A stretch of 64,000 nt of DNA, taken from contig CAWCDQ010000017.1 of the NCBI GenBank assembly GCA_963794305.1, forward strand, positions 80,522 through 144,521. Reading direction: 5' to 3'. This DNA comes from an uncultured Acidobacteriota bacterium. Lineage in GTDB: Bacteria > Acidobacteriota > Vicinamibacteria > Vicinamibacterales > CAVVIG01. Position 1 is the stretch's first letter. Every line of letters starts with the position of its first letter. The notes beneath the pieces are model-generated. The model had not been told where the DNA came from. It saw only the letters and a list, made by a program, of their open reading frames with translations, and searched no databases. A program made the translations under genes and the position numbers. Shown here one piece after another: positions 1-64,000 of the stretch.

Positions 1-2
1 TC

Positions 3-785
3 GTGCCCGACAAATTGGCGCGGCCGGCGGCCACGGTGATCTGCGTGCCGGGTCACGGCCGCGGCGTGGACGACATCGTGGGCATCGACGACGATGGGCG
101 CGAACGCACGGACAAGAGCGGCTACCAGCACGATTTCGCCATTCAGGTGGTCGAGGCCGGCATGGCGGCCGTGGCGATCGAGCCGATGGCGTTCGGCTGC
201 CGGCGCGATCCACTGAACGCCGCACAAGGTCTGTCGCGCAAGGGTTGCGAGCCGGTCGCCGGCGGCGCGCTGATGCTCGGCGAAACGATGATCGGCTGGC
301 GCGTGTGGGACGTCATTCGCACCGTGGACTACATTGCGACCCGTCCGGAGCTGGACTCGAGCCGCGTGGGATGCATGGGGATTTCCGGAGGCGGCACCAC
401 CACGTTGTTCTCAGCGGCCCTGGAGCCGCGCATTCGCGCCGCGATGGTCAGCGGGTACCTGAACACGTTCCGCGACAGCATCGGCAGCCTCGCGCACTGC
501 GTCGACAACTACGTGCCCGGCATTCTGAACTGGGCGGAGATGTACGACGTCGGAGGTTTGATCGCGCCGCGCCCGTTGTTCGTGGAGTCGGGCGAAAAGG
601 ACAACATCTTTCCGGTTGCCGCCAGCATCGAGAGCTTCAAGAACGTGCGCGAGATGTACGGCGTCTTTCAAGCCGCCGATTCCGTCGAGCACGAGGTGTT
701 CCCGGGCGAACACTCGTTCTGGGGGAAACGCGGCATCCCGTTCATGGCGCGTCACCTGTTGCCGATTGCTGAAGCGAATTGCTGA
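3..785 (+). CDS. alpha/beta-fold serine hydrolase (acetyl-xylan-esterase / dienelactone-hydrolase-like), 5' end outside window
   Basis: ORF open at the window edge, stop at 783-785. Nucleophile elbow GISGGG, then Asp (GEKDNIF) and His (PGEHSFW) in alpha/beta-hydrolase order. Confidence 0.7.
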   Translation: MPDKLARPAATVICVPGHGRGVDDIVGIDDDGRERTDKSGYQHDFAIQVVEAGMAAVAIEPMAFGCRRDPLNAAQGLSRKGCEPVAGGALMLGETMIGWRVWDVIRTVDYIATRPELDSSRVGCMGISGGGTTTLFSAALEPRIRAAMVSGYLNTFRDSIGSLAHCVDNYVPGILNWAEMYDVGGLIAPRPLFVESGEKDNIFPVAASIESFKNVREMYGVFQAADSVEHEVFPGEHSFWGKRGIPFMARHLLPIAEANC

Positions 786-823
786 TTTCAATTAGCAATA
801 GTAGTGCGGACCTGAAATAACTG

Positions 824-2410
824 CTACGGAAGCGTCCAGGCGTACAGCGCGCTCCCGCCGCCCATCAGCAGGTACTGACGGCCATCGAGCTCGTAGGTGA
901 TCGGCGAGTTGCCGACCTTGCCGATGCCCGCGTGCCACAGCGTCGCCCCGTCGCTGGTGCGGAGGCCGAGCGCATTGCCGGCCGTGTCTCCAGTGAAGGT
1001 CAGCCCCGATTCCGTGGTCAGCACGCCCGCGCCCGACGCGCCTTCCCCGAGGTCGTGGTTCCAGCGGATCTTTCCGGTCTGATAGTCGATCGCGCGCAGC
1101 ACTGATTGGCCGTAGAGGTTATAGTCCGCGCCCGCCCAGCCGTAGGCGCCGTGCTCCGGCTTGAAAAAGTAGATGCCGTAGGCATCCTGCGCGCTGACGA
1201 TCAGCGAGCCGGTCTTCGCATCGAAGCTCGGCGAGCGATAGTTGGTCGCTCCACTCTCGTTCGGCGCGATGAGCACGCCGTCGCGTGACGGCTCCTTGGC
1301 CGGATCGGGAATCGGGCGGCCGTGTTCGTCGATCCCTTTCGTCCAGTTCACCGCGGCAAACGTCGTGGTCAGCAGGTTCTTCCCGGTCGTGCGATCCAGC
1401 ACGAAGAAGTAGCCGTTGCGCGACGCCTGCATCAGGAGTTTGCGCGGCTCGCCCTTGAAGGTGCCGTCCACGAGAACGGGAACTTCGGCGGCATCCCAGT
1501 CGTGCGTGTCGTGCGGCGACGCCTGAAATCCCCATGCGAGCTTGCCGGTGTCGGGATCGAGCGCGACGATGCTGCAGGTCCAGGGATTGTCGCCGGGTCG
1601 AACGGCGCCGTTCAATACGGGCGTCGGGTTGCCGGTGCCGACGTACATCAGATTGAGATCGGGGTCGTAGGTCCCGGTCATCCACATCTGACCGCCGGTC
1701 GCGCCGCCGCTCGACGAACCGGGCGTGCCTGCCGGCGGCGTGCTGTAGAACGTCCATTGATGCGCGCCGACCTCGGGGTCGAACGACTGCAGCATGCCGG
1801 GAACGTTGTCGAAGTCGCCGGACACACCCACCAGCACGTGGTTGCGGATCACGAGCGGCGCGTTGGTCGACCAGAAGCCGCGCTTGGCATCGGCGATTTC
1901 GACGTTCCACTTCACGGCGCCGGTGTTGGCATCCAGCGCGACGAGGTGCGCGTCGGGCGTCGTCAGGAACACGGAATTCTTGTAGACGGCCGCCCCGCGA
2001 TGGCCGATGTGAAAGCCCTGGTTGGCCGGGTAGGTGTAGCGCCACAGCTGGCGCGCCGAGCGCGCGTCGATCGCCCAGATGTTGTCCGGCGTCGTGATGT
2101 AGATCACGCCGTTCACGAGGATTGGCGACGCCTTGATCTGCTGACCCTGGCCCGTCTGGAACGACCAGGCGAGCGTGAGCTGCCGGACATTCTCCGGCGT
2201 AATCTGCGTCAGGCGGCTGTGACGGCGTCCCGAGTAGTCGCCGTGATAGGTCGGCCAGCTGTCGCGCGGAGGATTGAGCAGTGCCGCCGGATCGAGTCCC
2301 TGCGCCGCGAACAGACGGCAGGCGACCACGACGACGACCACCGCGCAGGCCGTGCCGGCGCGTTCAGCGAAGCGTATGCAGGTATGCCAGCACGTCGTGC
2401 ATGTCGCCAT
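824..2410 (-). CDS. PQQ-dependent (quinoprotein) dehydrogenase, probably periplasmic
   Basis: ORF 824-2437. Propeller repeats and motifs WPTYHGDYSGRRHS, ASPILVNGVIYITT, DPDLNLMYVGTGNP are typical of PQQ alcohol/sugar dehydrogenases. Hydrophobic leader AVVVVVVACRLFAAQG. ATG at 2410 preferred over 2437. Overlaps the 3' end of the upstream gene. Confidence 0.8.
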   Translation of the reverse strand: MATCTTCWHTCIRFAERAGTACAVVVVVVACRLFAAQGLDPAALLNPPRDSWPTYHGDYSGRRHSRLTQITPENVRQLTLAWSFQTGQGQQIKASPILVNGVIYITTPDNIWAIDARSARQLWRYTYPANQGFHIGHRGAAVYKNSVFLTTPDAHLVALDANTGAVKWNVEIADAKRGFWSTNAPLVIRNHVLVGVSGDFDNVPGMLQSFDPEVGAHQWTFYSTPPAGTPGSSSGGATGGQMWMTGTYDPDLNLMYVGTGNPTPVLNGAVRPGDNPWTCSIVALDPDTGKLAWGFQASPHDTHDWDAAEVPVLVDGTFKGEPRKLLMQASRNGYFFVLDRTTGKNLLTTTFAAVNWTKGIDEHGRPIPDPAKEPSRDGVLIAPNESGATNYRSPSFDAKTGSLIVSAQDAYGIYFFKPEHGAYGWAGADYNLYGQSVLRAIDYQTGKIRWNHDLGEGASGAGVLTTESGLTFTGDTAGNALGLRTSDGATLWHAGIGKVGNSPITYELDGRQYLLMGGGSALYAWTLP

Positions 2411-4046
2411 CGGTATATTTTCCCAGCTGCTCGGCATGAGCTCGAAGCGGGTCGTCGACCGTGAACTTCGCCTGGTCCACCGGAAATGAGTGGTTGGCGC
2501 CGGACTGATCCGTGAGCGCGATCGTGAATTCGTCGCGATACGCGAGCGAACCGGTGACGACCTCGCCGGACGGCCTCGTCACCGTCACGCGCGCACGAGC
2601 TGCGGCCTTTGCGCCCGTGGGGTACAGCATCCGTTGCAGCAGCGCGAGCCCTTCGAGGCGCTTGGCAAGGCCGGCGAAGTCGCCGCTCGGCGAATGACAC
2701 TTCGAGCACGCCGTCGCGAAGTATTTCTTTCCCGCTTCGACGTTGCCGGTCTGAAGATCGGCGACGTCCACGGCACGGCGTCCGCCGGTCAGCGACTCGG
2801 CCTTCGTTTTCTGGTCGTGAATGAAGGCGACGACGGCCGCGAGATCGGATTCGGCGAGAGTGAAGGCGGGCATGCCTTTGTCGACCCGGCCATTGCGCAC
2901 GACAGGTCCGAGCGTGTCGCCGCGCACATCGGCCGCGACGCTCGCGGCACGCGTGAGGTCGGGCCCGGTTTCGCCGCCCATCGCATCGCGTCCGTGACAG
3001 AAGCCGCATTGCGCCGCAAAGATCGGTTGTCCGGCGCGCACCTGCTCCGGTGGATACGCTTGCGGCGTCGCCGTTGCCGGTGGCGGCACGGCGGCGGGGC
3101 TGGCCTGCGACCCTCGGCCGCCGGCTGGCGCCTGCGGCTGCGGCTGATCCATGGCCGCGAGATTCGCGCGATAGCTCACGTTGGTGGCGGTGGGGAAGTC
3201 CGACGGGATCTTCTGTGTGACGGCGCCGTTCGCCGCCCACTCCGTACCGCGCTGGAAGGTCACCACGAAGTCCACCGAGCTCAACGCGCTGACGTCGTGT
3301 CCCATCGTCGTGTGAAACACGCGTCCCTTGCCGTAGGTGAGCACCATCAGCTGCGGCTCGTCGCGTCCGGTACCGTTGTTGGCCGGATCGGAATACGCGG
3401 TGGCCAGCACGGTCATGTTGCGCCCGGGGCCGCGCAGCTTGGCATAGAGCTCGTCGCCCTGATGCATCCACGAGGCAGGCAACCCCCTGGTGATCGGATG
3501 ATTCGGATCGCGAACCGTGACAGCGAACGGCAGCCGCTGTCCGTGACTGCCTGCCGATCCCGGCGTCACGTCGGACGTCAGCTTGCCGTCCTTGATGAAC
3601 CAGAACGGTCCGGCCTTCTCGGTCCGATTGCGCCAGCCGCCGACGCCAATCATGTCGTTGAACGCGGCCCAGCCCGGGAAGGCGTTGTCGGATGCGTGAA
3701 CGATCACGAGCCCACCGCCGTCGCTGACGTAGCGCTCGAAGGCCGTCTTCAACTCGGCGGGCCAGCGTTCGTCGGGCGCGTCGTAGTTCATCACGACGAC
3801 CTGGTACTTCGCGAAGTCAGGCTTGAACGCGCTGAAGCTGCCGCCAGGCGGCGGCGCCGTCACGACCGCGACCTCGAAGAGGCCCGCCTCGTCCAGCTCC
3901 TTCTTCAGCACCTGCGTGGTCAACTGCCACCGGTGGTACGGACCGCCGCTCTCGCCGTCGAGGAGCATCACGCGGATCGGCGGCGCGGCGCGGGGCACGA
4001 CCATCGCGGCGAGAACCACGAGACAGGCGATTGCGGAACGCTTCAC
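2364..4046 (-). CDS. ThuA-like (trehalose-utilisation family) domain fused to a C-terminal dihaem cytochrome c; signal peptide
   Basis: Intact 560-aa ORF. N-terminal signal MKRSAIACLVVLAAMVVP. ThuA-type block (GGGLVIVHASDNAF, NHPITRGLP, YGKGRVFHTTMGHD). Two CXXCH haem motifs (CGFCH, CSKCH). The ATG lies 1 nt after the xylA stop. Confidence 0.75.
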   Translation of the reverse strand: MKRSAIACLVVLAAMVVPRAAPPIRVMLLDGESGGPYHRWQLTTQVLKKELDEAGLFEVAVVTAPPPGGSFSAFKPDFAKYQVVVMNYDAPDERWPAELKTAFERYVSDGGGLVIVHASDNAFPGWAAFNDMIGVGGWRNRTEKAGPFWFIKDGKLTSDVTPGSAGSHGQRLPFAVTVRDPNHPITRGLPASWMHQGDELYAKLRGPGRNMTVLATAYSDPANNGTGRDEPQLMVLTYGKGRVFHTTMGHDVSALSSVDFVVTFQRGTEWAANGAVTQKIPSDFPTATNVSYRANLAAMDQPQPQAPAGGRGSQASPAAVPPPATATPQAYPPEQVRAGQPIFAAQCGFCHGRDAMGGETGPDLTRAASVAADVRGDTLGPVVRNGRVDKGMPAFTLAESDLAAVVAFIHDQKTKAESLTGGRRAVDVADLQTGNVEAGKKYFATACSKCHSPSGDFAGLAKRLEGLALLQRMLYPTGAKAAARARVTVTRPSGEVVTGSLAYRDEFTIALTDQSGANHSFPVDQAKFTVDDPLRAHAEQLGKYTDGDMHDVLAYLHTLR

Positions 4047-4047
4047 A

Positions 4048-5148
4048 TCACGCCTCCTCTCCGCGAACGCCGAGCAACAGTTCCACGGTCAGCTGATCGA
4101 GACGCTCGTAGCCCAGGCCGCGCTGTCCTCTGGTGCCGAACTCGGCGACCAGCGCCTGGATCTCCGGATCGGCGTTCCACTGTTTCGCGCGTTCCTTCAG
4201 GATCAGGTAGGTCCGCATACATCCGCGCGCGAAATCGCGGACGCCGTCGTAGTCCTCGGTCCGGTAAGCGTGCGCGTCGAAGTGCCGCGGGCCCGCGTAC
4301 CCCACGTCCTCGAGGAATTTCACGAGCCAGAACGCGGACTTCACGTTGGCCGATCCGAAGCGGAAATCCTGATCGTATCGGCCGGGCACCTGATCGTTCA
4401 GATCGATGTGAAAGAGCTTGCCCGCTTCCCAGGCCTGGGCGACGGCGTGGAGAAAGTTCAGGCCCGCCATCTGTTCGTGCGCGACCTCAGGATTCACGCC
4501 CACCATCTCGGGATGATCGAGCGTCGGAATGAACCCGAGGTACGCTCCGGTCGTGGCCATATAGATGTCGCCGCGCGGCTCGTTCGGCTTCGCCTCGAGC
4601 GCGAACCTGAACCCGTACCGCCGATCCAGCGAGTAGCCGCACAGGGCGTTGACCGCTTCGCGCAGCCGCTTGATCGCCTCGTCCGGACGGCGGCAGGCGT
4701 CGGTCTCGGTGCCTTCTCGTCCGCCCCACAGCACGAAGATGCTGGCGCCGAGCTCGGCGCCCAGATCCATCGCCTGCCTGGTCTTCTCCAGCGCGTACGC
4801 GCGAACGCGCGGGTCGTTGGAGGTGAACGCGCCATCGCGAAACACCGGGTCGTAGAACAGGTTGACGGTGGCCATCGGCACGACGATGCCGTGCCGGTTG
4901 CACGCCGCCTTGAAGCTCGTGACGATGCGATCGCGATCGGAGGGGGAGGCATCGATCGGCACGAGATCGTTGTCGTGCAGGTTCACGCCCCACGCGCCGA
5001 CCTCGGCCAGCAGCGCGACCGCATCGACCGGCGGCAGCGGATCGCGGACCACGTCGCCGAACGGATCGCGCCCGCGGTTGGCGACGGTCCAGAGGCCGAA
5101 CGAGAACTTGTGTTCCGGCCGGGGCGAGTATCGGTCAGGCATGGACAT
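4048..5148 (-). CDS. xylA: xylose isomerase, class I (short, actinobacterial type)
   Basis: Intact 366-aa [45 protein letters not shown] and RHFDAHAYR blocks are characteristic of class I XylA. Confidence 0.9.
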
Positions 5149-6616
5149 TCCGCAGCGCGGGATAGACGCGCGTGTATGCGCGGTACCGGTCGCTCATCGA
5201 TGCGACGGCCGCCGGACGCGGCTGCGTCGACGTCGTCCCGCGGACCAGAGCATCGCATGCGGCATCCACTGTTGGCCAGCGGTCAATTCCGACGGCCGCC
5301 AGGATCGCCGCGCCGTACGCCGCTCCCTCGTCTGCCGCCGTATCGACCGGCTGCCCGTATACGTCGGCCTGAATCTGCCGCCACAGCGGCCGACCGCGAT
5401 CCGCCGCCGCCGAGTCGGATGCGGTCGACCGGGACCTGCAACTCCGCGAAGATCGACAACGTATCGCGCAGGCTGAACGCCACCCCTTCCAGGATCGCGC
5501 GCACGATGTGTCCGCGGCCGTGGCTGGCCGCGAGGCCGACGAGCGCGCCGCGCGCGTTCGGATCGCAGTGCGGCGTGCGTTCGCCCATCAGGTACGGCGC
5601 CCAGAGCACGCCGTCGGCGCCCGGCGCGATGCGCTCGGCCTCGGCGGTCAGCTGGTCGTAGGACGTTCCGGAGGCCAGCTGATCGCGAAACCATCTGAGG
5701 GAGAGGCCCGCCGCCTGCGTCACCCCCATCACGTGCCAGCGTCCCGGGATCGCGTGACAGAACGTATGAATCCGCCCTTCGGGATCCGTTGCGGGCCGAT
5801 CGGTTGCAGCAAACACGACGCCGGAGGTGCCGATGGTCGCGCTGACGGCGCCAGGCCGCGTGATGCCCATGCCGATCGCCCCGGCCGCCTGGTCGCCGGC
5901 GCCGGCGACGATCGGCGTGCCGGTGGGGATGCCTGTGAGCGCGGCCGCGACGGCAGATACGCGCGCGCAGATGTCGGGCGACTCGAACACGGCCGGCAGC
6001 AGGTCCGCATCAATCTCCGCTGCGTCGAGCATCTCGCGGGGACCATCTGCGGCGCGCCACGTCCAGCATGAGCGTTCCGGACGCATCGGCGACGTCGATG
6101 GCGTACTCGCCGCTCAACTGGAGGCGGACGTAATCCTTTGGCAGCAGCACGTGACGCACCCGGTTCCACAGGTCAGGCTCGTGCGTGCGGACCCACAGCA
6201 GCTTGGTCAGCGTGAAGTTCGTGAGCGCGGTATTCGACGTGAGATCGATGATGCGCGTCCGGCCGATCGTCGCGTCCAGCCAGCGGCACTCGTCTTCCGT
6301 GCGTTGATCGCACCAGATGAGGGAAGGCCTCAGCACGGCGCCGTCCGCCCCCAGGAGCACCGCTCCGTGCATCTGTCCTGACAGGCCGACGCAGGCGATC
6401 GAGTTGGCGTTGACGCCGCTTTCGGCGATCGCCGAACGGATCGCCTGCTGACAGGCGCGCCACCAGTCGGCGGGATCCTGCTCGGCCCAGGTGGTGCGCG
6501 GCGACGCGAAGGGTGCGTGGTCGGCCGTCGCCGATGCGATCAGCGTTGCCGTCGTCGTCGAGGATCAGCGCCCGGGAACCGCTCGTGCCGACGTCGATGC
6601 CTAGAACGGGGCTCAC
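5135..6616 (-). CDS. xylB: xylulokinase (FGGY family), interrupted by three frameshifts (~6543, ~6038, ~5390)
   Basis: Fragments in three frames join into one protein: [24 protein letters not shown] / [12 protein letters not shown]...[12 protein letters not shown]...[15 protein letters not shown] / EMLDAAEID...RLGGGGSRS / [15 protein letters not shown]...ALRNVHA. GTG start overlaps the M20 stop (GTGA). Stop overlaps the xylA start by 14 nt. Confidence 0.8.
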
Positions 6617-8010
6617 TTCGCCAACGTCTCGCGCAGCGCCTCGAACAGCACCTGCGCTCCTTCGCGCACGCTCGTGAGGCTCACGTGTTCTCCATCGCCG
6701 TGCATCGAGGCGACCACGTCGGCCGGGAGCAGCGCGGGAAAGATCCCGTAGCTTTTCACGCCGCTGGGGCGGAAGGCGTTCGAGTCGGTGCCGTACGGGA
6801 TGAGGATCGGGGTGACGATCGCCTCGGGGTGCCTGCGCTTGATGGCGGCTTCGATGTTGCGGTACAGAGGCGCATCGTTGGTCGTGACGACCGGGTCGTC
6901 GGATTCGTTGATCAGTTCGATCTTGATCGCGGGATCGCCGAGGCGCCGGCCGATCTCGGCGATCCACTGGTCGCGCGTCGTTCCCGGCAGCACACGGCAG
7001 TCGAGGCCGGCTTCGGCGACCGAGGGGATCACGTTGATCTTCGGCGGATCGCCGACACCAGATCGGAACCAGGTCAGGGAGATCGTGGAGTGCTGGATCG
7101 CGTTGGTGAACTTGTTCTGCGCGAAGGCGCCGACCTTGGCCTGCATCATGTCGATGACCGTCGGTTCGCCGGGTCGAGACGCCGGCGCCTGCGGGGCGCG
7201 CGTGCCTTCGGGCGCGAGCAGCCTGGCGAGCGCCTTCACCAGCCGATCGTTCGGGTTGGTGTCGGTCGGCTGACTGCCATGTCCCGCGACCCCTTCCGCA
7301 CGCAGCTTCAGCCAGACGATCTTCTTCTCGGCCACGGAGATGCCGTAGACCGTCTTGTTGGGCGCGAAGAGATCGGCGCTGCCGAAGCCGCCCTCGTCGA
7401 GGACGTATTCCGGATCGAGCTCGGCGTAGTGGTTCGCGATCATCCATCGGGCGCCCAGCGCGCCGCCGACCTCCTCGTCGGGCTCGGCGAGCAGGATGAC
7501 GTCGCGCGTCAGCGGCACCTTCTGGCGCTTCAACATCAGGAACGCCACCAGCTGCGCGATCCCCTGGCCTTTCATGTCCATCGCGCCGCGGCCCCACAGA
7601 TCGTCGCCCTGGATCGTCGGCGTGAACGGATCCGTTTTCCACTGGGCCCGATCGGCCGGCACGACGTCCATGTGGTGGAGCATCAGGATCGCCTTGCCTG
7701 CCGGCGGCGACACCGTGGCCTTCAGCCGGCCGTAGAGAATCGCCTTGCCGGGCGCCGATTCGTAGCGCGTGACCGGAATCCCTTCACGCTCGAGAATCGA
7801 AGCCAGGAAGTCGGCCGCCTTACGCGTGTCGCCGGGCGGATTGGAAGTGTCGATGGCGACATACTGCTGGAGCAGCCGGGTGATTTCATCCAGCTCCTGC
7901 GCATGGGCCGGCCGATGCATCAACACAAAGGACACGAAGGACACTAAGAAAAAGGCATACCGGAATTTTCTTTGTGTCCTTGGTGTCCTCTGTGTTGATT
8001 CACTGGTCAT
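6613..8010 (-). CDS. M20-family metallopeptidase (start ambiguous: 8010 or ATG at 7920)
   Basis: Intact ORF with M20 metal-ligand blocks HHMDVVPA, GRGAMDMKG, LLAEPDEEVGG. The first 30 codons are the translation of palindrome 7924-7994 and look like a signal peptide (RKFRYAFFLVSFVSFVLMHRPAHA/QE). ATG 8010 overlaps the upstream stop (ATGA). Confidence 0.8.
   Translation of the reverse strand: MTSESTQRTPRTQRKFRYAFFLVSFVSFVLMHRPAHAQELDEITRLLQQYVAIDTSNPPGDTRKAADFLASILEREGIPVTRYESAPGKAILYGRLKATVSPPAGKAILMLHHMDVVPADRAQWKTDPFTPTIQGDDLWGRGAMDMKGQGIAQLVAFLMLKRQKVPLTRDVILLAEPDEEVGGALGARWMIANHYAELDPEYVLDEGGFGSADLFAPNKTVYGISVAEKKIVWLKLRAEGVAGHGSQPTDTNPNDRLVKALARLLAPEGTRAPQAPASRPGEPTVIDMMQAKVGAFAQNKFTNAIQHSTISLTWFRSGVGDPPKINVIPSVAEAGLDCRVLPGTTRDQWIAEIGRRLGDPAIKIELINESDDPVVTTNDAPLYRNIEAAIKRRHPEAIVTPILIPYGTDSNAFRPSGVKSYGIFPALLPADVVASMHGDGEHVSLTSVREGAQVLFEALRETLAK
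7924..7994. repeat. imperfect long palindrome built from AAGGACAC-type oligo repeats
   Basis: Left arm cacaaaggacacgaaggacactaagaaaa pairs with right arm ttttctttgtgtccttggtgtcctctgtg (about 2 mismatches in the outer 21 bp). Loop aggcataccggaa. Confidence 0.8.
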
Positions 8011-8506
8011 ATAGCCTCAAACACTCCGCTCTCCCGATTCTTCCGCACGCGATCCCACTGGAAATAGCGGCCGTTCATCGCGATGTAGACGCCGGGCGGC
8101 AGAACCTGGACGAACGACAGCGCGCTACCGAGGTTGAACAACCCGTCCGAGCTGCCGAACGCGTACGGGATCATCGCGCCAGTCAGCACGATGGTCTTGG
8201 CGGGCGAGCGCGGCGCGGCCGCCAGCGCCGCGGCCGTCTCCACCATGGTGTCGGTTCCGTGCGTGATCAGGATTCGCGTCTCAACCGCCCGCGTGCACTC
8301 GTCGACGATCCGTCCGCGGTCGGCCGCCGTCATCTCCAGGCTGTCGATCATCATCAGGGTGGAGATCGACACGTCGATGCGTGATCGCCCGAGCCGCAGC
8401 ATTTCCGGCAGGTGCGTGTCCTTGAAGAACAGGGAGCCGGTCAGCTCGTTGTACTCCTTGTCGAAGGTTCCGCCGGTGACGAAGACCCGACGGGTTCTGG
8501 ATTCAT
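8007..8506 (-). CDS. asparaginase-family single-domain protein (~166 aa), one frameshift near 8491
   Basis: In-frame extension upstream of the listed ORF reads RVFVTGGTFDKEYNELTGSLFFKDTHLPEMLRLG. TGGT and ILITHGTDTM motifs match the asparaginase/glutaminase N-terminal domain. The only usable start (ATG 8506, MNPEP) is one base out of frame, at a CCC run. Confidence 0.6.
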
Positions 8507-8584
8507 GGTTCAGGGTTCAGCGTTCGTTCCGGGTTCACGGGTTCTGGGTTCCTGGTTCATGGTTCAATTCGACGTCTTCGTTCC
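8492..8584. repeat. degenerate tandem heptamer array (GAACCNN on the minus strand, about 10 units)
   Basis: Minus strand reads gaaccat gaaccag gaaccca gaacccgt gaacccg gaacgaacgct gaaccct gaaccat gaatcca gaaccc. Lies between the M14 stop and the asparaginase-like start and overlaps both gene ends. Confidence 0.75.
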
Positions 8585-11228
8585 CGAGTCCCCGAGTGCC
8601 GATAGATAGAGAGCATTGAAGAGTAACGGAAACGTCGCGTGCGTTTGCGCGCGATGCTGGGGCCGCAGTCCGAACAGGACGACCTTGCCCGGGTTCATGT
8701 CGATCGACACGACGGCCGCGCGGCCCGCCATGAGTTCTTCTCCCTTCAACCAGCCGGAGGCAATCACGTTCGTGTTCGGATAGCGCGCCACGACGCTCGA
8801 CCGCTGCGAATTGAAGCCTTCGGTCAGCTGGAAGAACGGGCTGTTGATGTAGAAGCCGAACGTCTCGGCGGCGACGCCGTAGCCGATCGGGTGCTGCGTG
8901 TCGACTTCGAGGTTGAGGATGGCGCCAGGCGCGAAATGCTGATCGCGCGTCAGCCCCTTCTTCAGGTTTCGCACCGGGATCGGCAGCTTCTCGATCGCGA
9001 GGTCGCAGGCATTCCCCATCGTGACGAGAGTGCCGCCGTCTGCGACGAACTGCTTGAGCTGCTCGACGCCGGCTGCGCCGATGCCTCCGCGGTACTCGGG
9101 CCGGATCTGGCTCGCATCGTACCCGTCGACGATCGCCCGCGGATCCTGGTCGGCGATGATGATCGTGTCGAACTTCTGCCGCAGCTTGCCGGCACGGATG
9201 TCGGCGTTGTGAATCGACGTCAGGTTGAACTGGTACTGCTCGAGCACCCAGCGCGTCCATCCTTCGTCCATGTTCCCGCCGGTCCAGGGTTGGTACATGG
9301 CGACGCGCGGCGCGTGAAAGACAACGTTCGACGTTCGTGGTTCGACGTTCGACGTTCTCGGTTCGGCGTTCGCGGTTCTCGAGTCAGCCGAAGCTTTGAC
9401 GTTCAGGCCGAAGTCCTTTGCGATCGACTCGATCTTCGAGCGCGGCGATGCCGGTCACGGCGACATGCGAGGGGCCGTCGAAGCTGACGTGGGCCCCGTC
9501 TTTCAGCAGGCGGTTGATCGCGATCGCGGAGTCGGGGCCCTTGTAGTCGAACCCGAATCGCGCGCCGGCGCCGGTCACGCTGCCGGCCATCTTCGGCAGG
9601 CCTTCCACCCTCGTCATCTTGATCGCCGGGAGCGCGTTCTTCACGAACGACCGTGTCCACGCCGAGCAGCATGCCGAGCGACCAGGCGGTGACGTCGTAC
9701 GGCGGCTCGGGCGCAGAAGTTCGGCGAGCGGCGCACTTCCGGATAGGTCTGCTTCTCCAGCATGTCCTTCGCGTAGCGCGCGAAGACCTGTGTCATCGGG
9801 ATCACGAACGTGCCGGCGCCGTAGCTTCTGCCGTCGGCCTCGAATGCCGCATCGGCTCGATAGATTTCGACGCCGCCCATGTTCAGCTTCTCGACCAGGT
9901 GCGCCGCTTCGCGCGCGTCCTGCTGATGCTCGACGGGCACGAGGATCGCCGACGGATTGCTCTTCTTGCCGTCCTCGATCGTCTGGCGGTTCACCTCGTA
10001 GATCTGCCGCACGATCGTCTCTCGCCGATCCGCCGCCGTTTCCAGCAGCGCCATCGTCGCGATCAGCTCGTAGTCGACGATGTCGCGGAGGGTCCAGTGG
10101 CCGCCCATCCAGGGCCGTGGATACTCGGTGCGGGAGGTGATGTCGGTGGGCGCGGGAATCGGGCCGTTGTCGAAACGCATCTCGCCGCGGCCGCCGCCTG
10201 GCGCTGCGGCCGGGGCGGGCCGGCCAGGCACCGCGCGAACCTGATCGATCGGCGCGGCCACGCGGGCGCTCGCGACCTCCGTGAGCAGGCCGATCTGGTT
10301 GTGCCACCAGCCGCTCCACGCCATCGCGCCTTCCCAGAAGTTGGTGTAGGTGGAGTTGTAGATGATGCCTTCCTTGCCCGCCGCCTCGAGCGCCGCGGCC
10401 TGCGACTGGCCGAGGATGCCGTTCCACCGGTAGATGAGCGGGTGCACGTTGGCGTTGATTGGATCGGTGGCCGGCATCACGAAGATGCGGGCCGCGTTGC
10501 TCCCCATCTGGTGCTCGTCGAGCCACACCGAGGGAAACCAGTCGTGCCACAGCGAGGTTCGCCGTGTGCTGGCTCTCCTTCTGCGTGAACATGTACATGT
10601 CGCGGTTGTTGTCGTGCCCGACGTACGGGTGATACAGGTACGGGATCGGACTGTTGGCGTAGTCCGTGCCGAGGTTCTTGTTGAACCAGTCCGTGACCAT
10701 GATCTCGCCGTCGGGGTTCAGGCTCGGCACGAGCACGAAGATCACGTTGTCCAGGATCTTCTTCACGTCCGGCGCGTCGCTCGTCGCCAGGCGGTGCACG
10801 AGCTCCACCGACATCTGCGTCGCGCCGATCTCGGTCGCGTGGATGCTGCAGGTGATCAGCAGCACGAGCTTGCCCTGGCGGAAGATCTCGTCGCGCTCGC
10901 TCTCCGACGGCGCGCCGCCCTGGAAGTACAGCTTCTTTTCGAGCTGCTTGTAGCGATCGAGGTTCTTGAGCGTCTCGGGCGAGCTGATTTCGAGCGCGAT
11001 GAACGGGTTGTTGTCGCTCGTCTTGCCGAGCTCACGGAAGCGCACGCGGTCGGAGTTGGCCGCCGCAAGCTTCATGTAGTCGACGATCTTGTCCCACCGG
11101 ATCAGCTTGTTGTCCGCGCCGACCTTGAACCCGAGAAACTGCTCGGGCGTTTGCAGCGTGCCGGCCGCCGTGGCCACGAGCGTCGAAGCGAGGACGAGAA
11201 CACCAATCAGAGGTCGTCGGCTGACCAT
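8564..11228 (-). CDS. secreted M14 (zinc carboxypeptidase) family protein with C-terminal MDEGWTRW domain; four frameshifts (~10557, ~9714, ~9646, ~9441)
   Basis: ATG 11228 preceded by GGAGG; signal peptide MVSRRPLIGVLVLASTLVATAAG. Carries SIHATEIG and NPDGE M14 motifs. Fragments from ORFs 9384-11660, 9641-10528, 9403-9672 and 8564-9298 join colinearly (...SQHTA/LWHDWFPSVWLDEHQ..., ...EVRRSPN/APEPPYDVTAWSLGMLLGVDTV/VKNALPAIKM..., ...VAVTGIA/SKIESIAKDFGLNVKA...PRVAMYQPWTGGNMDEGWTRW). Confidence 0.7.
9323..9381. repeat. CGAACGT-type heptamer array (21-nt period in coding terms) inside the M14 linker
   Basis: Minus strand reads cgagaaccgcgaacgccgaaccgagaacgtcgaacgtcgaaccacgaacgtcgaacgtt. In the gene frame it encodes ADSRTANA-EPRTSNV-EPRTSNV. 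Confidence 0.7.
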
Positions 11229-11273
11229 GAAGCCTCCAGGAAGAGCCACTATAATATTCGGCGATATTGACCT
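11229..11273. promoter_or_regulatory. divergent promoter / translation-start region between the M14 peptidase and the aminotransferase
   Basis: AT-richer 45-bp gap. Perfect TATAAT at 11250-11255 (+), 18 nt before ATG 11274 (near-leaderless). GGAGG sits 4 nt before the minus-strand ATG 11228. Confidence 0.3.
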
Positions 11274-12457
11274 ATGACCAGAATGTTGACGACTAGAACG
11301 CGGATGGACGCCGTGCAGGCGCCGATCGTGCCGGTGATCGGCGGCATCATCCGGCAGGTGCCGGGCACCATTTCGCTCGGCCAGGGCGTCGTGCACTACG
11401 GCCCGCCGCATGCGGCCCTCGACGCCGTCCGCGACGCGTTGACGGACGCCTCGACCCACGAATATCAGGACGGAGCCGGGCTGCCGGCGCTCGTCGAACG
11501 GCTCGCGGAGAAGCTGCGCGCGGAGAACGGCATCGACGTGGGGCGAGGCACGCAGCTCATGGTCACCGCCGGCGCGAACATGGCGTTCGTGCACGCCGTG
11601 CTGGCGATCACGGCGCCGGGGGACGAGATCATCCTGAACGTCCCGTTCTACTTCAACCACGAGATGGCCATCCAGATGGCCGATTGCACGGCGGTTCGCG
11701 TCGCCGACCGACGATCGCTACCAGCCGCGCCTCGACGCGCTGCGCGCCGCCATCACCGATCGCACGCGCGCCATCGTCACCGTGACGCCGAACAATCCGA
11801 GCGGCGCCGTCTTCAGCGAGGACGCGCTGCGGGCGATCAACGCGCTCTGCCGCGATCGCGGGATTTATCACATCGCCGACGAGGTGTACGAGTACTTCAC
11901 GTACGGCGCCGCCAGGCACGTGTCGTCGGGATCGTTTCCCGGCGCCGAGGGACACACGATCGCGATGTACTCGCTGTCGAAGGCCTACGGGTTCGCCGGC
12001 TGGCGCATCGGCTACATGACGTATCCGGAGCACCTCGCGGACGGCGATGGCGAAGAGCCAGGACACCATCGTGGTCTGCGCGCCGGTGGCGTCGCAGGTG
12101 GCGGCCATCGCCGCGCTGGACGTCGGACGCGGGTACTGCGAGCCCCACGTCCGCGAGCTGGCCTTGATTCGCGACATCGTCGTCTCGAAGCTGGCGGCGC
12201 TGGCGCCGCGGGTCACCGTGCCGGCGGCCGATGGCGCGTTCTACGTGCTGATGAAAGTGGAGACCGCGCTCGACCCGATGACGATCGCCGAGCGGCTGAT
12301 CCGCGAGCTACAAGGTCGCGGTGATTCCCGGGCCCGCATTCGGCATGACCGACGGCTGCTATTTCCGCGTCGCCTACGGTGCGCTGCAGAAGGAAACCGT
12401 CGCCGAAGGGATCGGCCGCCTCGTCACGGACTCGGGACGATCCTGGAATCTGCCTAA
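11274..12457 (+). CDS. class I/II PLP-dependent aminotransferase; four frameshifts (~11704, ~12042, ~12308, ~12427)
   Basis: Fragments 11274-, 11782-, 12047- and 12321- join: ...MADCTAVRV/PTDDRYQPRLDALRAAITDRTRAIVTVTPNNPSGAVF...YSLSKAYGFAGWRIGYMTYPEHLA/AMAKSQDTIVV...ERLIRE/YKVAVIPGPAFG...GIGRLV/GLGTILESA. NPSG and SLSKAYG (PLP lysine) motifs present. TAA stop at 12455-12457 lies just before the palindrome. Confidence 0.75.
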
Positions 12458-12461
12458 ATCA

Positions 12462-12541
12462 ACAGGAGATCAGGAGGCCAAGAGCATCGTGGGTTTGGTC
12501 TTCTTCAAGACCCTACCCTCGCTGATCTCCTGATCTCCTGT
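12462..12541. repeat. palindromic element between convergent stops (aminotransferase / topoisomerase B)
   Basis: Perfect 15-bp arms acaggagatcaggag (12462-12476) and ctcctgatctcctgt (12527-12541). Nested hairpin ggtctt-cttc-aagacc at 12497-12512. Confidence 0.8.
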
Positions 12542-12555
12542 AAAGGATCACGCGT

Positions 12556-14476
12556 CTAGACGTCGAGCTCCTCGGCTTCGTCCGCTCGTTCCATGATGAA
12601 GCGGAAGCGCGCCGAGGCGTCCTTGCCCATCAGCTCGTTGATGACCCGGTCGGTGACGAGCTGATCGGTCACTTCGACGCGCAGCAGCCTGCGCGTCCGC
12701 GGGTTCAGCGTCGTCTCCCAGAGCACTTTCGGCATCATCTCGCCGAGGCCCTTGAAGCGCGTGATCTCCGGCGTCCCCCGGCCGTTCTTGCCCTGGCCAT
12801 GCTGCTTCAGGATGGTGTCCTTGTGCGCATCGTCGAGCGCCCAGAACGTCTCCTTGCCGATGTCGATGCGGTAGAGCGGCGGCTGCGCGAGGAACACCTT
12901 GCCGTTGGCGATCAGCTTCGGCAGGTGACGGTAGATGAACGTCAGCAGCAGCGTGGCGATGTGATTGCCGTCTGAGTCGGCGTCGGCGAGGATGATGATC
13001 TTGCCGTAGCGCAGCTTGGCGATCTCGAAGTTGTTGCCGAGGCCGCAGCCGATCGCGGTCACCAGATCCGACAGCTCCTTGTTCTCGAGCACCTTGGCCA
13101 GCGACGCGCTCTCGGTATTGAGCACCTTGCCGCGCAGCGGGAGGATCGCCTGCCGCGCGCGATCGCGTCCCTGCTTCGCCGATCCGCCTGCCGAATCGCC
13201 TTCGACGATGAAGAGCTCGCTGTTCTCGCTGCTGGAGTTGGTGCAGTCGCTCAACTTGCCAGGCAGGTTGAGGCGCGTCGACGTCGCGCTCTTGCGCGAC
13301 ACCTCGGCCTGTGCGGCGCGGCTCGCTTCGCGCGCGCGGGCGGCGAGCACGATTCGCCCGACGATGGCTTCGGCGACGCTGCTGTTGTGATTCAGCCAGT
13401 GCTCGAGCGCCGGGACGTATCACGCCGTCCACGGCGGAGACGAGCTCGGGGTTGTTCAACCGATCCTTCGTCTGTCCCTGGAACTGCGGTTCCTGAATGA
13501 ACACGCTCAGGACGCCGGTCAGCCCCTCCCGGATGTCTTCGGCGGTCAGCGTCACGCCCTTCGGCGACAGGTTGTGCGTCTCGATGTAGTTGCGCACGGC
13601 CTTGCCGATTCCGGCGCGCAGGCCGCTCTCGTGCGTGCCGCCGGATCCCGTCGGGATGCCGTTCACGTAGGAGCGGACGTGCTCGTCGGTCGCTTCCGTC
13701 CACTGCAGCACGAGGTCCAGCCGCAGCCCCTCGTCCTTCGTGAGCGTGAAGGGCGCTTCGTGCACCGGCTTCGCGCCGCGCTCCGCAACGATGCGCTTCA
13801 GGTAGTCGACGATGCCTTCGCTGTGCTCGTAGACGATTTTCTCTTTCGCGCCTTCGTCCTCGAACGTGACCTTCAGCCCTTTGTGGAGATAGCTGGCGAC
13901 CTCGAGCCGTTCCTTGATGATGGCGGGATCGAATTCGATTTTCGGGAAGATCGCGGCATCGGGATGAAAGTAGACCTTCGTGCCGCTTCCGCGCGCGGGT
14001 CCGATCTTCTTCAGCGGGGTGACGGGCTTGCCCTGCTTGAAGCGCATCTCCCACTGGGCCCCGTCGCGCTTGACCGTGGCGACTAGATCTTTTGACAGCG
14101 CGTTGACGACGCTGGCGCCGACGCCGTGGAGGCCGCCCGCCGTCTTGTAACTCCCGTGCTCGAATTTTCCGCCCGCGTGGAGAACGGTAAAGATGACCTC
14201 CAACGCGCTCTTCTTCGATGTCGGGTGTTTGTCGATCGGAATGCCGCGGCCATCGTCTTCGATGGTGATAGCTGATCCATCGGCGTGAAGGGTGACCCAA
14301 ATATTTGAAGCGAAACCGTTCATCGCTTCGTCGACGGAGTTGTCGAGCGTCTCCCAGACGAGGTGATGCAGACCGGCCGAGCCAACGCCTCCGATGTACA
14401 TCCCGGGGCGCTTCCGAACGGGCTCGAGACCCTCTAAAACTGTGATGTCTTTGGCGGTGTAGTTCGCAGATGCCAT
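12556..14476 (-). CDS. type IIA DNA topoisomerase subunit B (GyrB/ParE family, ParE-like signatures); one frameshift near 13408
   Basis: N-terminus [25 protein letters not shown], then [31 protein letters not shown] and [10 protein letters not shown] (Toprim). ORFs 12548-14476 and 12556-13350 join at ...[17 protein letters not shown].... Confidence 0.85.
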
Positions 14477-14658
14477 GTATATAATGTGCGCCTTCTGAAG
14501 CCCTTACTGCGGCGTCTTGTGCATCACGATTGTAGCGGTATTTCAGAGTTATCCAGCCGCCGCAGCCGCCGTTTCCGAGGACGTGCCCGTCCCCGGTGGC
14601 ACCGTCACGCTTGCGCACGTCTCTCGGTATCGAGCCCGTACCCGATCGCGGCCGCTTC

Positions 14659-17396
14659 ATGTACGAGCTCACTCGCCTTCTCTACAACACACCTGACGGG
14701 CGAAAGCCGTCGGCCGACACCTACCTGAACGCCGCGCGCCAGGCGGCCGGGCGTGGACGTCAGAATCTCGACACGCGGCCGGGCGATGTCGTGCCGGTGC
14801 CGCTGACCGCGGAAATCTGGAGCAGCGCGATCTTCCATCGCACCGTCGCGCCGCGCGAGCTGGTGAACGCCATCATCATCGATCGGTCGGCGTCGCTCCT
14901 GTGCCTCGGCCTCGCGTCGCTGGACGATGGCACGCTGGGTTTTTTCGCGGACCGCCCGCAGCTGCTCGAGCGGATCTACGAGCGATCGGCGCCGGTCTTC
15001 GCGGTGCTCGCGGCGAGCCTGCGGGTGCAAGGCAACCGTGTGGTGCCGCCGGGTGCGGTTCGACAGGGGCAGGCCGAGCGTGGCGACGTCGAGGCGCTGT
15101 GGGAAGGCGTCGTCGTCGAGAAGGTGACGCGGGCCGATCGGTTCATTCAACAGCTGCTCGAGCTCAATGAAGGACGGCTGGCGTACGTGTACGACGTCAT
15201 CGGCGGACTCGATCCGCCGCGACGCGCCTTCGCGCTTGGCTTGTGGATGCCGAATGCGACGATGCGGGCAGAACGCTTCAAGGCGCTGACGATCGGCGCC
15301 GGCCGCCTACCGTGAGTCGCACTTTCGCACGCTGCCTCTGGCGCGCACGTCCTACGACCTGTCGATGACGCTGGCGCGCGTCGCGGCCAATCCGGACGGC
15401 ACGCCGGCGGCACCCGCCTCGCGCGGCTTCTGGATGCGCGTGTTCTCCGGCACCGACCTGCCCGAGGATCCGGCCCGTCTGCTTCGCGGCATCGACGAGG
15501 ATCCCATCGACGCGGCATGGCTGGTCGAGAGCATCGGAACGCTGGACGTCAGGATGCGCGCCGAGCGGCTGGATCAGATTGGCTTCTGCCAGCGGCTGTT
15601 CAACGCGGCCGACGCCGCGGCGCGGCCGGACGTGTTCATCGCGTGTCGCGCCATGAGCCGGTACCGCATGCTGATGTGGACGCTCGAACGCATCGGCATC
15701 CGGGCGCCTTCGGTGTACGCGCAAGCCGCGAGGCAGGCGGCGCGGATCGGGGCATTTGAAGGCCGGCGCGGGTTCGAGGCGCAAGCGCAGTTTCAGGGTG
15801 CGCTGGCGATTCTCGCGCGCGCGAGGATGGTCACCACGCTGACCGTCGAGAAAACACAGGCGCTGATCGAGCAGCTCGCGGCGCTGCCGCTGACGGAGGA
15901 CGGCCGCTATGCCGGCGCAGTCGCCCGCTGGCTGCGCAGCGACCTCGGTGGCGCGATCAAGAGCGCCGAAACATCGGAGCTCGCTGGTACTCGCCGCGAT
16001 GTCGGGCCCGCCGTCGGGCGACGGTCCGGTTCCGCGGCCGGTGACGTGGGAAGGGCAGGCCTATCGCCTCGATCTCGGCGCGGCCGAGCGGCAGCGCCTT
16101 CACATCGTTCGCGAGAAACAGGAAGGCGCGCCGCTCGATGTGCCGCTCGATCTCGCCGCGGCCGCGAGGATGCTGGCCACCGACAAGATCGCGATCGGCG
16201 ACGTCGAGCCGATCGTCACGAAGCTGACGGCGGCCATCGACGAGCTTCCACGCCGCGTTGGCCGCGACAACGACGAGACGACGCCGCCCGGCGTGCCGGC
16301 CGCGTCCAATCCACGCGAAGTACTGCGCAAGCTGACCGAGGAGCTCACCAGGGATCTCCGCAACAAGGACATCAAGCGCGTCGTCCGGGCGTCCGAGCCG
16401 CTGCTCGAACTGTCGGACAGGGTGCTTGCCGACGTTCTGCTGTCGATCGCGTATGCCGCCGACGTCGGCGACCCCGACGGAACCGTGCTGCTCGCCGAGG
16501 ACGTGTCGCGGCGGCACGATTTCGGATTCAACACGCGCGAGTCGGAGACGCGGCTGCGCGCGGCGTGGGCCATGCCGCGCGTCGAGATCACGCCCGGTCT
16601 CCCGTGGCACGTCAGCGGCTCGCTGCTGGGCCTCGATGTCGGGCTGTCGCAGCTCGCGTTGCGCCGCCTCAACTTCGAGCGCGTTCTCGAAGCGCCGAAG
16701 CTGACGTCGAACGAACGCGACAGCTTCGCGATCTCGGTCTCGCTCTTGAACCCGTTCGCCCTTCGCGACGCCGATCGCGACGCCATCGCCGAGGCGGTCT
16801 CCGCAGGACAGCGGCGGCTGGGGTCGTTGCGCAACGGCGGACAGGCGGCGGCGCGCGCGGCGGCCGAGGCGGCGTTCGACGAGATCGCCGATGAGCTGTC
16901 GATCGAGGGGTGGCGGCGGCGGGCCGTGCGCTGGATGCTCGCGCACGAGGCGGACCGGGTTCCGTCGATGTTTTCGCTGACCGAAGTGATGGTACTGGGC
17001 AGCGGCCGTATCGGCGCGCTCAACGCATGGGGCATGTCGATGGTCAACGTCGAGGGCTGCGTATGTTCGCGCTTGACGCCGCCCGGCCGCTGGCCGACAT
17101 TGTTGGGGCGTCCGTCGCTCGGGTTGACCGCAGCGGCAGTGGCGGACGTTCACCTGCACGTGGCCATCATGCTGAGAGAGATGCGTCTGCCGGCGGCCAT
17201 CGCGAAAGTCGTGCTGTCGGGCGCCGTCCAGGACTTCATCGACGATGCCAGGCCGACCGACGACGCCGACTGGCTGTCGCTCGTTCGCGCCGCCCGGGCG
17301 GCGAACCGCGATCGCGTCGAAGACTACATTGCCGCCGCCACGGCCGCGGGCCCGTTCGTGCCCGACGCGGGCCGGAGAGTCCCGGAGCAGCCATGA
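14659..17396 (+). CDS. large (~912 aa) hypothetical protein, no recognisable domain; two frameshifts (~15302, ~15981)
   Basis: Three ORF fragments (14596-15315, 15365-16894, 15909-17396) read on colinearly (...KALTIGA/AAYRESHFRTLPLARTSYDLSMTLARV...; ...AIKSAETSE/LVLAAMSGPPSGDGPV...). Composition is non-repetitive, unlike off-frame GC ORFs. The stop overlaps the next ATG (ATGA). The start (ATG 14659 or GTG 14596) is uncertain. Confidence 0.55.
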
Positions 17397-18550
17397 TCTT
17401 CAGGCGCGCGGTGCTGTCGCTCGCGATCGCGGCGTGCGCCGGCGCCACGCTGTCGCTCTGGGCGCAGGGCACGTCCGATCTGCCGGTGCTGAAGATCCTC
17501 TCGCCGGACGACGAGGCGTTCGTGACGGGACCGACGCTGCTGCGCGCCACCATCACGCCGTCCGATGGGGTGACCGGCGTCACCTTCTTCGTCGACGGCC
17601 GGCAGGTGTGCGCGCTCACGGCGCCGCCCTTCGAATGCGATTGGGACGCGGGCGCCACGATTACCGCGCACCAGATCCGCGCGGTGGCGACGGTCCAGGG
17701 CGGCTCCCGCATCGTGCAGACGGTGCGCACCAAGTCGGTCGGCTACGTCGAGCGCGTGGACGTGGACGTCGTGCAGGTGACCGTCACGGTCTCGGATGGC
17801 CGCGGGAAGTTCGTGCGCAGCATCCCGCAGTCGGCGTTCCACGTATTCGAGGACGGCCATCCCCAGGCCGTGACGCACTTCACGTCGGAGGACGTCCCGC
17901 TGGAACTGGTCGCCGCCATCGATATTTCGGGAAGCATGGCGCCGGCCATGCCGAAGCTGAAGACCGCGGTGAAGCAATTCCTCGGCGACGTCCCGCCGCA
18001 GGATCAGGTGACGCTGCTCGGCTTCAACGACAACATCTTTACGCTGACGCGCAAGGCCACCGATCCCGCCGAGCGCGCCAAGGCGGTGGACCGTCTCGCA
18101 CCGTGGGGCTCGACCGCGCTCTACGACGTCCTGCTGCGCGGCGTCGAGATGCTGGGGCGACAGGCCGGCCGGAAGGCGCTGGTCGTGTTCACCGATGGTG
18201 AGGATCAGGGGAGCCACGCCACCATCAACGACGTCGAGCGCCGCCTGCAGTCGAGCGACGTCACGCTGTACATGATCGGCCAGGGCCGCGGTGTCACGAT
18301 GGAACCGCTCAAGAGAATCATGGAGCGCCTCTCGGTGCCGACCGGGGGCCGCGCGCTCTTCACCGACAGCATCGACGAGCTGCACGCGGCGTTCGCCGAT
18401 CTTCTCGACGAGCTCTCGAACCAGTATCTGCTCGGCTACCAGTCGACCAACTCCCGCCGCGACGATGCGTGGCGGAAGATCAAGGTCGACGTCGACGGTC
18501 ACCACGACGTGCGGGCGCGGCAGGGCTACCGCGCGCTGGCGGGCAAATGA
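17393..18550 (+). CDS. secreted VWFA-domain protein of the acidobacterial TIGR03436 type
   Basis: Intact. Signal peptide MIFRRAVLSLAIAACAGATLSLWAQG; MIDAS-like DISGSM. The overall pattern (VDVVQVTVTVSDGRGKFV, ALVVFTDGEDQGS, NQYLLGYQ) matches the VWFA-related acidobacterial domain as I remember it. Confidence 0.7.
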   Translation: MIFRRAVLSLAIAACAGATLSLWAQGTSDLPVLKILSPDDEAFVTGPTLLRATITPSDGVTGVTFFVDGRQVCALTAPPFECDWDAGATITAHQIRAVATVQGGSRIVQTVRTKSVGYVERVDVDVVQVTVTVSDGRGKFVRSIPQSAFHVFEDGHPQAVTHFTSEDVPLELVAAIDISGSMAPAMPKLKTAVKQFLGDVPPQDQVTLLGFNDNIFTLTRKATDPAERAKAVDRLAPWGSTALYDVLLRGVEMLGRQAGRKALVVFTDGEDQGSHATINDVERRLQSSDVTLYMIGQGRGVTMEPLKRIMERLSVPTGGRALFTDSIDELHAAFADLLDELSNQYLLGYQSTNSRRDDAWRKIKVDVDGHHDVRARQGYRALAGK

Positions 18551-18555
18551 CTGTC

Positions 18556-18650
18556 AGAAACCGCAGAGATCGCAGAAACCGCAGAGAGAAAGTCGCAGAG
18601 AAAGATTCTTGTTGGTTTTCCTCTGCGCTCTTTGCGTGCTCCGCGGTTCC
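18556..18650. repeat. CGCAGAG/CTCTGCG-type long imperfect palindrome (family B)
   Basis: Left arm agaaaccgcagagatcgcagaaaccgcagagagaaagtcgcagagaaag; right arm ggttttcctctgcgctctttgcgtgctccgcggttcc. About three quarters of positions pair. Starts 6 nt after the upstream stop. Confidence 0.8.
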
Positions 18651-21287
18651 AGTTCTGCGGCGCAGCAGCAGCCGCCGCCGAAACCGAGCTTCCAGTCGTC
18701 GGTTGAGGTGACGTCGCTCGACGTGACGGTGGTGGACGACAGGGGCAAGCCGATCACCAACCTGACGCCGGCCGACTTCAACGTCCGCATCGACGGAAAT
18801 GCCCGGCGGGTCGTGACGGCGGAGTGGGTGCCGCTCATCACCGAGGCGAGCGCGGCGGCGCCGGCCCCGCCCGACGGCTACAGCACCAACGAGAGCGCCA
18901 CCGGCGGGCGCCTGATTGTCATCGCCGTCGATCAGCCGAACATCCGCTTCGGCGGCGCGATCGCCATCACGAAGGCTGCCAACGGGTTCATCGATCGCCT
19001 GCTGCCCTCGGACCGCGTGGCGGTGGCCGGCATCGGCGTCGGCGCGCCATCGACCGTGTTCACGTCGGATCGTACCCGCGTCAAGCAGGCCATCGCACGG
19101 ATGGTCGGGCAGAAGATGCAGGAGATGAGGACCGCGCACAGCATCGCGCTGGTCGAAGCCATCTCGATCGAGCGCGGCGATCCGGGCGTGCTGGAGAACG
19201 TGCTCTCGCGCGAGTGCGCGGGGTTGAGTTCCCAGGAAGTTCAGGCGTGCCGGTTCGAGGTCGAGACCGAGGCGCGCGAGAAGGGGCGCAGCGCCAACCA
19301 GGAAGGCAACGAGAGCGTGCAGGCGCTGACGGCGCTGTTCATCGGCCTGCGCGCGATCGACGCGCCGAAGACGCTGATTCTGATCAGCGAGGGGTTCATC
19401 GCCAACGAAAACATGTCGCGAATCATTGAGCTGGGCACGATGGCGGCGTCGGCGCGGACGAGCCTGTACGCGCTGAAGCTCGATAGCCAGTTGTTCGACG
19501 TGACAAACGCGCGCGCCCCGATCAACGCGTTTGCCGATCGCCAGGCCCAGGCGGAAGGGCTCGAGATGCTCGCCGCGTCCTCGCGCGGCGCGTTGTTCAC
19601 CGTCACGGGCACGGCCGAGTCGCTCTTCGAGCGCATCTCGTCCGAGCTCTCGGGCTACTACCTGCTCGGCGTCGAATCGGATGGCCGCGACAAGGACGGC
19701 AAGCCGCACCCGATCCGCGTCGACGTGCCGCGCAAAGGCGCCGTCGTTCGATCGCGGCGCCAGCTGGTGAACGCGGCAAGCGATCGGCCGGCGCCACGAA
19801 CCGCTCGAGCCGCCGCCAACGCCGCGCTCGCGTCGCCGCTGCTCGTGACGGCGATGCCGCTGCGGGTGGCGTCGTTCGCGCTGCAGGGACCGGAGCGCGA
19901 CAAGGTGCAGCTCCTGCTCCACGCCGACATCGGCACCGACTACCCGGCGTCGAAGGTCGTGTCGGTCAGCTACGTGATCACCAACGCCGAGGGGCGGGTC
20001 GTGGACACCAAATCGGCCGACATGCGCCTGCTGCCGGTGATGACCGGCGTGCCGTCGCCGTTGCAGTTCACGGCCGGCGCGAGCCTGCCGCCGGGCAATT
20101 ACACGCTCAAGCTCGCCGTCGCCGAAGGCGATCGCGTGGGCAGCGTGGAGCACGTGGTCCGCGCGGTGCTGCCGTCCGCCGCCGGCGGCCTCACGCTCAG
20201 CGAGTTGATGGTCGGCGGCCCGCTGGAGGTCGGCGAGCTGCTCACGCCGACGATTGGCTATCAGATCAATTTCAGCTCGATCCACGGCTACGTGGAAGCC
20301 TACGGCGCGAAGACCGAAGGGCTCACCATGGAGTTCGAAGTCGCCACGACACCCGACGCCCCCGCGCTCCTGAACGTCGACGTGCCGATCCACCCGGTGA
20401 ACGAGACCCGCGCGATCTTCACGAAGGTGATGCCCTCGCACCAGCTTCCGCCGGGCAAGTACGTGCTGCGCGCGATTCTCTCTGCCGACGGTGCGTCCAT
20501 CAGCACGCTGACGCGAGGCTTCGAGGTCGCGCCGCCGAAAGTGCTGTTGACCTCGGCGGAGGGCATCGGCAACGTGTCGGTGGATGCGGAGCTGTTCCTG
20601 CCGGTCGACGAGAACACGATGTCGCCCGTCTTCCAGCGCGACCTCGCGGTCGACGAGACGACGCTGGCGCCGTTCCGCGAGCGGGTGACGCCAAGCGTGA
20701 AGAGCGCGTTCGACCAGGGGGTGGTGTTCCTGGCCGCGGGCGACTTCACGAAGGCCGAAGCGAGCTTCAAGAAAGCGATCGCGCCCGACGTCGACAGCAC
20801 GTCGCCGCTGGTGTTTCTCGCGGCCTCATTCGCCGCCGCCGGCAAGGATCACGAGGCCGCCAGCGCGTGGCAGACGGCGCTCGTCGACGGCACGGATCTC
20901 CCGCAGATCTACGTCTGGCTGAGCGAGGCGCTCCTGCGGACGCACGACTTCGGCGGTGCGCGCGCGATACTCGAAGAGGCCGTCGGCAAATGGCCGGCCG
21001 ACACGCGCTTCACCAAGCCGCTGGCGATGTTGTACGGAACGTTCGGCCGCGGGCGCGAAGCCGTGCGCACCCTCGAACGCTACCTGGACGACCGACAGGA
21101 CGACCGCGACGCCTACTTTCTCGCGGTCCAGTGGATTTATACGGTTCACTCCGGCGGCGCGGTCGTGCACAGCCGCGCCGAGGACAGGAAACGCGCCCAC
21201 GAGTACGCCGAGGCGTACTTGCGGTCACGAGGACCGCAGGCAGCCCTCGTGAAGCAGTGGGTCGATTATCTGGATACCGACAAGTAA
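18609..21287 (+). CDS. secreted VWFA (TIGR03436-like) protein with C-terminal TPR-like region; start uncertain
   Basis: Intact long ORF (18291-21287). The conserved part starts at QQPPPKPSFQSSVEVTSLDVTVVDDRGKPI. The tail is TPR-like (AEASFKKAI...YLDDRQDDRDAYFLAVQW). The only in-frame starts near the hydrophobic leader are TTG 18609/18612. ATG 18547 (ATGA overlap with the upstream stop) is in another frame. Confidence 0.65.
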   Translation: MLVFLCALCVLRGSSSAAQQQPPPKPSFQSSVEVTSLDVTVVDDRGKPITNLTPADFNVRIDGNARRVVTAEWVPLITEASAAAPAPPDGYSTNESATGGRLIVIAVDQPNIRFGGAIAITKAANGFIDRLLPSDRVAVAGIGVGAPSTVFTSDRTRVKQAIARMVGQKMQEMRTAHSIALVEAISIERGDPGVLENVLSRECAGLSSQEVQACRFEVETEAREKGRSANQEGNESVQALTALFIGLRAIDAPKTLILISEGFIANENMSRIIELGTMAASARTSLYALKLDSQLFDVTNARAPINAFADRQAQAEGLEMLAASSRGALFTVTGTAESLFERISSELSGYYLLGVESDGRDKDGKPHPIRVDVPRKGAVVRSRRQLVNAASDRPAPRTARAAANAALASPLLVTAMPLRVASFALQGPERDKVQLLLHADIGTDYPASKVVSVSYVITNAEGRVVDTKSADMRLLPVMTGVPSPLQFTAGASLPPGNYTLKLAVAEGDRVGSVEHVVRAVLPSAAGGLTLSELMVGGPLEVGELLTPTIGYQINFSSIHGYVEAYGAKTEGLTMEFEVATTPDAPALLNVDVPIHPVNETRAIFTKVMPSHQLPPGKYVLRAILSADGASISTLTRGFEVAPPKVLLTSAEGIGNVSVDAELFLPVDENTMSPVFQRDLAVDETTLAPFRERVTPSVKSAFDQGVVFLAAGDFTKAEASFKKAIAPDVDSTSPLVFLAASFAAAGKDHEAASAWQTALVDGTDLPQIYVWLSEALLRTHDFGGARAILEEAVGKWPADTRFTKPLAMLYGTFGRGREAVRTLERYLDDRQDDRDAYFLAVQWIYTVHSGGAVVHSRAEDRKRAHEYAEAYLRSRGPQAALVKQWVDYLDTDK

Positions 21288-21290
21288 AGG

Positions 21291-21382
21291 GAACGATCGG
21301 AAGGAACCGCCGAGGACGCAGAGATCGCAAAGAATGTTTTTCTCTGCGGTCTTTGCGATCTCCGCGGTTCCTTCTGATCGTT
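21291..21382. repeat. family B palindrome filling the gap between convergent stops (VWFA-TPR / NYN)
   Basis: gatcggaaggaaccgccgaggacgcagagatcgcaaagaa - tgtt - tttctctgcggtctttgcgatctccgcggttccttctgatcg. About 32 of 40 arm positions pair. Followed by an 18/19-nt tandem duplication at 21374-21410 that includes the NYN stop codon. Confidence 0.8.
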
Positions 21383-21400
21383 TACCGGTTGCTGATCGTT

Positions 21401-22939
21401 TTACCGGTTGCCGAAGTCGTCCGAATGCGACGCGGGCGACTTCTTGCCCCGCGTCGATTTTCGGGCCGCCGGCTTTTTCGCGGCCGCCTTCTTCGGCGCG
21501 GCCGCCAGCGTAGGCCGCTGCGCGCGGGCGCGCGGCTTTCGCGGCTTGGCACGCCCGAGCAGCTCCGCCGTCGTGTCAATCGGGATCTGCGGGACCTGCT
21601 CCGCCTCGGTCTCGCTCGGCTCGGCTTCAATCGGCAAGGCCGGCGCCGCCTCGATCGGCTGGTTTTCGTACGTGTCTTCCACGTCTGGCTGCGGAAGATT
21701 CGGACGGCTCACATGCGCATGCGGGTGCGCGTGCGTCCCCACGCCCACGCCCTGCAGCGCCGAGCCCGGGAACACGCGAAGGCCGCCGCGCCTGTCGCGC
21801 TCGACGCGCACGAATCCCTCGCGCTGACACGCCTTCAGCAGATCCATCAGCCCGCCGAACCCGTAGCGCCGCTCGTCGAAGCCGCCTTCGGTCTGACGCA
21901 GAATCTGTTTGACGTTGCGCAGATACATCGGCCAGCGCGCGCCCGTGGCCGCGCCCAGAATGCGTCCTGCTTTCTGCACGCCGTCCGCCTGATCGCCGAG
22001 CGGAGGGCCGAGCGGTTCCTGGTGTGGCTGGTTGAAGCCTGCCGCTGGAACCGGGCCGGCCGGCGCCGGCGCCTGGAAGCCGTGCGACACCACCGGCGCA
22101 CTCTGCTCGGCCGGAAGCACCGGCGCGACAGCTCCCGCCTCCTCGCCTTCCGCGAGAGCGCGAGGCTCTTCGACGAAGCTTTCGTTGAGCTCCACCGTCA
22201 CGCTGCGGCCCGACGTCTTCAGGTGCACGTAGCCGGACTTCGCCAGCTTCTCGGCGAAGTCGAGGAACGACGAAGCGCCGTAGTTCCGCTCGGAGAACGT
22301 CGAATCGAGCTGCAGCAGCGTGCTCTTCAGCAGGCCGGTCTGCGGAGTGACCTCGCGGTCGGCGAGAATCTTCAAGGCGCGGCGCACCACCGGCAGAGCC
22401 TGCGCGATCGGAGCGCTCGCCGCGGCCGCCGGCATCGGCCGCCCTTGCTTGGCGGCGGCCTTGCGCACGCCCGAGAGGTTTTCGTAGGCGATGAACTCGT
22501 GGCAGTTGCGCTGCAGGATCATGCTCGTGAACGCACGGCCCCCGACGACGAACACCTTCTTGTCGTACTGCTTGAGTTTCTCGACGAGCGACAGGAAGTC
22601 GCTGTCGCCTCCGACAATCACGAACGCGTTGATGTGCGAGTGGGTGAACGCCATCTCGAGCGCGTCGAGCGCCAGGTTGATGTCGGCGCCGTTCTTGTCG
22701 CCGCCCGGCGTCATGTTGCGCTGGACCAGACGAATGGCATGTTGCGTCAGCGAGCGGCTGTACTCGCCCGAGCGGGTCCAGTCGGCGTAGGCGATCTTGG
22801 TGACCACCTCGCCGCGTTCCTTGATGGCGTCGAGGATGATGCCGACGTCGAATTGCTGGCCGAGTGTGGTCTTGACGCCAATCTCGATGTTGTCGAAGTC
22901 GATGAAAACGGCGATGTTCAGGCGGTCTTGATGAGGCAA
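21401..22939 (-). CDS. NYN (LabA/DUF88) nuclease-like domain protein with two OST-HTH/LOTUS-like regions and a Lys/Ala/Pro-rich basic tail
   Basis: Intact 512-aa ORF, TTG start. N-terminus IAVFIDFDNIE...GDKNGADINLALDA...VIVGGDSDFLSLVEKLK is typical of NYN. Two repeats of the ...FDERRYGF/FSERNYGASSFLDFAEKL... type. Tail is KPRKPRARAQRPTLAAAPKKAAAKKPAARKSTRGKK. Confidence 0.75.
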   Translation of the reverse strand: MPHQDRLNIAVFIDFDNIEIGVKTTLGQQFDVGIILDAIKERGEVVTKIAYADWTRSGEYSRSLTQHAIRLVQRNMTPGGDKNGADINLALDALEMAFTHSHINAFVIVGGDSDFLSLVEKLKQYDKKVFVVGGRAFTSMILQRNCHEFIAYENLSGVRKAAAKQGRPMPAAAASAPIAQALPVVRRALKILADREVTPQTGLLKSTLLQLDSTFSERNYGASSFLDFAEKLAKSGYVHLKTSGRSVTVELNESFVEEPRALAEGEEAGAVAPVLPAEQSAPVVSHGFQAPAPAGPVPAAGFNQPHQEPLGPPLGDQADGVQKAGRILGAATGARWPMYLRNVKQILRQTEGGFDERRYGFGGLMDLLKACQREGFVRVERDRRGGLRVFPGSALQGVGVGTHAHPHAHVSRPNLPQPDVEDTYENQPIEAAPALPIEAEPSETEAEQVPQIPIDTTAELLGRAKPRKPRARAQRPTLAAAPKKAAAKKPAARKSTRGKKSPASHSDDFGNR

Positions 22940-23091
22940 ATCTGATTCCTAGCGTTTGAGAGTCGCTTGTATGTTTCGCGTCGAACAACAGCGGCTGGAG
23001 ATTCCAGCCAGAGAAGCAGTGTTCGCGCCAGCCAACCTCCAGGTGAGGTTGCGGGGCGATTGTACTTCAAAACCGTAAAGCCGTGTCGGCG

Positions 23092-25512
23092 TTATCCGGA
23101 AGTGAGCGGCGGCGGGGCCTCCGGCGACGGCCAGATGACCCTGGTGAACTGGCCGCGCTGCAGCAGTTCCCGGCCTTTCCCGCCCCGCCCGGTCACCTCG
23201 TACTTGCCCGTGCTGATCGTCTGTTCCGCCCCGCGCGAGGTCTCGACGGTCAGCAAATCGCGGTCGCCCGTCGAGGCGATCGCGCCAAGCAGGCGGTCCT
23301 CGTCGCTCAGCTTGATGAGGAGCACCCCCTTGCCCGGTCCCGACAGGAAGTTCACCTCGTCGGCCTTGCACAGGATGCCGCGCGCCTCGGCGGTCGCCGC
23401 AATCAGGACCTCGTCGCCGGTGAGCCTGGCGACGTTGACGATCTCGGCGCCGTCGGACGGGCGGGCGTAGCGGCGCCCGGCGCGTGTGCTCGGTTCGACG
23501 AAGCCGTCGAGGTTGAAGCGCAGCGCATACCCGTCGCTCGATACCGCGACGGCGTGAACCGGCGCCGCATCGCCTTCCTTTTTCGGCGTGATGTTGCCGG
23601 CGACTCGAGGATCCAGGCTCAGGGCCGCGACGAGCTTCTCGCCGTCTTTCAGCTTGAACTGCTTCTGGATCGGCTCGCCGTAGCCGGTCGATGCCGGCAC
23701 GTCGATGATCTTGCTCGTGTAGGCGGCGCCGAAATTCGAGAAGAACACGACGCTGGCGCGCGTGCTGCCGGCGCAGACCGCCATCACCTGATCGCCTTCA
23801 CGCAGCCTGGTGGTCGACAGATCCTTCACTTCCTTCTGCCGCTTCACCCAGCCGTCACGCGAGACGATGACCACGTTGTCTTCGTCGACGATGAAGTCCT
23901 CGGCGGAGTACTCGGGCTCGCCGCTGTCGCTGGCAATCGCGGTGCGGCGCTTGTCGCCGTACGTCGTGCTGATCTGCTCGAGCTCGGACCGTACGAGCTT
24001 CCACCGGTTCTCTTCGCTCTTGAGCAGCGCGTTGATCTGCCGCGCCCGCGATCGCTTCTCCTCGAGCTCCTTGCGCACCACCAGGATCTCGAGGCGGGCG
24101 AGGCGATAGATCTTGAGCTCGAGGATGGCGTCGGCCTGCTCGGCGTCGAGCTTGAACCGCGCCATGATCTTCTCGGCCGAGTCGGCCTTGCCGTCCGACT
24201 TGCGGATGATCCTGATGATCTCGTCGAGGGCGTCGAAGACCGTTTCGAAGCCTTCGAGGATGTGGATGCGCTTCTTCAGCGCCGCGAGCTCGTGCTCGAG
24301 CCGCCTGGTGACGACCTCCAGGCGGAAGTGGAGGAAGTGCCAGAGGATCTGCTTGAGATCGAGCCGTTCGGGCCGGCCGACCTCGGGATTCTCGGTCGGA
24401 ATCAGGCAGGTGAGGTTGACCGCGAAATTCAGCTGCAGCGACGTGTGCTTGAAGAGATACGCCATGATCATCTTCTCGTCGGCGTCTTTCTTCATCTCGA
24501 CGGCGATGCGCACGTCCTCGGTCGACAGGTCCTTCACGTCGAGCAGCTGCGGCAGCTTGCGCGCGATGACCACGTTGGCGATCTGCTCGACGAGCTGCGC
24601 CTTGTTCACCGTGTACGGCACGCTGTCGATGTAGATCGTCTTGGTCGAACGCGTCTCCGGCCCGATGTCCCAGGTGCCGCGCAGGCGAACCGATCCCGAT
24701 CCCGTCTTGTAAATTTCCTTCAGCTCCTCTTGTGAATTGAGAATCTGCCCGCCCGTCGGAAAGTCGGGCCCTTTGACCCAGCGGCACAACTGCGCGGTGC
24801 TGAGCTCGTCGTTGTCGAGCAGCTTGACGAGCGCGGTGCAGATCTCGCCGAGGTTGTGCGGAGGGATGTTGGTGGCCATGCCCACCGCGATGCCGGTGGC
24901 GCCGTTCACGAGCAGGTTCGGCACTCGCGCCGGCAACACAACCGGCTCCGTCTTCGTGCCGTCGTAGTTCGGACGGAAGTGCACCGTCGATTGCTCAATC
25001 TCGGAGAGCATCTCGTCGCTGATGCGGGTGAGACGGCACTCCGTGTAGCGCATGGCCGCCGCGCTGTCGCCGTCGAGCGACCCGAAGTTGCCGGAGCCGT
25101 CGACGAGCGGATAGCGCAGCGCGAACGGCTGCGCCATGCGCACGAGCGTTTCGTACAGCGCCGAATCGCCGTGCGGATGGTAGCTGCCCATCACGTCGCC
25201 GACGACCTTGGCGCACTTCCGGTGCTTCGCGTCGGCGGTGAGGTTCTGTTCCCACATCGTGTAAAGGATGCGGCGCTGCACCGGCTTCATGCCGTCGCGG
25301 ACGTCGGGCAGGGCACGCGACGTGATGACCGAGAGCGCGTAGTTCAGGTACCGCGACTGCGCGGCCTCGTGCAGCGCGACGTCCGAAGTGCTGCCCGGTC
25401 CGTGGCCGCCGCCGCCCAGCAGCGCGCCGCGGGCCGCGGCGTCGCGGCCGGACTCGCCGCCGCCGGGGGGCTCGAGGTTGTCGAACAGGTCGGGTGATTT
25501 GCGTTTCGCCAT
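23092..25512 (-). CDS. type IIA DNA topoisomerase subunit A (GyrA/ParC family, ParC-like KPVQRR signature)
   Basis: Intact. [64 protein letters not shown] (catalytic Tyr). ATG 25512 ([10 protein letters not shown]) preferred over GTG 25569. Confidence 0.85.
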
Positions 25513-25645
25513 GGATTCGGGGTCAGGAAGCCGGCCGCTAGAGTACTGCGAGCCGGCGGCGGCTGTCACGATTCACGAGCAAGTCGCCATTTTTCAACGT
25601 GTTTTCCTTCTATACATCTGATGCGTGATGTGTGATGATCCAGAG

Positions 25646-25876
25646 ATGAGGACGACCCTGGATATCGACGACGACGTGCTGCAGGCGGTGAAGGAGCTGG
25701 GCGGATTGCAGAAGAAGACGGCGGGGCAGCTGCTGTCCGAGCTGGCCCGCAAGGCGCTCGCGCCCGCGCCGCACGCACGCTCGCGGGTGCGAAACGGCGT
25801 GCCGTTGCTCCCGAGTCGTCCGGGCGCGCCGATCATGACGATGGCCGAGGTCAATCGCCTGCGGGACGATGTGTGA
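25646..25876 (+). CDS. vapB: type II antitoxin, VapB-like (MRTTLDIDDDVL class)
   Basis: Small ORF whose stop overlaps the toxin start (GTGA). The N-terminus MRTTLDIDDDVLQAVKEL is typical of antitoxins paired with PIN toxins. Confidence 0.7.
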   Translation: MRTTLDIDDDVLQAVKELGGLQKKTAGQLLSELARKALAPAPHARSRVRNGVPLLPSRPGAPIMTMAEVNRLRDDV

Positions 25877-26322
25877 GCGAGGCCGCGCTGCTCGACGTGA
25901 ACGTGCTGATCGCGCTGTTCAACGAGCACCACATCCATCACGAAGCGGCGCACGACTGGTTCGCCGATCACGGAGACCAGCGGTGGGCGACCTGTCCACT
26001 GACTGAAAACGCGTTCCTGCGCATCCTCAGCGACCCGTCGCAGCGCAGCATCCGTCTGCCGCTGTCCACGCTGGCCGATCATCTGGGCCGCTTCTGCCGT
26101 GACGAGCGGCACGAGTTCTGGCCCGACGCGGTCTCCATGTACGACGACTCTCTGTTCGACGTCTCGCTGCTGCACGGTCACCGTCAGCTGACCGACGTCT
26201 ATCTTCTCGGGCTCGCCGTCAAACGCAGCGGACGCCTTGTCACCTTCGATCAGTCGATTCCGATCTCCGTGGTGAGGGGCGCCACGCGGTCGTCGGTGGA
26301 AGTCATCGCGCTCGCCGAGTAG
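25873..26322 (+). CDS. vapC: PIN-domain toxin, VapC-like
   Basis: 149 aa. LLDVNVLIAL at the N-terminus and the acidic residues (D, E, D) are spaced as in PIN domains. Coupled to the upstream antitoxin. Confidence 0.7.
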   Translation: MSEAALLDVNVLIALFNEHHIHHEAAHDWFADHGDQRWATCPLTENAFLRILSDPSQRSIRLPLSTLADHLGRFCRDERHEFWPDAVSMYDDSLFDVSLLHGHRQLTDVYLLGLAVKRSGRLVTFDQSIPISVVRGATRSSVEVIALAE

Positions 26323-26332
26323 AGTTGCGATC

Positions 26333-27262
26333 ATGGTTTCTGAATCGATTCTCAAGGCTATCGGTAACACACCCGTCGTGCGTCTGCGCAGCGTCGTCGA
26401 ACCTGGCAGCGCCGACGTGCTCGTGAAGCTCGAGTACTACAACCCGACGGACTCCTACAAGGATCGGATGGCGCTCGCGATGATCGAGGGCGCCGAGGCG
26501 CGCGGCGCACTCCGTCCGGGCATGCGGGTCGTCGAGTTCACCGGCGGCAGCACCGGTTCGTCGCTGGCGCTCGTGTGCGCCGTGAAGGGCTATCGTTTCG
26601 CGCCGGTGTCGTCCGACGCCTTTGCGAAGGAGAAGCTCGATACCATGCGCGCGTTCGGCGCCGACCTTCTCGTCGTCGAAAGCGACGGCGGCAAGATTAC
26701 GCCGCCGCTGTTCGACCGCATGCGGGCGGAGGTGAAGCGAATGCTGGCCGAGGGCAACACGTTCTGGACCGATCAGTTCAACAACCAGGACGCGATCCAG
26801 GGATACATGGGGATCGGCCGCGAGCTGATCGAACAGACCGGCGGCAGACTCGACGCCTTCTGCGGCGCCGTCGGTACAGCGGGCATGTTGGCCGGCGTGT
26901 CGAAGGCGTTCAAGGCCGCCGGATGCGGCGCGCGGATCGTCGCGCTCGAGCCGGCGTCGGCGCCGCTGCTCACGCAGGGGCACGGCGGGCCGCATCGCGT
27001 TGAAGGGATCGCAGCCGGCTTCGTGCCGCCGCACCTGACGCCCGGCGTCTACGACGAGGCGCGCGTGGTGGACGAGGCCGAGGCGCGCGTGATGGCGAAG
27101 CGGCTGGCGAAGGAAGAAGGCGTGTTCGCCGGCACCTCGTCGGCGCTCAACGTCGTCGCCGCGCTGAAGCTCGCGAAGGAGCTGGGACCAGGCAAGGTCG
27201 TTGCGACCGTCGCGATCGATTCGGGATTGAAGTATCTCAACGGCGATTTGTTCGCCGGGTGA
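26333..27262 (+). CDS. PLP-dependent cysteine synthase family enzyme (CysK/CysM/CBS fold)
   Basis: Intact 309 aa. IGNTPVVRL, NPTDSYKDRMA (PLP lysine), GGSTGSS and GTSSALNV blocks. Confidence 0.75.
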   Translation: MVSESILKAIGNTPVVRLRSVVEPGSADVLVKLEYYNPTDSYKDRMALAMIEGAEARGALRPGMRVVEFTGGSTGSSLALVCAVKGYRFAPVSSDAFAKEKLDTMRAFGADLLVVESDGGKITPPLFDRMRAEVKRMLAEGNTFWTDQFNNQDAIQGYMGIGRELIEQTGGRLDAFCGAVGTAGMLAGVSKAFKAAGCGARIVALEPASAPLLTQGHGGPHRVEGIAAGFVPPHLTPGVYDEARVVDEAEARVMAKRLAKEEGVFAGTSSALNVVAALKLAKELGPGKVVATVAIDSGLKYLNGDLFAG

Positions 27263-27306
27263 GGGACGGCCTGAAGGCCGTCCCCTACGAGTGGCCGCCT
27301 TCAGGC
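27260..27306. repeat. REP-like GC hairpin with CCCCTACGAG tail (family A)
   Basis: TGAGGGACGGCCTGAAGGCCGTCCCCTACGAG (27260-27291): 9-bp perfect stem gggacggcc/ggccgtccc with loop tgaa. A second ccttcaggc copy lies 7 nt downstream. Identical 32-mer at 33948-33979. Confidence 0.85.
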
Positions 27307-27320
27307 AGAACCGCGACTCG

Positions 27321-28739
27321 TCAGACCTGCCAACCGCCTCCCAGCGCGCGATAGATCTCGACGAGGGCCGTCAGTTCGCTCAGTTCCGCCTGCGCCAGGC
27401 CGAGCTCTGCATCGAACAGGCGCGTGTCGGCATCGAGCACCTCGAGATAGCTCGTCACGCCGCCCTCGTAGCGGACCTGCGCGAGTCGCCGGGCGTCCTG
27501 GGCCGCGGTGAACAACAGCGCCTGCTGCTCCCGGAACTCGCGCAGCTTGCGGTAGCCGACCAGCGCGTCCGAGACTTCGCGGAACGCCTGTCGAATCGTC
27601 TGCTGGTAGCCGACGACCGCCTCCTCGCGGCGCGCCTCGGCGAGCGCGACCTGCGATTTGGTGCGGCCCGCGGTGAAGATCGGCTGCGTGACGGCCGCGG
27701 CCGCGCTCCAGATCGCGGTAGTTCCGGTGAAGAGCGTCGCCAGCGCCGTGCTCTCGAATCCGCCCGATCCGGTCAGCGAGATCTGCGGAAAGTAGGCGGC
27801 GCGCGCGACGCCGATCTGCGCGTTGGCGGCCACCAGCGTCTGCTCGGCCCGCTGGATGTCCGGGCGCCGCTCGATCAGCGAGGAGGGGAGTCCCGCCGGC
27901 ACGTCGGCCTGGTGCGGCTGTTCGGTCAAGGCCCGTCCGCGCGCGATCGGGGCGGGGTTGCTGCCCAGCAGCACGCTGATGAAGTTCTCCTGCTGCGCGA
28001 TCTGCCGCTCGAGCGTCGCGATCTCGCCGGTCGCGCCGTAGACCAGCTGCTCGGCCTGGCGCACGTCGAGCAGCGACGTCACGCCGCCCCGTTCCCGCAC
28101 CTGGGCCAGCTCCAGCGACTCTTGCCGCGACGCGAGCGTGCGCCGCGAAATATCCAGCTCCAGATCCAGCGCGCGCAGGCTGAAGTACGCGCTCGATACC
28201 TGGCTGACCAGGGTGGTCAGCACCGCCCGGCGTCCCCACTCGGCGGCGAGCAGCTGAGCGCGGGCCGATTCGGTGGCGCGGCGGAACTTGCCCCAGAAAT
28301 CGAGCTCCCACGCCGCCGAGCCCTGGACCGCGACCGCGCCGATGTTGCGCGGCGGAAACCCGAGCGCGACCGACGGGCGCTCGCCCAGGACGTCCACGCC
28401 GGCGCTGACCGTCGGAAACTGATCCGCGTGCGTCACGCCGAGCTGCGCCTGCGCCTCGAGGATTCTGGCCGCGGCCGTCTGGATGTCGTAGTTGTGTTCG
28501 AGCGCGGTGCGAATCAGCGTCTGCAGGACTTCGTCCTCGAACAGCGCGGACCAGCGCTCGTCGGCCAGCGACGTCGCGCCTGGAGCGGCGTCCACGCCGC
28601 GAAACGCATCGGGAGCGACGACCGGAGGCCGCTGGTAGTTCGGACCGGTCATGCAACCCTGGGTCACCAGCGAGATCGCCACGACCGACGCCAGCGTCAG
28701 CGGCGTCACGCGGCTGCGGAACCGGATCGTTCGAGCCAC
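27321..28739 (-). CDS. RND efflux outer-membrane factor lipoprotein (NodT/OprM family)
   Basis: Intact. GTG 28739 gives VARTIRFRSRVTPLTLASVVAISLVTQGC (lipobox). Two TolC-like repeats (RPDIQRAE, AAYFPQISLTGSGG). C-terminus ALGGGWQ. Confidence 0.8.
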   Translation of the reverse strand: MARTIRFRSRVTPLTLASVVAISLVTQGCMTGPNYQRPPVVAPDAFRGVDAAPGATSLADERWSALFEDEVLQTLIRTALEHNYDIQTAAARILEAQAQLGVTHADQFPTVSAGVDVLGERPSVALGFPPRNIGAVAVQGSAAWELDFWGKFRRATESARAQLLAAEWGRRAVLTTLVSQVSSAYFSLRALDLELDISRRTLASRQESLELAQVRERGGVTSLLDVRQAEQLVYGATGEIATLERQIAQQENFISVLLGSNPAPIARGRALTEQPHQADVPAGLPSSLIERRPDIQRAEQTLVAANAQIGVARAAYFPQISLTGSGGFESTALATLFTGTTAIWSAAAAVTQPIFTAGRTKSQVALAEARREEAVVGYQQTIRQAFREVSDALVGYRKLREFREQQALLFTAAQDARRLAQVRYEGGVTSYLEVLDADTRLFDAELGLAQAELSELTALVEIYRALGGGWQV

Positions 28740-28740
28740 G

Positions 28741-31700
28741 TTACGAGTGCCCCTCGCTCGGCACGAGATCCGGTGCGTCGCCGTGCGCCGGCGCGCGCCG
28801 CGCCGACAGGCGTTCGACCAGGACGAACAGCAGCGGGATGATGAAGATGGCGAGCAGCGTCGCGGCCAGCATGCCGGTGACGACCACGGTGCCGAGGATC
28901 CGCCGCGACGCGCCGCCCGATCCGCTCGCGAACCACAGCGGCACGCAGCCAAGGATGAACGCAAAGGAGGTCATCAGGATCGGCCGCAGCCTGAGCTTCG
29001 CGCCCTCGAGCGCAGCGTCGACGAGGCCCATGCCGTGCTCGTACCGCTCCTTGGCGAACTCGACGATCAGAATCGCGTTCTTCGCGGCCAGCCCGATCAG
29101 CATGATCACGCCGATCTGCGCGTAGACGTCGAAGTCGTAGCGGCGCATGAACAGCCCGAGCATCGCGCCGAACACCGCAATCGGCACCGAGAGCAGCACC
29201 GAGAACGGCAGCGACCAGCTCTCGTACAGCGCCGCGAGGATCAGGAACACGAACGCAATCGACAGCGCGAACAGCCCGCCCGATCCGCCGGCCTTCTTTC
29301 CTGATACGAGAGATCCGACCAGTCGTAGCTGATCTCGCGCGGCATCGTCTGCTTCGCGACGTCTTCGAGCACGTCGAGCGCCTGACCCGAGCTGTAGCCC
29401 GGCGCCGCCGCGCCGGTGATCAGCGCGGCCCGGTAGACGTTGAAGCGGTTGGTGTACTGAGGTCCGAGCGCCGGTTTGGTCGATTCCAGCGTCGACAGCG
29501 GCACCATCGAGCCGTCGTTGTTGCGCACGTAGAACTGGCTGATGTTCGCCGGGCTCGTGCGCTCCGCGCCTTCAGCCTGGAGGAACACGCGCCACTGCCG
29601 GCCGAACCGGTTGAACTGGTTGACGTAGAGGCCGCCGAGGAATGCCTGCATCGTCTGATAGACGTCGCCGATCGCGATGCCCTGCTTCAGCACCTTGTCG
29701 CGATCGACGTCGGCATACAGCTGCGGCACCGCCGCCGTGAACTGCGTCGTCACGCCGACCAGCTCCGGCCGCTTGCGTGCGGCCGTCGAGGAACTTCTGC
29801 ACGTTCTGGTTCAGGAACTCGAGACTGCCGCCGGTCCGATCCTGCAGCCAGAAAGAGAAGCCGCCCTGCGTGCCGAGACCGGGAATCGACGGTGGCATCA
29901 CGGCAAAGGCCGTCGCTTCGGGAACGACCTGGCGCAACTCCCGGTTGACGCGGTTGACGATCTGCCGCGCCTCGAGATCGGCGCTGGTCCGTTCGTCCCA
30001 CGGCTTGAGCCCGATGAAGTAGAAGCCGTAGTTGCTCGCGGTGACGCGCGACAGCAGGCTGAAGCCGGCAATGGTGTTGAAGTTGGCGATCCCTTCCGTG
30101 TGCGCCAGCAGGTTGTCGATCTTGCGGCACACGGCGTCGGTCCGCTCGAGCGACGCGGCGGGAGGCAGCTGCACGTTCAGCAAAAAGTAGCCGTAGTCCT
30201 CTTCCGGCACGAAGCTGGTCGGCAGGCGGCGTCCGACGAGAACCGCCGCGCCCGTGAACCCGGCGAGCAGGACGATGCCGACCACCGCCTTCCGCACGAG
30301 ACCGTGGCTGACGCGCACGTAGCCGCGAGTCGCCGCGTCGAACCCGCGGTTGAACCAGGCAAAGAACCGGTTCAGCAGGCCGGTCGTCTTGACGCGCGGC
30401 TTGAGCAGCATCGCCGCCAGCGCCGGCGACAGCGTGAGCGCGTTGAACGCCGAGATGATCACCGAGATCGCGATGGTGATCGCGAACTGCTTGTTCAGGC
30501 GTCCCTGGATGCCGCTCATGAAGCCGACCGGGATGAACACCGAGGCGAGGATCAACGCGATGCTGACCACCGGCCCCGACACTTCTTCCATCGCCTTCAG
30601 CGTCGCATCCTTCGGCGCCATGCCTTCTTCGATGTGGTGTTCAACCGCCTCGACGACGACGATGGCGTCGTCCACGACCAGGCCGATGGCGAGGACCAGT
30701 CCGAACAGCGACAGCGTGTTGATCGAAAACCCGAGCAGCGGGAACACGGCGAAGGTGCCGATCAACGACACCGGCACGGCGATCATCGGAATGAAGGTGG
30801 CGCGCCAGTTCTGCAGGAAGAGATAGACGACGAAGATCACGAGGACGATCGCGATCCCGAGCGTGATCAGAATCTCCCGGATGCCTTCGGACACCGGCGC
30901 GGTGGTGTCGATCGAATAGCGGTAGGCCAGATCCTCGGGAAATCGCGTCTGCAGATCCGCCATCACCTTCTTGACGCCGTCGGCCACTGCGAGCGCGTTC
31001 GATCCGGGCTGCTGGAAGACGGCGACCGCACAACCCTGCTGCCCGTTGACGCGGCCGATCTGCTGATAGTTGAGCGCGCCGAGCTCGACGCGCGCGACAT
31101 CCCGCAGGCGGACGACGGAGCCATCGGGGTTGGAACGGACGGCGATGCCGCCGAACTCTTCCGCCGTCTGGAGCCGCCCCTGCGCGCGCACGGTGTAGGT
31201 CATCTCCTGGCCCGGTCGGCGCCGGCTGCGCGCCGATCTGGCCGGACGGGTTCACCGTGCTCTGCTGCTGAACGGCGCGCACCAACTCCGGCACGGTGAG
31301 GCCGAGCTGCGCCAGCCGATCGGGCTTCACCCAGATGCGCATCGCGTAGTCGCCGGCGCCGAAGATGCGCACGTCGCCGACGCCGGGCACGCGATAGAGC
31401 GCGTCGATGATGTTGATGTTCGCGTAGTTGGCGAGGAACAGCGCGTCGTAGGTGTTCTTCGGCGACATCAGCGAGACGATCAGCATCGGAAAGCCGGTGG
31501 CCTTGCGCATCGTCAGCCCGAACGTATTGACGTCGGGCGGCAGGTTCGGCTGCGCCTGGGCGATGCGGTTCTGGACGTTGACTTGATCGATGTTCGGATC
31601 GGTGGCGACGTCGAAGGTCACCGTCAGCTGCATCGTGCCGTCGTTGGCGTTGGTCGACGCCATGTAGAGCATGTTGTCGACGCCGTTGGTCTGCTGCTCG

Positions 31701-31894
31701 AGCGGCGCCGCGACCGCCGATTCGATGGTCAGCGCGTCGGCGCCGGTGTAGGTTGCCGACACGCTGATTTGCGGCGGGATGATCTCCGGGAACTGGGCGA
31801 TCGGCAGCCCCTGCATGGCGACCAGGCCGGCGAGCACGGTCACGATGGCGATGACGATGGCGACGATCGGACGGCCGATGAAGAAGCGCGACAT
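28741..31894 (-). CDS. RND (AcrB/HAE1-type) inner-membrane efflux transporter; three frameshifts (~31211, ~29786, ~29298)
   Basis: [19 protein letters not shown]-terminus. Fragments 30641-31894, 29572-31203, 29241-29753 and 28741-29250 join colinearly (...[22 protein letters not shown]...; ...[17 protein letters not shown]...; ...[27 protein letters not shown]...). Confidence 0.85.
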
Positions 31895-31897
31895 GGC

Positions 31898-33035
31898 TCA
31901 GTGCGCCTCGCCGGTTGCGGCAAGCGGCGTCGGATGGACTACGGCGCCGTCGCGGGTCGCCGCGCCCTCCACCACGACGCGCGTCCCCGACTGCAATCCT
32001 TCAGCGACGATCCAGCGGCTGCCGACGCGTTCGCCGACCTTGACGGTTTTCGTGCTGACCTTGTCGTCGGGCCCGACGACGCGCACCTGGTAGGTTCCCT
32101 GGAGCTCGGACACCGCGCGCTGGGGCACGAGGAGCGCGCCGTCGCGCACCTGCGTGTCCGCGCGGACCCGGCCGTACCCGCCCGGCCGCAGGATCCGATC
32201 GGGATTGGGAAATGTGGCGCTGATTCGGATCGTCCCGGTCTTCGTGTCGATCTCGCGATCGGCGGCCAGGAACGATCCTGCATGAGGGTACGTCGTGCCA
32301 TCGGAAAGAATCAGCGTCAGCGGCGTCCCTCCGGTCCACGGCCCCTTGCCACCGCGGCTGATTGATGCGCCCTGCGACCTGGAGGTAATCCTGCTCGCCG
32401 AGCGGAAAATACGCCTTGATGGGATCGATCTGCGACACGGTGGTCAGCAGCGTCGCCGGTCCGACCAGATCGCCAATCTGCGCGGTGGCTATCGCCGCGA
32501 CGCCGTCGACGAGCGACGTGACCTTGGTGAAGCTCACATTCAGCTCCGCCGTCTCGACGGCCGCCTTCGCCGACTTGACGGCCGCCTGTGCGCCGAGGTT
32601 TGCCTGGATGTCGTTGTCCAGCTGGCTGCGCGCAATCGCGCGCTGCTCGGCAAGCGGACGATCGCGCTCCAGGTCGTGGTCGGTCTTCCCCAGCTGCGCC
32701 TCGGCCTCGCCGAGTTGCGCCCGGGCCTGGGCCAGGACCGATTCAAAGGGACGCGGATCGATTTCGAACAGGAGCTGTCCTTTCCGGACGAACGCCCCTT
32801 CGTCGTAGTTGCGCTTCAGCAGATAGCCGCTCACCTGCGGCCTGATCTGCGCGTTGACCAGGCCGTCCAGCGTCGCGATCCAATCGCTCGTGATGACGAT
32901 GCGCTCGGGTGCGACCGTGATGACGCGGACTTCTGGCGGTGGCGGTGGCGGCGGCGCCGCCGCGCCGCTTCCGCAGGCGTCACACAGCAGCAGAACGAGG
33001 GGCGCGAACACAAGAAGGCGTCGGGGATATGACAT
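31898..33035 (-). CDS. RND efflux membrane-fusion (periplasmic adaptor) protein; one frameshift near 32353
   Basis: Lipoprotein-like leader LLLCDAC, coiled-coil region, then C-terminal barrel (GALLVPQRAVSELQGTYQVRVVG). Fragments join at ...GRINQP/GGKGPWTGGTPLTLILSDG.... Stop lies 3 nt before the RND ATG. Confidence 0.8.
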
Positions 33036-33039
33036 GCCG

Positions 33040-33709
33040 TTACTTTCGCGATGGACGAGCCGCGGAACGCAGCCCCTGGAGCCACTGATCCACGCTCGCG
33101 TCGAAGAGCCGGTCGGTCGGGCACGGTGCGAACCGCCGCATACCGAGGTGAACGTGCAGGAGGGCCTGATACGTCAACGCGGAAAGGATGAACCGTGAGG
33201 CCACCGCTGCGTCCGCGCTGCGGCGAAACTCGCCGGTCCGTCTGCCCTTCCTTGATGAGACGCTCGACGAAACGCCAGCGTTGCGCGACGCCGCGCGCCC
33301 AGGCCGCGAAGACACGCGGCGCCTCGGCCGGCATCTCCGCGATGACCACTCTCTGCCACAGCCCGGATTGCGAGGTCAGCGATAACACCCAGAAGTCGCC
33401 GAGAAAAAAGCGGAGACGATCCGCGACACTGCCGCCCTTCTCCGCCAGCCGCCGCTCGATTCCCTCCTGACGCTCGGCCATTCGGCTGGAGACGCTTCGC
33501 GTAAGCAAATCGTCTTTGTTTGCAAAGTAGTGATAGACGGTCGCCTTCGAGACACCCGCGTCGCGGGCGATGTCATCGAGGCGGACTCGGCGGTAGCCAT
33601 GGCGCTTGACGAGCTTGAGGGCCGATGCCATCAGCACGCGAGGACGATCGTCAGGAAGTCGTTGCCAGCGTCGAGGGGCGTGTCCTCGAGCGACGCGAGG
33701 GCGGCTCAC
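33040..33709 (-). CDS. TetR-family transcriptional repressor; one frameshift near 33235
   Basis: HTH block RLDDIARDAGVSKATVYHYFANKDDLL. Fragments join at ...LIKEGQTD/GEFRRSADAAVASRFILSALTYQ.... GTG 33709 chosen, since the TTG at 33745 lies inside the operator palindrome. Confidence 0.75.
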
Positions 33710-33726
33710 GTTTCGAGTATCCCACC

Positions 33727-33749
33727 ATAATTGACCAACGGTCAATTAT
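33727..33749. promoter_or_regulatory. candidate TetR operator overlapping a -35-like box
   Basis: Perfect inverted repeat ATAATTGACC-aac-GGTCAATTAT, 18 nt upstream of the tetR GTG. On the minus strand TTGACC is followed 17 nt later by GATACT, 6 nt before the GTG. Confidence 0.45.
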
Positions 33750-33947
33750 TCGACAGGCACTGCTCTTGGCCGACTCAAGCGTGTGTCGGAGCGTGCATCG
33801 TTCCGACGATCGCGTATCACAGTTGTGTAAATCTTGATCGAATGTCAGAGAACTCGACTGCGTAGTGCGGGTTTTCAGGGATGCAGCGCCTCCGCGGTCG
33901 GCGCCAGCTGTCAGTAGATCGTCGGAGGTCGCGATTTAGTCGCAGCA

Positions 33948-33998
33948 TGAGGGACGGCCTGAAGGCCGTCCCCTACGAGGGGTACGATTCAGGCCGTC
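33948..33998. repeat. REP-like GC hairpin with CCCCTACGAG tail (family A), second identical copy
   Basis: TGAGGGACGGCCTGAAGGCCGTCCCCTACGAG at 33948-33979, then ggggtacga and ttcaggccgtc (11-bp complement of gacggcctgaa). Ends at the rhodanese stop. Confidence 0.85.
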
Positions 33999-33999
33999 T

Positions 34000-34827
34000 C
34001 TACTTCACGATGGGATTGCCCGAATCGCGCTGCCAGTCCTGCCACGAGCCGACGTAGACGCGCGCGGGGATTCCGGCGGTACGTGCTGCCCAGTACATCA
34101 GGCTGGCGCGCATGCCCACGGCGCAGTACGTCACCACGCTCTGGTTGGGCGCGACTCCAGCCTGCGTGAGGAGCGCGCGAATCTCGTCCACGGTTTTGAA
34201 CTTCAGCATGCGCTGATCCGCGTACAGGTCCTGCCAGAGAATCAGCGTCGCGCCCGGCAGGTGGCCGTTGTTCCATTCCATGGTCGTGCGGACGTCGAGC
34301 ACTTTCACGTCCGGCGATTGAAGGCGCGCCTTCACGTAGGGGGCATCGACGATGACGTCGGGAGCGGGCCGGACGGTGAGCGTGCCGGCGGCAGGCGGCG
34401 GAATGTCGGTCGTGACGGGACGGTTCTCCGACCGCCACAGATTCATGCCCCCATCGAGCAGCGACACCTCGCCTTCGTGTCCGACCGCGGCGAGCGTCAT
34501 GTAGATCCAGCCGATCTGCATCGGCTGGTCTCCGTAGAGGACGATGTGGGTGCCATCGGCCGCACCGGCCTTCGAGGCGAGCGCCTTTGCCAGTTCCGGG
34601 ATCGGCAGCATGTGATGGTCCATGCTCCCGCCCGCGCTCATCTGGCCGGAAAGCGTGTCCATGTGATCGATGAACCGTGCGCCGGGAATGTGGGCGCGCT
34701 CGTAGGCGCCACGGTCGCCGGTGTAGACGACGCGAACCTGGGGATCGCTGAGATGGGACTGAAGCCAGGCGGTCGAAACCATCGGCTCGACGCTGGTCGC
34801 GGCGGCAAGCGCAAGGATATGGAGCAC
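34000..34827 (-). CDS. thiosulfate/3-mercaptopyruvate sulfurtransferase (tandem rhodanese domains)
   Basis: Intact 275 aa. Two rhodanese repeats, active-site loop YCAVGMRAS. GTG start with AGGAGG 5 nt upstream. Confidence 0.8.
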   Translation of the reverse strand: MLHILALAAATSVEPMVSTAWLQSHLSDPQVRVVYTGDRGAYERAHIPGARFIDHMDTLSGQMSAGGSMDHHMLPIPELAKALASKAGAADGTHIVLYGDQPMQIGWIYMTLAAVGHEGEVSLLDGGMNLWRSENRPVTTDIPPPAAGTLTVRPAPDVIVDAPYVKARLQSPDVKVLDVRTTMEWNNGHLPGATLILWQDLYADQRMLKFKTVDEIRALLTQAGVAPNQSVVTYCAVGMRASLMYWAARTAGIPARVYVGSWQDWQRDSGNPIVK

Positions 34828-34885
34828 GTGTACCTCCTGGCTCCTTTAGACGGTCGACAGGTGAGGAAGGTTCACGGCGGCGCAT

Positions 34886-35593
34886 TCACCTCGAGCGAGC
34901 ACGCCACCATAACGACGCGACTGCGAAAAGCACGCACAGGATACTGACGCCGTACCAGGCCCGTGCCGTCGAGGTTCGATCGCCATCGAGCACGTAGTCC
35001 ACGGTCAGTTCCCGCTGGTCGACATCCCGGCGCTGGCCCGAGATCGATACGCGGTCACTGGCGGGTACCAGGGCGTTCGCAAGATAGGCACCGATGTCAG
35101 GACGAAAGGTATTGCGATACCGCAGGTGGTGGGCGCCGGCCTTCAGCGGCGGCATCGCGGCGGACAGCTGAATGCGGATCGCGCTCTCTCCCTTCCGCAA
35201 GTCCTCGACGGCGGGGAAGCGCGCGTCGATCAGCTCGACGGCCAGCGGCGTATCGTCGACCGCGACAGCGATCGCGCGACTGACGCTCGCGGCGTAGGCC
35301 TGGCCTTCGTCGGCGGAGATCGTCCCGGTGCGATCGCGATCGATGTCCGCGAGCACGCGGTCCGCGACGGAGATGCCTGCCGTCAGATCCAGTTCGATCC
35401 GCGCGCGATCCGGATCGAGCGCGATGCGCGCCGCCTGGAGGTATTCGTCCAGCCGGTGCGCGGCGATGGCACTGCTCGCGGCGACGAGAAGCGCCGACGC
35501 CAGGCCGGCGGCGCCTCTACTTCGCCACGAACTTCGCACCGTAGTCGTTGGTCGGATCGCGATAGATGGTGTGGATATGGTCGACGCTGCCAC
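34886..35593 (-). CDS. hypothetical membrane-anchored protein with an EF-hand-like loop; start uncertain
   Basis: ORF carries DIDRDRTGTISADE (DxDxxGxIxxxE pattern) and a C-terminal hydrophobic helix WYGVSILCVLFAVASLWW. The listed start overlaps the DUF3500 gene by 77 nt; the true start is probably internal. Confidence 0.4.
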   Translation of the reverse strand: MAASTISTPSIAIRPTTTVRSSWRSRGAAGLASALLVAASSAIAAHRLDEYLQAARIALDPDRARIELDLTAGISVADRVLADIDRDRTGTISADEGQAYAASVSRAIAVAVDDTPLAVELIDARFPAVEDLRKGESAIRIQLSAAMPPLKAGAHHLRYRNTFRPDIGAYLANALVPASDRVSISGQRRDVDQRELTVDYVLDGDRTSTARAWYGVSILCVLFAVASLWWRARSR

Positions 35594-36564
35594 CCTGGGG
35601 CGCGTACTCGATCACGAGCGTCGGACCCTGGATGCGGAAGTAAGCCGCGCTTCCGTCGGTGGTCGGACCGCTCCAGGCGAAGTAGGTCTGCGGCAGGTTG
35701 CCGCGAAGCTCCGCCATGCGCGGATCGGCGAACGCCTCTGTCGCGATGCCTGCCCACTCGCGAACGATCTCGATCAGCATCGTCTGCTGCTGCGGCGAGA
35801 GCGCCGAGGCGCGGATGCCCTCGGGCTGGATGACCCGGCCGTCCTGGCCGGGCCCGAGCACGAGATCCGGGACGCGATAGCCGAGGATCGCCTGACTGCG
35901 CTGCGTTGCGTCGAGGTTGTTGATGAGGGCCAGCGCCTTGTCGTGCTCCGGGCCAAGCGGACGAACCTCCCGCCCCTCGACTGTGTAGGTCGCGGGCTGC
36001 GCCGCGGGAAGGCTCGGGGTCATGCTCGCGTTCCTGCCGGCCATCGTCAGGTTGATCGCGAGATGGTGGCCGCCGAACTGCAGCATCCACGGCGCGGTCG
36101 TGGAGGGGACACCGACGAACGCGAGATAGTACTGATCCTCGCCGAAGCTTGGGCCGCCCCGGCCGCCCCGGGCCACCGCGGCCACGCCCGCCACCGCCGT
36201 CAGCCTTCTTCAGCACTTCGTCGCCGTGCATGATCTCGGTCACCTTGCGGTAGCCGTCGCGGCTGAGCGCCGTCGTCAACAGTGTCGTCACCGCGGCTCG
36301 CTGCGCCGGCGTGAGATCCGCCAGCAGCAGTCCCCGCCGCTCGAACATCGGGCTCGGGAGATTGGACCAGCGCGTTTTCTGAGGGCCGTCGAAAGGAAAC
36401 TGGAGCCTGGTTCTGCCTTCGGCGTCGAGCGTGGCGAGCAATGCCTGCGCTGCGGTGACGATCTTTGCTGTCGCATCGGCAGGCTCACCCGCGGGCGCGC
36501 CGGCGCGCTGCGCGATGGGAGTCGTGGAAACGAGCAGCAGCAGAAAAAAGGCCGTGGTGCGCAT
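35517..36564 (-). CDS. DUF3500-family secreted protein; one frameshift in the G-rich stretch 36150-36205
   Basis: ATG 36564 gives signal MRTTAFFLLLLVSTTPIAQ. QFPFDGPQKTRWSNLP, then WMLQFGGHHLAINL and YFRIQGPTLVIEYAPQGG blocks, which I recognise as DUF3500. Confidence 0.65.
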
Positions 36565-36611
36565 ATTCAAACCTTACGGCCTTTTTGCGGAAAAACGATG
36601 GCGCCGACGTG

Positions 36612-36646
36612 AAAAAAATGGGCGGATGGGATTCGCCCACCCGCCC
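36612..36646 (-). terminator. Rho-independent terminator after the glutamine synthetase gene
   Basis: Minus strand reads GGGCGGGTGGG-cgaat-CCCATCCGCCC (10 of 11 bp pair) followed directly by ATTTTTTTC, 37 nt downstream of the stop. Confidence 0.65.
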
Positions 36647-36682
36647 TGGTTGCCCCGCCAATCTCGCGGCGCGGTACCCGAC

Positions 36683-38858
36683 CTACTTGATGAACAGCAT
36701 CTCCCGGTACGTGGCGAGCGGCCACGATTCGTGCGGGACCATCAACTCGAGCTGATCGCCCGTTTCCCGCAGAGCCGCCATGGCCGGCACCACGACGTCG
36801 CGGAAATGTTTCGCGTGCTTCTCGGCAGACGGGCTTTCGTGTTCGAGCGCCTTCTCGAGCTTGTCGGCCCGGCGCTTGAATTCATCGACCAGCTTCGTCA
36901 GCGCATCGAGCGTCTTCTTGCCTTCGACCGACTTGCCGCCGGCCGCCTTCACGGCCGATACGCTCTGCGCCACGTCCTTCTGGTATTCGAAGGCCGCCGG
37001 CAGGATGTAGCGGTTCGCCATCAGCACCATCAGCTGACCCTCGACGTTCACGGTCTTGTTGTAGGTCTCGACCATGATCTCGTAGCGCGCGTGAAGCTCG
37101 CGCTCGTTGAGAATCTTGTACGTCTCGAACAGCTTGGTGGCGTCCTTCGTCACGAGCTGCGGCAACGCGTCCACCGTGTTCTTCAGATTCAGGAGCCCAC
37201 GCTTGCCGGCTTCCTTCTCCCACTCCTTCGAGTAGCCGTTGCCGTTGAAGATGATCTGCTTGTTTTCCTTGATCACCTTCGGCAGCAGCGCCGCCACCGC
37301 TTCGTTGAGCGACTTGCCGCCCTGCACCGCCTTCTCGAGCTCGGTGGCGATGTAGTCGATCGACTCGGTCACCGCGAGGTTGAGGACGATGTTCGGGTAG
37401 CCGATGCTCTGGTTCGACGACACCGCGCGGAACTCGAACTTGTTTCCCGTGAACGCGAACGGGCTCGTGCGGTTGCGGTCGCCCGCGTCGCGCGGCAGCT
37501 TCGGCAGCACGAGGACGCCGGTGTCGAGCACGCCGCCGTGCTTGGTCGACTTGGCGCCGCCCTTCTCGATCTGCTCGAAGATGTCGGTGAGCATGTCGCC
37601 GAGGAAGATCGACAGAATCGCAGGCGGCGCTTCGTTGGCGCCCAGACGATGATCGTTGCCCGCGCTCGCGATGCTCGCGCGCAGCAGTCCCTGCCAGCGG
37701 TTGACGGCGCGAATGACCGCGCGTGCAGAACACCAGGAACTGCATGTTGTCGTGCGTGTTCGCGCCCGGGCCCAGGAGGTTGTTCCCCTCGTCGTCGCTC
37801 ATCGACCAGTTGAGGTGCTTGCCGGATCCGTTCACGCCCGCGAACGGCTTCTCGTGCAGCAGGCACGCGAGGCCGAACTTCGGCGCGGAGCGCTTCAACG
37901 TTTCCATCATCATCATCTGGTGATCGGTCGCGACGTTCGCGTTCTCGAACACCGGCGCGATCTCGTACTGGCTCGGCGCCACCTCGTTGTGGCGCGTCTT
38001 CACCGGCACGCCGACCTTATAGAGCTCCGTCTCGACCTCGGACATGAACGCCATCACCCGGTCGGGGATGGCCCCGAAGTACTGATCCTCGAGCTCCTGC
38101 CCCTTGGGCGGCTTGGCGCCGAACAGCGTGCGCCCCGCGTTGATGAGATCCGGCCGCGACAGATAGAAGTACTGATCGATCAGGAAGTATTCCTGCTCGG
38201 GGCCGCACGTCGTCACGACGCGCTCGGCGGTGGAGCCGAACAGCTTCAGGATGCGAACGGCCTGCTTCGACAGCGCCTCCATCGAGCGCAGCAGCGGCGT
38301 TTTCTTGTCCAGCGCCTCGCCCGTCCAGCTGACGAACGCCGTCGGAATCACCAGCGTCGTGGCGTTGCCGCTCTTCAACAGCCACGGCGGGCTCGTCGGA
38401 TCCCACGCGGTGTAGCCGCGCGCTTCGAAGGTGGAGCGCATGCCGCCGGACGGGAAGCTCGACGCGTCGGGCTCGCCGCGCACCAGTTCCTTGCCGGAGA
38501 ACTCCAGGACGGCTTTTCCGTCGGTGGTCGGCGACACGAACGAGTCGTGCTTTTCAGCCGTGATGCCCGTCAACGGCTGGAACCAGTGCGTGTAGTGCGT
38601 GGCGCCGTGCTCGACCGCCCACTCTTTCATCGCCGACGCGACGGCATCGGCCACCGAGACGTCGAGCGGTTCGCCGTGCGTCATCGTGCGGCGCAGCGCG
38701 TGATAAATCGGCTTGGGGAGACGAGTCTGCTGGACTTCGTCGTTGAACACGAGGCTGCCGAACGCCTCGCTGACGCGCGGCGTCCGCGGCTCCTTTGCTT
38801 CCGTGACCGACCAATTGCGGATTGAACCGATTGCCTCGCCGAGCACTCTGGACCCCAT
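36683..38858 (-). CDS. glnA: glutamine synthetase type III (~725 aa); one frameshift near 37717
   Basis: GSIII-type N-terminal domain ([34 protein letters not shown]), catalytic core ([34 protein letters not shown]), and a long C-terminal domain. ORFs 36882-38858 and 36683-37594 join at ...[41 protein letters not shown].... Confidence 0.85.
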
Positions 38859-39026
38859 CGCTGCGCCCCCTTCAAACCAAATCAGACACTGTTAGAAAGA
38901 CTCGGCATTATCCCAAAATCTGTGCAGAAGTTGCAATCATTGGGAGACAACTGTGTGACAAATGCCAGATTCATGCAGGCTGTCATCGGAGCCGTGCACA
39001 ATCTGCAAGAAACAGCGATCAGGCCA

Positions 39027-39676
39027 TCAATTTGGACCCACCCAGCCCAGAAGAGCGAGAAACTCGGCGAGAACCATGGCCGTCGCGCCCCAAATCTCCA
39101 CGTTCGCAATGCGGAACGCCGGGACGGTCAATGACACCCCGTCGCGCTGGCGCTGAGTGGTGACGAAGTGCCCGGCATCCAGCAGGTCGTCCACGCTGAC
39201 CTCGAGAATGCGTGCGACCTCGCTGTCCGAGGGCGTCAACAAGGGGCGGCTCGCGCGCATGGCCACGATGGGGTGAAGCCGGAAACCGCTGACCGGGATG
39301 TCCAGCGGCGTCAGCGCACCCAGCACGTGCACATCCTCCAACGGTAGAGCCACTTCCTCGTGCGCTTCCCGCAGGGCGGCCTGCTCGAAGGTTTCACCCG
39401 GGTCGACAACGCCGCCGGGCAGCGACACCTGGCCGCCATGGCGCAGGCCATCGGCCCGCACCGTCAGGATGATGTGAGCGCATCACCGCTCGGACGTTTC
39501 TTCGCTTCTTTCGGAAACACCAGCAGCAGGCCCGCGGCATCGCGGGCTCGCGCCGGGCTGAGGCCTCTGGGCCACTGTCGTGGCGGCACCGGTGCCATGT
39601 GGGCCTGCGCCAGCGATCCCGGCAGCTCAACCTCGAGGCCGGCTTTCAGGCGAGCGACGGCGGTGTCGAACGTCAC
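39027..39676 (-). CDS. NUDIX hydrolase, CoA-pyrophosphatase-like; one frameshift near 39479
   Basis: Nudix box GGQVSLPGGVVDPGETFEQAALREAHEEV. Fragments join at ...KKRPSGDA/HIILTVRADGLRH.... GTG start overlaps the cyanophycinase stop (GTGA). Confidence 0.75.
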
Positions 39677-40497
39677 GGCCGCGCGAGGTCCAGCGTCATT
39701 CCCGATCGCAGCACGTGAAATGCAAGGCCGGTCCCCGCGGCGATCGGGCTGGACGAAGCCGGCGGCAGTTTCGCGCCGCGCGCATCGATCACGATGACTG
39801 CGCTCTTGCCGACGACCTCCATCAGCGTGCCTTGCAAGACGACGGCGGTGCCTTCATCGATGCCGACGCCGACCAGCGCTGGATGATCCAGCACGACGCT
39901 GATCAGCCGGCTCTCACGCTGACGGGCGAGGAAATGCTGATCCACGATCACGTCGGGCCACAGCCCGAGACCTGGCGCGGTCGCCGTCGTTCCGGCGCCG
40001 ACGCCCTTCAGGTCGGCCTCGCCGGTGAGCATGACCTTCGAAAGGATCGCGGCGCCGGCGCTCGTGCCTCCCACGGTCACGCCTGCCGCGTGACGCGCGC
40101 GAATGAGATCGTCGAGGCCGGTGCCGGCGATGGCGCTCATGAACCGGTTCTGATCGCCGCCGGGCATCCAGATGAGCGTGGCCGATTCAATCGCGCGCCG
40201 GGCTTCTGCCCGGTCGTCGAAGCTCACCTTCACCGCGGCTCTCGCGCCGGCCTTCTTCCACATCTCGACCGAGCTTTCACCGGCATCGGGAAGCGCCGAT
40301 GACTGCGGCAGCACGGCCACCACCGCGTTCCGGCCGCCGGCGAGCTCGAGCGTCCGCGCAACGATGGCGTCGTTGGTATCGCCGCCGCCAACCGCCACGA
40401 TCGCGCCGTCGGCGCCCGCCGCGGCCCACGTCGGTTTGACGAGGCCGGCGGCGAGACAGGCGCCGGCGACGATCAACGCGACCGCGTAACGTCTCAT
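39673..40497 (-). CDS. cyanophycinase (peptidase S51) with signal peptide
   Basis: Intact 274 aa. Leader MRRYAVALIVAGACLAAGLV; IWMPGGDQNR, GGTSAGAA (Ser nucleophile), DQHF blocks. Confidence 0.8.
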   Translation of the reverse strand: MRRYAVALIVAGACLAAGLVKPTWAAAGADGAIVAVGGGDTNDAIVARTLELAGGRNAVVAVLPQSSALPDAGESSVEMWKKAGARAAVKVSFDDRAEARRAIESATLIWMPGGDQNRFMSAIAGTGLDDLIRARHAAGVTVGGTSAGAAILSKVMLTGEADLKGVGAGTTATAPGLGLWPDVIVDQHFLARQRESRLISVVLDHPALVGVGIDEGTAVVLQGTLMEVVGKSAVIVIDARGAKLPPASSSPIAAGTGLAFHVLRSGMTLDLARP

Positions 40498-40507
40498 GTC
40501 ATTTCGG

Positions 40508-41456
40508 TCAGGGAACGATCGTCATGCCGGCGCAGCTGCTCTGCGGCGCAGGATACGAGCTCTGCGTGATCGCTTTCACGACTTCCGAGGAGATGAACGC
40601 GTAGCCGGGATCGTTGGGATGCAGGCCGTCCGACGAGTAGTTCGACGGGAAGTAGCTGCGCCCGTCACACATCATGTCGATGACGGTGACCGAGGACGAC
40701 ACCAGCGGGTTGACCACGGTTTTCGACATCCCGACGGCCATGCGCTGCGCTGCCTGCCGATCGGCGAGCGAGGCGCCGGCCATGAAGGGCATGCCGGCCG
40801 CATTGGGGACGTTGAGAATGACGATCCGCGGGGAGCCCGCGACGCGCGCGGATGCCGGTCAGCAGCGTCGTATAGTCGTTGGCGAACGCTCTCACCTGCG
40901 AGTCGATGAACGCGTTCGGATCGCTCCCACCCGCCCCGCCGCCAAGCGCCGACCTGATCGTCAGGATCTCGTTCACGCCGGCAAAAATCGTCACCACCGT
41001 CGCATTGGTTTGCACGAACGGCATCTGGGTTTCGATCATGCTGCCGACGATGATGCGTCCATACATCGCGCCAAGGGCCGCGAAATCCCTGCCGATGACC
41101 GTCGTTGGAATCCCGCCGTTCAGGTTGGTGACGGTAAATCCCTGCGCCTTGAGCGCCCGCACGGTTACGGGCACGTAGCCCATTCCGTTCGGGCAGTCGG
41201 TAAAGGGCACGCATTCGGCGCTCGAACCGACCCCGGCCGCATCGCTGGCGCCGACGGCGGTATAAAAAATAGCCGAGCCCGGCGCAGGAGGTCCGCTGGG
41301 CGCCGTCGGACTTCCGTTGTCGCCCAGTCCCAGTTTGTTACAACCCGTCGCAAGAGTAACGACCGCAGCTAGTAGTCCGATCCGCCGAATTGGAGAATTG
41401 AAAGAAGCCGGAAAAAACCTGCTGCCGGTTACCCACATGTGTTGGACGCCCTTCAT
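40508..41456 (-). CDS. SGNH/GDSL-type hydrolase lipoprotein; one frameshift near 40845
   Basis: Lipobox LATGC. Block I-like AVGASDAAG, block V SDGLHPND. Fragments join at ...LLTGIRAR/VAGSPRIVILNVPNAAGMPFM.... Start is ATG 41456 or 41438. Confidence 0.7.
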
Positions 41457-41582
41457 TAGAATGGCATATTCGACCGGAGGCCGTGTCTGTATCTCTTCGC
41501 GCAGCTGAGGCAACTGGCGACCACGGCAGCGGCCGCGGCAACTGGGCTCTTCAATGTCGTCACACAGAATCCCGGGACACGC

Positions 41583-42032
41583 GTGGAGCTGAAGGCGGGC
41601 GATCCGGCTCCGGATTTCTCGCTGCCGGGATCTGATGGCCGAACTTATCGTCTAAAGGAGTTGCTGGGGCGGCCGGTCGTGATTGCCTGGTTTCCGAAGG
41701 CGTTCACTGGCGGCTGAACGGCCGAATGCCGGTCGCTCAGTTCGAGCGACGAAGCGTTGCGGCACCTGGACGTCAGTTATTTTGCCGCGAGCGTCGATTC
41801 GGCCGAGACGAACCGGCGTTTTGCGGAATCGCTTGGGCTCGTGTTCCCGATTCTGAGCGACCCGACGAAAGAGGTCGCGCGGGCGTATGGAGTGCTCGGA
41901 GCGAGCGGGTTCGCGTCGCGGTGGACGTTTTATATCGGAGCGGACGGCCGCATTCTGGACATCGACACCAAGGTCAGCGCCGCGTCCCACGGCCGCGACA
42001 TCGTCGCGAAGTTGACCCAACTCACAAGCTGA
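41583..42032 (+). CDS. AhpE/BCP-like peroxiredoxin with in-frame TGA (41715-41717) at the peroxidatic-Cys position; candidate selenoprotein
   Basis: My own translation from GTG 41583: [96 protein letters not shown].... The frame is the same before and after the TGA. Total ~149 codons, normal for this family. The start codon is uncertain. Confidence 0.65.
41732..41750 (+). promoter_or_regulatory. SECIS-like stem-loop downstream of the in-frame UGA
   Basis: GTCGCTC-agttc-GAGCGAC: 7-bp perfect stem with a 5-nt loop containing GU. The stem begins 14 nt and the loop 21 nt after the UGA. Confidence 0.45.
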
Positions 42033-42066
42033 CCGCGCCCCGCAGGGAGGTCAGGCTGGAGCGTGT

Positions 42067-44994
42067 ATGGCACTGCTCGATCGATTCCGCACTCATCCCG
42101 GTCACAAGAACCCCGACGCCGCGGCACGCCTGCAGTTCGTGCAGGAACTTCCGCTCGACGAACGCGATCTGCTGCTGGAGGTGGCGCGAGAGGATGCCGA
42201 TCCGCGCGTCAGGCGCGCGGCGGTCGCCAAGGTGATGGACCCGCCGGCGCTCGCAGGCGTGGCGAAGGCGGATGCGGACGAGCATGTCCGCAGCCAGGCG
42301 TTGTCGATGCTGCGCGACATCGCGCTCGAGGCGTTCGAAGGCCTCGGCGAGTCCGAGAGTCTGGCGGCCGTCGCCGCAATCGAGGACCCGAAGACGCTGA
42401 TCGGCATCGCGAAGAACGCGTCGCGTGAAGCGACGGCCGGCGCGGCGCTCGAGCGCGTCACCGATGGCCACGCGCTCGGTTCGATTGCCCGGCACGCGGA
42501 GCACGAGAGCGTCCGAAGGGCAGCCTTCGAACGACTGGGCGATCACAACGAACTGCTCGCGATTGCCCTCAACAGTGAGTTCAAGGATCCCACACTCGCC
42601 GCCGTCGAACGGATCACCGACCGCGCCGAGCTCGAGCACATTGCCTCGCGAGCGAAGAACAAGAGTGCCTCGAAGCGCGCGCGCGCGATTCTCCGCGAGA
42701 TGGACGAGCGCCTTGCCGCCGAGGAGCAGGCGGCTCGAGAGGCTGCCGACGCCGCGGCCGCCGCGGCGCTGCCACCGGTCACCGAAGCCGGCTCCGCCGG
42801 GACCGCGGCGCAGGAGCAGGACGCGGCCCGCGACGCTGAGCAGGCCCGCGAAGAGGCGGCACGCGCTGAAGCCGAGCGGCAGGCACGCGAGGCCCGCGAG
42901 ATCGCGGCGGCGCCCCGCGCGGATCTGTGCGATCGCATCGAGAAACTCCAGGGCGAGAAGGCGCTGGAGGAGCTCGAGATCGCGACGGCCGAGTGGGAAG
43001 GCATGCCGGCGCTCGACGACCAGGCGGCCCACGAAGAGCTGACGCGCCGCTTCGAGCGCGCGGTTCGCGCCTGCCAGAAGCGCCACGCGGAGTGGAGAGA
43101 CATCGAGCGGCGCCGCTCGCGGCTGAGGGAACTGGCCGAGGAGGCTGGACGCGCATCCGCGATGGAAGATCTGCAGGCCGCGCGGAGACAGTTCGCGGCC
43201 ATCCGGCGTGAGTGGCACGATCTGGGCGCCGGGCTGATCAGCGATCCGGCGGTCACCGAGCGCTACACGGAAGCCCAGACCGCGTTCGCCGCGCGAGACG
43301 CGGCCGCGCACGAGCAGGATCAGAAGGCTCGACGCGAGGCGCTGATCCGCGCGCAGCAGCTGACCGGGCGCATCGAGGCGATCGCCAACGCGTACCGATC
43401 TGACGCTGAAGAGCGGAGAGCGCGCGCTCAAGGAGATCCGTTCGGCGCTCTCGTCCGTGCCCCAGCTGCCATCGAAGAAGGACTACGACGAGATCGTGCG
43501 GCGGCTGAAGGCGTCGCAGACCGCGCTCATGCCGAAGGTGCAGGAACTGCGCGACGTCGCCGACTGGCAGCGCTGGGCAAACGTCGGGATCCAGGAGCAG
43601 CTGTGCGAGAAGATGGAGGCGCTCAAGTCCGTTGAAGATCCGGAGGCGATCGCCAAGCAGGTGCGCGATCTGCAGCAGCAGTGGCGTCAGGCGGCCGACG
43701 TTCCTCGCGCGCAGGGTGAACTGCTCTGGAAGCGATTCAAGACCGCGCACGACGAGGCGTGGACGCGGTGCGAGGCGCATTTCGCCGCGCAGGCCGAGGC
43801 GCGCGGCGGCAACCTCGCGAAGAAGATCGCGCTGTGCGAACGCGCCGAGGCGCTCGCCGACTCGACCAACTGGATTCAGACCGCCGACGAGATCAAGAAG
43901 CTCCAGGCGGAGTGGAAGACGATCGGCGCGGTGAGTCGCGGTCAGGAGAAGTCGATCTGGGAGCGCTTCCGCAGTGCCTGCGATCGCTTCTTCACGCGGC
44001 GTCACGCCGACCTGGCCCAGCGGAAGACGGTGTGGGCCGACAATCTCGCGAAGAAGGAAGCGCTGTGCGCCAGGGCCGACGCCCTGAAGGATTCGACCGA
44101 CTGGGATGCGGCCGCGCTCGAGATGAAGCGGCTGCAGGCCGAGTGGAAGACGGTCGGCCCGGTAAAGAAGAGCCGCTCGGAAGCGCTGTGGCAGCGGTTC
44201 CGCGGCGCCGCGGATCATTTCTTCGCCCGCTACGCCCAGCGCCACGACATCGCGCTCGGCGAACGGGTTGCGGCGCGCGAGGCGATTTGCGCGGAGATGG
44301 AAGCGCTGGCCGCGCCAGTCGGTCAGTGCGCAGTCGCCGAGCCGTGTCAGTGCGTCGGTCCGGCGGTCGCACAGCGGAATCAGTCGACAGATGCGACGGT
44401 CGCTCAGTCGGCGGTGGACAGTCCCGAATCCGCAATCCGCGATCCGCAATCCGCAATCGAGCAGTCCCCAGCCGAGCCGCCGGCCGATCTGATGCAGACG
44501 GTGAGAGCTTGCGGGGCCGATGGCAGACCGAAATCGCATCGCGCGGCGTGGACCGCGATCGCGCGATGGCGCTCGACGACCGCTTCGCGAAGGCGTTTGC
44601 CGCCGTGATCCAGCGGTGGCCCTCCGTGTTCGGCGGCTCCGATCTCGATCCCGACGCGAACCGCCGCAAGATGGAGACGATCGTCCAGCGGATCGAGGCG
44701 CTCGCGAAATCGATCGGGGGACCGGCGTCGGCGGCCGCGGACGCGGCGTTATCGCCCACGACCCGTCTGGCGGCGATGCTGAAGGAGGCGCTGGCGGCCA
44801 ACACGATCGGCGGCAAGGCCGACGACGACAGCCGTCTGCGCGCGGCGGGCGACGAAGTGCGGCAGGCGCAGGCGACGCTGTCGCGTATCGGGCCGGTTCC
44901 CGATCAGGTGAGGCGGGCGCTCGCGGATCGTTTCCAGCGCGCCACCCGCCGCATCTCCGACGCGACGCAGGCGAAGGCTACTGGCCGATCTTGA
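42067..44994 (+). CDS. HEAT-repeat + DUF349-repeat protein (~975 aa); two frameshifts (~43393, ~44505)
   Basis: N-terminal HEAT-like repeats (DADPRVRRAAVAKV, DADEHVRSQALSML, HESVRRAAFERL). Repeated DUF349 signature (LWKRFKTAHDEAW, IWERFRSACDRFFTRR, LWQRFRGAADHFFARY). Fragments join at ...RIEAIAN/DLTLKSGERALKEIRSALSSVPQLPSKKDY... and ...ADLMQTV/SLRGRWQTEIASRGVD.... Confidence 0.7.
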
Positions 44995-45772
44995 CCAGCT
45001 CGATGTCGAAGACCAGCATGCCGTAGGGCGCTTTCTTGCCCTCGTAGGCAAGCTTCTCGGGAATCCAGAAGCGGGTCTTCTCGCCTTCGAACATCAGCTG
45101 AAGTCCTTCGGTCCAGCCGGCAATCACGCCGTCCAGTCCGAAGGTGGACGGCTGCCCGCGTACGACCGAGCTGTCGAACATCTTGCCGTCGGTCGTCCAG
45201 CCCGTGTAGTGCACCGTCACTTCGCTGTTCGCGCGCGGGTGGCGTCCGCCGACGCCCTCCTTCAGCACCTTGTAGGCAATCCCGCTCGGCGTCTTCTTCG
45301 CGTCTGCCGGCGGCGCTTTCACGTCGGCCGGCGCGCGCGTCGGGATGTCGAGCAGCTCGATGTCGAACACGAGCATGCCCTTCGGTTCCCGCGCACCCTT
45401 GTAGGCGAGCGACTCCGGAATCCACAGCCGGCGCTTCTCGCCGATGACCATCAGCTGGAGCCCTTCGCCGAAGCCGGCGATCACACGGTTGACAGGAAAG
45501 CTCGACGGCTTGCCCTTGGTCACCGAGCTGTCGAACATCGTGCCGTCGGTCTTCCATCCCGTGTAGTGGATGGTGACCACATCTTCTTTGGCCGGATGAT
45601 CGGTGCCCTTGCCCGGGGCGATGACCCTGGTCGCGAGGCCGGACGCCGTTTTGGTGGCGCTTGCCGGCGGCGCGGCGACGTCCGAGGGCGCGGCCACGGT
45701 TGCAGGGGGAGCGGTCTGCGCCGACGCGACAGTTGCGGCGAAGGCGAACACGAGAACAGGAAGAATGCGCAT
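44978..45772 (-). CDS. secreted FKBP-type peptidyl-prolyl isomerase with two FKBP domains
   Basis: Intact 264 aa. Signal MRILPVLVFAFAATVASAQ. Two copies of the VTIHYTGW..DGTMFDSS...F.....VI.G...GLQLM..GEKRR..IP..LAY pattern. 3' end overlaps the convergent DUF349 gene by 17 nt. Confidence 0.85.
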   Translation of the reverse strand: MRILPVLVFAFAATVASAQTAPPATVAAPSDVAAPPASATKTASGLATRVIAPGKGTDHPAKEDVVTIHYTGWKTDGTMFDSSVTKGKPSSFPVNRVIAGFGEGLQLMVIGEKRRLWIPESLAYKGAREPKGMLVFDIELLDIPTRAPADVKAPPADAKKTPSGIAYKVLKEGVGGRHPRANSEVTVHYTGWTTDGKMFDSSVVRGQPSTFGLDGVIAGWTEGLQLMFEGEKTRFWIPEKLAYEGKKAPYGMLVFDIELVKIGQ

Positions 45773-45813
45773 CCGCCTATTTTACCTGTGGTATCCTCCG
45801 CGCTGTACCTAGC

Positions 45814-45835
45814 GGGGCCGACCGGCCCCTACTCG
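45814..45835. repeat. family A-like GC hairpin (GGGGCCG-ac-CGGCCCC + TACTCG)
   Basis: 7-bp perfect stem followed by a CCCCTAC-type tail, in the gap between the divergent FKBP and VOC genes. Confidence 0.6.
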
Positions 45836-45887
45836 CCCCTCGTTCTCGCCGAGGTCGCGGATGTAGGCATCAGCGAGCACACGAAAG

Positions 45888-46292
45888 GTGTGCCCCGTGC
45901 CTCAGTTCAAGAAGCTCACGCCCAATCTCCTGGTTGCCAGCGTCGAGCGCAGCCTTGCCTTCTACGAAAACACGCTCGGTTTCTCGCGCGGGATGACGGT
46001 GCCGGACGCGGCGCCATTCGCCTTTGGCTCGGTCACGGGCGGCGCCGTCGAGATTTTCTTCAACGAGGCCGGCGCCGCGGTGAAGGAGTATCCGGCGTTC
46101 GGGGGCAAGCCGATCGGCGCCACCGGCACGCTGTTCATCGAGGTGGACGGTGTCGATGCGCTGCACGATCGACTGAAGCCGGACGTGAAGATCGTGATGC
46201 CGATCGTGACGCAGTTCTACGGCATGCGTGAGTTCGCGATCGAGGATCCGGACGGCTACATCATCACCTTTGCCGAGCGCGTCGAGAGCTAG
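45888..46292 (+). CDS. VOC-family protein (glyoxalase / bleomycin-resistance fold)
   Basis: Intact 134 aa. LTPNLLVASVERSLAFYENTLGF and YGMREFAIEDPDGYIITFAE are typical of the fold. The start may be GTG 45897. Confidence 0.7.
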   Translation: MCPVPQFKKLTPNLLVASVERSLAFYENTLGFSRGMTVPDAAPFAFGSVTGGAVEIFFNEAGAAVKEYPAFGGKPIGATGTLFIEVDGVDALHDRLKPDVKIVMPIVTQFYGMREFAIEDPDGYIITFAERVES

Positions 46293-46465
46293 CTGCTCAA
46301 TCGCCACACGCTGTGGTGGATGATCGCATCCGGCCATCTGCCACAGCCATTACGATTTACATATCCCCGAGGGAAAGAAACCCGCCACTGCGACCTACAC
46401 AGTTGAAGCGTCCGCGACTCCCGCGGCGCTGCCTGAACCCCGACTGTGAAGGAGCGCGGAATAAT

Positions 46466-47002
46466 ATGTTGAAGATAGCTGCGGTTGCTGTGATGAGCCT
46501 TGGGCTCGCCGGTACGTTGATGGCCGACCGGCGTGACTCTCTCGCGAGATTCGATGGCGCGATCGGCGTGATCCCCGCCTCGAGCGCGACAGGCGCTGTG
46601 AACCCTGACGGAACCTTCCCGAACGTGAATCGAAACATCGTGCGAGGCGTCAATCCTCCAGGATCGCCGTGGCGGATTGCGGATCTGAAGGCCGACATCG
46701 ACGTGTTCGGCCGCATCAGGGTGAGAGGGCGTGGCTTGCTGCTGGCCGGCAGCAACAGCATCGGGCAGAACGCGAACCAGAAGGTGTTCGCGACGTTGAT
46801 CTGTGAAGCCGCCGCGCCCTTCGTCGAGCACAGCACGAACGTTGCCGGAGTGCCGCTCGAACCGAACGGCGATTTTCGCATCGACGACACGCTGAATCCT
46901 GGAGTGGGGACGGACTGCGCGAGCCCGGTGCTCCTGATTCGCAACACCGGTGGTCTGTGGTTCGCCGCCGGGATTCTGAAGGCCGACGACGACGACCGAT
47001 AG
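46466..47002 (+). CDS. hypothetical secreted protein (178 aa), no recognised family
   Basis: ATG 46466 with GAAGGAG 11 nt upstream. Signal MLKIAAVAVMSLGLAGTLMA. Coding-like composition. Confidence 0.5.
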   Translation: MLKIAAVAVMSLGLAGTLMADRRDSLARFDGAIGVIPASSATGAVNPDGTFPNVNRNIVRGVNPPGSPWRIADLKADIDVFGRIRVRGRGLLLAGSNSIGQNANQKVFATLICEAAAPFVEHSTNVAGVPLEPNGDFRIDDTLNPGVGTDCASPVLLIRNTGGLWFAAGILKADDDDR

Positions 47003-47029
47003 GAATCAGACCTGTCGCTGAACGCGTCA

Positions 47030-47110
47030 ATGGCTGATGGCTGATCGCTAATGGCTATGGTCGATGGTTTGCGTCATCCGCCATGGCCATCGCCATCAGC
47101 CATCAGCCAT
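47030..47110. repeat. palindrome built from ATGGCTG heptamers, between convergent stops
   Basis: Left arm atggctgatggctgatcgctaatggctatgg (47030-47060); right arm ccatggccatcgccatcagccatcagccat (47081-47110). Ends 1 nt before the UPF0182 stop. Confidence 0.8.
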
Positions 47111-47111
47111 G

Positions 47112-49953
47112 TTACCGACGCTGTCTGTTCAGAGCGTCCAGCTTCACCTTCAACGCTTCGAGTCGTTGTCCGGCCTCGCCGAGTTTTCCCTCCGACGTCA
47201 GGCGCTGATACTCCTCGAGATCCCTGGCCGCGGCGCGGATCAGCTCGTTGGTGTCGGTCGACGCCGCTGGTGCCGACGGCGTTGCTCCGCCCGCGGCGGG
47301 CGGGTTCGGCGTTGCGGGCTGCGGCGCGCCTGGCGCCGTCGCCAGCGTCGATTGCCCGTTGCCGAACAACGCCGCCATCGCGACTTCGAAGGTCGGCCCG
47401 TACACCAGACGGTCCTGCAGTGCCAGGACGACGAGCCGAAGCTCCGGCATCGGGCTCCGCTCGGCCTGCAGATACACCGGCTCCGCATACAAGAGCGCGC
47501 GTCCCACCGGTATGACGAGGAGCCCTCCTCGCCGCACGTGCGATCCTTGCTGGTTCCACAACGAGAGCTGTCCCGACAGCTGCGCGTTCTGATCGATTCG
47601 CGCTTCCACCTGCAGCGGGCCGTCGACGAGTTTCGTCTTCGGGAAGTCGTAGACGACGACCTTGCCGTAGTTCGCGCCGTCGCTGCGTCCCGCGATCCAG
47701 CCGATGAGGTTGTTTCGGTTCGCCGGCGTGAAAGGCAGAATGCCGACGAACTCCGAAGTCTTCTCGCCGGGCAGCGTCATCAGGACGAAGTTCGGCTCCA
47801 TGACCTGGGCCGGCTGGCCGCGATCCGCGCGCGTTCCGCCTTCGGCCGCCACGCTCCAGAGATCCTCGCGGTTGTAGAACACGCCGGGATCCGTCATGTG
47901 ATAGAGCCCGAACACCGCCGCCTGCATCTGCAGCAGGAGCTCGGGGTACCGCACGTGCGATCGCATCGGCGCCGGCATGGCCGATCCGTCCTTGAAGAGG
48001 CTCGGGAAGATGCCGCGATAGGCCGCGATCATCGGATCCTGATTGTCGAAGACGTAGAACGTCGTCGTGCCGTCGTAGGCATCGACGATGGCCTTGATGC
48101 TGTTGCGCATGTAGTTCACGCGATCGCGGCCCAGGCGAAAATGCCGTGCGTAGGGAAACGACTCGGACGTCGTGAAGCCGTCCATCATCCACACGAGGCG
48201 GCCGTCGTCGCCGACGATGATGTAGGGATCTTCGTCGAAGGTGAGGAACGGCGCGAGCGCGGTCACGCGATCGCGGATGCCGCGGCGCATCAGCAGCCGG
48301 CTCTCCGCGTTCACATCGTCGCTGAATGGAAGCTTGGCGAGGTCGCCGCGGTCGAGCGCGATGATCAGCCGGCGGAAGAAGCCGCCGAGCTGGATGCCGC
48401 CGTTCCCTTCGTACGACGTCAGGCTGTTGGTCTCGCCCTGCGGATAGTTGAACTCCTTCTGCCGGGTCTTCACGTACACGTCGGTGCTGGTGAGCTCGCC
48501 GAAGTAGATCTCCGGCCGCGTGACGGCGATCGAGGGAATCGTGCTCTGGACCGGCATGTTCGCGAGGACCAGCGTCGGCAGACCTTCGGGCGTGAACCCG
48601 TTGACGGGGTTCATCGTGACGCCATAGCCGTGGGTGTAGATCAGCTTCTCGTTGATCCAGTTGCGGCTGCTCTCGGGCAGCTTCTCGACGTTCAACTCGC
48701 GAGCCGCGAGCATCATCTGACGCGTCGAGCCGTTGACGGTGTAGCGATCGATGTCGATATCGGGAAAGTCGTAGTACGTGCGGATCTCCTGAATCTGCCG
48801 CAGCGTGTCCTGAAGGGCGCGCCAGTCCCAGAGTCGGATGTTCTGCAGCGTGTCCTGGTTGTGAGCGGCGTCCACCGCCTCCACGCCGATGTCGGCGGGG
48901 AAGGCATGCTGCTCGATCCGGTCCAGCCCGAACGCTTTCCGCGTCATCTCGATGTTGTGCGAAATGAACGGCGCCTCGCGCACCAGCTCGTTCGGCTTGA
49001 CGATGAAGCTCGTGACGTACCAGCTCGCGATTCCGGTGACGATGTAGCAGGCCGCCGCCGGTGCGACAGCCAGCACCAGCCAGCGGACGCGCGGCGCCGA
49101 AACCGCGTTGACGAGCGCCAGCAGGCCGCCGACGGCGAGGGCGATCGAGACCACGAGCATGCCGGTCAGCGTGACGTGCGCTTCCGTATAGGTGACGCCG
49201 GCAAAGATCGTGTGATCCTCGAACAGCTGCTCGAATCGTCCGAGGTAGACGCGCGCCGCGAGCATGAACATGACGAACGCAAAGGCGATCGACAGCCCGC
49301 GCCAGGCGGGGGCGCTCGAGTCGCGGCGGCCGCCGAGCATCCGCGTCCCGCCGGTGATCATCACGAAAAACGCCGCCATCGCGCCGACGATCACCGAGAG
49401 CGTCATCAGCCAGCCGCTGATCAGCTGCCATGCCGGCAGCGTGAACAGGTAGAACGGCAGCGGCCGTCCGAAGATCGGGTCCGCCATCGCCGGGCCCGCG
49501 CGGAGGACCGCCTCGGATCCGGCCTGCCAGAAGAGCGCGAGGACGTTCCACTCGCTCATGATCGCGGCGCCGGTCGCCGCGGCGATCACGAACGAGCCGC
49601 CGAGCGCGACGAGACGGATGACCGGCTCGACCGGCAGCTTGATTGGCTGGCCGTTGATCAGGATTGGCAGCCCCGCCAGCTCCCCGAGCCTTGGCGGCTT
49701 CAGCGCGAGAAACGCGCCGTACAGGATCAGAAACGTCGCCACCGCAAAGAACGTGAACGTCTGGCCCTGGAGCCGCAGGCTGGTCCAGAACACGTCGGCG
49801 ACGCCGAGTGACTCGAACCAGAGCGCCTCGACGTAATAGGAGAGGACGGTGCCGACGCCGAACACGAGGACGGCGAGCGACGGCGAGCAGGATAGGCAGG
49901 CCGCGCCGCCGCCGCGGTTGGCGCGGCGGCGGCCAGTCGATGGTATCGGCCAT
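47112..49953 (-). CDS. UPF0182-family large membrane protein (~947 aa); one frameshift near 49880
   Basis: ORF 47112-49865 has the YYVEALWFESLG...VFWT start of the family, seven or so N-terminal TM segments and a large C-terminal domain. The true N-terminus MADTIDWPPPRQPRRRRGLPILLAVA lies in another frame from ATG 49953. Confidence 0.8.
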
Positions 49954-50016
49954 AACAGAAGCTAGTAGCGTCGGCTCTCAGCTGTCAGCCCGGCGCTGAG
50001 AGCCTTCAGCAGATAG

Positions 50017-50680
50017 CTACCGCATTTTCACCGCGAATCCTTCGACATGAAGGTTGAGATTGTGGTTCACGCGCAGGCCGGGCGTGCCCGCCGTGTCCAG
50101 CTTTCGCGGCGTCGATCGATGTGACCTCCGTGCCGTTCACCAGGAAGCGCACCTTGTCCTTCCCGACTTCGATCGCCAGCGTGTTGCTCATCTTGCCGCT
50201 GCTGTCCGGCTTCTTGATCGCGGCGCTATCGGTCCAGTCCACGATCGTCGGCGTGTCGGCGCCGGCGCGGCGCTTGATCATGTATTTCCCGTCCTGCCGC
50301 ACGATGAAATACGTGTACTTCTGGCCCGCGGCGTCGAGGCTCGCGCCGCCGATGAACAGGCCGTACGCCTCGGGGTGCGCGGCCGGCTCCATCTGCGTGA
50401 ACGTCGCGTGCGTCTCGTACGCGCCGGTCGCGCTGTCGCTTGGCTTGTAATAGATGCCGGCGGGTCCGGTCATGAAGTGGACGCCGCCGCCCATCTGCGA
50501 CGCCTTCACGCCGGCCAGGCTCTTGTCGCCGGAATCGACGCGCCCCTTCCACCCGGAGGGCAGCGTGCCGGGTCCGGCCGTCTTCTTGTCCGGATCGGCC
50601 CCGTGCTCCGCCGGATGTTGCGCCAGGAGCGGGATCGCCGCCAGTCCAATCGCCGCGATCGCGAGAAACAGCTTCTTCAT
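50017..50680 (-). CDS. hypothetical secreted protein (~220 aa); one frameshift near 50102
   Basis: ATG 50680 gives MKKLFLAIAAIGLAAIPLLAQ. After ...TEVTSIDAAK the sensible continuation LDTAGTPGLRVNHNLNLHVEGFAVKMR-stop (TAG 50017-50019) is in another frame. Confidence 0.5.
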
Positions 50681-50710
50681 GCCTCGAATTATTCCACGTT
50701 TGGGAGTGAC

Positions 50711-50797
50711 GAACCGAAGAAACCGCAAAGATCGCGAAGCACGCAGAGAAGGAATGGTCTCTGCGATCTTAGCGGTCTCCGCGGTTTCTTCTTATCG
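50711..50797. repeat. family B palindrome between the TonB-type receptor stop and the next gene
   Basis: gaagaaaccgcaaagatcgcgaagcacgcagagaa - ggaatgg - tctctgcgatcttagcggtctccgcggtttcttc. Ends 2 nt before the TAA at 50800-50802. Confidence 0.8.
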
Positions 50798-50799
50798 TC

Positions 50800-53700
50800 T
50801 TACCAGTAGAACTTCAATCCCAGCTGAATCTCGCGCGGCGCGCGCGTGGCGAGAATCTGCCCGAACGTGTCGTTCGACGGGTTGCACGTCGTCAGGCTCG
50901 TCAGACAGGTGTTGTCGAGCCCGGCGACGTTCGGGTCGGCCAGCCACTGCGTGTGGTTGAACGCGTTGATGGCATCGGCCCGGAACTGCAGCCGCTGCGT
51001 GCGATTGAACGTCCAGTTCTTCGACAGCGACAGGTCGGTCTGGTTGCGTCCCGGCTGGCGCCATTCCGCGCGCACCGAGTTGCCGTACGTGCCGTCGGCC
51101 GCGGGCGCGTACGCGTTGGGATTGAACCAATAGAGATTCGCCGTCTGGTCGCCGGCGCCAGGGTCGCCGACGATGTTCGGACGGCCGCCGCGGAGGAAGC
51201 CGTTGGTGTTTTCGGAAATGCGAGACACCGGCTGGCCCGAGTTGATCGACGTGAGGCCGGCAATCTGCCAGCCGGCGAACACCGCCTTCAGGAACCCGTT
51301 CGGCGACGACTTCATGAATGGAATCTCGTACACGTAGTTCGCCGTGAAGATGTGGCGGCGATCGGTGCGGGCGTCGGCGTACTCGACGGCGAGGTTGTGC
51401 GGATCCTGCGGGATGTCCACCGCGTCGCGATCGTTGGTGGAATCGGTCCGGTTGCGGCTGAGCGTGTAGTTCAGCGTCAGCGAGCCTGCGGCGCCGCCGT
51501 TGTGCCGGAAGCTCGAGAGAATCCCCCAGTAGTTGCTGCGCGCCGTCGTCTCGCGCAGCGTGATCGCGCCGTAGCCCTGGTAAGGCCGCGCGAGGTTGAC
51601 CGAGCCGAGCCGCAGCACGTCGGCCGGGTTCGGATAGTTGATGTCGATCGGCCGGATCAGATGATCGCCGTGCGCGCCGACATAGCTGACATCCAGCGCT
51701 CCGCGCGCGTAGAGCTGTTGCTGAACGCCCGCGCTCCATTCCTGCGTGCGCGGCGTCTTGAAGTCGTCGCCGTTGCCGATGAGCGCCAGCACGCCGGTGG
51801 TCGCCGACGTCGTGCCGCTGCCCGGGTTGGACAGCTTCGGGTTCAGGATGCTGACCGTGTTCACGAACGGCGGATTGGTGAACGAGTTCTGCTCGAAGAT
51901 CCCGACCAGCGCCTGGTCGTAGTAGATGCCGTACGAGCTCCGGTAGATCGTGCGTCCTTCCGACCTGGGATCCCAGGTGACCCCGATGCGCGGCTGGATG
52001 TTGCCCTTGTCGAATGAGTAGATCGCGTCGCCGAACGGCGAGGTTTTGCCGGCGACGATGATGCCGTTGAGCGGATCGCCGGTGCCGGCCGTGATCAGCG
52101 TGCACGCCGCGTTGGCGCACCTCGGCGCGTTGGCGGCGACGTAGGCCGACGGCAGGAAATTGGTGAGCACGTTGTTCGCGTCGGTGATCGGCGGGTAGAG
52201 CGAGTAGCGGACTCCGTAGTCCACGGTGATGTTGGCCGCCGGCTTCCAGCTGTCCTGCGCGAACATCTCGTAGCGGTTGAAGCGCAGATGTTCGGTCACG
52301 TCGTTCTGCGCTTCGCTGTACGTGCACGCGTTGCCGCAGAGGCCGTCGGCATTGCCGCTCAGGAAGTTGTAGAACGCCGTGCGCCCGCCGCCGGCCGCGA
52401 ACACGAACGTGCCCTGTGTGACGTTCGACGCGTTTTCGTTCTTCTGCTCGAACGTCATCAGGCCGCCGAACTTGATCGCGTGCGATCCCCGCTGCCACGT
52501 GAAGCTGTCGGTGATCGTGTAGTTCTTGTAGACGATGTTGTAGAGCTGGTTCGCCCCGACCAGCGACAGTTGCCCCGTCACGTTCACGAGCGGCATCACG
52601 CCGAGATCGTTGCCGGGAAAGATCTCGGGGATGTTCAGGCCGAGCGACGATCGAAGGTTCCGATCGGCAGCCTGGTTCGTGTCGGAGATCGTGTTGCCCG
52701 AGAACTGAAACTGCAGCTCGTTGAGCTTCGATCCGCCGTGCGTCGATCGCAGGATCGCCGCCGCCACCTGGCCGGGCACGTTCGTGTCGGTGGTCGCGAC
52801 GTTCGGTACGGGGACGGTGTTGAAGAGGCCGGTCGGCTCCTCGGTGAAGCTGTTGTCGTGGGAGTAGCGGCCGGTCAGACGGTAGGTCGGGCTGAGATCG
52901 TAGTCGACCTTCACCACCTCCTGGCGCGTGTTGTTGATCGTCGGCTGCGTGCTCAGGAACTGCAGGCGGCCGGGAACGTTCGGCGTCGGGAAGAGGCCGA
53001 GGACCTTCAAGGCGTTCGGATCGCGCAGTGCCGGCGGCACGTAGTTCGGGTTGGTCGTGTCCGTCAGCCACGCCGGATCGTAGGTCGTCACGTTCAGCGC
53101 GGTCGGCGCGCGGTTGATCCGGCGCGCCTCCTCCGAGAAGAAGAAGAACATCCTGCTCGGAATCACCGGGCCGCCGACGGTGGCGCCGAAGTTGTTGTAC
53201 TTCAACGGCGGCGGCGTGCTGTTGATCGCCGGGTCCGGGTTCAGATTGCGGAAGTACGAATTGGCGTTGAACTTGTCGCTGCGAAGGAACTCGTAGGCGC
53301 TTCCAGAAAATCGTGATGACCCCGACTTGGTCACGACGTTGATGACGCCGCCGCCGCTGCGCGGCCACTCGGCCTGGTAGCCGTTGGTGATGATCTTGAA
53401 CTCCTCGATCGATTCGAGGCTCGGCGTCGACAGCAGCGTGATGTTCGATCCGACGTCGACGTTCGACGCGCCATCCACCAGCCAGTTCACGGCATTGCGG
53501 CGCGAGCCGTTGATCGACATGCTGACCGTGCTGCTGAGGCCGACGCCGACTTCGTCCGCCAGGTCGCTCGACACGCCCGGGGCCAGCGTGGCCAGCTGGA
53601 CGAAGTTGCGGTTGTTGAGCGGCAACTCCTTCACCTGCGTCGACGTGATGGTCGACTGGAGCGCGGCGATGGGTTGCACCAGCGATTGCCCCGCGGACAC

Positions 53701-54048
53701 CTCGACGCTTTCGGCGACGCCGCCGACGCTCAGTTTTCCGTCGAGCTTGAGCCGATCGTTGACGTGCAGGGTGATGTTCTTCAGGGTCACCGACTGAAAG
53801 CCGGAAAGCTCGAACGTCACTTCGTACTGGCCGACGGGCAGAAGCGACGCCGTGTAGGCGCCCGCCTCGTTGGTGACGAAGGTATGCGACGTGCTGGTGT
53901 TGGTGTTCTTGATCGTCACCGAAACGCCCGGCAGGACTCCGCCGGTCTGGTCGCTGGTGACGCCTGTAATCGTTCCTGTGGTTTCCTGCGCCGCCGCCGC
54001 GACACCGAACGTCGCGGCAAGCAGCATCATCAGCCCGAGCCTCCGCAT
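50800..54048 (-). CDS. TonB-dependent-receptor-like outer-membrane protein with N-terminal CarboxypepD_reg domain
   Basis: Intact 1082 aa. Signal MRRLGLMMLLAATFGVAAAAQ. ITGVTSDQTGGVLPGVSVTIKN (carboxypeptidase-regulatory fold), plug-like LPLNNRNFVQL, and the beta-barrel terminus LGLKFYW. Confidence 0.8.
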   Translation of the reverse strand: MRRLGLMMLLAATFGVAAAAQETTGTITGVTSDQTGGVLPGVSVTIKNTNTSTSHTFVTNEAGAYTASLLPVGQYEVTFELSGFQSVTLKNITLHVNDRLKLDGKLSVGGVAESVEVSAGQSLVQPIAALQSTITSTQVKELPLNNRNFVQLATLAPGVSSDLADEVGVGLSSTVSMSINGSRRNAVNWLVDGASNVDVGSNITLLSTPSLESIEEFKIITNGYQAEWPRSGGGVINVVTKSGSSRFSGSAYEFLRSDKFNANSYFRNLNPDPAINSTPPPLKYNNFGATVGGPVIPSRMFFFFSEEARRINRAPTALNVTTYDPAWLTDTTNPNYVPPALRDPNALKVLGLFPTPNVPGRLQFLSTQPTINNTRQEVVKVDYDLSPTYRLTGRYSHDNSFTEEPTGLFNTVPVPNVATTDTNVPGQVAAAILRSTHGGSKLNELQFQFSGNTISDTNQAADRNLRSSLGLNIPEIFPGNDLGVMPLVNVTGQLSLVGANQLYNIVYKNYTITDSFTWQRGSHAIKFGGLMTFEQKNENASNVTQGTFVFAAGGGRTAFYNFLSGNADGLCGNACTYSEAQNDVTEHLRFNRYEMFAQDSWKPAANITVDYGVRYSLYPPITDANNVLTNFLPSAYVAANAPRCANAACTLITAGTGDPLNGIIVAGKTSPFGDAIYSFDKGNIQPRIGVTWDPRSEGRTIYRSSYGIYYDQALVGIFEQNSFTNPPFVNTVSILNPKLSNPGSGTTSATTGVLALIGNGDDFKTPRTQEWSAGVQQQLYARGALDVSYVGAHGDHLIRPIDINYPNPADVLRLGSVNLARPYQGYGAITLRETTARSNYWGILSSFRHNGGAAGSLTLNYTLSRNRTDSTNDRDAVDIPQDPHNLAVEYADARTDRRHIFTANYVYEIPFMKSSPNGFLKAVFAGWQIAGLTSINSGQPVSRISENTNGFLRGGRPNIVGDPGAGDQTANLYWFNPNAYAPAADGTYGNSVRAEWRQPGRNQTDLSLSKNWTFNRTQRLQFRADAINAFNHTQWLADPNVAGLDNTCLTSLTTCNPSNDTFGQILATRAPREIQLGLKFYW

Positions 54049-54076
54049 GCTTGATCTCCTTTAGGTAATTGCAGAG

Positions 54077-54144
54077 TTCAGATTTCAGACTTCAGATTTT
54101 AGTTCTACTCGACTTCTCACTTCTCACTTCTACCTTCTCACTTT
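54077..54144. repeat. two adjacent short tandem arrays (TTCAGANN x3, ACTTCTC x4)
   Basis: ttcagatttcagacttcagatttt (54077-54100) and acttctc acttctc acttcta ccttctc actt (54112-54144). Not mutually complementary. Lies in the leader of the TonB-type gene and overlaps the cytochrome c stop. Confidence 0.75.
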
Positions 54145-54750
54145 ATCCCGTAGTCCTTGCCGCCGTAGTCCTGCTCGACGGCGCCGGGAATCGTGACCGC
54201 GTTGCCGGCCACCGGATCCGGAATCTTGTGAGCTATCGGTTTCAGGTGGCGCAGGTACACCACGACCGCATGGCGATCCTCTTCGCTCCAGTTCGAGAAG
54301 ACCGGCCACGGCATCGCCGTGCCCGGCACGACATGGCCATCAGGGAACGTGCCGCTGCGCAGCACGCGCTTCAATTCGTCGTCGGTTCGGCGTCCGATGC
54401 CGGTCTCCTGATCGGGAGTCAGATTGCGGCTGATGATAGGTGCCGTGCGGAGTCTGAACCTTCAAGGCGCCGCCGGCCAGGTACTTCGTCAGGTCCGGCC
54501 CCTGCGGACCGTTCGTCGCGTGACAACCGATGCAGCCGGCCGTCATCACGAGATAGCGTCCGCGCGCCGCGATCGCGCGCTGCGCCGGATCGGCGATATC
54601 GGTGACCCCCGGCGCGGCGCCGGCCAGCGCCTTGCCGAATTCTTCGGGCGGCGTGATGAAGAACGGCGGGATGAAGTAGAGAAACGCGCCAAGGCCGCAC
54701 ACGGCGACGACCGCCAGGAGCACGAGCGTCCACTTGAGAAATGTCTTCAT
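54138..54750 (-). CDS. membrane-anchored monohaem cytochrome c; one frameshift near 54434
   Basis: ATG 54750 gives MKTFLKWTLVLLAVVAVCGLGAFLYFI (signal anchor), CIGCH haem motif, then ...HGTY/ISRNLTPDQETGIGRRTDDELKRVLRSGTFPDG.... It may instead be fused to the upstream cytochrome (see findings). Confidence 0.6.
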
Positions 54751-56028
54751 CACTGGCGCTCCCTTCGCGCCCGCATTGCCGGAGAAGAACACCATGGGCG
54801 GATCGTCGCCGAGGATCAGCATCTTGAACTTGCCCCACAGGTAGACGGGCAGGAAGGGCCGCGCCGGCGGCGGGACTCTGTTCGACACCGCCGGCACTGT
54901 CCGCAGGTACGCGACGATCGCGTCGAGATCGTCGCCCGTCAGCGTCGAATACGAGCCGTAGTCCATCGGAAACGGAAGCAGGCGTGAGCCGTCGCGCAGG
55001 ATGCCCCTGGTGATGACGCGCTTGATCTCGTCGTTGGTCCAGTCGCCGAGGCCGGTCGCCTTGTCCGACGTCAGGTTGCCGGTCGGGAACTCGCCGAACG
55101 GCACGATGCGGATGCGCATGCCGCCTGCCAGCCTCATCCCAGGGAGGATCCGCTTCTGCTCGTCGACCGGCGAATGACATACCACGCAGCCGAGCGTCTC
55201 CACGAGCTGAGCGCCGCGCCTCACCGGGTCGGCCTTCGCCTGCGCCGCCTGCTGCGCATAGAACTCCTCGACTTCCGCGGCGGTCATCGACCAGACTGGC
55301 TTGCGCGCGAGCGAGACGACGTAGTTGGCGAGGTCCCACATCTCCACGTCGCTCGCCGCGTCCGCGAATGACGGCATCGGCGTGCCGGTCATGCCGGTGC
55401 GGAACCGCAGGTAGATGTCGCGCGACGTTCGCGCCGCCGTGGAACGTCCACGGCTCGGTGAGATCCGCGGCGCGCAGCGGCATCCGCCAGTCGTCTTCGA
55501 ACGTGGTCGCGACCGCTCCGGTGCCGCGCCCGTCGGTGCCGTGGCACTTGCCGCATTGCAGCTTGTCGTACGCCTGCTGGCCGCGCGCCACGCTGGCGGG
55601 CGAGCTCGGAAGCCCTTCGCCGATGTTGATGGGTTTCGGCGGCTGCGCGCCGAACTGAGGCGAGAGCGACTTCACGTACTGCACGACGTCGTTGATGTCG
55701 GCGTCAGACAGGATGCGATCCCAGCCGGGCATGGCGGTGCCGTAGAGGCCGCGGCGCACGGACCCGATCAGATCGTCGTCGCTCGGCATCGTGCCTGATT
55801 CGGTCGACCGTATCTTGTACTTGGCCGTCGTGAAGTCGCGCGGCCGCGGAACCAGGTACGCCGCGGACGGTCCGTCGCCCTTGCCGACGCTGCCATGACA
55901 CTCGACGCAGTGCGCGTCGTACACCGCCTTGCCGCGCGGCTGCGCGTCGACGGCCACTCTCGACTGCCAGAGCAGGCCGGCAACGAGCGCCGCCTGCAGC
56001 GCGACAGGCGCACACGTACGCCGCGCAT
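54750..56028 (-). CDS. trihaem c-type cytochrome; frameshifts near 56008 and 55427, 3' end uncertain
   Basis: ATG 56028 gives MRGVRV then, after a shift, PVALQAALVAGLLWQSRVAVDAQPRGKAVYDAHCVECHG. CGKCH and CVVCH follow. Joins at ...TFHGGA/SRDIYLRFRTGMTGTPMPSF.... A TGA at 54750-54752 (TGATG with the next ATG) is out of frame by one base. Confidence 0.6.
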
Positions 56029-56052
56029 GGGACTCTTCAAACCATCAACTCC

Positions 56053-57031
56053 TCAGGGTACGAGAACAATCTTGCCGAGCGCTCCCGGCTCCATGACCGC
56101 CTCGTGCGCGCGCGCGGCCTCGGCGATCGGAATCTCGCGTCCGACGACGGGATTGAGCGTGCCGTTGGCGAGGCCGCTGATCAGCGCGGCGTGGATCTCG
56201 ACGAAGTCGCCGTCGCCGACGTTGAAGAGCGTCATGCCGAGGATCGCGGCGTCCCGGCCCATGGCCTGCCGGGCGTCGATTTCCGTCTTGCCGCGGTTGC
56301 CCACCACGACGATGCGTCCGTGTTTCGCGAGGAGGCCGAGATCGCGATCGAGGTTCACGTGCGCTGCCATCTCAACAACCAGGTCAACGCCTTTGCCGCC
56401 GGTCGCGCGCAGAATCTCGTCGGTGTATCCCGCCTCGCGATGATTGACGACCACTGTCGGCACCGTGCTCGCGCGCGGCCGCCAGCCCCCGATCGGTTCC
56501 CCCGGTGCCGATCACCGTCAGCCCGCGCGCATGCGCCAGCTCCACGCACGCGATCCCGACGCCGCCGGTCGCGCCGTGGATCAGCACGGTCTCGCCCGGC
56601 CTCGCGTGCGCGCGCTGAAACAAGGCGCGGTAGGCCGTGCAGTAGGGGACACCCAGTGCCGCGCCCTGGCCGAACGACACGCGCGCGGGCAGCGGATGCA
56701 GCTGCGACGCGGCGCAGAGCGCGAGCTCGGCGTAGGTGCCGGCGCCGGCGGCCGTGTTCCCGACACCGGAGATGTACACACGATCGCCCGCTTTGAACTC
56801 CTTGACGTCGCTGCCGGCCGATTGGACTTCGCCCGCGCCATCCTGTCCCGGCGTGTACGGCAGCGCGGGCTTGCGCGCGTACGTGCCGCTGTGCATGTAG
56901 GCGTCGACCGGGTTGACGCCCGCCGCACGCACGCGCACGACGACTTGACCTGGCCCGGCGGCCGGATCGGGCACCTCTTCCAGCTTCATCACGGCGGGTC
57001 CGCCGTACTCGTGAACTCGAATCGCTTTCAT
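56053..57031 (-). CDS. NADPH:quinone oxidoreductase (zeta-crystallin-type MDR); one frameshift near 56465
   Basis: MKAIRVHEYGGPAVMKLEEV, GVNPVD, HGATGGVGIACVELA (Rossmann). Joins at ...AAREHGAD/TVVNHREAGY.... C-terminus GKIVLVP. Confidence 0.8.
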
Positions 57032-57043
57032 GAATCCTCGACG

Positions 57044-57143
57044 GCAGGCCTGAAGGCCTGCACTACAGCTGATCACGGCAGACCTGAAGGTCTGCACTAC
57101 ACCTGCGTCGTCATCTGAAGTAGTGCAGGCCTTTAGGCCTGCC
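57044..57143. repeat. cluster of three family A-like REP hairpins (two direct, one inverted)
   Basis: gcaggcc-tgaa-ggcctgc+actacag (57044-57068), gcagacc-tgaa-ggtctgc+actacac (57078-57102), gtagt+gcaggcc-ttta-ggcctgc (57120-57142). Lies between the divergent qor and ispG genes. Confidence 0.85.
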
Positions 57144-57177
57144 ATGGCGAATGCCGTTGCGGTCCCGAGATGCTACC

Positions 57178-58419
57178 ATGGGATCTTCCATGCAACTGGT
57201 GAGGCTCCACAAGACGGTGGCCGTGAAGGTGGGTCACGTCCAGGTCGGCGGCGGCGCGCCCGTCGTCGTCCAGTCGATGACGATGACCGACACCGCGGAC
57301 GCACGCGCCACCGCGCAGCAGTGCATCGAGCTCGCCGAGGCCGGTTCGGAAATGGTGCGGGTGACCGTGAACGTGCCCGAGGCTGCCGCCGCGGTGCCGG
57401 AGATCAAACAGCGGATGCTCGATGCCGGCTGCACGGCGCCGCTCATCGGCGACTTCCACTACAACGGCCACCTGCTCCTCACGAAGTATCCCGACTGCGC
57501 GCGAGCGCTCGACAAGTACCGGATCAACCCGGGCAACGTGGGCACCGGCAAGCGGCGCGACGAACAATTCTCCACGATCTGCAAGGTCGCGGTGGACCAG
57601 GCCAGGCCGGTGCGGATCGGCGTCAACGGCGGCTCACTGAACCAGGAGCTCGTCGTCGCCAAAATGCAGGAGAACACCGATCGGGATCTGGGCAAGTCGT
57701 CGGAGGACATCATCAACGAGTGCATGGTGCTCTCGGCGATCGAGTCGACGGCCCTCGCGATCGAGAGCGGCCTGCGCAAGGATCAGATCATCATTTCGTG
57801 CAAGACGTCGCGACCGCGCGATCTGATCGCGGTGTACCGCGCGCTGGCGCGCCAGACCGATCAGCCGCTGCACCTGGGCCTCACCGAGGCCGGCATGGGC
57901 ACCAAGGGGCTGGTGTGGTCGTCGGCGGCGATGGGCGTGCTGCTCAGCGAAGGCATCGGCGACACCATTCGCGTGTCGCTCACGCCGAGGCCCAATGGCG
58001 ACCGGCGCGAGGAGGTGTACGCCGCCTGCGAGCTGCTCCAGGCGCTGGGCCTGCGATCGTTTTCGCCGAGCGTCACCGCGTGCCCCGGCTGCGGCCGTAC
58101 CACGAGCAGCACGTTTCAGGAACTCGCCGAGCGCATCCAGGACTACGTGCGCGACATGATGCCGACGTGGAAGACCTCGCACGAGGGCGTGGAAACGATG
58201 ACGCTTGCGGTCATGGGCTGCGTCGTGAACGGTCCGGGCGAATCGAAGGCGGCGAGCATCGGCATCAGTCTTCCCGGCACCGGCGAGGAGCCGAGCTGCC
58301 CGGTGTACATCGACGGGCATCACGTGAAGACCCTCCGCGGCACGTACGACGAGCTCGCCGCGGAGTTTCAGCGCCTCGTCGACACATATGTCGAGACGAC
58401 GTACGTGAAGAAAGGGTAG
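57178..58419 (+). CDS. ispG: 4-hydroxy-3-methylbut-2-enyl diphosphate synthase
   Basis: Intact. [32 protein letters not shown] and GCVVNGPGE motifs. Start is ATG 57178 or 57190. Confidence 0.9.
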
Positions 58420-58420
58420 G

Positions 58421-58471
58421 GGCGGACCCATGTGTCCGCCCGGGGGCGACATGCAAGTCGCCCCCTACGAG
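58421..58471. repeat. two family A-like hairpins between ispG and recQ
   Basis: ggcggac-ccatgt-gtccgcc (58421-58440) and gggggcgac-atgcaa-gtcgccccc (58442-58465), followed by tacgag. The recQ ATG sits in the second loop. Confidence 0.8.
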
Positions 58472-60283
58472 TCCCTTCTTCGGGATGCGCTTCACCGCGT
58501 CTGGGGCTTCTCCGAATTCCGTCCCCTCCAGCGCGAGGCGATGCACGCGATCCTGGCCTCGCGCGACAGCATCGTCGTCCTCCCGACCGGCGGCGGCAAG
58601 TCGCTGTGCTTTCAGGCGCCGGCGGTCGCGGCCGATGGCCTGGGCCTGGTCGTGTCGCCGCTCATCTCGTTGATGAAGGATCAGGTCGACGGCCTGCGCG
58701 TCGACGGCGTCGCGGCGTCGTTCCTGAACAGCACGCTGCTGCCGCACGAGCGCGACGAGGTCATCGCGAGCGTGCGGGACGGACGCTGCCGCCTGCTCTA
58801 CGTCTCGCCCGAGCGGCTCGTCGGCGACGGCGGGCCGATGCTGTGGCGCCTGCTCAAGCAGGCCAGCCTGAAGTTCATCGCGATCGACGAAGCCCACTGC
58901 ATCAGCCAGTGGGGGCACGACTTTCGTCCGGAATACCGGCAGCTCGGCCGGCTGCGCGACGAATTTCCCGGCGTCTCCTTCCACGCCTTCACCGCGACCG
59001 CCACCGAGCGCGTGCGTCGGGACATCCTCACCGAGCTGCGGCTCCGCGAACCGCTGGAGCTGATCGGATCCTTCGATCGGCCGAACCTCGTGTACCGGGT
59101 GATCCGCCGCGGCCATCTCCACACGCAGCTGATCGCGATTCTCGATCGGCACGACGGCGAGTCGGGCATCGTCTACTGCTCGTCGCGGAAGGAGGTCGAG
59201 GCGCTGGCCGAGTGGCTGACGGGCGAGGGGCACAGCGCGGTGCCTTATCACGCCGGCTTGTCGGACGAAGTCCGCAGCCACAACCAGGAGATGTTCCTGG
59301 ACGAGCGCGTCGACATCGTCGTCGCGACCGTCGCGTTCGGGATGGGCATCGATCGCTCGAACGTCCGGTTCGTCGTCCATGCAGGCGCGCCGCGGTCGCC
59401 GGAGCACTATCAGCAGGAGTCGGGCCGCGCGGGACGGGACGGGCTGCCGGCGGAGTGCGTGCTGATTTATTCGGGCGGCGACTTCGTGCGGTGGCGCCAG
59501 ATGCTCGAGGCCAACGGCGAATGGAATGAAAGCGCGCGCGCGCTGCTGCGCGACATGGAGAAGTACGCCGCGGGCACGCGCTGCCGTCACCGGACGCTGA
59601 TCGAGTATTTCGGCCAGCAGTACGAGCGCGCCGACTGCGGCGCCTGCGACTGGTGCCTGAAGGAGCTCGACGCGGTCGACGACTCGCTGACCATCGCGCA
59701 GAAGATCCTGTCGTGCGTCGCGCGCGTCAAGCAGACCTGGGGCACCGCGCACGTCACCGACGTGCTGACCGGGAAGGCGACAGAGAAAGTCGTCGCGTCG
59801 CGCCACCACGAGCTGTCGACGTTCGGGCTGCTGAAGGAAGAGGCGCCGGTCGCGATCCGCGGCTTCATCGAGCAGCTGGTCGGCGACGGCCTGCTCGCGC
59901 GCGAAGGCGATCCGTATCCGGTCCTGCGGCTCACCACGGCCGGCGCCTCTCTCTTGCGGGGCGACGGCGCCTGCCAGCTCTATCGGGAAGTCAAACCGCC
60001 GTCATCGCGCAAGCGGAGCCGCTCGGGTGTGCGCGACACGTTCACCGCGGCGATCGATTCGGATCTCTTCGAGCGGCTGCGCGAGGTGCGGCTGCGGCTG
60101 GCGCGCGAGCGCGGCGTGCCGCCCTACGTCATCTTTCACGATACGACGCTGCGCGACATGGTCGAGCGGCGTCCGAGAACCGTCGACGATCTGCACCAGG
60201 TCTACGGCGTCGGCGCGAAGAAAGCGGCCGACTTCGGCGACGCGTTTCTCGACGCCATCCGTACATTCGGCCGACCTGAATAA
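58451..60283 (+). CDS. recQ: RecQ-family ATP-dependent DNA helicase
   Basis: Intact. FRPLQREAMHAIL, LPTGGGKSLCFQ, DEAHCISQWGHDFRPEY, the zinc-binding CRH...CGACDWC, and a C-terminal HRDC (PPYVIFHDTTLRDM). Confidence 0.9.
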   Translation: MQVAPYESLLRDALHRVWGFSEFRPLQREAMHAILASRDSIVVLPTGGGKSLCFQAPAVAADGLGLVVSPLISLMKDQVDGLRVDGVAASFLNSTLLPHERDEVIASVRDGRCRLLYVSPERLVGDGGPMLWRLLKQASLKFIAIDEAHCISQWGHDFRPEYRQLGRLRDEFPGVSFHAFTATATERVRRDILTELRLREPLELIGSFDRPNLVYRVIRRGHLHTQLIAILDRHDGESGIVYCSSRKEVEALAEWLTGEGHSAVPYHAGLSDEVRSHNQEMFLDERVDIVVATVAFGMGIDRSNVRFVVHAGAPRSPEHYQQESGRAGRDGLPAECVLIYSGGDFVRWRQMLEANGEWNESARALLRDMEKYAAGTRCRHRTLIEYFGQQYERADCGACDWCLKELDAVDDSLTIAQKILSCVARVKQTWGTAHVTDVLTGKATEKVVASRHHELSTFGLLKEEAPVAIRGFIEQLVGDGLLAREGDPYPVLRLTTAGASLLRGDGACQLYREVKPPSSRKRSRSGVRDTFTAAIDSDLFERLREVRLRLARERGVPPYVIFHDTTLRDMVERRPRTVDDLHQVYGVGAKKAADFGDAFLDAIRTFGRPE

Positions 60284-60386
60284 GAAGAAACCGCGGAGTC
60301 CGCAAAGAACGCAGAGACACTCGCAGAGAAGACATTGTTTTCTCAGCGCTTGTCTCGGCGATCTTTGCGGATCTGCGGTTTCTTCT
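60284..60386. repeat. family B palindrome exactly filling the gap between convergent stops (recQ / apaG)
   Basis: gaagaaaccgcggagtccgcaaagaacgcagagacactcgcagagaa - gacattgtt - ttctcagcgcttgtctcggcgatctttgcggatctgcggtttcttc. Starts 1 nt after the recQ TAA and ends 2 nt before the apaG TAA. Confidence 0.85.
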
Positions 60387-60388
60387 GG

Positions 60389-60823
60389 TTAATGGACGGT
60401 GTAGGGCTCGTGGAGCGCGAAGGGCGCGATCTGCGCGTCGAACCGGTCGCCGTCCTCGGTGACCATCTGATAGGTTCCACGCATGACGCCGGTTGGCGTT
60501 TTCAGCGGACAGCCCGACGTGTACTGGAACGACTCGCCCGGCCGGAGCACCGGCTGCTCGCCGACCACGCCCTCGCCCGTGACCTCCTCGGTCTGGCCGG
60601 CGGCGTCGCGGATGATCCAATGGCGAGTGAGCAGCTGGACGGTCTCTTCGCCTTCGTTCGAAATGCGCACGGTGTAGTGGAAGAACCATTCGCGCTGGAA
60701 CGGCTGTGAGTGCTCGGGTGCGTACTGCGACTCGACCTCGACCCTCACGTGGTTCGTGACGGCTTCCGACGTGTTGGCGTGGAGCGGCTGATCTTTGAGT
60801 TCGGACATGGGACGATTCGTCAT
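60389..60823 (-). CDS. apaG: ApaG (DUF525) protein
   Basis: 144 codons. VRVEVESQYAPEHSQPFQREWFFHYTVRISNEGEETVQLLTRHWIIRDAAG matches the ApaG pattern. ATG overlaps the upstream stop (ATGA). Confidence 0.85.
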   Translation of the reverse strand: MTNRPMSELKDQPLHANTSEAVTNHVRVEVESQYAPEHSQPFQREWFFHYTVRISNEGEETVQLLTRHWIIRDAAGQTEEVTGEGVVGEQPVLRPGESFQYTSGCPLKTPTGVMRGTYQMVTEDGDRFDAQIAPFALHEPYTVH

Positions 60824-61831
60824 GATACCAACGTTTCGCTCCGGGCGTCCCAGCGCCACGGGCTGCTGTCCGACCCGGATAGATGGACGCCGCCCCGCCA
60901 GATGTCGATGCCGTTGAGGCGAACCTGGTCGGCCCGCCCGGCGAGAACGTCGCGCCCGGCCTCCGTGATTGTAACAACCCGCGAGCGGAACGCCGGATTG
61001 CCGGATGCGGTCGGCCAGGGAGACAAGGGGGACGTTCGCCGACGCCAGGCGCTGGAGCATGTCGAAGAACGTCGTGTCGCCGATGAACGGCCGCTCCTCC
61101 TGCGACTGCGTCGCGCTGAACAGGTCGCCGGCCGCCGCGTGGCCCGCGAGCAGGGCTCGCAGCGCGAGTTCCTCGGTCCGGGACAGACCGTTGGTCACCG
61201 ATGGAAACTCCGCGAGGAAACGAAGCAGGGCGTCGGCAAGAAAGGGAAGCACCGGAGCGCCTTCGCTGGAAGCGATGCGCGCGGCGTCCAGTTGCCTCGT
61301 CAGCTCGACGAGCGCCGTCGGATCCGGCGCGCGAAACGCGCGCCAGGCGTGGCTCGCCAGTTCGAAGTGGCCGGCGATGACCGGCACGCCGGTGCCGACC
61401 AGCGTGCCGAGCTGATCGGCCGTCAGCTGTCCGAGACCGATGAATCGATCGATCCCGGGGAACGATCCAATACAGATGAGCGAACCGCGCGTGCTCGCGG
61501 GCTTCTGTCGCGCCATGAGATCCAGCACGCGGATCAACTCGAGCTGATCGAAGAGATCGTGCTCGAACCACAGCACGATCTCGCCTCCGCCCCGGACCGC
61601 GTCCGCGATCGTCTCGTCGGCCCTGGCGAGGCCGCGCCGGATCTCGTCGTACCGCTGAGCGCCGCTATCAGAGGAGAGAAACCGCGCGCGCACCTCGTGC
61701 CACGCGTTTCCCTCGAGCGGCGGACACGGTCCCTCGTGCAGCACGTCCGCTGCGATTTCGACCGGGTCGTGCACGACGCGCCTGAGCGTCTCCGCCGCGC
61801 AGTCGCCGTTGGTGATGTGCAGAGTAGTCAC
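60820..61831 (-). CDS. DUF1835 (+DUF3658-like C-terminus) protein; one frameshift near 61002
   Basis: GTG 61831 gives VTTLHITNGDCAAE, the usual DUF1835 start. Joins at ...LADRIRQ/NPAFRSRVVTITEAGRDVLAGRAD.... The listed ORF start at 61882 runs into the IS inverted repeat and is rejected. Confidence 0.6.
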
Positions 61832-61848
61832 GTAGGCTCTAAACTTAG

Positions 61849-63116
61849 GATGCTGAAAAAGTGACTGCGACGGGATCGACATCGTGATCTCGTCGTACTA
61901 CGATGCTCCCATTCACGGAGGGAGCCTGCCGATGCGTGGAGACGACCAGCACACCGGGCATCTGTTTAGTTACCTGTCGGCGGAAGATCGGATCCCTGCG
62001 GACCATCCGCTGCGTCCGATTCGGCAGATGACCGACGCGGTGCTCGGGCGGTTGTCGCCTCGCTTTGACCGGCTGTACTCCGACATCGGTCGGCCGTCGA
62101 TCCCGCCCGAGCAGTTGCTGCGAGCGTTGTTGCTGCAGGCGTTGTACACGGTGCGCAGCGAACGGCTGCTGATGGAGCAACTGCAGTACAACCTGTTGTT
62201 CCGGTGGTTCGTGGGTCTGAGTATGGATGACCCGATCTGGGTGCCGACCGTCTTCAGCAAGAATCGAGACCGGCTCTTGGAGGGCGACATCGCGCAGGCG
62301 TTTTTCCTCGAAGTGCGGGCGGCGGCGGGGGCGGCGGGCTTGCTCTCGGATGAACACTTCACCGTGGATGGCACGTTGCTCGAGGCCTGGGCGAGTCAGA
62401 AGAGTTTTCGACCCAAGGACCGCCCGGATCCGCCGGCGGATGATCCGACGGGCCGCAATCCGACGGTGAACTTCCGCGGCGAGGAGCGGGCGAACGACAC
62501 GCATGCGTCGACGACCGATCCGGACGCGCGCCTGTACAAGAAAGCCTCGGGGCAGGAAGCCAAGCTGGCGTATCTCGGGCATGTGCTCACGGAGAATCGT
62601 CACGGCTTGATCATCGACGCGCTCGTCACGCACGCCACGGGGACGGCGGAGCGCGAGCGGCCGGGGCGATGATTGCCGATCTGCCCGACACCCATCGCGT
62701 GACGGTCGGCGGCGACAAGAACTACGACACGAAAGGCTTCGTGCACCAGCTCCGCAGATGGGCGTCACCCCGCATGTGGCCCAGTATCCCGAGACGGCGA
62801 CTCGCGGCAGCGCGATCGATGCGCGCACGACCCGACATCCGGGCTACGCGGTTAGTCAGCAGAAACGAAAGCTGGTCGAGCAATGTTTCGGCTGGATGAA
62901 GACGGTCGGTCTGATGCGCAAGCTGCGACACCGCGGCGGCGCGCGCGTCAACTGGAACTTCATCTTCACCGCCGCGGCGTTTAACCTGGTCCGGATGCGC
63001 ACACTGCTGGCCCAGCCAGCCTGACGGAACCAAGGCATGAGTACCACGAGCCACGAGCGATGCAGTCATCATCATTGGGCGAACGATAACCGAACGCTGA
63101 ACGTCACTTTTTCAGC
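61849..63116 (+). mobile_element. IS5-family insertion sequence (~1.27 kb)
   Basis: Terminal inverted repeats GCTGAAAAAGTGAC (61852-61865) and GTCACTTTTTCAGC (63103-63116). Flanked by a perfect 10-bp direct repeat CTAAACTTAG (61839-61848 and 63117-63126). Single transposase gene inside. Confidence 0.75.
61932..63024 (+). CDS. IS5-family DDE transposase (DUF772 N-terminus); two frameshifts (~62656, ~62752)
   Basis: ATG 61932 with GGAGGG upstream. MRGDDQHTGHLFSYLSAEDRIPADHPLRPIR is the typical N-terminus. Joins at ...TGTAERE/AAGAMIADLPDTHRVTVGGDKNYD... and ...FVHQLR/MGVTPHVAQ...KRKLVEQCFGWMK.... Confidence 0.8.
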
Positions 63117-63134
63117 CTAAACTTAGAACTGAAA

Positions 63135-64000
63135 ATGCATACGATTCAACCCGCCAGGCTCGAACCGGGCGTCACACGCGAGGCCATCGCCTCGGCCGCC
63201 GCTGCTGTCGAGACGACGACGTCCACAGCCACCATTCATGGCCGTGCGCTGATCCTCTGGGATTTGAAAGTGCCCGGCAAGAAGAAAAAGCTCGACGCGA
63301 TCGACACGGATCAGATTACGCCCGCGGCCGACTGCGTATCCGAAAGCCTCGACACGCTCGACGAACGCTGGAAGGCCGGCGCCTTCCGGTACCTGATGCC
63401 CGATTTCCGGGCGCGCGTGCACCGCGGCGAAACGTTCGTGATCGCGGGCGACCGGTTCGCGATCGGATCGTCGCGCGAGATGAGCCCCGCCGGGTTGAAA
63501 GCGATCGCCGACGAAGTCGGCCTGGAGATGGTCATCGTCTGCGGCAACAACATGGGCGACATCTTCAGGCGCAATGCCCTCAACCTCGGGCTGCAGGTCG
63601 TGCAGAGCCCCGAGGCAGTCGCCGACGCGCACGATGGCGACGAGTTCAGCTTCGACCCCTTGTCGCGCCGTCTCACGAACGACACACAGGGGAAGTCGTA
63701 CGACCCGGTGCCGCTCAGCGCAAAGGAGGACGAGATTCGCCAGACCGGCGGGATCTACGCGGCGGGACGCCGCGAGTTCAAGGCATCGGTCGAGAGGTCG
63801 CCCCGGATTGACCTGGCCCGACGCCGAGTCGGCGCGCCGCATGACGTCGACCGAGCAGATTGTCTGGGCCCATCGCGTCGACACCGCCTCCGAGGTCACG
63901 CCCGGGGCGACGCTGCGCGTCTACGCCGACCTGCTGCCGGCCTCGGATGGCACAGCGCCTTTCGCGATCCACACGTTCAACCAGATCACCGGCGGCCGGA
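63135..64000 (+). CDS. aconitase-superfamily hydratase, LeuD-like swivel domain preceding the LeuC-like catalytic domain; 3' end outside window; one frameshift near 63808
   Basis: Not in the ORF track (no stop inside the window). My own translation: MHTIQPARLE...DTDQITPA...GETFVIAGDRFAIGSSREMSPAGLKA...IVCGNNMGDIFRRNALNLGL (swivel-domain pattern), then, after the shift, WPDAESARRMTSTEQIVWAHRVD...ADLLPASDGTAPFAIHTFNQITGG (start of the large-subunit domain). Confidence 0.6.
   Translation, partial: MHTIQPARLEPGVTREAIASAAAAVETTTSTATIHGRALILWDLKVPGKKKKLDAIDTDQITPAADCVSESLDTLDERWKAGAFRYLMPDFRARVHRGETFVIAGDRFAIGSSREMSPAGLKAIADEVGLEMVIVCGNNMGDIFRRNALNLGLQVVQSPEAVADAHDGDEFSFDPLSRRLTNDTQGKSYDPVPLSAKEDEIRQTGGIYAAGRREFKASVERSPRIDLARRRVGAPHDVDRADCLGPSRRHRLRGHARGDAARLRRPAAGLGWHSAFRDPHVQPDHRRP

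Follow-up and report, generated by a model that had tools for sequence, protein, structure and literature searches.

The 64,000-nucleotide stretch analysed in our study (hereafter the window) carries three plus-strand genes between the two subunit genes of a type IIA topoisomerase. Sequence comparisons indicate that these genes, which encode a large orphan protein, a Big_7-VWA protein (VWA1) and a VWA-TPR protein, are a real and conserved three-gene operon of exported, uncharacterised proteins in soil Vicinamibacteria. Judged by the loci compared, the core of this module is the obligate pair of orphan and VWA1, and VWA-TPR is a frequent accessory. We hold it to be reasonably probable, taken as a whole, that the exported pair and its accessory form an envelope complex, that the location of the module goes back to an ancestral insertion and that assembly errors account for the frameshifts of this copy.

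Vicinamibacteria are among the commonest bacterial lineages in soil and are poorly cultured. To our knowledge, no roles have been assigned to the secreted TIGR03436 VWA proteins, of which Acidobacteria encode dozens per genome, and our literature searches on TIGR03436, VWFA-related proteins of Acidobacteria and VWA proteins of Vicinamibacteria found nothing relevant. The module links one VWA subfamily to a specific and regularly adjacent partner from a very large unnamed family. Should the two indeed form a complex, the orphan would be the first partner to be defined for any subfamily of the TIGR03436 VWA proteins. The orphan/VWA1 pair also offers an experimental approach to the envelope of a dominant soil lineage.

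Composition and recurrence of the module

The first gene (14486..17396, plus strand) encodes a mostly alpha-helical orphan of an unnamed family and was delimited by intact homologues, alignment to the related locus L019 and read-through of insertions. Read in this way, the protein has about 967 aa, starts with GTG at 14486 and opens with MRLLKPLLRRLCITIVAVFQSYPAAAAA followed by VSEDVP, the Sec signal peptide being encoded from 14486 to ~14569. A previous annotation made from the letters of this DNA alone (the sequence-only reading) had described a motif-less protein of ~912 aa. The absence of a motif stood, since no Pfam or NCBIfam model matched, but the length did not. The same annotation had regarded the orphan as cytoplasmic and lacking a signal peptide, which was wrong: in all the intact homologues (P0001-P0120; 930-1000 aa) a signal peptide precedes SEDVPVPGG at the N-terminus, so that the orphan is predicted to be exported and not cytoplasmic. 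In the window this N-terminus is encoded in frames other than that of the main open reading frame, and frameshift-ridden long-read MAGs may conceal signal peptides in this way. As the orphan itself is exported, the seemingly odd coupling of a cytoplasmic protein to secreted ones dissolves, which removes one false lead.

The second gene (17393..18550, plus strand) encodes the exported VWA1, which contains an Ig-like Big_7 and a VWA domain (Pfam) and scores 181.2 bits against TIGR03436 (acidobact_VWFA), well above the curated NCBIfam cut-off of 81.25 bits. Its ATG overlaps the orphan stop codon in the sequence ATGA (17393-17396), and in most related loci it lies at -4 or at most +18 nt from the orphan stop; the proposal of a secreted TIGR03436 protein coupled to the orphan by an ATGA overlap was thus borne out. 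The MIDAS of VWA1 is intact (DISGS, GSTALYD, FTDGED), with its residues at least 95% conserved in 54 orthologues, and the orthologues carry signal peptides. A lipoprotein reading of VWA1, suggested by IAAC within the signal peptide in the window, was rejected, as this Cys is not conserved.

The third gene (18547..21287, plus strand) encodes the exported VWA-TPR (VWA2), in which a TIGR03436 VWA-like domain (106.6 bits against the same cut-off) is followed by a beta-rich central portion and, at the C-terminus, by a TPR region recognised by TPR_19 and further TPR models. This confirms the second secreted VWA protein with a TPR tail that had been noticed before. Signal peptides are present in its orthologues. 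Its MIDAS is degenerate, with DQPNI in place of DxSxS and SEG in place of TDG, and this change is conserved in 39 orthologues. The ATG at 18547 again overlaps the preceding stop codon through ATGA (18547-18550). The alignments of the module proteins contain conserved Cys pairs; no transmembrane-grade segment was found past the signal peptide in the orphan and VWA proteins, and neither a lipobox nor a sorting tag was seen in the module proteins.

We further compared 18 distant loci in which the orphan has 28-36% identity. VWA1 adjoins the orphan in 17 of them and VWA-TPR is nearby in 13, being missing in five; in the remaining locus without VWA1 (L086) no VWA gene occurs within 20 kb of the orphan. 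No further conserved neighbour besides the three module genes was found in 15 distant loci, and parE, parC and NYN genes were not detected near the 18 trios (NYN within ~8 kb). The suggestion that orphan, VWA and VWA-TPR co-occur, possibly together with NYN, therefore held across Vicinamibacteria for the three module genes and failed for NYN, which does not accompany the trio outside the clade of the window. Two trio copies per genome are present in G178 and G228. A natural fusion of orphan, Big_7 and VWA was found in a single metagenomic record (P0276, 1325 aa); where its two parts join, an internal signal peptide is lacking.

An orphan family with no fold match in PDB and BFVD

The orphan family comprises ~1,700 clusters at 50% identity and is nearly restricted to one class. 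Pfam searches with three orphan fragments and the full-length homologue P0017 found nothing, 44 members gave no consistent Pfam family at E <= 5, and NCBIfam and PADLOC contained no match to the orphan. Sequence and profile searches of the PDB with 27- and 44-sequence alignments returned noise, the best hits being designed coiled coils (E 0.034). A first AF2 model from a shallow alignment (pLDDT 72) gave no fold match. A second model built on a deeper 38-sequence alignment reached pLDDT 89.1 and pTM 0.89, and Foldseek found nothing for it in PDB and BFVD at E <= 0.001; the best matches had E values of 0.024 (probability 0.08) and 0.24, with probabilities of at most 0.10 and TM scores of at most 0.15. 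As far as PDB and BFVD can tell, the modelled orphan matches no solved fold, and none of these searches assigned it to a well-characterised family.

Envelope complex or exported enzyme

We propose that the orphan, with a mature part of ~930 residues, assembles with VWA1 into a stoichiometric complex after export, either on the cell surface or within the periplasm, as suggested by their coupling, their co-phylogeny and the one fusion. The cation of the VWA1 MIDAS would be completed by an acidic side chain, either of an external ligand or of the orphan, in which D147, D717 and D929 (invariant) as well as E522 and D529 (near-invariant) are candidates. VWA-TPR could take an optional role as adaptor or scaffold. 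The role of such a module is likely to be adhesion to envelope or matrix, or polymer binding. More tentatively, and somewhat short of an even chance, the orphan may found a large family with a new fold (~1,700 clusters) that constitutes with its cognate MIDAS-VWA an undescribed extracytoplasmic complex specific to Vicinamibacteria.

The invariant His and Asp residues of the orphan could equally mark the active site of an enzyme. The orphan would then be an enzyme that is exported, has a new fold and acts, for example, on an extracellular or envelope polymer, with the VWA proteins as substrate-binding or anchoring accessories instead of partners in a structure built on a passive scaffold. H677, D717, D929 and R370 are invariant across 44 diverse members within strongly conserved motifs (the conserved motifs include RHDFG, PWHxxGSLLGLD and GCxCxR), and the orphan sometimes occurs without a VWA gene, as in L086. 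However, no catalytic family matched by sequence or fold, and the motifs correspond to no known active-site signature among those tested. Moreover, the evolutionary rate of the orphan is about twice that of VWA1, which is unusual in a core enzyme, and the fusion as well as the tight coupling favour a 1:1 stoichiometry. We consider an enzyme unlikely. An HExxH metalloprotease was rejected, since HEADH of P0017 is replaced by HEADR in the window and by HEPxR in the consensus. A defence system was also rejected; PADLOC gave a weak generic NYN match for the NYN gene alone.

Comparison with known systems

By score, both VWA proteins belong to TIGR03436, an uncharacterised paralogous family of exported proteins that has undergone a strong expansion in this genome (at least 21 matches exceed the cut-off). 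The family model is silent on partners and function, whereas here one subfamily, with Big_7 and an intact MIDAS, goes together with one particular large helical protein, and another, which has lost the MIDAS and carries a TPR tail, is an accessory.

The Bat (Bacteroides aerotolerance) operon encodes a MoxR ATPase, a DUF58 protein, the VWA proteins BatA and BatB, the TPR protein BatC, and BatD. Like the module, it is envelope-directed and unites a TPR element with a pair of VWA proteins in one operon. In contrast, the conserved neighbours in 15 distant loci did not include genes for a MoxR ATPase, a DUF58 protein or a BatD-like protein, and the Pfam lists of L002, L004 and L093-L095 contained neither MoxR nor DUF58. 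The Bat VWA proteins are membrane-anchored, whereas those of the module have cleavable signal peptides. Besides, the TPR region of the module is fused to a VWA-like domain, unlike in Bat, and the helical partner has no Bat counterpart.

The vWA-MoxR-VMAP ternary systems of Kaur, Burroughs, Iyer and Aravind are said to be cytoplasmic conflict or signalling systems defined by a MoxR AAA+ ATPase. They resemble the module in the genetic coupling of a VWA protein to a large helical protein whose function is otherwise unknown, but here no ATPase is linked and all three proteins are predicted to be exported. No orphan member matched the Pfam models of VMAP.

CglB of Myxococcus (bioRxiv 10.1101/2020.07.22.216333) and Bd0875 of Bdellovibrio (PMC11003981) are reported to be surface adhesins with a MIDAS-containing VWA domain. 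Like VWA1, they are exported and combine a complete MIDAS with a VWA fold of the integrin-I-domain type, and we use the metal-dependent binding of an acidic ligand as a working analogy. Beyond the VWA fold, no sequence relationship to VWA1 is detectable. CglB and Bd0875 are reported to work with gliding or invasion machinery, which is absent here; VWA1 lacks a lipoprotein anchor, and its obligate large helical partner appears to be specific to the module.

Frameshifts in the copy of the window

Alignment to L019, the closest relative (85.5% nucleotide identity) and our reference for the mapping of insertions, revealed four +1 insertions in the orphan gene at ~14518, 14620, 15304 and 15987, where only two frame breaks (~15302 and ~15981) had been recognised before, and one in parE at ~13415. 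The sequence-only reading had regarded the region after 15981 as free of frameshifts, which is probably not quite true. The first 14 codons of VWA-TPR (MTVRNRRDRRNRRE) agree with its relatives (L008, L010, L013, L016, L019 and L094), but reading from the ATG at 18547 is one frame off the mature protein, whose frame runs from ~18608. Either a further indel lies near 18590-18607 or TTG at 18608 is used as start; the indel is the likely explanation.

The frameshifts look like assembly errors, given that splits also occur in several VWA paralogues of the same genome and in its gyrA-type gene on contig C3. Alternatively, the orphan gene and parE could be genuine decaying pseudogenes in this genome. 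The clustering of five frame-breaking insertions within 2.6 kb (13415-15987), followed by none or one in the next 5 kb, fits such decay. Nevertheless, each of the five is a +1 insertion, the rest of the sequence is well conserved (89% amino acid identity to P0001), and the damage also strikes parE-like and gyrA-like genes, which are normally indispensable, and further VWA genes across the genome. In addition, the long-read-style relatives L003, L040 and L046 are fragmented likewise where sister assemblies are intact. Real decay is thus improbable, and we keep to assembly errors as the preferred reading.

Shared descent and functional coupling

The trees of orphan and VWA1 are congruent, with the groupings L077+L084, L088+L093, L082+L095 and L090/L091/L094 and the parE-flanked clade as one branch, and the orphan-VWA1 distances correlate at 0.96. 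The two genes diverged in parallel also where one genome carries paralogous copies. Shared descent accounts for part of this mirror-tree correlation and of the conserved adjacency. Taken further, the adjacency might be nothing but an inherited order of unrelated exported genes with no functional coupling. The near restriction of the family to one class leaves few independent observations, and the abundance of TIGR03436 genes in this genome makes chance neighbours likelier. We nonetheless judge this very unlikely: the partner is always of the same Big_7-VWA subfamily, directly downstream and overlapping or only a few nt away, the pairing holds in differing genomic contexts and in duplicated copies, and the congruent trees and the one fusion also speak against it. 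Homologues being never neighbours in other genomes, as chance adjacency would have it, disagrees with the pairing in 17/18 distant loci.

Location between the topoisomerase genes

The topoisomerase genes 8.6 kb apart on the minus strand, as already noted in the sequence-only reading, were recovered with Pfam and NCBIfam. The B subunit gene (12548..14476, minus strand) shows HATPase_c, DNA_gyraseB, Toprim and DNA_gyraseB_C over two frames, and 9 nt separate its ATG from the orphan GTG. The A subunit gene (23092..25569, minus strand) passed NF004044 (803.7 bits, cut-off 654) and stayed below the gyrA equivalogs TIGR01063 (714, cut-off 877) and NF004043 (729, cut-off 902). Contig C3 of the same genome carries a second A-subunit gene, of gyrA type, and five relatives have two A/B pairs each, the second pair having 39-45% identity. 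Based on these scores and gene counts, the flanking genes, which lie outside the module, are classified as topoisomerase IV-like (ParC/ParE) and not as gyrase.

The NYN nuclease gene with an OST-HTH/LOTUS domain (21401..22939, minus strand; Pfam NYN 8.7e-31, OST-HTH 1.6e-9) was found on the opposite strand as previously described, and it is a neighbour downstream of parC outside the module. The formerly proposed four-gene cluster consequently shrinks to three genes, as NYN/LOTUS is absent from the 18 distant trio loci, and in G178 and G343, which represent other families, it comes after parC with no trio between parC and parE.

The wedge between the topoisomerase subunits had been regarded as notable. 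Since the cargo of the parC-parE interval differs in each of five other families of the order (G110, G178, G343, G399 and G228), the location appears to be incidental, with no functional tie to the topoisomerase. The two genes are adjacent in G110, with an empty interval; other intervals hold BNR/sortilin and DUF2207, an alpha/beta hydrolase, transposases, or GSIII and PFOR. That the cluster supplies accessory factors of the topoisomerase for chromosome segregation or decatenation is already contradicted and hardly credible: the order parE, trio, NYN and parC is strictly kept in each of the 39 species-level loci fetched from Vicinamibacterales, but the trio proteins are all exported and cannot meet DNA or topoisomerase, the 18 other trio loci contained no detectable topoisomerase gene, five other families have unrelated cargo or no gene at all in the interval, and the parE-flanked copies are monophyletic, which fits one insertion event. 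A second false lead is thereby removed. We instead favour a single ancestral insertion of the trio into a rearrangement-prone interval between parE and NYN-parC, which would have been followed by vertical inheritance in the clade. A promoter scan of 14000-23500 found no sigma-70 consensus sites. A terminator-like hairpin lies at 23010-22992 between the NYN/LOTUS gene and parC.

Gene content of the topoisomerase interval

The region has a G+C content of 63-70% and spurious ORFs are therefore abundant. The real genes of the interval were set by family searches and homologues. Pfam families identified the flanking genes as the B subunit (12548-14476, minus strand, split over two frames) and the A subunit (23092-25569, minus strand) of a type IIA topoisomerase. 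The A subunit reached 804 bits with NF004044 against a cut-off of 654 and stayed under the cut-offs of both gyrA equivalog models. The genome of the window also carries a further A-subunit gene on contig C3, and five relatives hold two A/B topoisomerase pairs per genome; the flanking pair is therefore ParE/ParC-like. Between parE and parC the plus strand carries a long ORF over several frames without a Pfam match (the orphan), a Big_7 and VWA gene found by Pfam and TIGR03436 (VWA1, 17393-18550) and a TIGR03436 gene whose VWA-like product has a TPR tail (VWA-TPR, ending at 21287). Both VWA1 and VWA-TPR exceed the curated TIGR03436 cut-off. A NYN + OST-HTH/LOTUS gene identified by Pfam (21401-22939) lies on the minus strand, and a terminator-like hairpin is found between it and parC at 23010-22992. 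In the 6.1-Mb genome of the window, TIGR03436 has at least 21 matches over the curated cut-off, several of them arranged in tandem, as at C45:75282-79923 and C25:52971-58140.

Frameshifts and the N-terminus of the orphan

The orphan had been described as a cytoplasmic protein in the sequence-only reading. A 911-aa read-through of the three frames used there served as query and yielded 448 relatives at E <= 0.001 among 8,000 scored candidates. The best 120 of these 448 were all annotated as 'hypothetical', contained no Pfam domain and were mostly 930-1000 aa long. At the N-terminus of intact relatives a classical signal peptide precedes a conserved SEDVPVPGG, and in the window this stretch lies in frames other than those three. 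On this comparison, the cytoplasmic look of the orphan is evidently an artefact of frameshifts. A membrane-grade hydrophobic segment beyond the signal peptide was not found in the homologues.

Indels were mapped by collinear alignment with L019, the closest fetched relative (85.5% nucleotide identity over 13 kb). This placed +1 insertions at 13415 in parE and at 14518, 14620, 15304 and 15987 in the orphan, which is more breakage in the orphan than had been counted before. Within the 13 kb compared, the mapped insertions are bunched before 15987. After read-through the orphan comprises about 967 aa, starts at GTG 14486 and opens with MRLLKPLLRRLCITIVAVFQSYPAAAAA|VSEDVP. We read the frameshifts as probable assembly errors, because every mapped shift is a +1 insertion, because splits also affect the parE-like gene, the gyrA-like gene on C3 and a number of VWA paralogues elsewhere in the genome, and because sister assemblies of the same kind are equally fragmented (locus L003 compared with L002). 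As a gyrA-type gene (G000:C3:165532-166891) and several TIGR03436 paralogues on several contigs are divided between frames, the indel errors would be genome-wide.

The ATG of VWA-TPR at 18547 overlaps the VWA1 stop codon and its first 14 codons agree with relatives; its frame is one off from that of the mature protein. The likely explanation is one more indel near 18590-18607; otherwise translation would start at TTG 18608. The signal peptide of VWA-TPR has an Arg-rich n-region (MTVRNRRDRRNRRE...) encoded by a purine-rich repeat of AGAAACCGCAGAGA units at 18551-18607. This repeat shows 3- and 15-nt indels among relatives, and the reading frame of the window is not maintained through it.

The three plus-strand genes form one module

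The orphan, VWA1 and VWA-TPR are one module. Both junctions of this trio show an ATGA overlap, and in most related loci the VWA1 ATG lies at -4 or within +18 nt relative to the orphan stop. All three products carry signal peptides, typically ending in A-Q, and contain conserved cysteine pairs. VWA1 has a complete MIDAS that is at least 95% conserved in 54 orthologues. In VWA-TPR the MIDAS is lost, and DQPNI and SEG are found instead and are conserved in 39 orthologues.

A scan for near relatives with one genome per species gave 39 loci with 42-100% orphan identity, all from Acidobacteriota/Vicinamibacterales MAGs except one 5-kb contig labelled Bifidobacteriaceae. The order parE, orphan, VWA1, VWA-TPR, NYN and parC was kept in every locus with a long enough contig, with an extra insert ahead of NYN in some. 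L034 (CAZCEL010000361.1) is 5.4 kb long and was assigned to an 'uncultured Bifidobacteriaceae' bin. It encodes the orphan, VWA1 and a parE with 84% identity to the window; it almost certainly belongs to Vicinamibacterales and was mis-binned.

A profile search detected the orphan family in 21 of 401 genomes of the phylum, nearly all of them members of the same order or class; as scoring covered only two first-look candidates per genome, absences are soft. Two of the genomes (G178 and G228) contain two copies each. Eighteen distant loci, 15 from the genome search and three via metagenomic proteins, showed 28-36% identity to the orphan. A Big_7-VWA gene directly follows the orphan in 17/18, and a VWA-TPR gene adjoins in 13/18, three of them on the opposite strand. 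Neither parE, parC nor NYN was detected nearby in any of the 18, and an all-against-all comparison of neighbouring ORFs at 15 of the distant loci revealed nothing conserved beyond the trio. Moreover, the 1325-aa protein P0276 joins an orphan to a Big_7-VWA; no signal peptide is left at the junction, which speaks for a genuine fusion.

In trees built from 48 orphan/VWA1 pairs the two proteins show the same groupings, also where these divide paralogous copies of one genome, and the parE-flanked loci fall together on one branch. The pairwise distances of both proteins correlate at 0.96, a value inflated by shared descent. Therefore, we gave more weight to how the paralogues group and to the variety of contexts. 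The evolutionary rate of the orphan is about twice that of VWA1.

The parC-parE interval as a cargo site

A four-gene cluster wedged between the topoisomerase subunits had been proposed, and the wedge turned out to be an artefact of synteny. Five further families of the order have parC upstream of parE, both on one strand, and differ in what stands in between: the genes are adjacent in G110, and the interval holds NYN, a BNR/sortilin-like protein and DUF2207 in G178, NYN, an alpha/beta hydrolase and an unknown gene in G343, DDE and IS1-type transposases in G399, and glutamine synthetase III with pyruvate:ferredoxin oxidoreductase in G228. Judged by this synteny, the trio is one among several cargoes that landed in the interval, and its position between the topoisomerase genes is incidental. 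In three families of the order the ParC-like gene is immediately followed by a NYN + OST-HTH/LOTUS gene, with or without the trio (window 21401-23092; L096 6507-8039 for the family of G178; L097 8492-9640 for that of G343). From the interval contents across families, the NYN-parC adjacency is older than the trio and independent of it. An association of NYN/LOTUS with topoisomerase IV is possible.

Fold of the orphan and possible role of the trio

Searched exhaustively with HMMER, 1.84 billion representatives yielded 1,710 clusters matching the orphan at E <= 0.001, of which 706 reached E <= 1e-30. No consistent Pfam match was found in the members, and orphan profiles gave no meaningful match in the PDB. 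AlphaFold2 with a 38-sequence alignment predicted a largely helical structure with high confidence (pLDDT 89.1, pTM 0.89). Foldseek of this model against PDB and BFVD gave nothing at E <= 0.001 (best E 0.024, probability 0.08, TM < 0.15). Residues invariant in 44 diverse members include W112, G142, W206, R370, Q437 and W482 as well as H677, W694, G711, D717, P903 and D929, within motifs such as RHDFG, PWHxxGSLLGLD and GCxCxR.

Export of all three products, their coupling, the MIDAS state of each VWA protein and co-inheritance are shown by these results. The best-supported reading of the trio is an extracytoplasmic complex. Its core would be the helical orphan in physical contact with the MIDAS-bearing VWA1, and VWA-TPR would act as an optional scaffold. 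The MIDAS cation of VWA1 may bind an acidic residue supplied by its partner or by a ligand from outside; the complex may have a role in adhesion or in the matrix. The main alternative is that the helical orphan is an enzyme, which would fit the same trio architecture. For the extracytoplasmic complex, the bacterial MIDAS adhesins CglB and Bd0875 serve as working analogies only. Two of the three trio genes are members of TIGR03436. The likeness to the Bat operon is limited to the combination of VWA and TPR, and the trio does not share the defining features of that operon. We found no paper on the trio module in the literature. The trio is real and, as an uncharacterised, lineage-wide module with a fold unmatched in PDB and BFVD, moderately interesting.

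The distant metagenomic orphan homologue P0213 (1178 aa) has a fibronectin-type-III-like C-terminal extension (…TLTWEATSGATSYEY…YYWQVRATN…), which is consistent with an extracellular location of the family. Only a 9-nt spacer, GTATATAAT, separates the parE ATG (minus strand, 14476) from the orphan GTG (14486), and it contains a perfect TATAAT. The layout CAT-GTATATAAT-GTG is kept in the fetched loci L010, L013, L017, L019, L021, L022 and L027. This arrangement points to divergent promoters that overlap, or to a transcript that is leaderless or nearly so.

Follow-up and report, generated by a model that had tools for sequence, protein, structure and literature searches.

On the forward strand of the 64-kb window, by which the whole stretch of 64,000 nt analysed here is meant, a peroxiredoxin gene was found next to a GDSL-lipase and a DUF349 gene. 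Its minimal coding sequence (41583..42032, forward strand) extends from a GTG at 41583 to the terminal TGA stop (42030..42032, forward strand) and in translation comprises 149 codons, including the candidate selenocysteine (Sec) codon. The latter is an in-frame UGA (41715..41717, forward strand) at residue 45, the peroxidatic site of the segment P38-K-A-F-T42-G-G-U45. The frame is the same on either side of this TGA, the translation of 41583-42032 beginning with VELKAGD and ending with LTQLTS before the stop. Four residues past the candidate Sec lies Cys49 (TGC, 41727..41729, forward strand; U-T-A-E-C), which by analogy with related enzymes is likely to act as the resolving cysteine. It is invariant in close homologues and missing from some distant members of the family that carry the TGA.

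With Cys placed at the stop, the 149-residue product matched the Pfam families AhpC-TSA (PF00578; 7.8e-31, 107 bits against a cut-off of 26) and Redoxin (PF08534; 2.2e-23, 83 bits against a cut-off of 26.6). An earlier note, made from the letters of this DNA, had placed the in-frame TGA in the column of the catalytic Cys and had proposed an alignment with Cys-containing homologues as a check. Two lines of comparison agree with this placement: HMMER alignments place the stop opposite the peroxidatic Cys of the solved BCP-type peroxiredoxins 5epf and 2ywn, and when 27 close full-length homologues were aligned, the peroxidatic Cys of PxxxTxxC fell in the column of the stop. In the latter alignment, 25 of the 27 homologues share one conserved active-site segment. 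Arg113, which matches the R of 'kRtTF' in 5epf, is invariant among the 28 sequences aligned, and the window protein thus possesses both the PxxxTxxC/U motif and the conserved Arg. When solved relatives were ranked by single-sequence HMMER matches and by a profile search of PDB sequences, the closest were of the BCP/PrxQ type (5epf, 2ywn, and 3drn), with AhpE of Mycobacterium tuberculosis close behind. No NCBIfam model reaches its cut-off with the window protein, and the gene is therefore not annotated as a selenoprotein.

The start of the gene can be placed at two sites. GTG 41583, the start given in the earlier note, is indeed the first canonical start codon of the frame, but the conserved N-terminal segment of the family continues in frame upstream of it, to 41460. 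Relatives begin with ATG, GTG or TTG at a conserved site ([M/V/L]-x-L-x-x-L-R-x-x-A-T-T), where the window has CTG 41487; a CTG at this position was also found in three other loci (L134, L138, and L148). The N-terminal extension that begins with this CTG (LYLFAQLRQLATTAAAAATGLFNVVTQNPGTR; 41487..41582, forward strand) is in frame and may be translated. Six nucleotides upstream of CTG 41487 lies GGAGG (41476..41480, forward strand), which resembles a Shine-Dalgarno sequence and may function as one. The segment that follows the conserved start is hydrophobic and, in many relatives, signal-peptide-like. Another ATG further upstream, at 41461 (MAYSTGGRV), is out of frame in the window and in frame in a Cys-containing orthologue (locus L213), relative to which a 1-nt deletion has caused the shift. 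This deletion is common to all those same-species contigs described below (L001-L010) that cover the site and is therefore real, and because the upstream in-frame ATG has been lost in the window lineage, its N-terminus differs from that of the Cys orthologue. L213 has ATT where the window has GTG 41583. The GTG may be a new start, giving a product of 149 residues without the extension; both GTG 41583 and CTG 41487 are possible starts.

The TGA codon in same-species contigs and in relatives

An exact look-up with the 91-aa ORF that follows the TGA returned 12 contigs from independent metagenome assemblies, which bear SPAdes NODE_ and MEGAHIT k141_ names and include one NCBI record. The same look-up with the 44-aa N-terminal fragment gave no match on record. 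Ten of the 12 contigs (L001-L010, mostly from short-read assemblies), a set chosen by its identical C-terminal protein, were read. With 94-98% identity to the window, they belong to the same species. All ten carry the TGA together with an identical hairpin; TGC or TGT in independent sequence, which the earlier note had named as speaking against its proposal, was thus not encountered. The neighbouring differences among the ten contigs are all third-position changes (ACT/ACC, GAA/GAG, and ATT/ATC). In each of the ten loci, gene callers reported the 91-aa fragment only.

The same contigs inform on the other gene disruptions of the window. Three 1-nt insertions of the window, at 40502, 40842, and 43390, disrupt the adjacent GDSL-lipase and DUF349 genes and are missing from the same-species short-read contigs. 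Since these contigs lack the insertions and carry the TGA, the frameshifts of the window can be attributed to assembly errors and the TGA cannot. The earlier note had considered that the TGA does not result from the error process behind the frameshifts; the three insertions that were checked, all of them specific to the window, support this view. When the window was scanned for further in-frame TGAs with coding-like sequence on both sides, no convincing second selenoprotein gene emerged.

Many relatives share the codon. A degenerate DNA pattern corresponding to F-P-K-A-F-T-x-G-TGA-T identified at least 120 metagenome loci, a set that was picked for TGA and is hence not informative on the frequency of this codon. 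In nearly all of them the peroxiredoxin frame remains open for about 105-115 codons past the TGA, at identities down to approximately 35-40%. An unbiased ratio of TGA to Cys codons was obtained from the best 80 relatives, with one genome per GTDB species, of which 79 possess the motif. Among these species representatives, 50 of 79 were found to have TGA and 29 of 79 TGC or TGT. The TGA forms are from the Vicinamibacterales and other Acidobacteriota, the Solibacteraceae, the Verrucomicrobiota/Opitutales, the Planctomycetota/Pirellulales, and one Acidimicrobiia MAG. The best match among these representatives is 74-76% identical, and the species of the window is not among them. A rough neighbour-joining tree of 81 sequences, analysed by Fitch parsimony, suggests about 10 or more switches between Sec and Cys.

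For the 104 codons after the TGA, dN/dS values between the window and other TGA forms amount to 0.14-0.33, which indicates selection on a sequence that would be left untranslated if the UGA terminated. An outlier at 0.58 is locus L138, in which the frame is open for 446 codons past the TGA and the terminal stop is apparently missing.

A hairpin present only where the codon is TGA

The TGA is followed by a 7-bp stem, GUCGCUC/GAGCGAC (41732..41750, forward strand), which on the basis of its folding, its covariation, and its specificity for the TGA form is a candidate bacterial SECIS core. The arms GTCGCTC (41732-41738) and GAGCGAC (41744-41750) enclose the 5-nt apical loop AGUUC (41739-41743, forward strand), with a G at loop position 2 followed by a U. 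Coordinates and letters are as described in the earlier note, which had reported a perfect 7-bp stem with an AGTTC loop. The stem begins 14 nt and the loop 21 nt from the TGA. A published bSECIS model comprises an apical loop of 3-9 nt, a stem of 4-16 bp, a G in the first two loop positions, a UGA-to-loop distance of 16-37 nt, and a minimum free energy (MFE) of -7.5 kcal/mol or below (PMC13188914). The window hairpin agrees with the model in four of four respects (a 5-nt loop on a 7-bp stem, a G at loop position 2, a spacing of 21 nt, and -12.3 kcal/mol), which includes the spacing that had been considered suitable for a bacterial SECIS. Folding of the region, also proposed previously, gave a divided result: the hairpin alone, at -12.3 kcal/mol, has a z-score of -3.2, and 0 of 200 shuffled sequences fold as well, but the whole 61-nt stretch is unexceptional for a region of 65% G+C (z = -1.44).

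When the TGA and the following 60 nt were folded with RNAfold, a 7-bp hairpin at +18 to +36 was found in the large majority of TGA-form loci, the consensus being GUCGCUC-CGUGA-GAGCGGC. RNAalifold predicted no consensus structure and no pairs for the heterogeneous alignment of 108 sequences; as this set mixes subfamilies with hairpins in differing register, pairs were counted directly. The count was based on 108 distinct sequences in a gapless alignment anchored on the TGA, with helix columns 18-24/30-36. Standard pairs occupy 84.4% of the helix cells, as compared to 67.6% after shuffling, and 0 of 500 shuffles reach the observed value; when the helix is slid by 1-3 columns, 30-62% of the cells pair. 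The covariation score is 0.428, against 0.182 for shuffled alignments and values not above 0.224 for the slid helix. Changes on both sides were found in six of the seven stem pairs. Some of the compensatory changes alter amino acids, as in L024 (GGCGAUC/GAUCGCC, encoding A-I-R-E-I-A) and L011 (GCGUACC/GGUACGC), so that conservation of S-L-R-x-S-G does not account for the stem. An extended lower helix (columns 7-13/43-49) pairs in only 52.6% of the cells and is not supported.

A clear link emerges between the hairpin and the identity of the codon. Among the TGA forms (50 genomes), all seven pairs are formed in 48 and six of seven in the remaining 2, with a mean local MFE of -11.1 kcal/mol, whereas the TGC/TGT forms (29 genomes) have 1-6 pairs, never 7, and a mean local MFE of -4.7 kcal/mol (Mann-Whitney p = 6e-17 for the pair counts). 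The 48 of 50 TGA forms with complete stems also dispose of an objection raised in advance, namely that relatives might have the stop and no conserved downstream hairpin. The Cys orthologue L213 (P0007) illustrates the difference at short distance: it has TGC, its DNA is 88% identical to that of the window, and the order lipase-Prx-DUF349 is syntenic, but the site of the hairpin reads GUCACUG-AGUGC-GAACAGC and is unable to pair. The hairpin is thus a conserved, covarying element that occurs in TGA forms only. Searches of the whole window against Rfam gave no match at the gathering thresholds, and a permissive scan of 41600-41900 gave a single hit at chance level, on the other strand; there is no general model for bacterial SECIS elements that applies here.

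Decoding of the UGA

UGA is a normal stop codon in the window, where TGA is the commonest ordinary stop, ending 13 of the 26 well-supported ORFs as well as the peroxiredoxin gene itself, and an internal UGA therefore needs local recoding. None of selA, selB, selD, and tRNA-Sec was found within the 64-kb window, in which there is no tRNA of any kind, and tblastn searches of the window with approximate probe sequences of Escherichia coli SelA, SelB, and SelD gave no match. In two distant TGA-form members of the family (L059 and L072), the neighbouring gene encodes the C-terminal part of SelB, with the Pfam domains SelB-wing_2 and SelB-wing_3 above their cut-offs and a match to positions 325-577 of TIGR00475. 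Two further candidates for parts of the Sec machinery were rejected. A tRNA-SeC called by ARAGORN in another relative (L192:16896-16983) was considered a false positive, as a long ORF on the opposite strand spans it and Rfam tRNA-Sec gives no match there. A SelD-like hit in L019 corresponds to a generic protein of the AIR-synthase family, with scores of 72 bits for selD (cut-off 125) and 96 bits for hypE (cut-off 252). Sec users are on record among the Acidobacteria (3 selenoprotein families, 4 selenoproteins; PMC1794560). Publications linking Vicinamibacter to selenocysteine were also searched for, and nothing relevant was retrieved.

Several explanations other than Sec have to be weighed. 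The TGA might be a sequencing or assembly error in which one base of a true TGC or TGT was miscalled; the window does hold assembly errors in the form of the three insertions mentioned above, and most full-length homologues in databases have Cys at this position. This explanation is refuted by the same-species contigs, ten of ten of which show TGA amid natural synonymous variation, and the excess of Cys among database proteins reflects an ascertainment bias, because gene callers cut the TGA forms into fragments; the chance that a miscall is involved is practically nil. Alternatively, a nonsense mutation may have been fixed in the lineage and the gene may be dead. The 1-nt deletion that puts ATG 41461 (MAYS...) out of the peroxiredoxin frame would fit such decay, as would the lack of Sec machinery within the 64 kb. 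The relatives speak against this: in 50 of the 79 species representatives, drawn from several phyla, and in at least 120 metagenome loci the same codon is TGA and the ORF downstream of it is intact, and the dN/dS values for this part are low. Nor would decay preserve the hairpin in the TGA forms and remove it from the Cys forms. Furthermore, the within-species substitutions are third-position changes, in a part of the gene not constrained by the look-up, and GTG 41583 and CTG 41487 are still possible starts, so that a pseudogene is very improbable.

UGA reassignment occurs in some uncultured bacteria; the codon could accordingly be read as a standard amino acid without any Sec machinery, either in a reassigned code (Trp or Gly) or by near-cognate read-through. 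Such a reading is at odds with the use of TGA as the stop of half of the well-supported ORFs and of the peroxiredoxin gene. An enzyme with Trp or Gly at the peroxidatic site would be inactive, which is hard to reconcile with the purifying selection on this protein. In addition, a hairpin in this position, the G[U/G] apical loop of which lies 21 nt past the UGA, is what characterises SelB-dependent recoding (PMC13188914), and selB is found beside two family members. A standard amino acid at this site is therefore highly unlikely as well.

Taken together, the sequence comparisons argue strongly, with a probability of about 0.93, for a BCP/AhpE-like thiol peroxidase that would have Sec at its peroxidatic residue, and SelB-dependent recoding of UGA 41715 by the putative SECIS at 41732-41750 is the best-supported way of decoding it. 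In the proposed mechanism, a ribosome arriving at UGA 41715 would encounter the mRNA hairpin 41732-41750 as a bacterial SECIS, the apical loop AGUUC of which would recruit SelB-GTP carrying Sec-tRNA(Sec). Sec would then be inserted instead of termination, and translation would run for 104 more codons to the TGA at 42030. Peroxides would be reduced by the selenol of U45, which shares the PxxxTxxU pocket with Arg113; Cys49 (U-x-x-x-C) would probably resolve the selenenic acid as a selenenylsulfide, which may in turn be reduced by a thioredoxin-type reductant. The Sec insertion, the selenenylsulfide, and the reductant are inferred from the established biology of BCP-type peroxiredoxins and of bacterial Sec decoding, and the genome from which the window derives would be expected to encode selA, selB, selC, and selD.

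Relation to known selenoproteins

Peroxiredoxins (Prx) of the COG1225/Bcp family with the TxxU motif have long been known, from 2001-2005 onwards, as an abundant bacterial selenoprotein family (PMC1088965, PMC9312934), and the novelty expected by the earlier note was therefore too high. Reviews list Prx selenoproteins with the PxxxTxxU motif (PMC9312934, PMC13188914), and five Cys-to-Sec events have been listed for Prx as part of a 'dynamic' picture (PMC1794560), with which the switches suggested by the neighbour-joining tree agree. The window gene has the defining features of this family and leaves known selenoprotein biology unchanged. The clade to which it belongs was not found to be named in the literature on Prx selenoproteins (PMC1088965, PMC1794560, PMC9312934, PMC13188914).

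It is conceivable, though we consider it rather less probable than the opposite, that the clade constitutes a distinct, separately uncatalogued subfamily of BCP/AhpE-like peroxiredoxins in which several features come together. Its members may share one motif and, in many cases, a signal-peptide-like N-terminus, and the window lineage may either use a CUG start or have shed the export signal. The Sec form may outnumber the Cys form, as in the 50 of 79 species representatives, and the hosts may be mostly from aerobic soil phyla (Acidobacteriota/Vicinamibacterales, Verrucomicrobiota, and Planctomycetota). About ten or more switches between Sec and Cys may have occurred, each with gain or loss of the same 7-bp SECIS. 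Such a subfamily may be without an NCBIfam selenoprotein model and would therefore be annotated as truncated ORFs in thousands of MAGs.

The relevance of the locus resides primarily in annotation and in comparison. In this gene, as in hundreds of its relatives from soil MAGs, gene callers separate a short N-terminal piece from a C-terminal 'redoxin' fragment of 91 aa; as a consequence, protein catalogues lack the active-site residue, and the Cys form seems commoner than it is. If the proposed decoding is correct, the Vicinamibacterales would be added to the lineages that use Sec peroxiredoxin. The Sec and Cys orthologues, with 88% identical DNA and a SECIS hairpin only where there is a TGA, represent a natural experiment, and such pairs of loci may be helpful to study SECIS gain and loss and a possible advantage of Sec in oxic soils.

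Like the Prx COG1225/Bcp selenoproteins, the window gene encodes an AhpC/TSA fold with a predicted Sec in place of the peroxidatic Cys in PxxxTxxU, has a bSECIS-like hairpin just downstream, and has widespread Cys homologues. Repeated switches between Sec and Cys are another common feature, with at least 10 in the tree of the window clade and 5 listed for the family (PMC1794560). The window clade differs in being mainly from soil Acidobacteriota, Verrucomicrobiota, and Planctomycetota and in its hydrophobic N-terminal extension.

Among individual proteins, PrxU (NF040737) has Sec at the peroxidatic position of a peroxiredoxin, as proposed for the window protein; PrxU of Eubacterium acidaminophilum was reportedly shown to be a Sec peroxiredoxin by experiment, in work by Sohling and colleagues in 2001. 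PrxU is of another subfamily and from an anaerobic Firmicute host, and with 50.9 bits against a cut-off of 270 the window protein was rejected as a member of this equivalog. The best matches are to the BCP/PrxQ type (E. coli NF006960; 5epf, 2ywn, 3drn, and 3hjp), with E = 1e-14 for a single sequence and 2e-22 for the profile. Proteins of this type have the same PxxxTxxC pocket, followed at short distance by a second Cys, which is at +4 in the window protein (U-T-A-E-C) and at +5 in 5epf (C-T-K-E-A-C), but they use Cys and not Sec; at 81.3 bits against a cut-off of 140, the window protein is related to BCP and falls outside the E. coli BCP equivalog. M. tuberculosis AhpE (Rv2238c; 1xxu, 1xvw, and 5id2) provides the next-best solved relatives, with a profile E-value of ~1e-19. 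It has the FP.AFTG.C motif pointed out in the earlier note but is a 1-Cys peroxiredoxin that uses Cys, and the better match to BCP-type chains (2e-22 versus ~1e-19) together with the conserved Cys49 at +4 led to the rejection of AhpE-type membership.

The window hairpin can finally be compared with the SECIS elements of E. coli fdhF and fdnG. There is no sequence similarity between them and no Rfam match, and for the window hairpin SelB binding is proposed. Like these elements, it is located within the coding sequence soon after the UGA and presents a small apical loop in which a G is followed by a U.

Gene order and length variation at the peroxiredoxin locus

Correspondence is seen between the locus that encodes the peroxiredoxin with TGA at its catalytic codon (Sec form) and that of its Cys-encoding orthologue. 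Window positions 39900-44300 and L213, the contig that carries the Cys orthologue, share one gene order, namely NUDIX, minus-strand GDSL lipase, peroxiredoxin and DUF349 (plus strand), and at both Sec and Cys loci DUF349 begins 35-48 nt past the peroxiredoxin stop codon. Since the gene order is the same, the two loci are orthologous, and the exchange between Sec and Cys occurred in situ. Some TGA forms from metagenomes (L018, L080) carry insertions of approximately 10-20 residues directly past the SECIS region, for example '...SLRASGRTKSFIVELESGNEIDLPASAGSG...', which suggests a variable loop at this point.

Start codon and sequence differences in the window

In the N-terminal region of the window gene (41461-41582), CTG is present at 41487, where members of this peroxiredoxin family usually start; GGAGG is located 6 nt 5' of it, and CTG likewise occupies this position in the relatives L134, L138 and L148. 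An upstream ATG (MAYS...) is in frame in the Cys orthologue but out of frame in the window because of a 1-nt deletion, which is common to every independent contig spanning the site. Further downstream, ATT of the Cys orthologue corresponds to GTG at 41583. Either the window gene uses CUG initiation, or its N-terminal hydrophobic segment has been lost.

Comparison with several short-read contigs from its own species shows 1-base insertions in the window at 40502, 40842 and 43390, which are assembly errors of the window. They disrupt the minus-strand GDSL lipase gene (~40508-41513) and the DUF349 gene (from 42067), the latter being intact in the same-species contig L001 (972 aa). Three additional bases (TCC) at 41290-41294, found relative to all six contigs with listed indels (L002, L004-L008), fall in the N-terminal part of the minus-strand lipase gene and are an in-frame length polymorphism that causes no frameshift.

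Catalytic residue and selenocysteine genes in metagenomes

Two close, full-length metagenome homologues have neither Cys nor Sec at the catalytic position, namely, P0002 (85% identical) with Ser and P0006 (81% identical) with Arg. Codons for Ser (TCA) and Arg (CGA/AGA) are one base away from TGA, and both proteins could be inactivated derivatives of the Sec form or reflect sequencing errors.

An ARAGORN tRNA-SeC call at L192:16896-16983, on a further contig, was rejected, as it lies within a long opposite-strand ORF and was not matched by the Rfam tRNA-Sec model; the call is probably spurious, made in coding DNA that is rich in G+C. On two metagenome contigs, the C-terminal part of selB (L059:2-883 and L072:644-1021), encoding SelB winged-helix domains, adjoins a peroxiredoxin that belongs to the same motif family and has the TGA form, with approximately 1.1 kb separating the two genes in L059.
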